Assembly (NCBI GenBank): GCA_964016885.1
Contig: OZ024752.1
Location: forward strand, 36,580,001-36,644,000
Direction: 5' to 3'
DNA length: 64,000 nucleotides
Source of the DNA: Eledone cirrhosa
Taxonomy: Eukaryota
Within the stretch, counting starts at the first letter, position 1. Each line of letters begins with the position of its first letter. This document shows positions 1 through 64,000 of this stretch, one piece after another. A model generated the notes under the pieces. It did not search any database, was not told where the DNA came from, and saw only the letters and a list, made by a program, of their open reading frames with translations. The position numbers and the translations under genes were made by a program.

Positions 1-1234
1 CTGCGAAGACAAAAGTATTTACATCAGTCATAAGAGACCTCTTGTATGCAGATGATTGCGATCTTGTAGCGCACACAGAGAGTGATATGCAGCACATTTT
101 GAATGTATTTTCTGACGCTTGCACTGCCCTGGGTTTGACTGTCAGTCTCAAGAAAACCGTCGTCATGTACCAACCTGCACCTGGTAGGCAGTACACTGAA
201 CCAAACATCTATGTGTATGGCAAACGACTTGGAGTGGTTGATCAGTTTGTCTACCTGGGAAGCACTGTCAATCGATACGGCAACCTTGACAGTGAAATCT
301 CACTTAGGATTAGGAAAGCAAGTGATGCTTTCGGAAAGCTAGAAAGGCGACTCTGGGGTCGGCGAGACATATGCAGGAGGACAAAGGTAAAGGTGTACAG
401 GGCATGTGTACTCTCTTGTCTTCTTTATGCCTGCGAGACCTGGGTCACATATCGACGCCACCTTAAGCAATTGGAGCGTTTCCATCAGATGTGTCTCAGA
501 CGGATACATGGCGTTCGCTGGAGGGACCACATCAGTGATGTCGAGATTTTGGAAAGCTCTATGTGTGACAGTATAGAAGCTCTTGTGCTTAAGCAGCGAC
601 TCCGTTGGAGTGGTCACCTTGCCAGGATGAAGGATTCTAGAATACCAAAACAACTCTTCTATGGAGAGTTGGTTAAAGGAAAACGACCGCCACATAAACC
701 AAAAAAGAGGTATAAGGATTCCTTGAAGGCCTCTCTGAGAGACGCTAACATCTCTGCTGATACATGGGAAAATGTTGCTGCTGATCGTAATAAATGGAGA
801 AAGACTGTATATGAGGGAAAAGTTGCCTTTGAGGCATCTCGAATCGCACACGAGAAAGTAAAGCGGGACGTGAGGAAGGGTATTGCTGTTGCACTTCCAG
901 ACGGCGAGGGTCCTCCTATGTTTCTGACATGCAGCGTCTGTGCGAGACTCTGCCTAAGCAAAGCTGGACTCGAAAGTCATCTTCGCAGTCATAAAGTAAG
1001 ACCAGTGGTTGACTACCAGGCTGCTGTTGGAGATGCTACTCATCATGCTTGCCAAACATGTGGTAGAGAATGTAAATCAGCAGGAGGACTCAAGCGACAT
1101 GCAAAAGTGCACGAACTCCAACCACAGCCGACTATTCCCAGTAAATGTTTTGGTTGCCGACTCTGTGCAAGACATTTTGGATCATTGGCTGGGCTAAAAA
1201 GCCACATTCGATCGCAGCACTGTTAGTTGCTATC

Positions 1235-1272
<38 letters not shown>

Positions 1273-1348
1273 GCTTATGTGCGTGCGTGTGTGTGTATAT
1301 ATATATGAATATGTATATTATTGTTGTTGTCGTTATTATTATTATTGC

Positions 1349-1418
<70 letters not shown>

Positions 1419-1466
1419 TTTTTTATTTTTTATTGTGCAATGGCCATACTCGATAACGAGGGGGCA

Positions 1467-1474
<8 letters not shown>
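1..1474 (+). mobile_element. RTE-clade non-LTR retrotransposon, 3' part (ORF plus 3' UTR)
   Basis: ORF starts in the RT YADD motif, continues with KT, YLGS, LLYACETW, LRWSGH and PKQLFYGEL...GKR motifs typical of RTE/BovB. The 3' UTR ends at ggcagccatcat followed by (AT)n. Confidence 0.9.
42..1226 (+). CDS. RTE-like reverse transcriptase C-terminal part with three C2H2 zinc fingers (5'-partial)
   Basis: Open 394-aa frame; CSVC..HLRSH, CQTC..HAKVH and CRLC..HIRSQH fingers at the C-terminus. Confidence 0.85.
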   Translation: MYADDCDLVAHTESDMQHILNVFSDACTALGLTVSLKKTVVMYQPAPGRQYTEPNIYVYGKRLGVVDQFVYLGSTVNRYGNLDSEISLRIRKASDAFGKLERRLWGRRDICRRTKVKVYRACVLSCLLYACETWVTYRRHLKQLERFHQMCLRRIHGVRWRDHISDVEILESSMCDSIEALVLKQRLRWSGHLARMKDSRIPKQLFYGELVKGKRPPHKPKKRYKDSLKASLRDANISADTWENVAADRNKWRKTVYEGKVAFEASRIAHEKVKRDVRKGIAVALPDGEGPPMFLTCSVCARLCLSKAGLESHLRSHKVRPVVDYQAAVGDATHHACQTCGRECKSAGGLKRHAKVHELQPQPTIPSKCFGCRLCARHFGSLAGLKSHIRSQHC

Positions 1475-1553
<79 letters not shown>

Positions 1554-1748
1554 AGTTAATATAAATTAATATATGATAAACACCAATATGAACATATAAG
1601 CGTTTGCATTGTAAACGACCAAGTTAGCTAGATTGAAAAATACTAATTAGATTAATACAGTTTGCCTGTCTCGATTTAAAATAATAAATCAATAAAAACA
1701 AACCCATATTGGCAATAGCCGTGATACCTGTTATATATATCTATCTAT

Positions 1749-1861
1749 CTAAGGCGGGTAAAATTCCCGAGATCCATGGACGAGTTCTCTCCAGCGGTCT
1801 CTGTCCCTCATTATCGCTGCCATATCCTGCATCTCCAACAGACCAGTGTCTGTCCTTATGG
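1749..1861 (-). mobile_element. RTE-like LINE 3' end fragment
   Basis: Translates to IRTDTGLLEMQDMAAIMRDRDRWRELV, the typical RTE C-terminal D-R-x-x-W-R motif; cut by the gap. Confidence 0.65.
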
Positions 1862-2061
1862 NNNNNNNNNNNNNNNNNNNNNNNNNNNNNNNNNNNNNNN
1901 NNNNNNNNNNNNNNNNNNNNNNNNNNNNNNNNNNNNNNNNNNNNNNNNNNNNNNNNNNNNNNNNNNNNNNNNNNNNNNNNNNNNNNNNNNNNNNNNNNNN
2001 NNNNNNNNNNNNNNNNNNNNNNNNNNNNNNNNNNNNNNNNNNNNNNNNNNNNNNNNNNNNN
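1862..2061. other. Assembly gap (N run)
   Basis: 200 consecutive n. Confidence 1.
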
Positions 2062-5000
2062 CCACTAGTCTCAACCCCTCTTCCTTTACATACAGATACA
2101 CTTACCCAATGTCTCACCCCCTCTTCACTTACTACAGATACACTTCCCAATAGTCTCACCCCATCTTCATTACATACACGCTACACTTTCCACTAGTCTC
2201 ACCCCTCTTCCTTACATACAGATACACTTACCCACTAGTCACATCCCCTCTTCCTTACATACAGATACACTTACCACTAGTCTCACTCCCCTCTTCCTTA
2301 CATACAGATACACTTACCACTAGTCTCACACCTCTTCCTTACATACAGATACACTTACCACTAGTCTCACCCCCTCTTCCTTACATACAGATACACTTAC
2401 CACTAGTCTCACCCCCTCTTCCTTACATACAGAATACACCTTACCACTAGTCTCACCCCCTCTTCCTTTACATACAGATACACTTACCACTAGTCTCACC
2501 CCTCTTTCCTTACATACAGATACACTTACACTAGTCTCCACTCCCTCTTCCTTACATACAGATACCACTTACCCATAGTCTCACCCCCTCTTCCTTACAT
2601 ACAGATACACTTACCACTAGTCTCACCCCCTCTTCCTTACATACAGATACACTTACCACTAGTCTCACCCCCCCTCTTCCTTACATACAGATACACTTAC
2701 ACTAGTCTCACCTCCCTCTTCCTTACATACAGATTCACTTACCACTAGTCCTCACCCCCTCTTCCTTACATACAGATACACTTACCAACTAGTCTCACCC
2801 CTCTTCCTTACATACAGATACACTTACCACTAGTCTCAACCCCTCTTCCTTACATACAGATACACTTACCACTAGTCTCACCCCCTCTTCCTTACATACA
2901 GATACACTTACCACTAGTCTCACCCCCTCTCCTTACATACAGATACACTTACCACTAGTCTCACCCCCTCTTCCTTACATACAGATACACTTACCACTAG
3001 TCTCACTCCTCTTCCTTACATACAGATACACTTACCACTAGTCTCACCCCCTCTTCCTTACATACAGATACACTTACCACTAGTCTCACCTCCCTCTTCC
3101 TTACATACAGATACACTTACCACTAGTCTCACCCCTCTTCCTTACATACAGATACACTTACCACTAGTCTCACCCCTCTTCCTTACATACAGATACACTT
3201 ACCACTAGTCTCACCCCCTCTTTCCTTACATACAGATACACTTACCACTAGGTCTCACTCCCTCTTCCTTACATACAGATACACTTACCACTAGTCTCAC
3301 CCCCTCTTCCTTACATACAGATACACTTACCCACTAGTCTCACCCCCTCTTCCTTACATACAGATACACTTACCACTAGTCTCCAACTCCCTCTTCCTTA
3401 CATACAGATACACTTACCACTAGTCTCACTCCTCTTCCTTACATACAGATACACTTACCACTAGTCTCACCCCCTCTTCCTTACATACAGATACACTTAC
3501 CACTAGTCTCACCCCTCTTCCTTACATACAGATACACTTACCACTAGTCTCACCCCCTCTTCCTTACATACAGATACACTTACCACTAGTCTCACTCCTC
3601 TTCCTTACATACAGATACACTTACCACTAGTCTCACCCCTCTTCCTTACATACAGATACACTTACCACTAGTCTCACTCCCTCTTCCTTACATACAGATA
3701 CACTTACCACTAGTCTCACCCCTCTTCCTTACATACAGATACACTTACCACTAGTCTCACTCCTCTTCCTTACATACAGATACACTTACCACTAGTCTCA
3801 CCCCTCTTCCTTACATACAGATACACTTACCACTAGTCTCACCCCTCTTCCTTACATACAGATACACTTACCACTAGTCTCACCCCTCTTCCTTACATAC
3901 AGATACACTTACCACTAGTCTCACTCCTCTTCCTTACATACAGATACACTTACCACTAGTCTCACTCCTCTTCCTTACATACAGATACACTTACCACTAG
4001 TCTCACCCCTCTTCCTTACATACAGATACACTTACCACTAGTCTCACTCCTCTTCCTTACATACAGATACACTTACCACTAGTCTCACTCCTCTTCCTTA
4101 CATACAGATACACTTACCACTAGTCTCACCCCCTCTTCCTTACATACAGATACACTTACCACTAGTCTCACCCCCTCTTCCTTACATACAGATACACTTA
4201 CCACTAGTCTCACTCCTCTTCCTTACATACAGATACACTTACCACTAGTCTCACTCCTCTTCCTTACATACAGATACACTTACCACTAGTCTCACTCCTC
4301 TTCCTTACATACAGATACACTTACCACTAGTCTCACCCCCTCTTCCTTACATACAGATACACTTACCACTAGTCTCACCCCCTCTTCCTTACATACAGAT
4401 ACACTTACCACTAGTCTCACCCCTCTTCCTTACATACAGATACACTTACCACTAGTCTCACCCCTCTTCCTTACATACAGATACACTTACCACTAGTCTC
4501 ACCCCCTCTTCCTTACATACAGATACACTTACCACTAGTCTCACCCCCTCTTCCTTACATACAGATACACTTACCACTAGTCTCACCCCCTCTTCCTTAC
4601 ATACAGATACACTTACCACTAGTCTCACCCCCTCTTCCTTACATACAGATACACTTACCACTAGTCTCACCCCTCTTCCTTACATACAGATACACTTACC
4701 ACTAGTCTCACCCCTCTTCCTTACATACAGATACACTTACCACTAGTCTCACTCCTCTTCCTTACATACAGATACACTTACCACTAGTCTCACCCCTCTT
4801 CCTTACATACAGATACACTTACCACTAGTCTCACCCCCTCTTCCTTACATACAGATACACTTACCACTAGTCTCACCCCCTCTTCCTTACATACAGATAC
4901 ACTTACCACTAGTCTCACCCCCTCTTCCTTACATACAGATACACTGACCACTAGTCTCACCCCTCTTCCTTACATACAGATACACTTACCACTAGTCTCA

Positions 5001-8000
5001 CCCCCTCTTCCTTACATACAGATACACTTACCACTAGTCTCACCCCCTCTTCCTTACATACAGATACACTTACCACTAGTCTCACCCCCTCTTCCTTACA
5101 TACAGATACACTGACCACTAGTCTCACCCCTCTTCCTTACATACAGATACACTTACCACTAGTCTCACCCCCTCTTCCTTACATACAGATACACTTACCA
5201 CTAGTCTCACCCCCTCTTCCTTACATACAGATACACTTACCACTAGTCTCACCCCCTCTTCCTTACATACAGATACACTTACCACTAGTCTCACCCCCTC
5301 TTCCTTACATACAGATACACTTACCACTAGTCTCACCCCCTCTTCCTTACATACAGATACACTTACCACTAGTCTCACTCCTCTTCCTTACATACAGATA
5401 CACTTACCACTAGTCTCACCCCTCTTCCTTACATACAGATACACTTACCACTAGTCTCACTCCTCTTCCTTACATACAGATACACTTACCACTAGTCTCA
5501 CCCTTCTTCCTTACATACAGATACACTTACCACTAGTCTCACTCCTCTTCGTTACATACAGATACACTTACCACTAGTCTCACCCGTCTTCCTTACATAC
5601 AGATACACTTACCACTAGTCTCACCCCCTCTTCCTTACATACAGATACACTTACCACTAGTCTCACTCCTCTTCCTTACATACAGATACACTTACCACTA
5701 GTCTCACCCCTCTTCCTTACATACAGATACACTTACCACTAGTCTCACCCTTCTTCCTTACATACAGATACACTTACCACTAGTCTCACTCCTCTTCCTT
5801 ACATACAGATACACTTACCACTAGTTTCACTCCTCTTCCTTACATACAGATACACTTACCACTAGTCTCACCCTTCTTCCTTACATACAGATACACTTAC
5901 CACTAGTCTCACCCTTCTTCCTTACATACAGATACACTTACCACTAGTTTCACTCCTCTTCCTTACATACAGATACACTTACCACTAGTCTCACTCCTCT
6001 TCCTTACATACAGATACACTTACCACTAGTCTCACTCCTCTTCCTTACATACAGATACACTTACCACTAGTCTCACCCGTCTTCCTTACATACAGATACA
6101 CTTACCACCAGTCTCACCCCTCTTCCTTACATACAGATACACTTACCACTAGTCTCACCCCTCTTCCTTACATACAGATACACTTACCACTAGTCTCACC
6201 CTTCTTCCTTACATACAGATACACTTACCACTAGTCTCACCCTTCTTCATTACATACAGATACACTTACCACTAGTCTCGCCCCCTCTTCCTTACATACA
6301 GATACACTTACCACTAGTCTCACATCTCTTCGTTACATACAAATACACTTACCACTAGTCTCACCCTTCTTCCTTACATACAGATACACTTACCACTAGT
6401 CTCACCCCTCTTCCTTACATACAAATACACTTACCACTAGTCTCACCCGTCTTCCTTACATACAGATACACTTACCACCAGTCTCACCCCTCTTCCTTAC
6501 ATACAGATACACTTACCACTAGTCTCACCCGTCTTCCTTACATACAGATACACTTACCACTAGTCTCACCCTTCTTCCTTACATACAGATACACTTACCA
6601 CTAGTCTCACCCTTCTTCATTACATACAGATACACTTACCACTAGTCTCGCCCCCTCTTCCTTACATACAGATACACTTACCACTAGTCTCACATCTCTT
6701 CGTTACATACAAATACACTTACCACTAGTCTCACCCTTCTTCCTTACATACAGATACACTTACCACTAGTCTCACCCCTCTTCCTTACATACAAATACAC
6801 TTACCACTAGTCTCACCCGTCTTCCTTACATACAGATACACTTACCACCAGTCTCACCCCTCTTCCTTACATACAGATACACTTACCACTAGTCTCACCC
6901 GTCTTCCTTACATACAGATACACTTACCACTAGTCTCACCCTTCTTCCTTACATACAGATACACTTACCACTAGTCTCACCCTTCTTCATTACATACAGA
7001 TACACTTACCACTAGTCTCACCCTTCTTCCTTACATACAAATACACTTACCACTAGTCTCACTCTTCTTCCTTACATACAGATACACTTACCACTAGTCT
7101 CACCCTTCTTCCTTACATACAGATACACTTACCACTAGTCTCACCCCTCTTCCTTACATACAAATACACTTACCACTAGTCTCACCCGTCTTCCTTACAT
7201 ACAGATACACTTACCACCAGTCTCACCCCTCTTCCTTACATACAGATACACTTACCACTAGTCTCACATCTCTTCGTTACATACAAATACACTTACCACT
7301 AGTCTCACCCTTCTTCCTTACATACAGATACACTTACCACTAGTCTCACCCCTCTTCCTTACATACAGATACACTTACCACTAGTCTCACATCTCTTCGT
7401 TACATACAAATACACTTACCACTAGTCTCACCCTTCTTCATTACATACAGATACACTTACCACTAGTCTCACCCTTCTTCCTTACATACAAATACACTTA
7501 CCACTAGTCTCACTCTTCTTCCTTACATACAGATACACTTACCACTAGTCTCGCCCCCTCTTCCTTACATACAGATACACTTACCACTAGTCTCACCCCT
7601 CTTCCTTACATACAGATACACTTACCACTAGTATCACCCCTCTTCCTTATATACAGATACACTTACCACTAGTCTCATCCCTCTTCCTTACATACAGATA
7701 CACTTACCACTAGTCTCGCCCCCTTTTCCTTACATACAGATACACTTACCACTAGTCTTACATCTCTTCGTTACATACAAATACACTTACCACTAGTCTC
7801 ACCCTTCTTCCTTACATACAGATACACTTACCACTAGTCTCACCCCTCTCCCTTACATACAAATACACTTACCACTAGTCTCACCCCTCTTCCTTACATA
7901 CAGATACACTTACCACTAGTCTCACCCGTCTTCATTACATACAGATACACTTACCACTAGTCTCACCCCTCTTCCTTACATACAAATACACTTACCACTA

Positions 8001-10040
8001 GTCTCACCCCTCTTCCTTACATACAGATACACTTACCACTAGTCTCACCCCTCTTCCTTACATACAAATACACTTACCACTAGTCTCACCCTTCTTCCTT
8101 ACATACAAATACACTTACCACTAGTCTCGCCCCCTCTTCCTTACATACAGATACACTTACCACTAGTCTCACCCCTCTTCCTTACATACAGATACACTTA
8201 CCACTAGTCTCACCCCTCTTCCTTACATACAGATACACTTACCACTAGTCTCACCCCCTCTTCCTTACATACAGATACACTTACCACTAGTCTCACCCCT
8301 CTTCCTTACATACAGATACACTTACCACTAGTCTCACCCCTCTTCCTTACATACAGATACACTTACCACTAGTCTCACCCTTCTTCCTTACATACAGATA
8401 CACTTACCACTAGTCTCACCCTTCTTCCTTACATACAGATACACTTACCACTAGTCTCACCCCTCTTCCTTACATACAAATACACTTACCACTAGTCTCA
8501 CCCTTCTTCATTACATACAGATACACTTACCACTAGTCTCACCCGTCTTCATTACATACAGATACACTTACCACTAGTCTCACCCCTCTTCCTTACATAC
8601 AAATACACTTACCACTAGTCTCACCCCTCTTCCTTACATACAGATACACTTACCACTAGTCTCACCCCTCTTCCTTACATACAAATACACTTACCACTAG
8701 TCTCACCCTTCTTCATTACATACAGATACACTTACCACTAGTCTCACCCGTCTTCATTACATACAGATACACTTACCACTAGTCTCACCCCCTCTTCCTT
8801 ACATACAAATACACTTACCACTAGTCTCACCCCTCTTCCTTACATACAGATACACTTACCACTAGTCTCACCCCCTCTTCCTTACATACAGATACACTTA
8901 CCACTAGTCTCACCCCTCTTCCTTACATACAAATACACTTACCACTAGTCTCACCCTTCTTCCTTACATACAAATACACTTACCACTAGTCTCACCCTTC
9001 TTCATTACATACAGATACACTTACCACTAGTCTCACCCCCTCTTCCTTACATACAGATACACTTACCACTAGCCTCACCCCTCTTCCTTACATACAGATA
9101 CACTTACCACTAGTCTCACCCTTCTTCATTACATGCAGATACACTTACCACTAGTCTCACCCTTCTTCCTTACATACAGATACACTTACCACTAGTCTCA
9201 CCCCTCTTCCCTACATACAGATACACTTACCACTAGTCTCACCCCTCTTCCTTACATACAGATACACTTACCACTAGCCTCACCCCTCTTCCTTACATAC
9301 AGATACACTTACCACTAGCCTCACCCCTCTTCCCTACATACAGATACACTTACCACTAGTCTCACCCCCTCTTCCTTACATACAGATACACTTACCACTA
9401 GTCTCACCCCTCTTCCTTACATACAAATACACTTACCACTAGTCTCACCCTTCTTCCTTACATACAGATACACTTACCACTAGCCTCACCCCTCTTCCTT
9501 ACATACAGATACACTTACCACTAGTCTCACCCTTCTTCATTACATACAGATACACTTACCACTAGTCTCACCCGTCTTCCTTACATACAAATACACTTAC
9601 CACTAGTCTCACCCTTCTTCCTTACATACAGATACACTTACCACTAGTCTCACCCGTCTTCCTTACATACAAATACACTTACCACTAGTCTCACCCATCT
9701 TCCTTACATACAGATACACTTACCACTAGTCTCACCCTTCTTCATTACATACAGATACACTTACCACTAGTCTCACCCGTCTTCCTTACATACAAATACA
9801 CTTACCACTAGTCTCACCCTTCTTCCTTACATACAGATACACTTACCACTAGTCTCACCCGTCTTCCTTACATACAAATACACTTACCACTAGTCTCACC
9901 CTTCTTCCTTACATACAAATACACTTACCACTAGTCTCACCCCTCTTCCCTACATACAGATACACTTACCACTAGTCTCACCCCTCTTCCCTACATACAG
10001 ATACACTTACCACTAGTCTCACCCCTCGTCGTTACACACA
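2062..10040. repeat. Tandem satellite, 41-42 bp unit CCACTAGTCTCACCCCTCTTCCTTACATACAGATACACTTA, about 190 copies
   Basis: Read directly as a head-to-tail array without spacers. Confidence 0.98.
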
Positions 10041-10454
10041 AATTGTTATCTTTCATCACTATACTTTCATCAGTGTTCGTACTAAAGTCTTCCCCAGCTC
10101 ATATTTCTTAGCATAACATTCCTCATTTTAACTACATTCTACAACTTTGCCTGCATTTCTTCTTCAACCATTAAATGTAATAATTCAAATGAAACACTAA
10201 TTACATTATCTTCGATCATTTATTCTTATATCTAGTTTTTAAAACATTCTTTATTGAAAAGAAGATGTGCATTGCTCAAGGCATTTCTTGGTCCTGCCTT
10301 GAGATCGATACAACTGTATTCGATTTAAACATTTACAGGGAAAAGATGAGTGGAGAGGAGCTGGCTAGGAGAGAGTTTCTAGTGGGCTGTAATTCTGGAG
10401 GAAATGATTGGCGGGAAAATTGCTTAGGTTAAGATGTGGAAGTGTGTGTGTGTA

Positions 10455-10488
<34 letters not shown>

Positions 10489-10569
10489 CGGGAGAGAAAT
10501 AAATAGATAGGTAGATATATACATAGATATATAGATATGAATATATATATAATATATATATATTTTATT

Positions 10570-10634
<65 letters not shown>

Positions 10635-10639
<5 letters not shown>

Positions 10640-10713
10640 AGTCCTTAATAGGACGAAACATTATCGGCTAATAAAGACTTTTGATGTATTGAAGGCTTCT
10701 TTGTTTTACTCTC

Positions 10714-10717
<4 letters not shown>
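10635..10717 (+). ncRNA. 5'-truncated minimal type I hammerhead plus element tail (family D)
   Basis: (c)TGATGA gtcct-taat-aggac GAAA catt ATC ggc then aataaa; same tail as 43613-43790; embedded in (TA)n. Confidence 0.7.
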
Positions 10718-10778
<61 letters not shown>

Positions 10779-10798
10779 ATTATTATTACATATATATA

Positions 10799-10960
10799 TG
10801 GGTCGGACGCCATGCTTTCCAGCATAGTTACGTCCCTTTACGATCTGAGTTCAAATCCCACCGAGGTTAACTTTGCTTTTCATCCTTACGGGGTCGATAA
10901 AATAATGTACCAGTAATGCACTGGGTATTTGCCGGCCTTGTGCCTAAAGTAGAAACAATT
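10799..10960 (+). mobile_element. tRNA-derived SINE family 1
   Basis: B-box-like gagttcaaatcc and body ...ggggtcgataaaataaagtaccagt...gtagaaacaatt, repeated about 20 times in the window. Confidence 0.85.
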
Positions 10961-10962
10961 AT

Positions 10963-11057
<95 letters not shown>

Positions 11058-11669
11058 GTACATACATATATATATATATATATATACAGAGAGAGAGAGA
11101 GAGAGAGATGTCGATATGACAAAAGGAAGAGAGAGAGATTGTTAAGTTGAGGATGGTTGGCAATAAAAGGTTATGTAGCTTTGTTGCTTCCCCTCATTGT
11201 CATGTGTTTTCTTCTCCCCCCCCCCCATTTCACCCCACACCGCTCCACCCCCAGCCCAACTCTACCCACCCACCGACCCACCCACACCCCAACCTTTCTC
11301 TTTGAAACCAACGATTAAAAAAAAATTAATAACATGTAAAAAAAAAAAAAAGAAATAGAATATGTTTAGCGAGTGTCTTAGTGTAGATAATAAGTAGCCG
11401 GTGAACGGAAGTGACTGGCCGGAAGTAGTTATTTTAGTAACTCCATTAAATGTCCTTGGGTCATCAATCAGACCTTGCAGACAATATTTTATCATGAAAG
11501 GTCAAGCAAACGTTGTTGTTGTTTGTTGTTGTTTTATCACATTCATATCTATTTGTTAATTTATTTCATTTCATTTATTTGCTTTCAATTTAACCATCGA
11601 TCTGACTTCAAGCGAATCTCATTGAGATCTATTGATTTCTAATTGTATATATATATATATATATATATA

Positions 11670-11772
<103 letters not shown>

Positions 11773-12045
11773 TGTATGTATGTATAAATATATATATATA
11801 TTAGTTTTGCGAGGTTTTTGATATGAAATCGTGTGTCGAAACAAATATTGTTATACTTGGGGAGGGTCATATTTGTGTAATATTGCAAGAATTAATAACA
11901 GAATACACTCACTGTTTGGTTGGTTTTCGCTTTTCGCTTCTGTGTCCTTTATATCGGTAATCTAATTTATTCGGTCCTCAATGTTGCCATTGACTGACCA
12001 ACGGTCAAATATAATACAGATACAATATAGACACAGATATATATA

Positions 12046-12139
<94 letters not shown>

Positions 12140-12281
12140 TAGTTTATGTTGGTTGTATACCAACACCTCAGTATGCAGGCTGGAGCACTCGACGAAGTGC
12201 GCAGGTTGGTTTGGTTACTCCGGAGTAGTGTAAAATAAAGTTAAATAAAAGTCAAATGATTAAAATTTAGCTTCGTTTATT

Positions 12282-12336
12282 ACTGCTATATATATTTCAG
12301 TGACAGCCATCTTTGGCTGTGACCTCTTCAGGCAGT
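12282..12336 (-). ncRNA. Type I hammerhead ribozyme in TA-flanked element 12137-12730
   Basis: Minus strand: actgc CTGAAGA ggtcacagcc-aaagat-ggctgtcact GAAA t-atat-ATA gcagt aataaa; stem I actgc/gcagt. Confidence 0.85.
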
Positions 12337-12747
12337 TTGAATTAGTATGGTATAGACAAGTACACATGTTGTTGAGGTGTATAATATTGTCAATACTCTG
12401 ATATGCCCAGTTTCTTGTTGGGTTGTTAATTCACTGAGGAACTGGAGTCATATGAATTCAAACAAACGAATTTCAGTGTCAAAGGTCCCCTTCTCCTCTC
12501 ATTGGTCAGTTATTAGAACATTCCTCATTCTCAGTGTTGTTATTGTTGGAGTTAGCTTAAAAATTGATAAAATGGTAGAAGGGACAAGGTGTTAAAGGAA
12601 CAAAATAACACAAAATAAGTGTCAAACTTCCCATTGGTCAGTTCTGAGAGCATTCCTCACTCAGAAGTCTATAGAATTCTTTCTGGGGTGAGGCTCCCTG
12701 TAGTATTTTTGCCTGCTATTGTTCAGTACATTATATATATATATATA

Positions 12748-13104
12748 TGTAGAGGTTATATTTAATTTGTTGGGATACAACAAGCAAAATATTTTTATAA
12801 CTGATATAAAGCACTCAACAAATTATTGGAGTAAATATACAATATATTAATAAATGGAAACTATATTTATAAAATCATATTTATTCATTATACATATATT
12901 TCAAGGGCCACCAGAGCAAACTATGGTGCGCTTTCATCAGATAAAATATAATATAGGTTAGTTTTATAAATAAATATTGACATACCCTTAAAAAATGCAA
13001 AAATCTGATGAAAGCGCACAATAGTTTGCTCTGGTGGCCCTTGAAATATGTATAATGAAATAAATATGGTTTTATAAATATAGTTTCCATTTGTTAATAT
13101 ATTG

Positions 13105-13105
<1 letters not shown>
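12748..13105. mobile_element. Fold-back hammerhead element, family C (hammerheads - 12884-12946 and + 13003-13060)
   Basis: Inverted arms; ttttat CTGATGA aag...ctt GAAA tatgt ATA atgaaa; bounded by (TA)n. Confidence 0.8.
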
Positions 13106-13154
<49 letters not shown>

Positions 13155-13159
13155 TATAT

Positions 13160-13314
13160 TTAGCCATATTCGAAGGAAATCATCAGGTCTTTCCTGGTGA
13201 TTTCCTTCGAATGAAACAGTTCTAGTCCCGTAGAAGGCATTTCTATATTAAATATTTATACTCTGCTATGTATTGAGTACCTTACTGTGGTTACCCCCGA
13301 TTGAACCCGGGATA
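13160..13314 (+). mobile_element. Hammerhead element family A with short 5' inversion
   Basis: ttc CTGGTGA tttc-cttc-gaat GAAA cag...GTA gaag; tail ttacccccgattgaacccgggata shared with 5 other copies. Confidence 0.75.
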
Positions 13315-13437
13315 CACACACACACACACACATATGTGTGTGTGTATGTATGCATATATGTATACGTGTATGTATGTATGCATCTATATATGTATGCATG
13401 TATGTATATATTATATGTATGTATATATGTATGCATC

Positions 13438-13523
<86 letters not shown>

Positions 13524-13674
13524 TATATATAATTGTATGTATGTATGCATGTATATATGTATGCATATATATATATATGTATGTATGCGAACAGTAAACA
13601 GAAACAACAAAGCAGATAACACATTACAATGAAGAAATATATTAGTTTAAACACTTGATATAATAGGAAAAGAG

Positions 13675-13710
13675 TCCTGACGTTTCGTACACTAGTCCTT
13701 CATCAGAAGA
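13675..13710 (-). ncRNA. Minimal type I hammerhead with loop-less stem III (GAAACGUC)
   Basis: Minus strand: tctt CTGATGA aggac-tagt-gtac GAAA c GTC agga; a related flank recurs at 14715-14822. Confidence 0.75.
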
Positions 13711-14052
13711 GAGAATGAGAAATAAAAGATGAAATAAAAAGATAGAGACTGAGAAGAGGAAGGAACGGAGAACAATTCTTTTTTTCTTTTAGAAAAAAGC
13801 ACATGTGTATTCAGTCAGCTTGTATCAATAAACTTGTATCAATGCAGTTCGTTTGTCGATAATTGAAATCAAGAATAAAATACGGAGCATTGCGCCAAAC
13901 CGATTTATTATAATATATTCCTGTCATGTGCTGATAGTGTCTATTGCGGAATAATGAAATAAATAATTGCTTCATGAACTTGTGCTAGAACATAACCAGC
14001 TCATAAAACACTCTTATAACACCGTTCATTATATACTACATTTTATTAATAT

Positions 14053-14220
14053 AATTGTTTCTACTTTTGGCACAAGGCCAGCAAATACCCCAGTGAATTA
14101 CTGGTACTTTACTTTATCGAATCCGTAAGGATGAAAGGCAAAGCTAGCCTCGGCGGGATTTGAACTCAGATCATAAAGAGCCGTAACTCTATGCCGCAAA
14201 GCATGGCGTCCGGCCCTCTA
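14053..14220 (-). mobile_element. SINE family 1
   Basis: Reverse complement of the family consensus. Confidence 0.85.
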
Positions 14221-14323
14221 TTAATATAATGGTTTATTAATAAAGTTTTTTTGGGAGGAAGGGAAAGTCGATTAAATTGACTCAAGTGCGTTACTGGTAC
14301 TTTTATTTTATCGACCCCTGTGA

Positions 14324-14554
14324 CCCTTTAGTATTTGCATTGCTCTATATTTACTATCATATTTTCACATAAGTTTCACATAATTTTCACATTATTTTTT
14401 CACATAATTTTCACATAATATCGAATCTACGAGATTTTGATGTTATTTGTATTGAGAACAATACCTTAACGTTAGTATGAGCAGCCAGTAATGGCTGGTT
14501 TGAACAGAGGTGAGAGAATTCTGGCCGGATACAGCCAGTTTAAATGCTAAAGAG
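14324..14554. mobile_element. piggyBac-like MITE inserted in a SINE
   Basis: Ends ccctttagtattt...aaatgctaaagag followed by TTAA; homologous to 33451-33908; splits the SINE motif atcgacccc|taaggatgaaa. Confidence 0.65.
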
Positions 14555-15228
14555 TTAAGGATGAAAAACAAAGCTAACGTCGGTGGAATCTGAACTCAGA
14601 TTATAAGGAGCTGAACAAGCATTTAACTCAGTACGGAATGACGTAGATTGCCTATTAGAAAAAATACCAAAATTTCTTTTCTGGTAAGGAATGTCACGGA
14701 GATAGAATGCCTTGTGCATCAGAAGATAGAATGAGAAATAAAAGATGAAATAAAAAGATAGAGTGAAAAGGGGAAGGAACGAGGGAAAAATGAGAAAAAG
14801 ATGACACGTGCGTATTCAGTCATAATTTTTGATGTTTTAGTGTTAAAGAATAAGAACTAATAATTGTTTCTACTTTAGGCACAAGGCCAGCAATTACCCA
14901 GTGCATTACTGGTACTTTATGAAATAAAACTATATTTAAAAAAATAAAACCCCGGGGGTGTATCGCCCTAAGCTATAGCTTATTTACTTAATAGGTAAAA
15001 TTATCACTGGGTCAAACCCTCTAAAGATTTGATTTCTTTTGGCTGCCGTGGCTTAACAAGAAGTGAGCGTGACACCCCTAGGGCGCAAGACCATTTCAGC
15101 AAACTACCACCCACGGCACGACGAAAAGGAGATAGTAAAATTGGGATTGTTATTCTGTGGTCTACGTGAGTATCGACGTTTATGTTTCCCATTTACAAAT
15201 GGAGGCAATGTTTTAGAAGTTATGATGT

Positions 15229-16590
15229 TTGCAGAAACATGACACATTACTGCACACAACATGCTGTGATGGAAATGCAGCACATTCTAGACCTGACGTA
15301 CAAAATTATCTGATACAGTCTTTATCAGTCCAGGTTTTATCAAAGACAATAGCTGAAATGAAGGTAACTGAGTACTTTGCAATAAATGTTGACTCTGCCC
15401 ATGATATCAGAAGAACTGATAAAATATATTTGTTCTTGCTATATGTCGTAATAAAAGGCGAGGCGGCTGTGAAACGATTCATACAATTCAACAAATTACC
15501 TGGAACAATATTCTTCTTTCACTTCTTTCAGTTCTTTCAAAAACTAGAGATTGTCTGAAGCTATATGTTGTGGTTAAGGCGATGTATTGACAGAGTTGTT
15601 AGAACGTCGGACAGAATACTTTGTTTCGGCTGCCTAATCTCTGAGTTCAAATTCCGCCAATGTCAACTTAGCGTTTCATTCTTTCTAGGCCGATTAAAAA
15701 AAAGTACCAGTCTAGTACTGGGGTCGATTCTTCTTCTATATTTTTTTCGAATTTCCACTCTCTCACTTTCTATCCTTCTCTGGAAGAAATTGGCTACATT
15801 CAGACCTGGAGAGGAGATGGGCTCCGCCAGGTTTTAAAATGCCCTAGAATCGCCGTATGCTACTACAGTGCTTTTACGACTCCATCAGGAGTTACGGGAC
15901 CATGCATGCATGCATATGTTGTGGTCAGTCTTACGATAGCGCAAACACCATGTTAGGAGAACTATCTGGTCTTCAAACATCGGGGACGTTGCTCAAAGTA
16001 CATCCTTTAAATACTACTTGATGCAATAAACTTCAATATTCAAAACAAGTTTATTTCTTTTAAACTCTAGAAAGTGTCGACGTTTTCCTTATCATTTTAC
16101 TTCGACTTTCAGTACTAAAACAACAATGCAATCAGATCAGACCTTTTGCACAGAGTCAAAAGAAACCCTGTGATACTGTGTGGGCGTTCAGAAAGTCTTT
16201 TAGAGTTTACTAGCTCTAGTAGTCACTCTATAAATAATTATAGATGGTGTGATTAAAAAACTGAAAAAAAAAACTGTATTCCCAAACAGATTACTGAGGC
16301 AAGGGGTATTACTGAGGCAAGGGGTGTGTTGAAAACAGTATTAATACTTCCAAATTCATAGACGTTCATATATTCCAACGTAAATTGTAAAACAAGGCTT
16401 TCTCTGTATCAAGGTGTTTACAGAAACACTATGTTGATCTGGTATCAACTTTTCATTTGATTATTCAACGTTTTGAAATGAGATATAAAGTGATAGAAAA
16501 CTTGGTAAGAATGAAGCTTACACGAAAGATCCTGTTAAAATCGCTACATACATTTCTTCATGTTGCTTTTGTCAAGCTTTAATAGAACAA
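15229..16590 (+). pseudogene. Decayed hAT-superfamily (ZMYM1/DUF4371-like) transposase interrupted by a SINE
   Basis: PDVQNYLIQ...EYFAINVDSAHDI...LFLLYV...VKRFIQF and downstream CCGQSYDSANTMLGELSGLQ resemble hAT motifs FSIIxDETTD and CRGQxYDGAxxM. Confidence 0.75.
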
Positions 16591-16666
<76 letters not shown>

Positions 16667-16889
16667 TGTAATAAACAACATAAGGCAAGTATTCCATTTA
16701 CCAGTGGTTTCTTAAAAGCAAAAGATTTTGCTTTCAATCCTCAGAATGAAAAAATCCTGGTCTATTTATTGAATTTGGATTTTAAAAACAAAAATGCAAT
16801 CTATATGAAAGTGAGGCTGGAGAAGGAAGAAGGAAAGGAAAAATAAAATAAAACTACACATGCAAACACACACACAAAAACACAAAAGC

Positions 16890-16985
<96 letters not shown>

Positions 16986-17058
16986 ATAATAAAATAATAA
17001 TATATATATATATATATTATACACACATATATATATATATATTTGATATATATATATA

Positions 17059-17161
<103 letters not shown>

Positions 17162-17172
17162 ATATATATATA

Positions 17173-17251
<79 letters not shown>

Positions 17252-17312
17252 ATATATATTTATCCTTATCGAGCCCTCTTTGGATTTTAGTCTTCAAATT
17301 TATTATTATTAC

Positions 17313-17349
<37 letters not shown>

Positions 17350-17350
17350 T

Positions 17351-18206
17351 GCATTTATCTTGCTTTATGTTTATACGAGTTATCACCAAGTCACAACCAG
17401 TGACCTCAAGAGACAACAAGGTCCGCCATGTTCAAGAAAGAACACACATATTCACACATGCATCCTTAGTGTTTAGACTTGTGATGTACTTATATTGACA
17501 GGATCTTCCTTAGTATATGGGCAGTTCCCATTAGTACTATCTTTTGTATTTCTCCTATACGCGGGTTTCCTGGGATTTGCGATAAGTAGTCGTTAGACCC
17601 CTTAGGTATCATTCCCAGAGCGCCTACAACCACTGGTATTGTTTTAGTTCTCAATTTCCACATTTTTCCAATTTCTATCTCCAGGTCCTTATACTTGCTC
17701 AATTTTTCAAATGTTTTTATAGATACATTCTTGTCTATTGGAACAGACATATCAATTAGCAGGCATACCCTCCTTTGAAAGTCCTTCAATATTATATCAG
17801 GTCTATTTGCATCTATTTTTCGGTCTGTTTGGATGCTAAAGTTCCACAAGATTGAGATGTGATCTTTTTCAAGTATGGGAGGTGGTTGATGCTCCCACCA
17901 ATTCTTTTGATGGGGCAGGTCAAAATGCTTGCACATTATCCAATGTATGTATTGTGCAGCTCTGTCATGCCTGTTTAGGTATTCGGTTGGAGCTATAGGA
18001 CTGCACATTGAAATTATATGGTCAATGGTCTCTGGTTGTTTTTTGCATACACGGCATAATGGGCTGCACCCATTTTTTATTATGTTGGCTTGGTAATTTT
18101 TTGTTGGCAGACACTGATCTTGTGCGGATATAATCAGTCCTTCAGTCTCCGATTTCAGTCCAGAGGATGCCAACCACTGATGGGTTAAAGTTTTGTCAAC
18201 ATCAGG

Positions 18207-18208
<2 letters not shown>
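17351..18208 (-). mobile_element. 5'-truncated R4/Dong-type RLE non-LTR retrotransposon in (TAA)n
   Basis: ETEG..AQDQ, CRVC..ETIDHIISMC zinc knuckle, RHD, RPD..LID..K..KY endonuclease motifs; (TTA)n on both sides. Confidence 0.9.
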
Positions 18209-18247
<39 letters not shown>

Positions 18248-18249
<2 letters not shown>

Positions 18250-18785
18250 GTGAGGATTGCCCCGCCCTCTTCCTTTAACCGGGAAGGGCAGGCAGTTTTT
18301 ATTTGCCTGGTGGCCATGGCGAAAGAGATAGTATGGTGGACACGTTTGAAAGGGCTGAAGACGAGCACTTACCTCTTCGGTGATGCCCTGATTGACTTTT
18401 TCAAATTTCATTTGAAAAGGAAGATCAGAGTAGAGAGGGAAGTGCTCTCTTCCCAGCATTTTGTTGAAAGATGGGTGAGAGAAGCAAGAATGGCCCGAGT
18501 ATGTATCTGTAAATCTGAGTATGTATCTGTAAATTAAAGGTGGAAAACTGGGAGCGGGCACTTGCCTTGGTGGTCAGGGTCACTGTGGCCTTTTACTGGG
18601 CTTTCTCCACAAATGTCCCTCCGAAGTCTCCCCCCTATTGGGGAATTTTTCATTGTTATTTTTTTGTTACATCCTCTGTTTTTGTTTTTTTACACGCAGA
18701 AATGCCCATTTGTACCGTACTGTATTGTCCTGCACTGTCCTTAATGTCTACTTTATGTAAACCCTTGGGGTTAATAAAGAAAACA
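18248..18785 (+). mobile_element. Tx1/L1-like LINE 3' end
   Basis: LVAMAKEIVWWTR...FFKFHLKRKIRVE...FVERW resembles the L1/Tx1 ORF2 C-terminus; 3' UTR ends aataaa then (ATT)n. Confidence 0.65.
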
Positions 18786-19776
18786 TTATTATTATTATTA
18801 TTATTAATATATATGTATTAATATATATATATATATAAATGTATATATATATATGTGTGTGTATATATATATACCTCTTGCCCCCACCGAATATTAAGCT
18901 CTTTCTTCTACTTTAAACCTATTAGCTAGCACTTTCTTAATTCTCCAGTTGGGCTATCTTGTGTAACTGTCTCTTATTGTGTGTAATTGTTTCCTATTGT
19001 TTGTCTTCTATGTATATGAGTCTGGGTGTGTATATGTATGCCTGCGGGAGAATATTGATCTGGATATTGAGGTGTACAGGTGAGTTAGTGTGTATGTTAA
19101 TAAGCACCCCTGTTTGGCACAGTGGATGTGACCCATCCACGCTCGCCTAGCCACCCTTAGTGCACTGGTGGGTCTATCCCAACGTGTATTTTACGGATCT
19201 GTACCTCTGTATGCGCATGAGTTATGATGTAATATATCTATGTAGAGCGTGTACTGCGCTATAAGTTGCACAAATGGAAATCTAGCCTGTAACTGTGAGC
19301 GCACCTGTGCCATCTCGCCGTGAGCAGTAGATACGTAGCACATGCACGTGTTACCCTCCTATTCTGTGGTTTAAGATCTACAGGCTGACTTCGGGGAGCT
19401 CTTGCCCGGTGTTGTAGTCTTTCTAGCACAATCGGCCTTCCATATATTGACGGTCGTTGTTATTATCCCCAAAACAACGTTTTGGCCCCGATAGCCCTCC
19501 GTAGTTATTAACGGTCTGTTTACACTTGAATCGGGTGACTACACGTGTGGACATGCATCTCTTCGTAAGAATTTACTTCGATTAATTTTGCTGGGAAAAA
19601 AATATATTATCTGTGACCAGTGTGAGCGACTGTTGTGGGTTCTGCCTTTTGTTAGCCTAATAAGATATTTCTGTGTATTATATCCGCTTTGACCCGGGTG
19701 TCCTACGCTGTGTGTGTGTGCGTGTGTGTCTGTATATACATTTATATGTGTATGAGTGTAGGTGGTTGTATATGTC

Positions 19777-19816
<40 letters not shown>

Positions 19817-21270
19817 GTCTCTATATATGCATGTGGTGTGTGTATATGCATATACGTACTAACCATATTGTTGTGTATATTCTTGGGATGCCTCAATGTT
19901 GTGATTTCATGGATATTGGCTTTTGAAGCTATTTTTTATATGCGCTGTTGAGTATGCATATTAACCCGCCTAACCCAACTGTATTTGCTTGCTTTCGGCT
20001 AGCCCACCTGCACTTGCTTGCTTTCGGCCCACTTATCTGCCTCTTGATGTTCATGTTGATGTAAACGAATTTGCTTGCTACCTTGTGACGTTGTGACACT
20101 CAGTTATCTGCCCATGGATGTTCCTGCGGCTGCATGTGAATTTACCTACCTTCCTTGCATACGTCCTTGCTAGTGATGTGGATATACTTCTGTTGACCAA
20201 TAGATTCCTGCCCGAGTGTGAACCTTTTGTGATTGCCCCACCGCTCAACTGTGTGAATGCACACCCGTGACTTTCGAGTGTGAACTTCTGTGACTGCCAA
20301 ACCTGGGATGTCTCCATTGCATTGCAATGGTCAACTCAATCGAGTGTGGACATAGCACCTGTTGATTATAAATCTCATTTGAACATTTGATTGTTGTGAT
20401 ATGGCTAACTGTAACACTTAAGGCGTTGGTGTGCCCCTGATATATTCAAGAAATATATTCAAAAAATATATATCTTATCTCACTTTACTTTATTTTATTT
20501 TATTTCATTGTATTTTATTTTATATAATTTTATTTTATTTATTCTTTACCCTTTATCTTTATTATCTGTATATTTTATATATATATTTTTTATATTTTAT
20601 ATTTTTTTATATATATATATATATTTTTATATATATATTTTTTCATATATATTTTTTTATATATATTATTTGTCTATTTTTTATCTATTTTTTATCTATT
20701 TTTTATCTATTTTTATCTACTCTTATCTATCTTATCTATTTTTGTCTATTCCTTATCTATTCTCTATCTCTTATCCATGGTTAATCTATTTTTTTATCTA
20801 TGGTTAATCTATTTTTATCCTTTGTTTATCTTACTTTTACCCATTGTATTTTTACCCATTGTATATCCACCATTTATTTCTTAGCTTTTGCATACTCGTC
20901 CATGATATGTTATTTGTATTAGTCTATACTATATGTGTTGCATATGGCTGCCTATTGTGTGGTTGCATGCGGGTGCTCATGCTTATGCGTATACTTGTAT
21001 GTAACTGTTTGTTAACAGCACCCTGCCCAACTGTGACTGATAGCACCTCTTATTTTTCAATGCTTATTTTTCAATGTTTATTTTTTATTTCTTCAATGTT
21101 TATTATTTATTTTTTTACTTTTTTTACTTTTCACTATTCTTTATCCTCCAATTTTATTTTGTACACTCTATTTACTCTACTCTTTAAACCCCTCCCAACT
21201 TATGGCATCCCCATATATATTCTTCTGTCTTGGCTTTGTTATTGCTTGTGTAATATGTAATCACTCTTTG

Positions 21271-21316
21271 TGCTCTGATGAGTCCCACTTATAGTGTGGA
21301 CGAAACACTGTTAGCA
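21271..21316 (+). ncRNA. Minimal type I hammerhead at the 3' end of a long TA-bounded element
   Basis: tgct CTGATGA gtcccac-ttata-gtgtggac GAAA c-act-GTT agca. Confidence 0.85.
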
Positions 21317-21554
21317 AGTAAAGATATACCTATGCTCTAAGCGTTCTTTGTTGTTGATTATATTACGGCTCTGTCCTCAGACATCGAGCTAACCTTATAC
21401 TGCCTATTGGATAAGTGGAGTGTTACACACTCCTAATCCCCTCCCTTATATACTATATATATATATATATATATAAATTAAGAAGAAACAGGGACTGTGT
21501 AGTTGGTGGATAAGGTGTACTTATAAATAAGAGGAAAGCACGAAAGGGAGAACA

Positions 21555-21661
21555 TTTTCCTTCATCAGTTGTCTGTTGGGGATCATGGATATTTCTACGC
21601 ATTAAAGACAAGATATCTAAGCCCAGTGCGTCAATAACTAAAGGAAGTTATTGGGGGAAAA
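21555..21661 (-). ncRNA. Non-circularly permuted hammerhead candidate, copy 1
   Basis: Minus strand: ttttcc..caataact/agttattg, acgca, tggg, gatATC ttgtct ttaa tgcgt a GAAA tatc..ccca..agacaa CTGATGA aggaaaa. Confidence 0.75.
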
Positions 21662-22237
21662 AGGGAGAGAGAGAGAAAATATATAACAGAAGGGGAAAGG
21701 GGGGGAAAAAGCGAAAAAAAAAACGGAAAACAACAAACTGAAGGGGGAAACCCGAAGCACATGTGTGTGAGCAGCTCGAAGAGAGAGAAGAAATTAAAGT
21801 CGACATCAACTACTGAACTTAAATCTGAGGCTGTGTAGACGAGAAATAAAAACACGTCTGACCTCCTCAAGAGTAACTGAGAAAGAGACAGCGAGAGGAA
21901 CAGGCGAGAAAAACAGCGAGGTGGCTAGCAGAGAGGGTGAGAGTAAAAGTGAGAGGGAGAAAGGGAGAGAGAGAAAGAAGGGGGAAGAATTGATAGCAAC
22001 AAAAGTGAGAGGGAGAAAGAGAGAACAGGTCACTGCAAAACTTGATAAAAATTAATATATATATATATATGTGTGTGTGTGTGTATATATGTATATATAC
22101 ACACACACACATACATACATACATATATAGATCTACAAAACCAAATTGTAAAACCATAATTAAATTAAATTGTTAAATTGTTTAGAACATCAGGCGAAGT
22201 CATTCTTTTCCTTTATATATATATATATATATATAGG

Positions 22238-22414
22238 TACGTTATTCCGGGTTGAATCGGAGGTAACCACAGTAAGTAAGGTACTCAATACATTGCAGAG
22301 TATAAAAGTTTTAATATAGATGAGATTCTACAGGACTAGAACTGTTTCATTCTTTAGAAGATGATTTCTAAAGAATGAAACAGTTCTAGTCCTGTAGAAT
22401 CTCATCTATATTAA

Positions 22415-22418
<4 letters not shown>
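22238..22418. mobile_element. Family A fold-back copy (core broken at the fold)
   Basis: Inverted arms around ...ctttagaagatgatttctaaag...; family A tail on the left arm. Confidence 0.75.
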
Positions 22419-22451
<33 letters not shown>

Positions 22452-22456
<5 letters not shown>

Positions 22457-22580
22457 TAAAATAACAGATTAAAGTCTAAGCAAAGAATCGCTGCTCTACG
22501 GTTCTTATATATTTGATATATATATTTATCCTTATCGAGCCCTCTTTGGATTTTAGTCTTCAAATTTATTATTATTACTA
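22452..22580. mobile_element. TA-embedded family G fragment
   Basis: Same sequence at 17250-17305, 37068-37305 and 43900-44095. Confidence 0.7.
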
Positions 22581-22965
22581 TATATATATGTAATACAATC
22601 ATACATATAAATTTGTTGATCTTCATAACCACACACTAACTCACCCACATAGTTTTAAGTAGAATAATAAGTATTGAATTTCGTCTCGAGGCTATTTCGA
22701 GAAATGCGTCCTTCACATTAAATGTCCACTCCACAAAACCAATACAATCATTTCTAATTTTAAATTTCTTTTGTTTTCCTTATAATTTAGTAGCGGTTTC
22801 TATCATACATTGCTCGACAATGTTAATTATTTATTACCAGGAGCGGACTTTGACCTGCTGAGACCCTAACCTATATGAAATTTGAGACTCTTCTCTAAAA
22901 AAATTTGACAGCAAATTCCGATCTGTAAATTGCTGTCGAAACGGCAAGAGCTCAGTCGTCGGGTC

Positions 22966-24071
<1,106 letters not shown>

Positions 24072-24151
24072 TATATATATATATATGTATATATATATCT
24101 ATATATTTATATATATCTATATATATCTATATATCTATATATCTATATATA

Positions 24152-24223
<72 letters not shown>

Positions 24224-24224
24224 A

Positions 24225-24455
24225 GTATGTATACGTACATACATATATGTATACAGACGCACAGTAGTATGTACATATATATACATACATGCACACACAT
24301 ATACATGTACGTATGGATTAACCGAACATTTATTATAATGCTCGGTGTGTTTGTAAACAAACATCCCGAATTAAGCCGTACAGTGTCGAGCAACCATCGT
24401 TGCTCATTTGTTCAACACTGACAAAGGAACGCTGTACTAGTTTCAAGCTTATTAG

Positions 24456-24457
<2 letters not shown>
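24225..24457 (-). mobile_element. Diverged truncated copy of the 23.1-kb family
   Basis: Shares ...ttgttcaacactgac...gtactagtttcaagctt, ending inside stem II at (TA)n. Confidence 0.7.
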
Positions 24458-24499
<42 letters not shown>

Positions 24500-24505
<6 letters not shown>

Positions 24506-25361
24506 TTAGTTAAGCAAAACAGGACCACAAATTTCACAAGGAAGACATTATTAAAAGATTGCCAACATAGTTTTAGTTTATTGTAAGGAATGTAGAGAAT
24601 AATAATAATAATAATATTTATAATGTCCGTTTACAATTGTTTCGCTACTCCATATAATGTTTCTGGATCAAATGATTATAGATCATTATTGATCTGGTTC
24701 AGTTGAAGATAATTAACCTAGGTAAAATTAGAGCAGCTCATCGGAACTTCAAAAGGAATATATATTAAAATAAAGAAAGAATGTTACATGAATGTAATGT
24801 TCCATATATTGGTATTTCACTATGGTGTCCTGGGTATATCTATTGTCTGCCATAGTCGAGCAATATTCTTTTGTCGAGGCTGCATTGTCTGAGATCTGCC
24901 TATGGGTAACAAGATGGCCGCCAATGGACATATTCACCTTACTAATTAGAGGGTGGTTTCAGGGGAAGTAACTCCTCTAGAAATTAGAAATTGTGGGTAG
25001 TTTATAGTTAAGAAGTGCTAATTTTTTTTATTATGGAGTAGCGAAACAATTGTAAACGGACATTATTAATATTATTATTATTCTCTACATTCCTTACATT
25101 AAACTAAAAATATGTTGACAATCTTTTAATAATGTCTTCCTTGTGAAATTTGTGGTCTTGTTTTGCTTAACTAATGAATATTTCCAGCTCTGTGCACCTA
25201 ACCTCTGTATGAACCCAGCCACCTAGCTGCCTTCCACTGCACATTGCACATTGAACACATGCCTTTACGCTTTGGCTTCTAACTAATTCACCAATCTCTC
25301 CTCTCCTCTCCTATCTCCTCTCCTATCTCCATATCTTTCTTTAAGATTGGTTACTCTTGAA

Positions 25362-25365
<4 letters not shown>
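24500..25365. mobile_element. Inverted-repeat element carrying a hammerhead with expanded stem II (- 24629-24747)
   Basis: Arms 24500-24655 and 25031-25181; minus strand gtt CCGATGA gctgctc-(~90 nt)-gagtagc GAAA c-aatt-GTA aac. Confidence 0.7.
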
Positions 25366-25420
<55 letters not shown>

Positions 25421-25736
25421 TATATGTACGCTCTCATAAATACAAAGTTTGTTTTATAAATATTGACATAACCAAGAAAAAATACCTAAACGGTTCAAGT
25501 TTTTCCTGAATATCCTTTTGCTTATATATATATATATATATATATAAATAAGCAAAAAAAAAAAATAATATATATATATATATATATATAGTTAAAGATA
25601 TATATATTAAGATATATCGTTTCTGAATTTATTTAGCAAGATTATTTATCTGAAAACGTGTGTTGAAACCGATATGCAACTGGTGCCTGTGTTTCTTATT
25701 GGCAACATGATCCTCCAAAAGTATAACAATATTAAG

Positions 25737-26497
<761 letters not shown>

Positions 26498-26511
26498 ATG
26501 TGTAGCGTGAA

Positions 26512-27289
<778 letters not shown>

Positions 27290-27349
27290 TTATATATATA
27301 TATATATGTATTTATATATATATATATGTATGTATATATATATATATAT

Positions 27350-27677
27350 GCAAAAGTTTTATTTAAAATTGTTGTGTTACAACAAGTAAATATTTTATAA
27401 CTGATATAAAGCACTCGACAAGTTTTTGGAGTAGATATACGATATTAAACAAATGGAAACTATATTTATAAAACCATATTTATTTCATTATACATATTTC
27501 AGACTACCAAGGCAGCTTCCTAATTTAATGGTCGCTTATATTATGGTACGTCAAAATTATTTATAAAACTGTTTATATATTGTATTTTATCTGACGAAGG
27601 CATGCCATATTTTTAATATGGTATCCCTGAAATATGTATAATGAAATAAATATGGTTTTATAAATATAGTTTCCAAA
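27350..27677. mobile_element. Family C fold-back element (hammerhead + 27585-27646)
   Basis: ttttat CTGACGA agg...cct GAAA tatgt ATA atgaaa. Confidence 0.8.
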
Positions 27678-27831
27678 TATAGTTTCCAGATGTGAGAAAA
27701 ACCACAGACCCTCCATCTCAACTCACCTTTTGAAAAGCAGAAGAACTGCGAAACCGGTAAAGGAACCAAATAAATATATATATTTAAAAAAAAATAAGAC
27801 TCCAGTTGCATTTTCGATTTCATCTCTTTTT

Positions 27832-27933
<102 letters not shown>

Positions 27934-28004
27934 GTATATATATAACAAAGAGGATCTAGTTGTCGAAACGGCCGGAGCTCAGCTGTCGGGGTCCTGACTC
28001 TTTT

Positions 28005-28054
<50 letters not shown>

Positions 28055-28057
<3 letters not shown>

Positions 28058-29017
28058 TCTTCTAACTTTGATTTTGTACCTAATTGTGTATGGTTGACGA
28101 TATATCTAATCGATTTCCACGTGCTATTAGAAATGCTGGGTAACTATTCTATAGCTGTTGATCGCGGATAGATAGCTATCGTTTATTTATCTATTATTTC
28201 TTCATAGGTGCCTTTTAATCTTATAGCCTTGTTTAATTGGTTTATTGTGTGGTTGATTATGCTGATTGGGAGAGGAAATGATGTATGTATTTTATCAAAT
28301 GATTCTATGATTTATTGTATATTGCTCTGATTGTTGATTATTTAATTAATTAATTCGTCATTGAGCCACATCGTGAATGGTCGCCAAAAACATATATATA
28401 TGACTTTGTCTAGTTTATGTATATGTAAATCTTTATATTTGATAATCTCCCATATGGTTGAGATGCAATTTTAGGCAGTATTAGGCTGCGCTTTCTAGTA
28501 ACCAGCCCACTCGCCGTAAGGCACCAATCACATTCTTTCTGACTTGACCACTGGCCACGTCACAGTTCTTAGCCATTTTGAATTCGTTTCTGGCGGGGAT
28601 CATTTAAGAAAAATCTTCGTTCTCTTGAGTTTGTTTCCAGATGATTTCGAAACTCGTGATTTATCCTTGATCGGATATTTCCAAAAAGCGAATGAAATCT
28701 CATAGGGTAGAAACATAATTTTGGTATGCTTATATACATTTTTTCTTCTAACTTTGATTTTGTACCTAATTGTGTATGGTTGACGATATATCTAATCGAT
28801 TTCCACGTTTCCGCTATTAGAAATGGTGGGTAAATATTCCATAGCTGTTGATCGCGGATAGATAGCTATCGTTTATTTATTTATTTATCTGTTATTTCTT
28901 CATAGGTGCCTTTTAATCTTATAGCCTTGTTTAGTTGTTTTTTTGTGTGGTTGATTATGCTGATTGGGAGAAGAAATGATGTATATATTTTATCAAATAA
29001 TTCTATGGACATACTTT

Positions 29018-29022
<5 letters not shown>
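28055..29022 (+). mobile_element. Partial-tandem element, period ~690 bp, with variant hammerhead 28632-28715
   Basis: Direct repeat ~28055-28320 vs ~28738-29022; tgtttc CAGATGA tttcg...cgaat GAAA tct-cata-ggG TA gaaaca. Confidence 0.75.
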
Positions 29023-29061
<39 letters not shown>

Positions 29062-29063
29062 CG

Positions 29064-29163
<100 letters not shown>

Positions 29164-29384
29164 CATGTAACGGTATAAAGATTTGTAGGTATTACTACGA
29201 ACACAACCAGGTTCTAGATGTAAACACATTAATTAGATAATTATTGGTATAGCCTTCTTGTACTTATCCCCTTTTTTTCCTTCAAATATAATTAAAAATT
29301 TCTGACGTCTCACTGTTTTGTCACTTCATACCATTGAATATTTCATCATATTTGGCAATCCTTTCATAACAGCTTGATATAGAC

Positions 29385-32300
29385 CAATGCTTCCCAACCT
29401 TTTGTGCACCATGCCGCACCTCCACATCTAAAAAGTTGTTATGCCCCTCATCTTTAATATGAAAACAGCAAGGATCAACTGCAAAGTGTAAACAAATTGT
29501 CGTATTGGTGGTGCCAAATGCACAATAACATGTGTGGAGGAGGTGAGACAGGAATTTCTGCCAGTAATGTGTACCAAAGTTGTCTTGGAGTAGGTGGTGT
29601 CAGATACACAATAACATGTGTGGAAAAGGTGAGACAGGAGTTTCCGACAGTAATGTGCACCAAAGTTGTCTTGGAGTAGGTGGTGCCAGATATACAATAA
29701 CATGTGTGGAGAAAGTGAGACAGGAGTTTCTGACAGTAATGTGTACCAAAGTTGTCTTGGAGTAGGTGGTGCCAGATATACAATAACATGTGTGGCGAAA
29801 GTGAGACAGGAGTTTCTGACAGTAATGTGTACCAAAGTTGTCTTGGAGTAGGTGGTGCCAGATATACAATAACATGTGTGGAGAAAGTGAGACAGGAGTT
29901 TCTGACGATGTGTACCAAAGTTGTCTTGGAGTAGGTGGTGCCAGATATACACTAACATGTGTGGAGAGAGTGAGACAGGAGTTTCTGACAATGTGTACCA
30001 AAGTTGTCTTGGAGTAGGTGGTGCCAGATATACACTAACATGTGTGGAGAGAGTGAGACAGGAGTTTCTGACAATGTGTACCAAAGTTGTCTTGGAGTAG
30101 GTGGTGCCAGATATACAATAACATGTGTGGAGAGAGTGAGACAGGAGTTTCTGACAGTAATGTGCACCAAAGTTGTCTTGGAGTAGGTGGTGCCAGATAT
30201 ACAATAACATGTGTGGAGAAAGTGAGACAGGAGTTTCTGACGATGTGTACCAAAGTTGTCTTGGAGTAGGTGGTGCCAGATATACAATAACATGTGTGGA
30301 GAGAGTGAGACAGGAGTTTCTGACAATGTGTACCAAAGTTGTCTTGGAGTAGGTGGTGCCAGATATACAATAACATGTGTGGAGAGAGTGAGACAGGAGT
30401 TTCTGACGATGTGTACCAAAGTTGTCTTGGTGTAGGTGGTGCCAGATATACAATAACACGTGTGGAGAAAGTGAGACAGGAGTTTCTGACAGTAATGTGC
30501 ACCAAAGTTGTCTTGGAGTAGGTGGTGCCAGATATACAATAACATGTGTGGAGAGAGTGTGACAGGAGTTTCTGACAGTAATGTGCACCAAAGTTGTCTT
30601 GGAGTAGGTGGTGCCAGATATACAATAACATGTGTGGAGAAAGTGAGACAGGAGTTTCTGACGATGTGTACCAAAGTTGTCTTGGAGTAGGTGGTGCCAG
30701 ATATACAATAACATGTGTGGAGAGAGTGAGACAGGAGTTTCTGACGATGTGTACCAAAGTTGTCTTGGAGTAGGTGATGCCAGATATACAATAACATGTG
30801 TGGAGAGAGTGATACAGGAGTTTCTGACGATGTGTACCAAAGTTGTCTTGGTGTAGGTGGTGCCAGATATACAATAACATGTGTGGAGAGAGTGAGACAG
30901 GAGTTTCTGACAATGTGTACCAAAGTTGTCTTGGAGTAGGTGGTGCCAGATATACAATAACATGTGTGGAGAGAGTGAGACAGGAGTTTCTGACAATGTA
31001 TACCAAAGTTGTCTTGTAGTAGGTGGTGCCAGATATACAATAACATGTGTGGAGAGAGTGAGACAGGAGTTTCTGACTATGTGTACCAAAGTTGTCTTGG
31101 AGTAGGTGGTGCCAGATATACAATAACATGTGTGGAGAGAGTGTGACAGGAGTTTCTGACAATGTGTACCAAAGTTGTCTTGTAGTAGGTGGTGCCAGAT
31201 ATACAATAACATGTGTGGAGAGAGTGAGACAGGAGTTTCTGACGATGTGTACCAAAGTTGTCTTGGAGTAGGTGGTGCCAGATATACAATAACATGTGTG
31301 GCGAAAGTGAGACAGGAGTTTCTGACAGTAATGTGTACCAAAGTTGTCTTGGAGTAGGTGGTGCCAGATATACAATAACATGTGTGGAGAAAGTGAGACA
31401 GGAGTTTCTGACGATGTGTACCAAAGTTGTCTTGGTGTAGGTGGTGCCAGATATACAATAACACGTGTGGAGAAAGTGAGACAGGAGTTTCTGACGATGT
31501 GTACCAAAGTTGTCTTGGAGTAGGTGATGCCAGATATACAATAACATGTGTGGAGAGAGTGAGACAGGAGTTTCTGACGATGTGTACCAAAGTTGTCTTG
31601 GAGTAGGTGATGCCAGATATACAATAACATGTGTGGAAAAAGTGAGACAGGAGTTTCTGACAGTAATGTGCACCAAAGTTGTCTTGGAGTAGGTGGTGCC
31701 AGATATACAATAACATGTGTGGAGAAAGTGAGACAGGAGTTTCTGACAGTAATGTGCACCAAAGTTGTCTTGGTGTAGGTGGTGCCAGATATACAATAAC
31801 ATGTGTGGAGAAAGTGAGACAGGAGTTTCTGACAATGTGTACCAAAGTTGTCTTGGAGTAGGTGGTGCCAGATATACAATAACATGTGTGGAGAAAGTGA
31901 GACAGGAGTTTCTGACAATGTATACCAAAGTTGTCTTGGAGTAGGTGGTGCCAGATATACAATAACATGTGTGGAGAGAGTGAGACAGGAGTTTCTGACA
32001 ATGTATACCAAAGTTGTCTTGGAGTAGGTGGTGCCAGATATACAATAACATGTGTGGAGAGAGTGAGACAGGAGTTTCTGACAATGTATACCAAAGTTGT
32101 CTTGGAGTAGGTGATGCCAGATATACAATAACATGTGTGGAGAGAGTGAGACAGGAGTTTCTGACAGTAATGTGCACCAAAGTTGTCTTGGTGTAGGTGG
32201 TGCCAGATATACAAGAACATGTGTGGAGAAAGTGAGACAGGAGTTTCTGACAATGTGCACCAAAGTTGTCTTGGAGTAGGTGGTGCCAGATATACAATAA

Positions 32301-32978
32301 CATGTGTGGAGAGAGTGAGACAGGAGTTTCTGACAATGTGTACCAAAGTTGTCTTGGAGTAGGTGGTGCCAGATATACAATAACATGTGTGGAGAGAGTG
32401 AGACAGGAGTTTCTGACAGTAATGTGCACCAAAGTTGTCTTGGAGTAGGTGGTGCCAGATATACAAGAACATGTGTGGAGAAAGTGAGACAGGAGTTTCT
32501 GACAATGTGCACCAAAGTTGTCTTGGAGTAGGTGGTGCCAGATATACAATAACATGTGTGGAGAGAGTGAGACAGGAGTTTCTGACAATGTGTACCAAAG
32601 TTGTCTTGGAGTAGGTGGTGCCAGATATACAAGAACATGTGTGGAGAGAGTGAGACAGGAGTTTCTGACAATGTGCACCAAAGTTGTCTTGGTGTAAGTG
32701 CTGCCAGATACACACTAACATGAATGGAGGAGGTGAGATAGAAGTTTCTGACAATAATGTGCATCAAAGTTACGTTGGTATAGGTGGTGCCAGATGCACA
32801 ATAACATGTGTGGTGAAAGTGAGACAGAAGATTCTGACAGTAATGTACACCAAAGTTGCCTCGGTGTAAAAGTAATAAAAATCTGAGGTTTGTTCTCATT
32901 AACATCATTTTCAAATGACCCCCTTAAATATTAAAATTGCTTCCTTGTCGGGCGTTCACCCCTCGTTGGGAATCACTG
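29385..32978. mobile_element. Non-autonomous hAT (Charlie-like) element with internal minisatellite
   Basis: Imperfect TIRs caatgcttcccaac / gttgggaatcactg; 8-bp TSD atatagac / atatagat. Confidence 0.8.
29495..32867. repeat. Minisatellite, 83/86-bp unit, about 40 copies
   Basis: Unit ccaaagttgtcttggagtaggtggtgccagatatacaataacatgtgtggagagagtgagacaggagtttctgaca(gta)atgtgta. Confidence 0.97.
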
Positions 32979-33450
32979 ATATAGATTGAAATAGAATTCC
33001 ATTACGACAACTTAAAGGAGAGCACGATTGAGGCACTGAAATACTTCTATTGTGACAGCTAAACAGTATCTCACAGCGCCTGTGACAAGCAGTAGAATTG
33101 CGCCCTGCCCAAATATCTGACACCCATCTTCCATATATCTCTAAAATCGGTATATGCGAAGTATTTGCAAAAGTGTTAGTGTATTTATTTAAAGGGAACG
33201 ATCTGTGTAATACTGATCTTTCACAAATATTAGACCCTATTAAAATATTTCACAGGTCATACTATGAGGTAGGCCTCTGTGGTCATGTAGTTCCCAGCGT
33301 TGTAGCTGTATTTTTACCCCTGGAAGCCTAATAATTTATCATACCACTTCTCCTGTGTATATCTATCTATATAGCTGTAAAATCTTTACAAACCATTTCC
33401 ATTGTTCCATTGTCAGAACAGAAACCAGATAACCTTAATCAAAAGATTAA

Positions 33451-33908
33451 CCCTTTCACATTTACATTACTCTATATATACTATTGTATCTTTGTGGTAA
33501 AGGCTTTATCGTACATAATTATCTCACATAATATCGAATCAACGAGATTTTGATGTTATTCATTTTGTGAAGGCGTATGGCTGATTGGTTAGAGAACTGA
33601 ATTCGCAATCGTGAGGTTGTCAAGTTCGATATCTGGACCAGGCGATGCGTCATGTCCTCGAGCAAGACATTTTATTTCACGTTGCTCCTTCTACCTGGAG
33701 TTGCGACCGAAAGATAGTATTAGCAATTGGAAAGACAAACGGAAACATTGTTTCCTCGGTCCGATTTGACGAAAGGCGATCGACAATTTTTTAATTTTAT
33801 TTTGAGAACAATACCTTAACGTCAGTGTAAGTGGCTAGTTACAGCCAGTTTCAACAGTAAAAGGTGAGAGAATTCTGGCCGGATATGGCTGGTTTAAATG
33901 CTAAAGGG
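33451..33908. mobile_element. piggyBac-like MITE (TTAA TSD) containing a SINE
   Basis: TTAA|ccctttcacattt ... aaatgctaaaggg|TTAA. Confidence 0.75.
33568..33782 (+). mobile_element. tRNA-derived SINE family 2 (CORE-like body)
   Basis: A box tggctgattgg, B box gttcgatatc, then gtcctcgagcaagacatttt; copies at 36225, 48345 and 60935. Confidence 0.8.
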
Positions 33909-34089
33909 TTAAACTCATCAATTAAACTCATTAAACTCCTCAATACATGTGAAGCCATAAAGTTTATCTAAATGTTTTAATGAATATAATAAACTTTACC
34001 CTTAAAGAGAAGATTGAAGTTAGTCGAATTTTTTTCAGTACATTATTGCATCATATATATATATATCCAGTTATTATTATTTCTAACGT

Positions 34090-34580
34090 AAGGTTAACTT
34101 TGCCTTTCACCCTTACGGGGTCGATAAAATAAAGTACCAGTAATGCACTGGGTATTTGCTGGCCTTGTGCCTAACGTAGAAACAATTTATTTCTAACGTA
34201 GAGGGTCGGACGCCATGTTTTGCAGCAAAGAGTTACGGCCTTTTATGATCTGAGTTCAAATCCCGCCGAGGTTAACTTTACCTTTCATCATCACGGGGGT
34301 CGATAAAATAAAGTACCAGTAATACACTGAGATAATTGCTGGCCTTGTGCCAAAAGTAGAAACAATGATTTCTAACGTAGAAGAAAGACCAGCAATTTTT
34401 GGCATGTGGGGAAGGGAGTTGTTTAAATCAAATGCAGTACTTGGGATTTGATTTTATCGATCCCGGAAGAATGTAAAGTAAAAATTGACCTCGGCGGGAT
34501 TCGATCTCAGAACGTAAAAAAAATCTTAGCTAAATACTGCAATGTCATTTTTATCTGACGCTCTATCAGTTCTGTCAACC
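34090..34580. mobile_element. Cluster of SINE family 1 copies and fragments
   Basis: Two plus-strand copies and one diverged minus-strand copy. Confidence 0.8.
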
Positions 34581-34891
34581 TGACTCATGAACACACCACA
34601 CACACACACACACACACACACAACAAACACACTACACACAACACATATACATACACACATACAAACCAACGGCCTCCTTAACGAAATGCTTTTAGAGTCC
34701 TTAGCAAACTGTTATGATGGATTGACCAAATATGGTAAAATATGATCAAATATTGACTACTGGGTTGGCTAAAACGGTCAGTCACCTGAAATATAATTGG
34801 AAATTATTTGAAAGTATATTTGAGAAAAGGTGTAGTCCTATTTGTTTACATCTTTAAACTAATATTACTCGCAGTGAAATCTGTTTCTCCT

Positions 34892-34985
<94 letters not shown>

Positions 34986-35050
34986 TATTCCTACTCACTT
35001 TCCGTTGCTTAAACCCTTTTGTTGTTACTCTAGCGTCCCCCTTTATTTAC

Positions 35051-35156
35051 GTGTCCCAACGACTTTTTTTAGCCGCTGTTCGCACCAACCTGAGGCATAT
35101 GGCCCTTAAAGCGATGAAATGCCGAGGACGGTAGGAGGGTCACTGATGAAGGACTC
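35051..35156 (+). ncRNA. Non-circularly permuted hammerhead candidate, copy 2
   Basis: gtcc..hairpin..tcgc acc-aa-cct ga ggcATA tggccct taaa gcga t GAAA tgcc g agg-ac-ggt agg agggtca CTGATGA a ggac. Confidence 0.8.
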
Positions 35157-35160
35157 ACTT

Positions 35161-35233
<73 letters not shown>

Positions 35234-35262
35234 TAAATATATATATATATATACTCACCTCC

Positions 35263-35315
<53 letters not shown>

Positions 35316-35501
35316 GTTAAAATACTGGAGTGTGTTGGAGTTAAACACCCTCTTCGTATTATAGAAATGACAGTAAAAGGTATAGCTCAATGTAGTTAAG
35401 CAGAGCCGAAAAATTAATTAAGAGAGTGAAACAAAAAAAGCCTTCAATACATCATTTATGTACATATATATATATACATAAATATATATATATATATATA
35501 T

Positions 35502-35940
35502 ATGTAGGAGGTGAGTTTTATTGTAGTACAATAAAGCAATGCAGATATCGGATAAGTAGCACTCTACAGTTTGTAGGACTGGAGTATAAATAATATATAA
35601 GATCAAAAGATGGTTAAAAGAGTTCCATGTATTTTATTATGCGCGTTTCAAAAACAAATATCATCATGCAATAACATTTGCGTTTTCGTCAGATAAAATA
35701 GGGAGACATGATTATGAAGGTTAAAAAATACTTGTGAATAGTGCAGTTTTAAATCAACATATATTGATTTAAATCAACATATATTGATTTAAAACTGCAC
35801 TATTCACAAGTGTGTTTTAACCTTCATATCATGTCTCCCTATTTTATCTGACGAAAACGCAAATGTTATTGCATGATGATATTTGTTTTTGAAATGCGCA
35901 TAATAAAATACATGGAACTCTTTTAACCATCTTTTGATCT

Positions 35941-35948
<8 letters not shown>
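35502..35948. mobile_element. Family E fold-back element (hammerheads - 35630-35700, + 35840-35910)
   Basis: tattttat CTGACGA aaac...gtttt GAAA t-gcgc-ATA ataaaata; inverted arms. Confidence 0.85.
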
Positions 35949-35971
<23 letters not shown>

Positions 35972-35972
35972 C

Positions 35973-36091
<119 letters not shown>

Positions 36092-36107
36092 CATGATTGT
36101 ATATATG

Positions 36108-36178
<71 letters not shown>

Positions 36179-36191
36179 GATTGTATATATG

Positions 36192-36224
<33 letters not shown>

Positions 36225-36225
<1 letters not shown>

Positions 36226-36415
36226 GAAGGCGTGTGGCTGAGTGGTTAGAGAGTTCGATTCCCAGACCAAGCGATGCGTTACGTCCTTCAGCAAGACACA
36301 TTATTTCACGTTGCTCCTTCTACATGGAGTTGCGACCGATAGATAGTATTAGCAATTGGAAAGACCAATGGAAACATTGTTTCCTCGGTCCGATTTGACG
36401 AAAGTCGATCGTTCC
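36225..36415 (+). mobile_element. SINE family 2 with internal deletion
   Basis: Matches 33568-33782. Confidence 0.8.
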
Positions 36416-36510
36416 TTTATATATATACATATATATAGTGGTAGAACAGTGGTGGGCTATATCCGAGGTAGAGCACTCAGTCAGTTCATCGGACGAGTTT
36501 GATAGGAGTA

Positions 36511-37071
<561 letters not shown>

Positions 37072-37302
37072 ACAATAATAAATGTGAAGACTAAAATCCA
37101 AATAAATATATATTAAATAAATATATATCAAAAATATATAAGAACCGTAGAGCAAATATTTATTAAGATAACAGATTAAAGTTTAAGCAAAGAATCGCTG
37201 CTTTCACCCTTAACGGGATCTTCTATGGTTCTTATATATTTGATATATATTTATCCTTATCGAGCCCTCTTTGGATTTTAGTCTTCACATTTATTATTAT
37301 TA

Positions 37303-37357
<55 letters not shown>

Positions 37358-37364
37358 CATATAT

Positions 37365-37500
37365 AATATAGAAATGGCTTCTACTGATGATTTCCTCCGA
37401 ATGAAAGAGTTCTAGTCCTGTAGAAGCCATTTCTATATTAAATATTTATACTCTGCTATATATTGAGTACCTTATTTTTGTGGTTACCCCGATTGAACCC

Positions 37501-37504
<4 letters not shown>
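37365..37504 (+). mobile_element. Family A copy, hammerhead core 37384-37426
   Basis: CTGATGA tttc-ctcc-gaat GAAA gag...ctGTA gaag with a short 5' inversion. Confidence 0.75.
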
Positions 37505-37538
<34 letters not shown>

Positions 37539-37542
<4 letters not shown>

Positions 37543-37730
37543 AACGAGTAGGACCCCGACGGCTGAGCTCAAGCCGTTTCGACGGCTAATTCTGGACAGA
37601 ATTAGCCGTCGAAACAGCTTGAGCTCAGCCGTCGGGGTCCTACTCGTTCCTATTACCCACTCTACTACCCTAAGTATTGAGTACTTTGGTGCTTTATGGT
37701 CCACCTGGTTCCTTACCACATTTCCTCCGT
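37539..37730 (+). mobile_element. Family B hairpin element
   Basis: Palindrome centred on aattct-ggac-agaatt containing GAAAc(a/g)gc-ttgagctca-gccGTC; copies at 44172, 59608 and 63545. Confidence 0.8.
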
Positions 37731-37822
37731 TATATATATATATATATATATAACGCTCACACGTAACGCACACTCGTATGTACATGCATACATACACACA
37801 CACACACACACACATACATATA

Positions 37823-37853
<31 letters not shown>

Positions 37854-38475
37854 ATCATATCGTGTAATGAAAAGAATTTTCATCTCATGTGCGCAAGCGA
37901 ACTGACGTCATTTCCGCCAGAAATATGACGCCATACTGATTTCTGAAAAGAAGACAACCGATTGCAGTTATTTTCTTTATTGTTTGATTTTATTTATTGT
38001 GTTATTTGTTTATTTATTTATTTATTTGTTTGTTTTATTTATTTATTTATATATTTGTTTATTTATTTATTTATTTAGTTGTTTAATTATTTATTTATTT
38101 ATTTATTCATTCATATGTTAATTATTTTTATGTATTAATTCATTTTGTTTTATTTTATTTTATTTTATTTTATTTATCTTACTGTTTAGTCATGGAAGGA
38201 AGGAAGGAAGACGCTTGTCTCCTTTCATTGCCTCCTTCCTCCCCTTCTTCTCCTCCTCCTCCTCCTCCTCCTCCTCCTCGACCGGGACTGGTGGGAGAGA
38301 GGAAGGGAGGGAGGAAGGAAGGAAGGAAGGACAGGAAAGGATGGAAGATATCTTTAAACCGAACCCGAAGATTGAAGAACGAAGACCTGGGGTTGAAATA
38401 CTTCACAGTAGAGATGTCTCTGTGAAGACGACATACATACACACAGGTACACATACACACACTCACACACACACA

Positions 38476-38536
<61 letters not shown>

Positions 38537-38599
38537 ATGTAAAAACGTAAACCGAAATTTCGGTTTACGTTTTACACACACACACACACATACACACAC

Positions 38600-38947
<348 letters not shown>

Positions 38948-39605
38948 TATATATATATATGTATATATGTGGGAGTAATGTACACAGCATTTTAAACATT
39001 CTCGGTAGTCAAAATGCCTTGCGGTATTTGTTCCGGCTCTTTACGTTATGAGTGCAAATCCCGCTGAGGTCAACTTTGACTTTTAATATTTCAAGTGCTT
39101 GCTGGGGGTCGTTTTTCAACAAACAGCCCCTTCCCTTCCCCTCAAACCATTTCAACCATTCCTCATTTCTCACTCACTATAAAGAAATCTTAGGCCTTGT
39201 GCTCACGATAGAAACAAATATATATTTTTTTATTGTTATCATATCATAGTTATTGTATACAATTTTCTATTTCCTACACATATTAGGATTTCTTTCTTTC
39301 AAATATACACAACTTCTCTTTAACTGTTGTTGCTACTATGGTTGCCGATAAACTACTCTCTCTCCCTCTCGCTCTCTCTCTTTCCTTCTTACTTTTCTTT
39401 TCTTTTTCTTTCTTTCTCTCCCCTACCTCTCTATATTGATGGTCTGTTCTTTGGTTCATATCTTTCTCTCTCTTTATTGATGTCTTTCTCTCTCTATCTA
39501 TCTATCTCTCTATCTCACTCTTGTTTTCATCTTTCTATCTCTTTCCTCTTTTCCGTTTTTAGTTCTTTCTGCGCATGTGTAGTGTGTGTCTCTTCTTATC
39601 AATCT

Positions 39606-39637
<32 letters not shown>

Positions 39638-40204
39638 CCCCTCTCTCTCTCACTCACTCACTCACTCTCTCTCTCTCTCCCTCCCTCTCTCACTCACTCA
39701 CTCACTCACTCACTCTCTCTCCATTTCTGTGCACGTACTGTGTTTATTTATGTCTTTATATCGGCTTTATTCTTTCGATAAATCTGTCTGTCTTTCTACC
39801 TAACACAAACCTCACGCACGTCACTTGTGTCTCATTCTATCTTTAGACTTCCTCCTCTTCCCCCTTTCTCCTTCCTATTCACGGTATCTATGTGTGTATA
39901 TATATATGCCCCCCTCCCCCTTCTCTCTCTCTCACTCTTTCTCGCTGTCTTACCTCCCACCACTACCATCACCGCGCCTCGCTTAATAAATCTACCTTTC
40001 TCTTCTCATACTCACACTTTCTCACTACGTTCTCTTCTTCTCACTATCCTCACTTCCCCCTTTCTAAATACATCTCTCAACTTATTTCATTGTCTCACTT
40101 TTTATCTACCTCCTACTCTCTAGAAATTATCTCCTCCCTCTATGCAATCGTATCTTTTTTTTTCCTTTCCTAAAAACAAAGTAACACACAAACACTCTCC
40201 CCCC

Positions 40205-40935
40205 CCCTCTCTCTCTGTCTTTACATATACCATATTTTGCCCTTTTCTCTCTACCTACGCAAACAACACCCCCTCTCTCTCTTTACATATACCATATTTT
40301 TCCCCTTTCTCTCTACCTACACAAACAACACCCCCTCCCTCTCTCTCTCTTTACATATACCATATTTTGCCCCTTTCTCTGTACCTACACAAACAACACC
40401 CCCTCTCTCTCTCTTTACATATACCATATTTTTCCCCCTTCTCTGTACCTACACAAACAACACCACCCTCTCTCTCTTTACATATACCATATTTTTCCCC
40501 TTTCTCTGTACCTACACAAACAACACCCCCTCTCTCTCTCTCTCTTTACATATACCATATTTTCCCCCTTTCTCTGTACCTACACAAACAACACCCACCT
40601 CTCTCTCTTTACATATACCATATTTTCCCCCTTTCTCTGTACCTACACAAACAACACCCACCTCTCTCTCTTTACATATACCATATTTTCCCCTTTCTCT
40701 GTACCTACACAAACAACACTCCTCTCCCCCCTCTCTCTCTCTTCACATATGCCATATTTGCCCCCCTTTTCTCTGTACCTACATATACCATATTTCCCCA
40801 TTTCTCTGTACCTACATATCTTCTATTCCCCCCCCCCTTCTCTGTACCTACTACATATACCACATTCCCCCTTTTCTCTGTACTTACATATCTCATATTT
40901 TCCCCCTTTTCTCTGTACCTACATGTACCATATTT
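40205..40935. repeat. Pyrimidine-rich minisatellite, ~60-65 bp unit degrading to a ~30 bp subunit
   Basis: Repeats of tttacatataccatattttcccctttctctgtacctacacaaacaacaccc. Confidence 0.9.
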
Positions 40936-41194
40936 CCCCTTTTTCTCTGTACCTATGCGACTGTCTCGTACTGAATTATTTCAGATCAGTCCCTCCCTTC
41001 TTTCTGACTACTTTCTCCTAATGCAACCTACCCCACATATTTCGTCTGCCTGTCCTCTCATTATGCAAACGTCTTTCTCTAAATTATCTTATTCTAAACC
41101 AACCCAACACCCACCCTTTCTATTCTTTACCTACTTACGAAGTGCCATCTAATATTTTTCCTTTTTCTCTCGTGGTAGCTTGACCTGTTAAAAA

Positions 41195-41620
41195 TAATGG
41201 TTTCTTATATAGGCACAAGGCCAGCAATTTCGGGGCAGGGGGAAGTCGATTAAATCTACCTCAGTGTATTACTGGTACTTTATTTTATCGACCCCGTAAG
41301 GATGAACGGCAAAGTTAAGCTCGGCGGGATTTGAACTCAGATCATAAAGGGCCGTAACTCTATGCTGCAAAGCATGGCGTCCGACCTTCTACCGATACTA
41401 CTAATCCACCGCCCTTTACCTGTTAGAAATAATTGTTTCTACTTTAGGCACAAGGCCAGCAATTACCCAGTGCATTAGTGGTACTTTATTTTATCGACCC
41501 CGTAAGGATGAAAGGCAAAGTCAACCTCGGCGGGATTTGAACTCAGATCGTGAAGGGACGTAACTATGCTGGAAAGCATGGCGTCCGACCCTCTACCGAT
41601 ACTGCCAATCCACCGCCCTA
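41195..41620 (-). mobile_element. Two adjacent SINE family 1 copies
   Basis: Each ends in aatccaccgccc (reverse complement of the SINE 5' end). Confidence 0.85.
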
Positions 41621-41898
41621 ATAATAACCACATTTCCCTCAAAATACAACTTCGTAAAATAGACGGCTACAATGGATAATGTATGTACGAGGGTCTAGTT
41701 TCGCTTCTTCATAATCAGCAATGGATTTTTAAGCCGACCCGTGTAGCCCAACAATACTAACAACCTACTACCTCTCAGCTTATTTCCCACGCATATCTGT
41801 CGTACGTAAAAGGAGAATAAGATTTGCTGGCCATTGCCATCGTGTCACCTACGAGGCTGTGTCCCCATTAGTGCTTTGGAAACTACAAGCAGTCATTA

Positions 41899-42057
41899 AT
41901 CGGACGCCATGCTTTCCAGCATAGTTACGTCCCTTTACGATCTGAGTTCAAATCCCGCCGAGGTTGACTTTGCCTTTCATCCCTACGGGGTCGATAAAAT
42001 AAAGTACCAGTAATGAACTGGATATGTGTTGGCCTTGTGCCTAAAGTAGAAACAATT
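41899..42057 (+). mobile_element. SINE family 1, 5'-truncated
   Basis: Family consensus match. Confidence 0.85.
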
Positions 42058-42059
42058 AA

Positions 42060-42213
42060 TAACAGGGGGCGCAAGCTCTCCTGGCCCGATGTCATCTCCA
42101 AAGATTCTGGTATTGAAATCCAGGACTTGACAACGGCAATGAACGACGGACCCACGTGAGATCAATTGTTGAGTCCATTTCGGCTGAGGCCTCCGGATGA
42201 TGATGATGATGAT
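42060..42213 (+). mobile_element. RTE-like LINE 3' end with (GAT)n tail
   Basis: Translates to GRKLSWPDVISKDSGIEIQDLTTAMND, then a (gat)n tail. Confidence 0.6.
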
Positions 42214-43129
42214 TTCCCTCTAAGTCAGTGAGTGTTACCCAAACTTTTTTCAGACGATATTACCAGTCCCTTTATAGAATATATTTAATCAGTGTCTAAA
42301 TCATTCCAAAATAATACATTGAAAAATTAAATCCTCATAGCGGCCGATGGCAACTTCATTTTCCATTTTCAAGAGTATTCACCCTATATTATAAGCTATT
42401 TTATAACATCATCGCGTATGAGCACACCTTTATATTAACTTTTATCACCTCAGTGTTTCGTAAAAATCCGAGAGATCAGCTGCGTATAAATTTTTCATTA
42501 TTTTTTGAAAACATTTAAAAATATACCAAAAACAAACAAACAAACAAACGAACAATTGTACAAAAGAATCTAAAATTTCTTGATTTATTAATATGTATTA
42601 TGGGCCGGAACTAATTTTTACACATCCGGTTCGATATCAGTAACAACATCTAAAAATAGTTTCTCATCAAAATGTCCGTCATGGCAGTAAATATACGTTC
42701 TAATAAATATGGCGAGCAGGTCTTCCACTATCGCGTCTCCCATTAGTTCACACAATAGTAACTTGTGTATAACTTCCTGCTGACTTCTACACGCGAGAAG
42801 TAACTAGATAGTGCATACACTAAAATGCTTAAAATTGTACAAAGCATAAACTGGCGTCAATGTATTACAAATAAAAGTTTATACGGAAACTTAGCCAACA
42901 TAACAACTACCATTGCTCGAAAACTGTTACGATTTGGAGGACATATTTAAATAGTTCTGAGAAATCTTTCTGTAATTCTAAATTGTAACACTGGACATGA
43001 ACATCATCATTGTGTATTTCTGTCCTTCCCTTCAGTACAGAAAACCTCGGTAACCTGTGAAATTCTCCACGACCCACGAAGTGTTTGAATAGAATATGTT
43101 GTGAAATAAATGCAGGTAAATCTCCGAGA

Positions 43130-43320
43130 AAAAGGGTTGGATAACATTCACGAGCTCTTGGGGTCTCTCTTAGGGATTCAGCCGGATCAATTGGAGGCGG
43201 TTGCTTCTGACAGGAACAGCTGGAAGGCGCGTTTGATGACTCTGTCCCCACCCCACGACCGTCTCTGAAATAAGTGGGCGAAGAAGAAGGGGGAGGAGGA
43301 GGGGAGAAGAAGAAGAAGAA
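43130..43320 (+). mobile_element. RTE/Expander-like LINE 3' end with (GAA)n tail
   Basis: LDNIHELLGSLLGIQPDQLEAVASDRNSWKARLMTLSPP* resembles RTE C-termini. Confidence 0.6.
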
Positions 43321-43538
43321 GGGGGAAGCGGAGGAGGAAGAGGAGGGGGGAGAAGGAGGAGGAGGGGAGAAAAATAAGAAGGAGTAGAAGGAGGAAAGGG
43401 AGAAGAAGAAGAAGAAGGAGGAGGAGACGACAACAATGTATCATTCAATGCATCACCAATAGATTAAACACTAACTTTTTTGTATGGACAATGTAAGTAT
43501 GGCGGACAGCCCATCCTCGACGGAACTGCTTCAGTTGG

Positions 43539-43616
<78 letters not shown>

Positions 43617-43661
43617 GAGAGTAAAACAAAGAAGCCTTCAATACATCAAAAGTCTTTATTA

Positions 43662-43699
43662 GCCGACAATGTTTCGTCCTATTAAGGTCTCATCAGGGC
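43662..43699 (-). ncRNA. Minimal type I hammerhead (family D) in element 43613-43790
   Basis: Minus strand: gcc CTGATGA gacct-taat-aggac GAAA c-att-GTC ggc taataaa. Confidence 0.85.
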
Positions 43700-43786
43700 A
43701 ATTAAAACAACAAGAAATGATATCGGCAGATACAAGCCGGAAGCTCCGTAGAATATGGAGTGTACATACACTAAAGTATTGCAAAA

Positions 43787-43843
<57 letters not shown>

Positions 43844-44090
43844 ATGTGTGTATATATATATGTATGTATGAATGTATGTATGTATATATATATATATATA
43901 GTAATAATAATAAATTTGAAGACTAAAATCCAAAGAGGGCTCGATAAGGATAAATATATATCAAATATATATGAACCGTAGAGCAAATATTTATTAAAAT
44001 AACAGATTAAAGTTTAAGCAAAGAATCGCTGCTTTCACCCAAAGAATTGAAAGCACCGATTCTTTGCTGAAACTTTAATCTGTTATTTTA

Positions 44091-44171
<81 letters not shown>

Positions 44172-44174
<3 letters not shown>

Positions 44175-44361
44175 CGAAGGAAATGTGGTAAGGAACCAGG
44201 TGGACCATAACGCACCAAAGTACTCAATACTTGAGGTAGTAGAGTGGGTAATAGGAACCAGTAAGACCCCGACAGCTGAGCTCAAGCCGTTTCGACGGCT
44301 AATTCAGTCCAGAATTAGCCGTCGAAACGGCTTGAGCTCAGCTGTCGGTGTCTTACTGGTT

Positions 44362-44366
<5 letters not shown>
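44172..44366 (-). mobile_element. Family B hairpin element
   Basis: Reverse-oriented copy of 37539-37730. Confidence 0.8.
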
Positions 44367-44451
<85 letters not shown>

Positions 44452-44777
44452 TTATATTTATCAGAAGGATATCTCATTAAAATTTAAAGAAAAAAAAAAC
44501 AAACGCTTTCCAATAGGAAATATCGAATCTACTTTAGTATCTGTTACCAAATGTCTGACAAACAATTATTGCCTTTTATAAATCAAATTTAAGCGAACGG
44601 CAAATTTGTTCTTGTCTTATAAAGTTGACTCATCCACTTGTAAAGAAAGGTGGTCAGTCCCGAAAACCTTTATGTAATATGCGACTTGTACATTGTTGCC
44701 TTAGTCAAGATGTCGTCGTTGAATTGTATTACTTGTACACAATTTATAGGGTAGGTGGAGTGCCATAGTGGTTAGAG

Positions 44778-45304
44778 CAGGGGCGTGTAACAGGTGGCCT
44801 GCGGGCAACAATCCGGCCCGCCAAACCAGTCAGAGTGGCCCGCGATGACCGTTTTTAATTTTTACCTTGTAGGCTTATTTAGAATTTTTTTTTTTTTTTT
44901 TCGTAACCGTAATACAATTTTCTGTTAGTTGACCTATAATAAAGGGCTTCACTGATAGGATTGTGTGTGTTAAAATTTCCCAGTTCCATGTTATGGAAAG
45001 AAGTTGTGGTGAATCTTTGGAATAATGCTTAATAAATATTAATTGTTTCTACTTTTGGCACAAGGCCAGCAATTACCCAGTGCATTACTGGTACTTTATT
45101 TTATCGACCCCGTAAGGATGAAAGGCAAAGTTAACCTCGGCGGGATTTGAACTCAGAATGGCAAGGGCCGTAACTCTATGCGTCGAAGCATGGCGTCCGA
45201 CCTTCTACCGATACTGCCAATCCACCGCCCTAAATATTAATGGCCCTAATAGTTCTTCCAATATTCAAAGGTGGCCTGCCAATGGAATTTATTGCTCACC
45301 CCTG
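44778..45304. mobile_element. hAT MITE with perfect 8-bp TSD
   Basis: ggttagag|cagggg...cccctg|ggttagag; ggcccgc subterminal motifs; contains SINE 45041-45230. Confidence 0.88.
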
Positions 45305-45694
45305 GGTTAGAGCGTCAGACTAAATACTTAGCAGAATTTCTTCCTGTCCTTTACGTTCTGAGTTCAAATTCTATACCTTAGAGACCTCTATAGAATGTAA
45401 ACCGGTTGGTAAATAAGTGTATTTCTATTATATTATTTTGTTTTATAATAAACCGCGGATGTATGTAAAATTATGTAAAAACATTGAGAAGAAAAGGAAC
45501 CAAACGTGTTTATCTTCATTTTTCTCTACTTCTGTTTATATTGGATATATATACATATATAATATATACATATATAATATATATATATATACACACACAC
45601 TGTAATAGTGTAGTATAAGGAATTATGTAAAAGCTTTTAGTGCATTTTCGACCCATTATATATATATGTATGTATTATATATATAATACATATA

Positions 45695-45739
<45 letters not shown>

Positions 45740-45749
45740 TATATATATA

Positions 45750-45799
<50 letters not shown>

Positions 45800-45862
45800 C
45801 TTCCATATACTGTACCGATTGTGTTGTTATTTCTGTTTACCTTTTACATACACACAAACACA

Positions 45863-45928
<66 letters not shown>

Positions 45929-45935
<7 letters not shown>

Positions 45936-46253
45936 ATACTTTTGGAGGGTCATGTTGCCAATAAGAAACACATGCACAAGTTGCTTTCACTTCAATTTAT
46001 TATAATAAATTTATAAATTTAGGAATTTATAAATTTCTGGTTGGTTGGTTGGTTCCACAACCAGATGGTTGTGGAACCAACCAACCAGAAATTTATACAT
46101 TCCTAAATTTATAAATTTATTATAATAAATTGAAGTGAAAGCAACTAGTGCATGTGTTTCTTATTGGCAACATGACCCTCCCAAAGTATAACAATATCGG
46201 TTTCAACACACGTTTTCAGATAAAGAATCTTGCTAAACAAATTAAGAAACGAA

Positions 46254-46254
<1 letters not shown>
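45929..46254. mobile_element. Family F fold-back (tail of the Penelope-like element at 52.8 kb)
   Basis: Palindrome centred at ~46065; arms match 52840-53012. Confidence 0.8.
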
Positions 46255-46339
<85 letters not shown>

Positions 46340-46443
46340 TTATGTGTGTGTATGTATATATGTATATGTATATATGAGTATGTATATATGTATATGTATA
46401 TATGTATAATGTAGGAGGTATATTCTGTATATATGTATATATG

Positions 46444-46476
<33 letters not shown>

Positions 46477-47513
46477 GAAACAGGCTGCATACTTCCTTCG
46501 AATCAGTAATAAAATGCTTTATTTAGTGAAACATGATCAACAGCATTATACTATCAATTTCTAAATGTTTTTGTTGATTGTTGAGAATCTTGACTAAAAT
46601 TAACATTATCGATCTTATCAGATATCTATGATTCATTTGAGAAAAGAAATTGTCATTTTCTTTGTGTAGTTCCAATAATGTCCTCCTGTTTTTCAGTAAT
46701 ATTGCGAGCGTGTATTTATATTCACTGTCAATGAGTGCGACCGTTCGTTCGTTCTGTTACACATTCCAGATTATTCTAGAGATATCTGTCTGAGGTATAT
46801 TTCTTTCGTTGCTTCAAGTAAAATTATTTGAAAATGAAGGCGAGGATTCACTTTCTTTCACCATTGGCATGGAAAGCAGATGTAAAATTATGATGATATT
46901 TGCCTACACATATTAACAATAGTTTTAACAAATTCTACTGTTTCATTATAATTCTTTTCAAACTTTGGATTCCCATAATCTTCTTTACTTCTGATACATT
47001 GTGGCATACTCCAAATATTGGAGTAAAGCCATGTGGAGAAAGAAGGGTTGGCGAGAAGAAGCTAAAACATTAAATAAACTAAGTAAAACAACGGTGTTTC
47101 ACTATAAAACCAGTTACATATGAAGGCGAGGATTCACTTTCTTTCACTATTGGCTAGTTTAGCAAACCAGCTTTTATGTCTTAAACTGCTGAGAGCTTTA
47201 TTTTATTTATTTGTACCGGAACTAATTTTTCTGGCTCATTATACTTGCTTTTTTTTTTTTTTGGTTCTCTTTAGGGTGGGCTTGGTGGGTTGGTTGGGGT
47301 TGGTGGGTTGGCTGGGGTTGTAATGAACTATACGATGAATGGTGGTTAATTAAACATCGTGTTTCCTTTCTTTAAGCTATTTTGTAACTTGTTCAGAGCT
47401 GAAAGAAATCGCCACGTCTTTCTTCCAAAATGACAAGATTTTGGTTATTCTTTTTAGTCAGTGACATTAAAAAGAAAATGGAGAAGGTCCATTGCCTAAT
47501 TACAGGGAAAAGC

Positions 47514-47561
<48 letters not shown>

Positions 47562-47703
47562 TGTTTCTACTTTTTGGCACAAGACCACCAATTATCCCAG
47601 TGCATTACTGGTACTTTATTTTATCGATCCCGTAAGGATGAAAGACAAAGTTAACCTCGGCAGGATGATAATAATAATAATTATTATTATGTATTAGAAA
47701 TGG

Positions 47704-47763
<60 letters not shown>

Positions 47764-47767
<4 letters not shown>

Positions 47768-48160
47768 AGTCGTTTGGAAGCCTCGACAATGCAAATGGGT
47801 AAATCTCCGGGTAACAAGATCCGGTGGTGGAGAGAGAGATGTAAGTGGGTGTACGTTGAGATGCGTGGTGTGTAAAGATGTGTAAATGTGTAGAAGAAAG
47901 AAGGGAGATTTACCCATTTGCATTGTCGAGGCTTCCAAACGACTTAAAGATATTTATTTATTATTCCACAATGCTTCAAGCAAACTTCAATACTCTCTTA
48001 TATCTAATAACTTAATTTAGTTATTATTGCACCGACGTGAGGTATATGATTTTTAATGCAATGAAATATCTATGATCGTCGGCAAATCACTGATGAGGGA
48101 CTCATTTTATTATATGTTATCCATGTGCAACCTACAGTATTCTTCTCCCCATTTTTTCAC
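47764..48160 (+). mobile_element. TA-flanked element with 5' inversion carrying the permuted hammerhead
   Basis: Inverted repeat 47763-47808 / 47904-47948; tail atgt.a.ccatgtgcaacc shared with 52333-52436. Confidence 0.75.
48005..48101 (+). ncRNA. Non-circularly permuted hammerhead candidate, copy 3
   Basis: taataact/agttatta, ttgca ccgacg tg aggtATA tgattt ttaa tgcaa t GAAA tatct atgat cgtcgg c aaatca CTGATGA gggac. Confidence 0.8.
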
Positions 48161-48164
48161 ATAC

Positions 48165-48198
<34 letters not shown>

Positions 48199-48247
48199 GT
48201 ATATATATATATGTATATATATATGTATATATTTATGTATATATTTA

Positions 48248-48280
<33 letters not shown>

Positions 48281-48293
48281 TTATATATGGATA

Positions 48294-48326
<33 letters not shown>

Positions 48327-48344
48327 TTATATTTTTTTTTATAA

Positions 48345-48555
48345 GTCGATCGACTTTCGTCATATCGGACCGAGGAAACAATGTTTCCGTTGGTCTTTCC
48401 AATTGCTAATACTCTCTATCGGTCGCAACTCCAGGTAGAAGGAGTAACGTGAAATAAAGTGCCTTGCTCAAGGACATAACGCATCGCCTGGTCCGAGAAT
48501 CGAACTCTCAACCTCACGATTGCGAATCCAATTCTCTAACCACACAGCCACGCGC

Positions 48556-48557
<2 letters not shown>
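48345..48557 (-). mobile_element. SINE family 2
   Basis: Reverse complement of 33568-33782. Confidence 0.85.
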
Positions 48558-48601
<44 letters not shown>

Positions 48602-48717
48602 TTAAGTTGAAAAAAATGAAAACGAAATTTCATTTCTCACTCTTAGTATGGCACTTACTTAAATGTAAGTATGTATGTATACGTACATACATATATGTAT
48701 ACAGACGTACAGTAGCA

Positions 48718-48815
<98 letters not shown>

Positions 48816-49432
48816 CATACACATACATACACACATATATATATATTTATATATATATATACATATATATATATATTTATATATGGATATATATATATAT
48901 ATATATACATGTATATATATATGTATATATATAAAAATGAGGTAAATATCTCACTGAGTACTAAGTACCCATAGAGATATATAGGGTGCCTATATATCTC
49001 TATGGGTACTTAGTACTCAGTGAGATATTTACCTCATTTTTATATATTCTCCAATCTATGTAGAGAAAAAATTCGTTGTTGCTTACTGCTATTTTTTTTA
49101 GCAGCCAAGCCATCAACAAGTCTGTAATATTCCCGCTTGCACTAGCGGCCGGGTCACGCGTGGGTCACTTTAACGGCCACAACTCATACGAGCTGGTAGT
49201 TGGCATTATATTTGCGGACCGTGGGACGTATGTCCTATAGAAAGGAAATAGCTATCTGATGAAATCTACTTTCCGTTGGAAATTCTCTGAATTTCCAATC
49301 TTTTGTAAATGGAAACCGCCGGTAATAGCATTAGGAACAGGCAGATATTTGAATAATTTTTAAATTTATTTAAAGGATTGTTTAATGTTTGTTTGTTCTG
49401 CTCATCAATTTTTATGTATATATATATGTATG

Positions 49433-49491
<59 letters not shown>

Positions 49492-49593
49492 CCCACTTTA
49501 CTACCCTAAGTATTGAGTACTCTGGTGCGTTATGGTCCATCTGGTTCCTTACCACATTTCCTTTGTTATATATTTATATATATATTATATATA

Positions 49594-49669
<76 letters not shown>

Positions 49670-49845
49670 TGTGTGTGTGTGTGTGTGCGTGTATATATAT
49701 ATATATAATAAATGTAATCTGAGTTTTTCGAATATTAATAATAGCATTCGATTCGTTTGCAATTATGCAAACAAACCTCAATTTTATAGCCATGTCAGTA
49801 GGATTAACACTTCATTCTTGGTCTTGTGTTGGCATGCGAACAGAA

Positions 49846-49889
49846 CTGCAGACACTAATGTTTCTGGGTATCACCCTTCATCAGTGCAG
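49846..49889 (-). ncRNA. Type I hammerhead in TA-flanked element 49705-49985
   Basis: Minus strand: ctgca CTGATGA a-gggt-gat-accc-a GAAA ca-ttag-tG TC tgcag. Confidence 0.85.
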
Positions 49890-49992
49890 CTCACTGTTCA
49901 CCTGCCAAACTGTCAGAGCTAGTGAAAATATATGTATTCATATATTTATTGTATTCAGCCATGTAGAGCGAAATTTTCTTTTATATATATAT

Positions 49993-50032
<40 letters not shown>

Positions 50033-50039
50033 CCCCCCC

Positions 50040-50106
<67 letters not shown>

Positions 50107-50187
50107 TCTGGGATCTTGTCGATCGACTGCCGATATTTATATATACTCGTATCATTGTGACTTAGTCTCAGGCGCTTATACGCGTTT

Positions 50188-50269
<82 letters not shown>

Positions 50270-50929
50270 ATTGCTTGATCCTTCTTTCCTTTTCCTTTTC
50301 GTTTTTTTTTTGTCTTTCTTTCTGTTCCCTTTAGCAGTGGCTTTTGTTTTTCTTAGATCCTGCTCAATATCTACCTGTGCTATACATTGAACATTGTTCG
50401 ACATTCTTTTTTACCTGTCCTCGGTTTAAATATAATCATGATTAGTTAGTTATGGTTATCGTGTTGGCCCATATAAAAGTTTGTTAGTTCTAACATCACT
50501 AGTTTAAATTCATTAGCAGAGAGTTTTCAGATAGATCATGTTTCGTCTCGTTTTGATACGAGTAGTAAATAGGTAAGTATAAAGACAGGTATGCAGAGAG
50601 AGAGAGAGAGATAGAGAGGGGGAGAGGGTGGAGGAGGGACTATTGAAGAAAGCGATATAAAAGTTTATATTTACTCATGTCCTAAATTAGTTATTATTGT
50701 CAAATATTCATTGCGCAGGTTAAATCTGATTGCACTAGAGCTGAAATATGGCTCAAGATTCTTTGTTTGCTGCATGCCTTTCAATGTAACTTTAAAGTTA
50801 AAGTTTTTTTTCAAGCAAAACCACACACACATCTATGTGTATGTGTGTGTTCCACGGGTTCAATCGGAAGTAACCACAGTAAGGAAGGTACTCAATACCT
50901 AGGTCCTGTAGAAGCCATTTCTATATTAC

Positions 50930-51015
<86 letters not shown>

Positions 51016-51085
51016 GAATAATCGAGTATCGAAAAATCGGCGCACGAGTTCACGATAAACAAAATTCGATATGAGCGGCAGAGGG

Positions 51086-51158
<73 letters not shown>

Positions 51159-51199
51159 ACATTTATATTGATATATAAATGTAATATAGAAATGGCTTC

Positions 51200-51234
<35 letters not shown>

Positions 51235-51242
51235 ATATATAT

Positions 51243-51279
<37 letters not shown>

Positions 51280-51313
51280 GTAATATAGAAATGCCTTCTA
51301 TATATATATATAT

Positions 51314-51367
<54 letters not shown>

Positions 51368-51371
<4 letters not shown>

Positions 51372-51540
51372 AGCTTCTACAGGACTAGAACTGTTTCATT
51401 CGTGAGAAAAATGAAGATTTCCCACGAATGAAACAGTTCTAGTCGTGCAGAAACTTTTTCTATATTAAATATTTATACTCTGCTCTGTATTGAGTACCTT
51501 ACTTACTGTGGTTACCCCCCGATTGAACCCGGGATAAACT
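51368..51540 (+). mobile_element. Family A copy with 5' inversion
   Basis: (c)TGAAGA tttc-ccac-gaat GAAA cagttctagtc; family A tail. Confidence 0.7.
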
Positions 51541-51797
51541 TATATATATATAAGTGTTTGTGTAGCCTCTGCGCACCCTCTGCACCATACTATCGACGCC
51601 ACCCCATCTATGGTTCAGCTAACCACCCGACTCCCGGGAAGGAATATGACCGCAGCTAGTAAACAAGGACCCACACCCCACCCTCCCGCACCAAAATTAG
51701 ACTTATCGTCCCCTACTTTTGCTCTTTACTCTCTTTACTCTTTGTTCTTGAATGTTTGGTTGGTAGAGTCCATAACACCAATCAAACCCCTTTTATA

Positions 51798-51842
51798 GCT
51801 CTGACGAATCCTACGGTTACGTAAGGAAGAAACATTGTAAGC
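51798..51842 (+). ncRNA. Minimal type I hammerhead in element 51552-51888
   Basis: gct CTGACGA atcct-acggttacgta-aggaa GAAA c-att-GTA agc c aataaa. Confidence 0.82.
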
Positions 51843-51883
51843 CAATAAAAATCTTTTGATGTTGTAGACGCTCTTGTGTTCTT

Positions 51884-51983
<100 letters not shown>

Positions 51984-52098
51984 GGGTGTGTAACGCGGAG
52001 TTACTGTAGGTTCACCCGGGTGAGCACTCGGTGTTTAGGTTCACTTCAGTATCGAGGTGTAGAGCTAGACAGAGTGTAATATATATATATAAATGTAT

Positions 52099-52277
<179 letters not shown>

Positions 52278-52332
52278 AGTTACATATATATATATGTCCT
52301 AGTTACACCCCCAGGATATATATATATATATA

Positions 52333-52433
52333 TAAAGCGATGAAATAACAATGAAGATTGGAAAATCACTGATGAAGGACTATTTTTATCATATGTAACC
52401 CATGTGCAACCACGCAGTATTCATTCTTCTCAT

Positions 52434-52436
<3 letters not shown>
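52333..52436 (+). ncRNA. 5'-truncated copy 4 of the permuted hammerhead family
   Basis: taaa gcga t GAAA ta...aaatca CTGATGA aggac; upstream strands replaced by (TA)n. Confidence 0.65.
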
Positions 52437-52507
<71 letters not shown>

Positions 52508-52800
52508 GTGAGGGTTTTTTTACAAAATGAAAAAAAAACGAGGTGTCCTACACGAGTGAAAGTATAAGGAAAAAAGATGAAATCGAAAATGCATCTGGAG
52601 TCTTTTTTTTTTTAAATATTCCTTTACAGAATTAGCAGTTCTTGTGCTTTTCAAAAGTAGAATTGAGATGGAGGGTTTGTAGTTTTTCATATATATATAT
52701 ATATATATATATAGGAACGAGTAGTACCCACTCTACTACCTTAAGTATTGAGTACTTTGGTGTGTTATGGTCCACCTGGTTCCTTACCACATTTCCTTCG

Positions 52801-52839
<39 letters not shown>

Positions 52840-52841
<2 letters not shown>

Positions 52842-53785
52842 TTCTTTATCTGAAAACGTGTGTTGAAACCGATATTGTTATACTTTGGGAGGGTCATGTT
52901 GCCAATAAGAAACACACGCACCAGTTGCTTTCACTTCAATTTATTATAATCAATTTATAAATTTAGGAATTTATAAATTTCCGGTTGGTTGGTTGGTTCC
53001 ACGACCAGATGGTTGTTTATATATTGTCAAAATTCTTTCGTTACACATTCTGTGACCTCTTCAGTGACTGGGGGTTCTTTTCTTTGTTTTTTGTGCCTCT
53101 CCTTTGTTCTGTCCGACGCCATCTTGTTTTTGTGTGTGTGTTGTGTGCTTAGTTTGCGCATGTGTTACATCCGGGTGTCTGTGTGTGTTTATATTCGTTT
53201 ATTTATTTGTTTATTTACATGTTACTGGTTGGTTGTTTGTTCTATGTGCGTGTGTGTTTTCATTTTGTCCTTAATTGTAAGTTGTGATGTTGCTGTTCCA
53301 CTCATGTTTTCTATTTAATTTTGGTTGTAATTCATTTATGTTTATTGCCTCTGTGATTTGTCTAAACATTGCGTCTTTTCTGTGTAGATTCTATTTTTAT
53401 TTCTATGTTCTCTAATTTACCCTTATGTTCTATTTTAGCATGTTGGTAGAGTACAGATGATTCTTTACTATCTTGAAAGTCTCGGCAGTGTTCATTTATC
53501 CGTTCCCCTATACTACGAGCTGTCTCACCTATGTACACTATATTTTTATCTCTACATTGTCCTTCAGTACATCTTATGCTATATACTACATTTCTAGTTT
53601 TACAGTTAATATGGGGGCTTAATTTACAGATTATACATTTCTCATCTATACAGGGAGGTCTTTGAAAAGGGTATGTCTTGCTAATAAGTGTTTTTATGGA
53701 GGTACCTGGTCTTTCTACTATCTTAATATTGAGTTTATGTTTATCTAGGGCCCTTCTCAATTTGTAAGCTAATTCACCTCTAGGA
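52840..53785 (-). mobile_element. Penelope-like element 3' portion (GIY-YIG endonuclease, hammerhead, tail)
   Basis: GIY-YIG frame, then degenerate hammerhead 53026-53068 (gtca CTGAAGA g-gtcaca-gaatg-tgtaac GAAA...tgac), ending in (TA)n. Confidence 0.88.
53362..53785 (-). pseudogene. Penelope-type GIY-YIG endonuclease domain (partial)
   Basis: C-x4-C-x2-C linker then CKTRNVVYSIRC..C....YIGETARSIGERINEH...LYQH; C-terminus appears frameshifted. Confidence 0.88.
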
Positions 53786-55264
53786 ATGGAGTTTGGCCAA
53801 GATAAATGCTCATACATGACTGTAAAGCGGAGAAAAACAACAACCCAATCTAGCAACATTGTCATCAATGGTCTAACTGTTTCACCGATATCTGATGAGG
53901 ACTGCTACAGATACCTGGGGATAGATGAGAACATATCCTATAATGGTATCTGTAATAAAGAACGCGTAACCAGGGAATACTACACCCGATTAAGAAAGAT
54001 CTGGTCATCGGAACTCTCTGCGAAAAACAAAACAGTGTCTCACAATGTGTTTGCTGTGCCTGTCCTAACACCAACGTTTGGAATACTCAATTGGACGATA
54101 GACGAAATCCGAGCAGTTGATGTTGGAACTCGAAAAATACTGAACAACACCGGAAACTTCCACATCAACAGTGACATAGACCGCCTTTACTTGAAACGTA
54201 AGCAGGGAGGCAGAGGCCTAACATCAGTTCAGACAACATTTGAATGTCGCATCATATCTCTCCGACAACATCTACGAACCTCGAAGCGTAGGAGCCCGCT
54301 TCTTGAGCAAGTCTATCTGCATGAAACAGATAACATCATGAGAGTTGGGAAGGAACTCCTTGAGAGATATTCCCTGTGTGATAATCAAAAACTCACACCC
54401 AGGGATGTCGCTCAGCAGTATCGCAGTGAATCCATGGATGAAAAACTGCATGCCTATCAGCAAAAAATCATGCATGGATATGTTGCCAGGAAGCTCCAGA
54501 ATGAGAGTAATATAGATAAGGAAAGTAGTCTATCTTGGACCAACAACCGCTATATTGGCTCCCACTTTGAAGGATACGCTTTTGCAATCCAAGAACAGGA
54601 GATTAGCACGAAATACCTGATTCACAAAAGAGATAGGGATGCAGGCAAAACACCTAGATGTGATAACAAGTGCAGACTCTGCAGAACTAACATCGAGGAT
54701 ATCACCCATGTCATCAGCAGCTGCCCAAAGATGTCATCGCGGTACTATCTACCTATGAGGCATGATGTATTGGCCAAAACACTGTACAATGCAGTTCGTA
54801 AAAAAGATAGCCCCGATAATAAACACATTAAAAGCTACAACAATGTGGAAGACATCCATGTACATAATATGAAAGAGTACTGGTGGAATGTTCCAGTAAA
54901 AACCCCAATAAAATGCAGGCATAACAGACGAGATATTATGATATGGGACAGGGAGAAGAAAACATGCACAGTAGTGGAAATTAGCTGCCCAGCAGATGCC
55001 AATATAATATCAAAGATTAGTGAAAAGGAGAATATTTATGCAGAACTGATGAGAAATCTGCAGATACTCCACCCTGATTACACCTTCAGATTTATGCCTG
55101 TGATTATTGGGGCACTGGGATATGTTAGTAACTGCCTCAATACAAATCTTGAGAAGCTAGGCTTCACAGGAACAGAAAGGACACAATTAGTTTGGAAACT
55201 ACAAGTACAATCCATTAATGGAACAGTAAAAATATGTAAAACATTCCAAACATTTTGCATCTAA
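53786..55264 (+). CDS. R4/Dong-like RLE retrotransposon ORF, 5'-truncated (RT C-terminus, zinc knuckle, RLE)
   Basis: GMEFGQDKC, YRYLGI, RLYLKRKQGGRGL, AIQEQ, CRLC..EDITHVISSC, RHD, RRD..VEISCP..K..Y, PVIIGALG. Confidence 0.9.
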   Translation: MEFGQDKCSYMTVKRRKTTTQSSNIVINGLTVSPISDEDCYRYLGIDENISYNGICNKERVTREYYTRLRKIWSSELSAKNKTVSHNVFAVPVLTPTFGILNWTIDEIRAVDVGTRKILNNTGNFHINSDIDRLYLKRKQGGRGLTSVQTTFECRIISLRQHLRTSKRRSPLLEQVYLHETDNIMRVGKELLERYSLCDNQKLTPRDVAQQYRSESMDEKLHAYQQKIMHGYVARKLQNESNIDKESSLSWTNNRYIGSHFEGYAFAIQEQEISTKYLIHKRDRDAGKTPRCDNKCRLCRTNIEDITHVISSCPKMSSRYYLPMRHDVLAKTLYNAVRKKDSPDNKHIKSYNNVEDIHVHNMKEYWWNVPVKTPIKCRHNRRDIMIWDREKKTCTVVEISCPADANIISKISEKENIYAELMRNLQILHPDYTFRFMPVIIGALGYVSNCLNTNLEKLGFTGTERTQLVWKLQVQSINGTVKICKTFQTFCI

Positions 55265-55719
55265 TAACTGCATATACACATGTACAGATACAAAGCATAT
55301 ACACATGCACACATACAACTCAAAATATACACATCCACACATACAAACATACATACACATCTACATACATACATACATACATGGTGGAGGCTGCCAACTC
55401 GTTTACGAGTACGGCCACTACTTTATATCCATGTAGGAGAACTCCTACCGATGCGCTGAACGAGTGTGACTTTTTAGTCCAGCCAGCGACTTGAAAACTC
55501 TGGTACAAACACTACACTTGTGACAATTATTGACACATAGTGCTGGCCCATGGTACCATGTGACGACAAGTGCAGAGAGATCTCAAGATATAAAGCAATG
55601 CCTGTGCTGTGAAGCTTTTATAGTAAGCAAAGGCACTGCACAAAGCCAGTCCCACTCTCTTAACCCAGATGATATTTACCAAAAAGAAGAACAAGTCAAC
55701 ATCATTGGATACCATCAGA

Positions 55720-55990
55720 GTTGCAGGTGTTATATCAGAGTTTTCCTTCTCCTAGAATTCTGCCTTGACAAAGGCTAAGGGGTCATCTCTCTCGGTGATT
55801 TTGGATGGCCATTGACTCTTAAGAGCTCCTTTGCCCTTTAACAGGTTTTGTTTTTAGTCCTGCAGGATGTCCAAAGTCACCCTCCTCACCAAGAAACCTT
55901 GGTGGGGTTGCCAGTTTAGTCGCCAACGACCCGACCATGAGACAGGTTGTACTGGGAAACGTGTTACCAATAGCACCAACTGGTGACCTG
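55720..55990 (-). mobile_element. RTE-like 5' UTR fragment
   Basis: Minus strand contains tctaggagaaggaaaactctga, a motif I associate with RTE 5' UTRs; abuts (ATGT)n. Confidence 0.5.
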
Positions 55991-56197
55991 ACATACATAC
56001 ATACATACATACATACTTACATACAAGTATAAATACAAACATACATACACACCTACATACATACATACTTACATACATACATACAAGTATAAATACAAAC
56101 ATACATACACACCTACATACATACATACTTACATACATACATACAAGTATAAATACAAACATACATACACACCTACATACATACATACATACATACA

Positions 56198-56231
<34 letters not shown>

Positions 56232-56295
56232 CATACATACATACATACATACATACATACATACTTACATACATACTTACATACATACATACATA
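55991..56295. repeat. (ACAT)n microsatellite with a 60-bp higher-order repeat
   Basis: acaagtataaatacaaac recurs every 60 bp three times. Confidence 0.9.
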
Positions 56296-56444
56296 GCGAT
56301 ATATGTTCGATAATTATTAAAGAAAAATATGAAAGGAAATTATTCTGATTGATTTAAATGAATGTCAAACGAAATTATTGAATTAAATTGCTAATCGAAC
56401 TCCTTAATCACAGCCATGTCTGCGTCATTGATGACAGTAGTAAT

Positions 56445-56625
56445 AATTGTTTCTACTTTTGGCACAAGGCCAGCAATTACCCAGTACATTACTGGTACTT
56501 TATTTTATCGACCCCGTAAGGATGAAAGGCAAAGTTAACCTCGGTGGGATTTGAACTCAGAATGACAAGGGCCGTAACTCCATGCATCAAATCATGGCAT
56601 CCGACTCTCTACCGATACTGCCAAA
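56445..56625 (-). mobile_element. SINE family 1
   Basis: Family consensus match. Confidence 0.85.
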
Positions 56626-56929
56626 GTAATAATAAAAATAATTGGTTCTAATTTGGACACAAAGACTGAAATTCTGGGGGTCGGGGAAAATGGATTAAAT
56701 TGACCTCAGCACGTTACTGGTACTTTAGTTTATCGACCTCCGTAAAGACGATGATCATACATTGATGACACTAATACATTCTTTTACGAACTTATCATGA
56801 ATAAATTTGCGGATATGAAACGTAGACGACGAAACAATACCCATAGCGTCATAACCGGAAATAGCTATCAAGAGGTTCCGGTGTATGTTTAAGCTAATTC
56901 AAGTCGGCTTCACTTTCTTCTTCTCACCC

Positions 56930-57635
56930 TGTCTATCACTGAGAACAATTGACATCTCTCACCCGGCTGTAAAACCGCGACTTGCCAATATGGAACTGCT
57001 GTAGCCTGGCCAGCGCCAGTATATCTGCCGTGTCGTTGAGAAAATTGATAGCTCTCATCCAGCTGTAACGGTCACCTGAAAATATGGTACTACTGCAGCC
57101 TGGCCAGTGCCAGTATATATATCTACTGGTTCACTGAGAAAATTGACAGCCCTCACTCGGCTGAAAAACCGTTACTAGCCAATATGGCACTGCTACAGCC
57201 TGGCCAGTGCCAGTATATATATCTACCGGTTCACTGAGAAAATTGACAGCCCTCACTCGGCTGAAAAACCGTGAATAACCAATATGGCACTGCTACAGCC
57301 TGGCCAGTGCCAGTATATATATCTACCGGTTCACTGAGAAAATTAATAGCTCTCATCCGGCTGAAAAACCGTGAATAACCAATATGGCACTGCTACAGCC
57401 TGGCCAGTGCCAGTATATATATCTACCGGTTCACTGAGAAAATTAATAGCTCTCATCCGGCTGAAAAACCGTGAATAACCAATATGGTACTGCTACAGCC
57501 TGGCCAGCGCCAGTATATAAGCCGGTTCACTGAGCACAATTAACAGCTCTTATCCGGCTGTAACGGTGACTTGCCAATAAGGTCTGCTGCAACCTGGTCA
57601 GTACCAGTATATATATCTGCCGTGTCATTGAGAAC
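56930..57635. repeat. Minisatellite, 100-bp unit, about 7 copies
   Basis: tcactgagaa at 57131, 57231, 57331 and 57431. Confidence 0.93.
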
Positions 57636-58169
57636 AGAAAGCATGGTACGTGTCATGGGCCCCCACTTGGACTAGGAGAACTTCCTATTAAAGCCAGAGA
57701 AGCTATCGTCGGAGACAGAAAAAAGAATCTTCTTCAGATCTATGATCTGTCTTTAATAATCATGAATGAGTAGCATTATGGTGGCTGGATCACCTTCGGG
57801 TGGTTTTTCTGCTAGCATGTGTAGTGTGTATATTGATATTATACGCAAATATATATGCATGTAGATATGATACATCAAATAAAATCGTAATTGACAATAT
57901 ACACAGAAATTGAACGAAGACTGCGTTACACTGTCTTATGTAATCAGTAACGTAATCCATGATACATTTAAAAAAAGACGATATTATATATAAACTGCAT
58001 TAGGAGAAAATTAGTGACGGAAATATATGAATGTTTATTTAAGCGATCGCTAACCGGAAGTGTTGACATTTGAAAATTTTAAAGAAGTGAATCTTAAAAT
58101 AAGCAACAAAATTATTTATATTTAATCAAGAACAACGAAATTTACTGAATAAATTATGTAATATTCATT

Positions 58170-58355
58170 CGGTGAATTGGCAGTAGCGGTAGAGGGTTGG
58201 ACGCCATGCTTTCTAGCATAGTTACGTCCCTTTACAGTCTGAGTTCAAATCCCGCCGAGGTCAACTTTGCCTTTCATCCTTACGGGGTCGATAAAATAAA
58301 GTACCAGTAATGTACTGGGTAATTGCTGGCCTTGTGCCTAAAGTAGAAACAATTA
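58170..58355 (+). mobile_element. SINE family 1
   Basis: Family consensus match. Confidence 0.85.
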
Positions 58356-59133
58356 TTTATTCAAAGTAATCCAACTTATTTTACAAACGGGATAAAAAAA
58401 AAAATTATTATGGACGCAGTCCTGCATTCCTTACTTAGTTAATCGTTTAGATTTACATAAATTATTAGGCCTCCATAGGTAAAAATACAGTGCTAGGAAC
58501 TACATGACTAGAGGCGTAATTTCACTGCTTGCCATAGGCGCTATTTTCCCTAGTTACGTCTCTGTCTATAAAATAGATCTGTTCAAAGGTCGCGTATTAA
58601 TTTAACTAAGTCATCTGATATCAACATCGTACTTAATAAACTTAACCCCAATTATTTCATTATATTTGTTAACTCATTTAATGATTTAATAAAAAAATAT
58701 ATGCCTCGTGCAGATTAAATAGATAAACAGCTTAATGTGATATAAGCTGTCAGGGATAAAAAGCTGGAAATTTTATTTAGTTTATTGAGATAATTTACAT
58801 ATGAAATGTAGTTCGTGTTGCTTATATTCCATTTCAAAGTGACCGACAAAACATTTACTGATTCATAATTTAGTTCGTAAAATCTGAATGACGGCAGCTC
58901 GTTTGAGGAAAGATCCCTGCGTAGTGGGGTGACTGTTGCAACGCGTGTCACTGCCTATTAGCAGTAGAAATGCCTTTGCCATTTTGTCTGCGGCGGGGCG
59001 CAGCCGAAACACTACTCTGACAGATGTAGAGTCTATTATCTTTTCCCCTTCCCCCTTTCTTTCTTTCGTTGCCTAATAATCCTTGCTCTTTTCCTCCTTT
59101 TCCTCTCATTTAAAGCATTTATAGTCATTATTA

Positions 59134-59512
59134 TTGGCAGTATCGGTAGAGGGTCGGACGCCATGCTTTCCAGCATAGTTACGTCCCTTTACGATCTGAG
59201 TTCAAATCCCGCCGAGGTTGACTTTGCCTTTCATCCTTACGGGGTCGATAAAATAAAGTACCAGTAATGCACTGGGTAATTTGCTGGCCTTGTGCCTAAA
59301 GTAGAAACAATTATATATATATATGCGGTGGATTGGCAGTATCGGTAGAGGGTCGGACGCCATGCTTTGACGTATAGAGTTACGGCCCTTGCCATTCTGA
59401 GTTCAAATCCCGCCGAGGTTAACTTAGCCTTTTATCCTTACGGGGTCGATAAAATAAAGTACCAGTAATGCACTGGGATAATTGCTGGCCTTGTGCCAAA
59501 AGTAGAAACAAT

Positions 59513-59513
<1 letters not shown>
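59134..59513 (+). mobile_element. Two tandem SINE family 1 copies
   Basis: Family consensus matches separated by a short (TA)n. Confidence 0.88.
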
Positions 59514-59570
<57 letters not shown>

Positions 59571-59879
59571 ATTGTTTCTACTTTTGGCACAAGGCCACCA
59601 ATTACCCAGTCCAGAATTAGCCGTCGAAACGTCTTGAGCTCAGCCATCGGGGTCCTACTCGTTCCTATTACCCGCTCTACTACCCTAAGTATTGAGTACT
59701 TTGGTGCGTTATGGTCCACCTGGTTCCTTACCACATTTCCTTCGTTATATATATATATATATCCTCCTATCTCATCCTTCCTCATTATATTCCTCCCTCT
59801 CACCTCCTCCTCTTTTTTTCATCCCCCCCCACTCTAAATAAAATATTTTTCCCAATATCACACATCAATCTAAAACTAC

Positions 59880-60461
59880 TTCTCATATGTTGATTTAAAA
59901 CTGCACTATCCACAAGTGTTTTTTAGCCTTCATATCATGTCCTCCTGTTTTATCTGATGAAAACACAAATATTATTGCATGATGATGTTTGTTTTTGAAA
60001 TGCGCATAATAAAATACATGGAACTCCTTTAACCATCTTTTGATCTTATATATTATATATATATATATATGTAGGAGGTGAGTTTTATTGTAGTACAATA
60101 AAGCAATGCAGATATCAGATAAGAAGCACTCTACAGTTTGTAGGACTGGAGTATACATAATATATAAGAACAAAAGATGGTTAAAAGAGTTCCATGTATT
60201 TTATTATGCGCATTTCAAAAACAAATATCATCATGCAATAATATTTGTGTTTTCATCAGATAAAACAGGAAGACATGATATGAAGGTTAAAAAACACTTG
60301 TGTTGATTTAAAACTGAACTATCCACAAGTGTTTTTTAACCTTCATATCATGTCTTCCTGTTTTATCTGATGAAAACACAAATATTATTGCATGATGATA
60401 TTTGTTTTTGAAATGCGCATAATAAAATACATGGAACTTTTTTAACCATCTTTTGTTCTTA

Positions 60462-60470
<9 letters not shown>
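59880..60470. mobile_element. Family E cluster with three hammerheads (+59948-60014, -60199-60265, +60361-60427)
   Basis: ttttat CTGATGA aaac...gtttt GAAA tgcgc ATA ataaaa, three times. Confidence 0.87.
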
Positions 60471-60504
<34 letters not shown>

Positions 60505-60507
<3 letters not shown>

Positions 60508-60716
60508 TTTGGTATTTCCGAAGAAAAAGCAAAGTAAAAACAGAGTGCTCTATGTATAGAACAGAGCTATTTAGTTAGAAAGTGAACAACACAATATATA
60601 ACTACTAGGTTTCTGGACTTTAGATATTATTAATATACGTCTAGATCGTTCATCAGTCTATCTGATGAACGATCCATTTGGTAAGGGAGTAGTTAAATAT
60701 TGTGATGTCCACTTTC

Positions 60717-60720
<4 letters not shown>
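60505..60720 (-). mobile_element. TA-flanked element with hammerhead core at a small hairpin junction
   Basis: Minus strand CTGATGA acgatc...gtcca GAAA c-cta-GTA; palindrome gatcgttcatcag-tctat-ctgatgaacgatc. Confidence 0.6.
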
Positions 60721-60796
<76 letters not shown>

Positions 60797-60934
60797 AAGT
60801 AATTCCGTCGGAAAAGTCCAGGATTTTTTCATTCTGATGATTGAAAGCAACATTTTTTGCTTTTAAGAAACCACTGGTAAATGGAATAATTGCCTTATGT
60901 TGTTTATTACATAACTATATATATATATATACAG

Positions 60935-61107
60935 GAACGATCGACTTTCGTCAAATCGGACCGAGGGAACAATGTTTCCGTTGGTCTTTCCACTTGCTAA
61001 TACTACCTATCGGTCGCAACTCCAGGTAGAAGGAGCAACGTGAAATAAAGTGTCTTGCTCAAGGACATAACGCATCACCTGGTCCAGGAATCGAACTCAC
61101 AACCTTA

Positions 61108-61110
<3 letters not shown>
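60935..61110 (-). mobile_element. SINE family 2, truncated
   Basis: Matches 48345-48557. Confidence 0.8.
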
Positions 61111-61184
<74 letters not shown>

Positions 61185-61189
<5 letters not shown>

Positions 61190-62209
61190 ATGAAATGACA
61201 GGAGGCTGGATTTGTGTAAATCCTTGAAAGGTTTATTATACTATGATCATTTCAATGACCGGGTTCTGTATGAATCCGGTGATATCATCAGGTATTCGAA
61301 ATATAATACGTGAATGTAATAGGTAAAATCCATGGGGCTGAAAATCGATTAATTTTTTTAACTTCATCCTAGAAGTCTAAACACTGTAAAACACTGACTC
61401 CCAATATATTCATCTCTGCTAAGATGCGGGTCCCTGTGAAAATTTTCTCGCGCCACTCCTGGCTTGACTGTGGTCTGACATTAATATCGACCTTTCTTCC
61501 TCTTTCTTTCTATCTTCCTTCTTGTAGCCATCAACCCTTACTTTTCTACTTCTCTCTTCCCTTCCTTCTCTTCTCCCCTCCCCCTGTCTTCTCCCCTCCC
61601 CCTGTCTTCCTCCCGCAGACTTATCTTCCTTCCCCCTCTTGCTTGCCTATATCTGACCAGTAGTAGTTGCCTTCCTCTTTTAGCTGACATTAACCCTGGC
61701 TTCTCTTATTCTTTCTTCCCCCTTCTTCTCTCTCCTTCCTTTCTTTCTTTCTTTTACCTTGTGTCATGGGATCGACGTTAACCTATGCTCCCATCCCTTT
61801 CTGTTTTCGTTCATTTGACCGGTAGTAGCATACTGTAAAATTTAGCCACGTCACTCCAGGGCGACCGGCTGAGGTTGAAGGAACAGAATAACGGTCGCCC
61901 TCGGGTCTCGATTTGCACCCCCATGGATTTTACCTATTACATTCACGTATTATATTTCGAATACCTGATGATATCACCGGATTCATACGGAACCCGGTCA
62001 TTGAAATGATCATAGTATAATAAACCTTTCAAGGATTTACACAAATCCAGCCTCCTGTCATTTCATTATAATATTTAACTCCGTAATAGCACCACCAACT
62101 ACAAAAACAAAGACGGTTGAACTGCTTTACGTTGAGTACTCTCTATATTATTGCATTACGATTGACCATACGGAATAGACCATCTCTATACAGTGGTGAA
62201 CCTCAAACC

Positions 62210-62212
<3 letters not shown>
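61185..62212. mobile_element. Inverted-pLTR-like element with two hammerheads (-61238-61295, +61961-62018)
   Basis: ~150-bp arms 61185-61338 and 61918-62071; atac CTGATGA tatcaccgg...ccggtcatt GAAA t-gatc-ATA gtat aataaa. Confidence 0.88.
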
Positions 62213-62252
<40 letters not shown>

Positions 62253-62435
62253 TTATATATGCATTAGTGCGGCAGGAACTCGAGTCCGGGTACCTTATAG
62301 GCACCCGTTTTACGTGTGTTGTGTTGAGGCAAATAACTATGTGTATACTCTGGTAATGTATCTTACATTGCCCACTGAGTGCGCTGAGATACAACCGGTA
62401 CTGACATTGATAAATATGCTGGGTCCATCAACCCT

Positions 62436-62514
<79 letters not shown>

Positions 62515-62518
<4 letters not shown>

Positions 62519-62892
62519 AAAGTTCTATTTAAATATTTTTATAACTGATATAAAGCACTCAACAAATAATTGGAGTAAAAATACGATATTAATAAATGGA
62601 AACTATATTTATAAAACCATATTTATTTCATTATACATATTTCAAGGACACCAAGTTAAATTATGGTGTGCTTTCATCAGATAAAATATAATATAGAGCA
62701 GTTTTAGAGCAGTTTTAGAGCTTCCAACAGTAATTGTTGCATTCTTTAAGGGTATGTCAATATTTATCTATAAAACTGCTCTATATTATATTTTATCCGA
62801 TGAAAGCACACCATAATTTAACTTGGTGTCCTTGAAATATGTATAATGAAATAAATATGGTTTTATAAATATAGTTTCCATTTGTTAATATC

Positions 62893-62894
<2 letters not shown>
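62515..62894. mobile_element. Family C fold-back (hammerheads -62626-62686, +62791-62851)
   Basis: One arm has CTGATGA, the other CCGATGA. Confidence 0.85.
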
Positions 62895-62962
<68 letters not shown>

Positions 62963-62963
62963 G

Positions 62964-63114
<151 letters not shown>

Positions 63115-63277
63115 TTAAAATACAATATGTTGAAAAGGTAACATATTGTATTTTAAGGAGCTCAGGATTTCCTCTCATTTGAGCACATTATTTACAGGGA
63201 ATGGCGAGAGTCGATGGGTCCGTTAATTTATCGTGATATATATATATATATATTTATAGGTATATATATATATATAG

Positions 63278-63354
<77 letters not shown>

Positions 63355-63438
63355 TATATACGTATACTATTATTATTAGCACAAATTAAAACTTTAAGCT
63401 ACCAATTTATGCGGGATCATCTAAAAAGAGTAAGAGAG

Positions 63439-63896
<458 letters not shown>

Positions 63897-64000
63897 GAGG
63901 GATCTAAGTCGAGGAAGAGGGACGGAATACTGAAATACGTCTGATTTTAGACGAGACAATGGAAGCAGGGATAAACATGACTTTCTTCAGAACATTTTTA

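What the first reader, a model, noticed from the sequence alone, without database searches (positions are those of the whole stretch)
35051..35156. Hammerhead ribozyme with scrambled strand order (non-circular permutation)
Known: hammerhead types I, II and III are circular permutations of the order CUGANGA > GAAA > NUH. Seen here, the order is NUH (AUA 35097-35099) > GAAA (35116-35119) > CUGAUGA (35143-35149), which is none of those. Yet the core helices form in the correct register. Stem III is ggcaU/A-tgcc. Stem I is tggccct/agggtca, running from the base after the triplet to the base before C3. Extra helices are tcgc/gcga (ending just before GAAA) and acc..cct/agg..ggt. Stems I and III cross, forming a pseudoknot. 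Inference: a self-cleaving rearranged hammerhead used by a mobile element, which standard type I-III searches would miss. From memory, non-circular hammerhead permutations have been reported elsewhere; I cannot tell whether this family is among them.
Basis: partly seen in the sequence, partly recalled or inferred. Interest (0 to 1): 0.95.

Follow-up and report, generated by a model that had tools for sequence, protein, structure and literature searches.

The report
Scrambled hammerhead ribozyme in Penelope-like retroelements
This stretch is one of more than ten thousand copies of a small jumping-gene RNA that appears to carry a self-cutting hammerhead RNA with its parts in a rearranged order and a new outer scaffold, and the same design sits at the ends of Naiad retroelements, which were thought to lack a normal hammerhead.

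Summary
Blocks run S-G-C, the non-circular order of Eckert 2023 (type SGC, so far only in metatranscriptomes). The scaffold differs: a 5' leader supplies the stem II strand, two extra helices sit between A9 and stem II, and a k-turn-like loop joins stem III to the stem I/II clamp helix. Across 15 copies 91% of cells pair and 20 of 35 pairs change compensatorily. The genome holds at least 10,677 matches, in non-coding 0.5-0.8 kb tandem units inserted in (TA)n with Penelope-like truncations and tails. In 80 metagenomic Naiad loci, 16 flanks carry non-circular hammerheads (8 this form, 6 a circular permutation of it, 2 plain CSG) and none a canonical one. Copy 5' ends cluster at the predicted cut, though microhomology could explain that. 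Cleavage and expression are untested, and no Naiad with this ribozyme was found in this genome. The scan earlier found a CSG hammerhead on other DNA (e1-7368731). Verdict: new variant of a known kind, high interest.

The parts
34982..35168 (+). 5'-truncated copy (187 bp) of the family-A non-coding tandem element, between two (TA)n runs
   Evidence: differs from the majority of 79 family-A copies at 4 internal positions (34990, 35016, 35076, 35133)
35053..35056 (+). Leader strand of helix IIa (pairs with 35151-35154)
   Evidence: 88% paired, 1 of 4 pairs compensatory; a 4-8 bp equivalent in family G and Naiad loci
35057..35078 (+). Hairpin P, second arm of the junction inserted between A9 and stem II; weakened here by a private T>C at 35076
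   Evidence: 89% paired, 5 of 8 pairs compensatory
35080..35083 (+). Leader-supplied 5' strand of stem II (pairs with 35111-35114)
   Evidence: 90.5% paired, 2 of 5 pairs compensatory; reaches position 11.1 in family G and most Naiad loci
35085..35090 (+). 5' strand of the clamp (NC / stem I-II interaction) helix, pairs with 35130-35135
   Evidence: 95.6% paired, 5 of 6 pairs compensatory
35091..35093 (+). Non-bulged strand of the k-turn-like loop (UGA; positions 3n, 2n, 1n)
   Evidence: 1n = A in 15 of 15, 2n = G in 12 of 15; k-turn consensus recalled, folding not tested
35094..35106 (+). Block S: stem III 5' strand, AUA triplet, predicted cut between 35099 and 35100, stem I 5' strand
35107..35123 (+). 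4-nt linker, stem II 3' strand, N11.1 (U35115), GAAA 35116-35119 and stem III 3' strand (block G)
35124..35135 (+). 3-nt bulge plus GA of the k-turn-like loop (35124-35129) and 3' strand of the clamp helix (35130-35135; private T>A at 35133)
   Evidence: 1b = G in 15 of 15, 2b = A in 14 of 15
35136..35154 (+). Block C: stem I 3' strand, CUGAUGA 35143-35149, A35150 (possible 10.1 partner of U35115), 3' strand of helix IIa
47993..48103 (+). Second, diverged copy of the ribozyme (subfamily F) with compensatory changes in the clamp helix and stem I
21555..21665 (-). Third copy (subfamily D), different stem I and clamp sequence; about 2,500 first-look candidates genome-wide
52333..52382 (+). Fourth copy, 5'-truncated a few bases downstream of the predicted cut, preceded by (TA)n

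Best explanation
A hammerhead ribozyme in S-G-C order with a new scaffold, carried by a non-coding Penelope-like element (PLE) that probably descends from a Naiad 3' end. SHOWN: the fold (catalytic core; stems I and III crossing; a 5' leader that pairs three times, with the strand before GAAA, the strand after CUGAUGA and the strand before stem I; a hairpin completing a four-way junction at A9/stem II; a 3-nt bulge with tandem G-A between stem III and the clamp helix), the repeat anatomy, and the same fold at Naiad ends. INFERRED: tandem arrays are transcribed; the RNA folds once block C is made and cuts after AUA (35099), possibly with protein help, giving 0.5-0.8 kb monomers. Leader and core strands then still hold both monomer ends at the active site, which would favour circularisation. 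A PLE reverse transcriptase/endonuclease supplied in trans nicks (TA)n and starts internally about 15 or about 56 nt past A9. cDNA stops at the cut on linear monomers, or runs on over uncut multimers or circles, giving arrays. This particular copy is a truncated, slightly decayed insertion.
For: Covariation: 91.4% of 524 cells paired, 20 of 35 pairs compensatory, 0/500 shuffles, slid controls 26-47%. Core kept in every multi-copy subfamily: of 100 copies found by the leader alone, 93 were examined and 79 keep both GAAA and CUGANGA; the 14 failures are private lesions. Leader architecture beats shuffled leaders (<=1/200) in 14 of 20 cases tried. Repeat anatomy: 10,677 matches; spacing 551-806 nt in family A, 515-637 in B; a 9-copy array; inverted partners; 3' ends in two clusters, A9+14..18 (27 of 100) and +55..68 (38 of 100), matching the two RT start sites and tail of PLEs (PMC11167929; PMC8557442). 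5' ends: 7 of 100 (5 independent events) lie at +1..-4 of the predicted cut, against 20 over the next 179 nt. Naiads: 16 of 80 loci have a non-circular hammerhead in a sense-strand flank, 0 canonical, 0 in 190 kb of ORF, 1 hit in 10 shuffle rounds; L241 has an intact 974-aa GIY-YIG-then-RT ORF ending 41 nt before the ribozyme. By eye, the same fold is at the 3' ends of published Naiad consensi from a ctenophore, cnidarians and cephalopods.
Against: No cleavage or expression data: RNA runs held only small shares, and the two laid covered only a microsatellite. The pair closing the core (10.1-11.1) is weak: 6 of 8 representatives pair (U-A, C-G, U-G), 112/500 shuffles as high, and it is A-A in several subfamilies. 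The window copy's own leader does not beat shuffles (47/200), nor do L089 and L033; 2 cases had no core and 1 no full architecture. The 5'-end cluster coincides with an ATA microhomology to the (TA)n target. No Naiad remnant in this genome keeps the ribozyme (0 of 35 stretches scanned), and the remnants are decayed, so the mobilising enzyme is unidentified. 64 of 80 Naiad loci gave no hit, though 29 have under 300 nt of 3' flank. Sequence-level similarity to Naiad ribozymes is weak (best E about 0.008, rough). The 15 rows were hand-picked, are related, and the structure was derived from them. In one tested PLE, hammerhead cleavage was dispensable in vitro and needed protein.
Confidence: 0.7

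Rival explanations
1. The fold is real but no longer (or only marginally) cuts in these families; it is kept as the docking and internal-priming structure for the PLE reverse transcriptase.
For: RT start sites lie 15 and 56 nt past the core. In the anole PLE, cleavage was not needed for insertion and no RNA-seq reads ended at the cut. Position 10.1-11.1 is A-A in some subfamilies. 68 of 100 copies run more than 180 nt past the cut.
Against: All 15 core positions are kept in every subfamily while the helices around them change. The core is also kept across Naiads with unrelated helix sequences and in a second permutation. 5' ends cluster at the cut.
Confidence: 0.17
2. An active ribozyme, but the elements are not Naiad derivatives: the motif came from, or is now moved by, another PLE clade (for example the Hydra-like family with an intact 800-aa ORF in L157), or arose separately.
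For: Naiad remnants here are 31-75% identical to the query with stops while family-A copies are 99% identical. No Naiad-linked copy was found. PLE ORFs of other clades lie beside copies.
Against: Those neighbouring PLEs carry their own canonical type I hammerheads, and the S-G-C copies beside them are separate insertions after a (TA)n run or unrelated sequence. The same six-helix design flanks Naiad ORFs and Octopus Naiad consensi. The present mobiliser may still be non-Naiad; that part is compatible with the best explanation.
Confidence: 0.12
3. Chance juxtaposition of short motifs in a satellite-like repeat.
For: Single-sequence folding is unremarkable (z = -1.28) and gives stem I no weight, although nested folding cannot show crossing helices.
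Confidence: 0.01

Closest known systems
Type-SGC hammerhead ribozymes (HRIMA-1 and SGC variants; Eckert et al. 2023, PMC10085705; main text parts 2-6 of 8 and supplement passages read)
   Same: Block order S-G-C, crossing stems I and III, a 3-4 nt linker from stem I to stem II, a helix that clamps stem I to stem II, about 100 nt.
   Different: There the stem II strand and clamp strand follow CUGANGA at the 3' end, and block C is assumed unbreakable. Here they lie in a 5' leader, with two extra helices between A9 and stem II and a k-turn-like loop on stem III. There: metatranscriptomes only, none in genomes of known organisms. Here: over 10,000 copies in an animal genome.
Type-CSG hammerheads (same paper)
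   Same: The plain CSG form occurs in Naiad flanks L233/L234. A CSG form with two hairpins after A9 (L218, L268, L269, L285-L287) is a circular permutation of the window's fold.
   Different: The window is S-G-C; the two-hairpin insert is not in the published CSG pair.
Naiad Penelope-like elements (Craig et al. 2021, PMC8557442; passages and supplement parts 1, 24, 25 plus search hits read)
   Same: (TA)n targeting, 5' truncation, partial tandems, inverted partners, 30-40 bp tail; the same ribozyme fold at 3' ends.
   Different: The window element has no ORF. The paper reports that Naiads lack canonical hammerheads and marks eight 'HHR_half_core' cases without a structure.
Non-LTR retrozymes (Li et al. 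2026, 10.64898/2026.07.22.740005; part 1 of 5 and passages read)
   Same: Non-coding tandem repeats with one hammerhead per unit, proposed as non-autonomous PLE derivatives.
   Different: They are defined by a type I hammerhead and were searched with type I descriptors; this unit has an S-G-C ribozyme.
Kink-turn motif (box C/D type; consensus recalled from general knowledge, no call)
   Same: 3-nt bulge followed by tandem G-A/A-G pairs between two helices.
   Different: Family G has a plain 3-nt bulge and several Naiad loci a bulge on the other strand or a hairpin, so the bend rather than the k-turn is the constant.

Membership tests
Hammerhead ribozyme | Core C3-A9, G12-A15.1, U16.1, H17 | tested here: met
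   79 of 93 leader-selected copies keep both blocks
Hammerhead ribozyme | Stems I and III in register with the core | tested here: met
   89.5% and 96.0% paired; 5 of 7 and 2 of 5 pairs compensatory
Hammerhead ribozyme | Stem II closing directly on A9 and G12 | tested here: inconclusive
   At most one pair (6 of 8, 112/500 shuffles); the rest of stem II comes from the leader
Hammerhead ribozyme | Site-specific self-cleavage | not testable with these tools
   Only indirect: 5' ends cluster at the predicted cut; no usable RNA reads
Type-SGC (Eckert 2023) | Block order S-G-C | tested here: met
Type-SGC (Eckert 2023) | Short linker from stem I to stem II, and a helix joining the other sides of stems I and II | tested here: met
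   4-nt linker; clamp helix 95.6% paired
Type-SGC (Eckert 2023) | Block C continuous with its stem II strand (no insertion over 1-2 nt) | tested here: not met
   The stem II strand is in the 5' leader in the window families and in 8 Naiad hits. It works like type SGC but is not filed as a member as defined.
Type-SGC (Eckert 2023) | Sequence homology to the HRIMA-1 or SGC-variant alignments | not tested
   The alignments are not available as a searchable model; Rfam has no matching family
Non-LTR retrozyme | Non-coding tandem units, one ribozyme each | tested here: met
Non-LTR retrozyme | Type I hammerhead | tested here: not met
   No canonical fold in a family-A dimer
Non-LTR retrozyme | Circular RNA monomers | not testable with these tools
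   No RNA run holds the unit
Naiad PLE (or non-autonomous derivative) | (TA)n insertion, 5' truncation, tandem/inverted copies, 30-40 bp tail | tested here: met
   tail 40-50 nt here
Naiad PLE (or non-autonomous derivative) | ORF with N-terminal GIY-YIG, CxC and RT | tested here: not met
   Units are non-coding; not an autonomous Naiad
Naiad PLE (or non-autonomous derivative) | 3' end homologous to a Naiad 3' UTR | tested here: inconclusive
   Same architecture; weak model hit to L241; no linked Naiad in G000
Kink-turn | 3-nt bulge plus tandem G-A/A-G pairs between two helices | tested here: met
   1b G 15/15, 1n A 15/15, 2b A 14/15, 2n G 12/15; consensus recalled
Kink-turn | Kinked fold, L7Ae-family binding | not testable with these tools
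   Needs FRET or binding assay

The most novel reading that the evidence does not exclude
Non-circularly permuted hammerheads are not rare metatranscriptome curiosities but the normal ribozymes of Naiad retroelements and their non-coding parasites across animal phyla. They form a structural subclass in which the A9-to-stem II backbone is opened by a two-helix junction, it exists in two circular permutations (S-G-C with leader, C-S-G with two hairpins), and in this genome it uses a k-turn that could let a host L7Ae-family protein switch cleavage on.
Probability: 0.5. Interest if true: 0.9.

Novelty: new variant of a known kind. Interest (0 to 1): 0.82.

Why it matters
It would place non-circular hammerheads in animal genomes at over 10,000 copies, answer why Naiads seem to lack the hammerhead of other Penelope-like elements, and suggest a host for the orphan type-CSG ribozymes. 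It breaks the three-block rule used to enumerate hammerhead permutations, so existing descriptors undercount ribozymes. It gives a cheap test (one transcription gel) and a natural series of scaffolds (k-turn, plain bulge, three-way junction) for studying how one catalytic core tolerates rewired backbones.

Tried and rejected
Rfam: 0 at gathering in the window and in 40 Naiad loci; only chance hits at E<=10. MFE folding is uninformative for crossing helices. A canonical type I/II/III fold using neighbouring units was rejected. Expression: 20 RNA-labelled runs held only 0.04-0.07 of the words; the two laid covered only a microsatellite; two unlabelled runs hold the unit, as contigs, which cannot show RNA ends. 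Autonomous partner in G000: a motif from Octopus Naiad consensi gave 2 solo, diverged copies with no ORF; an RT-motif pattern gave 0; a second gave 16 decayed remnants and a protein search 63 matches; none of 35 stretches scanned had the ribozyme attached. PLE ORFs beside copies (L150, L156, L157) were rejected as partners because they have their own type I hammerheads. A word-index protein search found nothing; viral contigs held no Naiad relative. A first 5'-end tally was set aside because divergent families lacked references; one search replaced it. The promoter/terminator scan is for bacteria and showed nothing. Literature searches that found no report of this form: (open-access library only). 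Passages of PMC13725137, PMC10162972 and 10.64898/2026.09.16.752053 gave no precedent for helices between A9 and stem II; one further reference cited there for 'additional helices' (their ref. 13) was not identified. bioRxiv supplements were not seen, and figures of Eckert 2023 were seen only as legends.

Full report
OBSERVATION. The three hammerhead blocks are at the stated places and in the order S (AUA 35097-99), G (GAAA 35116-19), C (CUGAUGA 35143-49). Stem III (4 bp plus U16.1-A15.1) and stem I (7 bp) are in register and cross. An S-G-C descriptor finds 3 sites in the window and none in 50 shuffles; a covariance model later adds a fourth, truncated copy. Rfam has nothing.

WHAT SURROUNDS IT. 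The ribozyme lies in a 187-bp piece (34982-35168) between two (TA)n runs. It is a 5'-truncated copy of a dispersed repeat: the 39 best other places are 99% identical. A G-to-C-block pattern has 10,677 matches in the 3.0-Gb genome against 1 for the control; a leader-only pattern has 10,046 against 0; two further patterns reach other subfamilies (1,192 and 680). Full units are pyrimidine-rich, non-coding and tandem: spacing 551-806 nt in family A (26 spacings), 515-637 in B (5), 783 in G (1), with one array of nine. In 100 consecutive copies, 27 end 14-18 nt after A9, 38 end at +55 to +68, 27 show no (TA)n within range and 8 end elsewhere. Two 3' ends about 40 nt apart are the 'tail' that Frangieh 2024 traced to two internal RT start sites (PMC11167929, passages). 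With (TA)n targeting, 5' truncation and inverted partners, this is the anatomy of a non-autonomous Penelope-like element (Craig 2021). The host is an animal, probably a cephalopod (inference from Naiad remnants resembling Octopus Naiads by eye).

THE FOLD. Subfamilies differ in every helix. On 15 hand-picked representatives of subfamilies A-F and kin (family G left out because it misaligned), six helices give 91.4% of 524 cells paired, 20 of 35 pairs with compensatory change, 0/500 shuffles and 26-47% when slid. The rows are related and the model was read from them, so this is not a p-value. The leader pairs three times: 35053-56 with 35151-54 (IIa), 35080-83 with 35111-14 (stem II), 35085-90 with 35130-35 (clamp), with hairpin 35057-78 between. 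Between stem III and the clamp is a 3-nt bulge followed by GA opposite GA: 1b G 15/15, 1n A 15/15, 2b A 14/15, 2n G 12/15, the k-turn consensus as I recall it. Family G has a plain 3-nt bulge instead. The weak point is the pair closing the core: the base after A9 and N11.1 pair in 6 of 8 representatives (U-A, U-G, C-G; 112/500 shuffles), are A-A in others, and in family G and most Naiad loci 11.1 pairs with the leader instead. Either way two helices are inserted at A9/stem II, forming a four-way junction. The core is not an artefact of how I searched: of 100 copies found by the leader alone, 53 matched the core pattern, 40 of the other 47 were fetched and 26 of these are intact; the 14 failures are private. 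Between families A and B the ribozyme is 89% identical and the rest 81%.

COMPARISON WITH TYPE SGC. Eckert 2023 named this order type SGC and showed cleavage (0.007-0.19 per min), found it only in metatranscriptomes, and assumed CUGANGA is never separated from its stem II strand by more than 1-2 nt. Their stem II and clamp strands follow block C. Here they precede block S. The window form is thus a circular permutation of SGC opened inside block C. It meets the order and clamp criteria and fails the continuity criterion.

THE NAIAD LINK. Craig 2021 reports that Naiads lack canonical hammerheads but marks eight 'half core' cases, including Octopus vulgaris and Euprymna. Read by eye, the 3' ends of Naiad_Obim, _Ovul and _Esco, three Acropora consensi, Naiad_Bfor (stem I only 2 bp) and four passages I could place only by file position show the same leader architecture; the nematode passages seen have the canonical order (not a full count of the 54 consensi). 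For a computed test I took a Naiad remnant from G000, found full-length relatives with N-terminal GIY-YIG and RT and fetched the best 80 of 409 confirmed metagenome stretches. An any-order scan finds 16 sense-strand hits in 16 loci, 13 in 3' and 3 in 5' flanks: 8 S-G-C with leader, 6 C-S-G with two hairpins (23-27 nt) after A9, 2 plain C-S-G; none in canonical order, none in 190 kb of ORF, 1 on the reverse strand, 1 in 10 shuffle rounds. L233/L234 and L268/L269 are near-duplicates. 64 loci gave no hit; 29 of 80 have under 300 nt of 3' flank. L241 has an intact 974-aa ORF ending 41 nt before the ribozyme. The C-S-G form with two hairpins is independent support for the four-way junction: helix IIa is simply closed by a loop. 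Against: the model from G000 copies reaches only L241 (E about 0.008, rough) among the sense-strand Naiad hits, and in G000 itself Naiads are decayed (63 matches) with no ribozyme attached in 35 stretches scanned. Neighbouring PLE ORFs of other clades have their own type I hammerheads. The enzyme that moves family A today is unknown.

IS IT CUT? Not shown. No RNA run was informative. In 100 consecutive copies, 7 begin at +1 to -4 of the predicted cut (5 independent events), 5 more at +3 to +11, 20 over the next 179 nt (2 of them reference artefacts) and 68 run further; background predicts about 0.6 in 5 nt. Two of 40 other copies end there. This fits reverse transcription running off a cleaved 5' end, but the ATA at the cut is also a microhomology to the target. 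The majority that run past the cut require uncut multimers or circles as templates. In the one PLE studied in vitro, cleavage needed protein and was dispensable for insertion.

VERDICT. A real hammerhead-type fold (about 0.95), probably self-cleaving in intact copies (about 0.75), probably of Naiad origin (about 0.7). The permutation is known; the scaffold, the abundance in an animal genome and the Naiad connection were not found in nine literature searches of an open-access library. New variant of a known kind; interest 0.82.

Noticed in passing
L268:~3010-3150, L269, L285, L286, L287 (3' flanks), L218 (5' flank): C-S-G hammerheads with two hairpins between A9 and stem II, a circular permutation of the window's fold, next to Naiad ORFs.
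   Followed up: partly
L233:~3600-3700 and L234: Plain type-CSG hammerhead about 900 nt after a Naiad ORF; suggests the published metagenomic CSG pair may come from Naiads.
   Followed up: partly
window 21275+, 23660+/23419-, 27591+, 35848+, 36868+/36749-, 38818+/38768-, 49884-, 59954+, 60367+/60259-, 60834+, 62680-, 16744-, 12940-, 12331-: 18 matches to a loose canonical type I hammerhead descriptor, several as inverted pairs typical of PLE ends; no shuffle control was run.
   Followed up: no
L157:1790-4189 (+) with an inverted partial copy; L156:67-2151: Intact 800-aa PLE-type ORF (Hydra-like by motif, my reading; no Pfam hit), a candidate trans-acting enzyme for (TA)n-targeting elements.
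   Followed up: partly
L150:6574-9166 (-): Frameshifted PLE ORF (RT then GIY-YIG) with its own canonical hammerhead, inside a 5.2-kb tandem duplication.
   Followed up: partly
L147:~2650-2800 (-) and L148:6327-6439 (+): Two further diverged S-G-C-like copies resembling the Octopus Naiad 3' end, without an ORF.
   Followed up: partly
window 3555-10000 and further arrays; 29900-34500: A 41-bp satellite with strong GC skew and an ~83-bp tandem repeat giving spurious long ORFs.
   Followed up: no
window 3-1223 (+), 53768-55261 (+), 45633-46508 (-): Fragments of non-LTR retrotransposon-like ORFs; family not tested.
   Followed up: no
window 23194-23885: 345-bp near-perfect inverted repeat with 2 nt between arms, containing the 23419/23660 hammerhead pair.
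   Followed up: no
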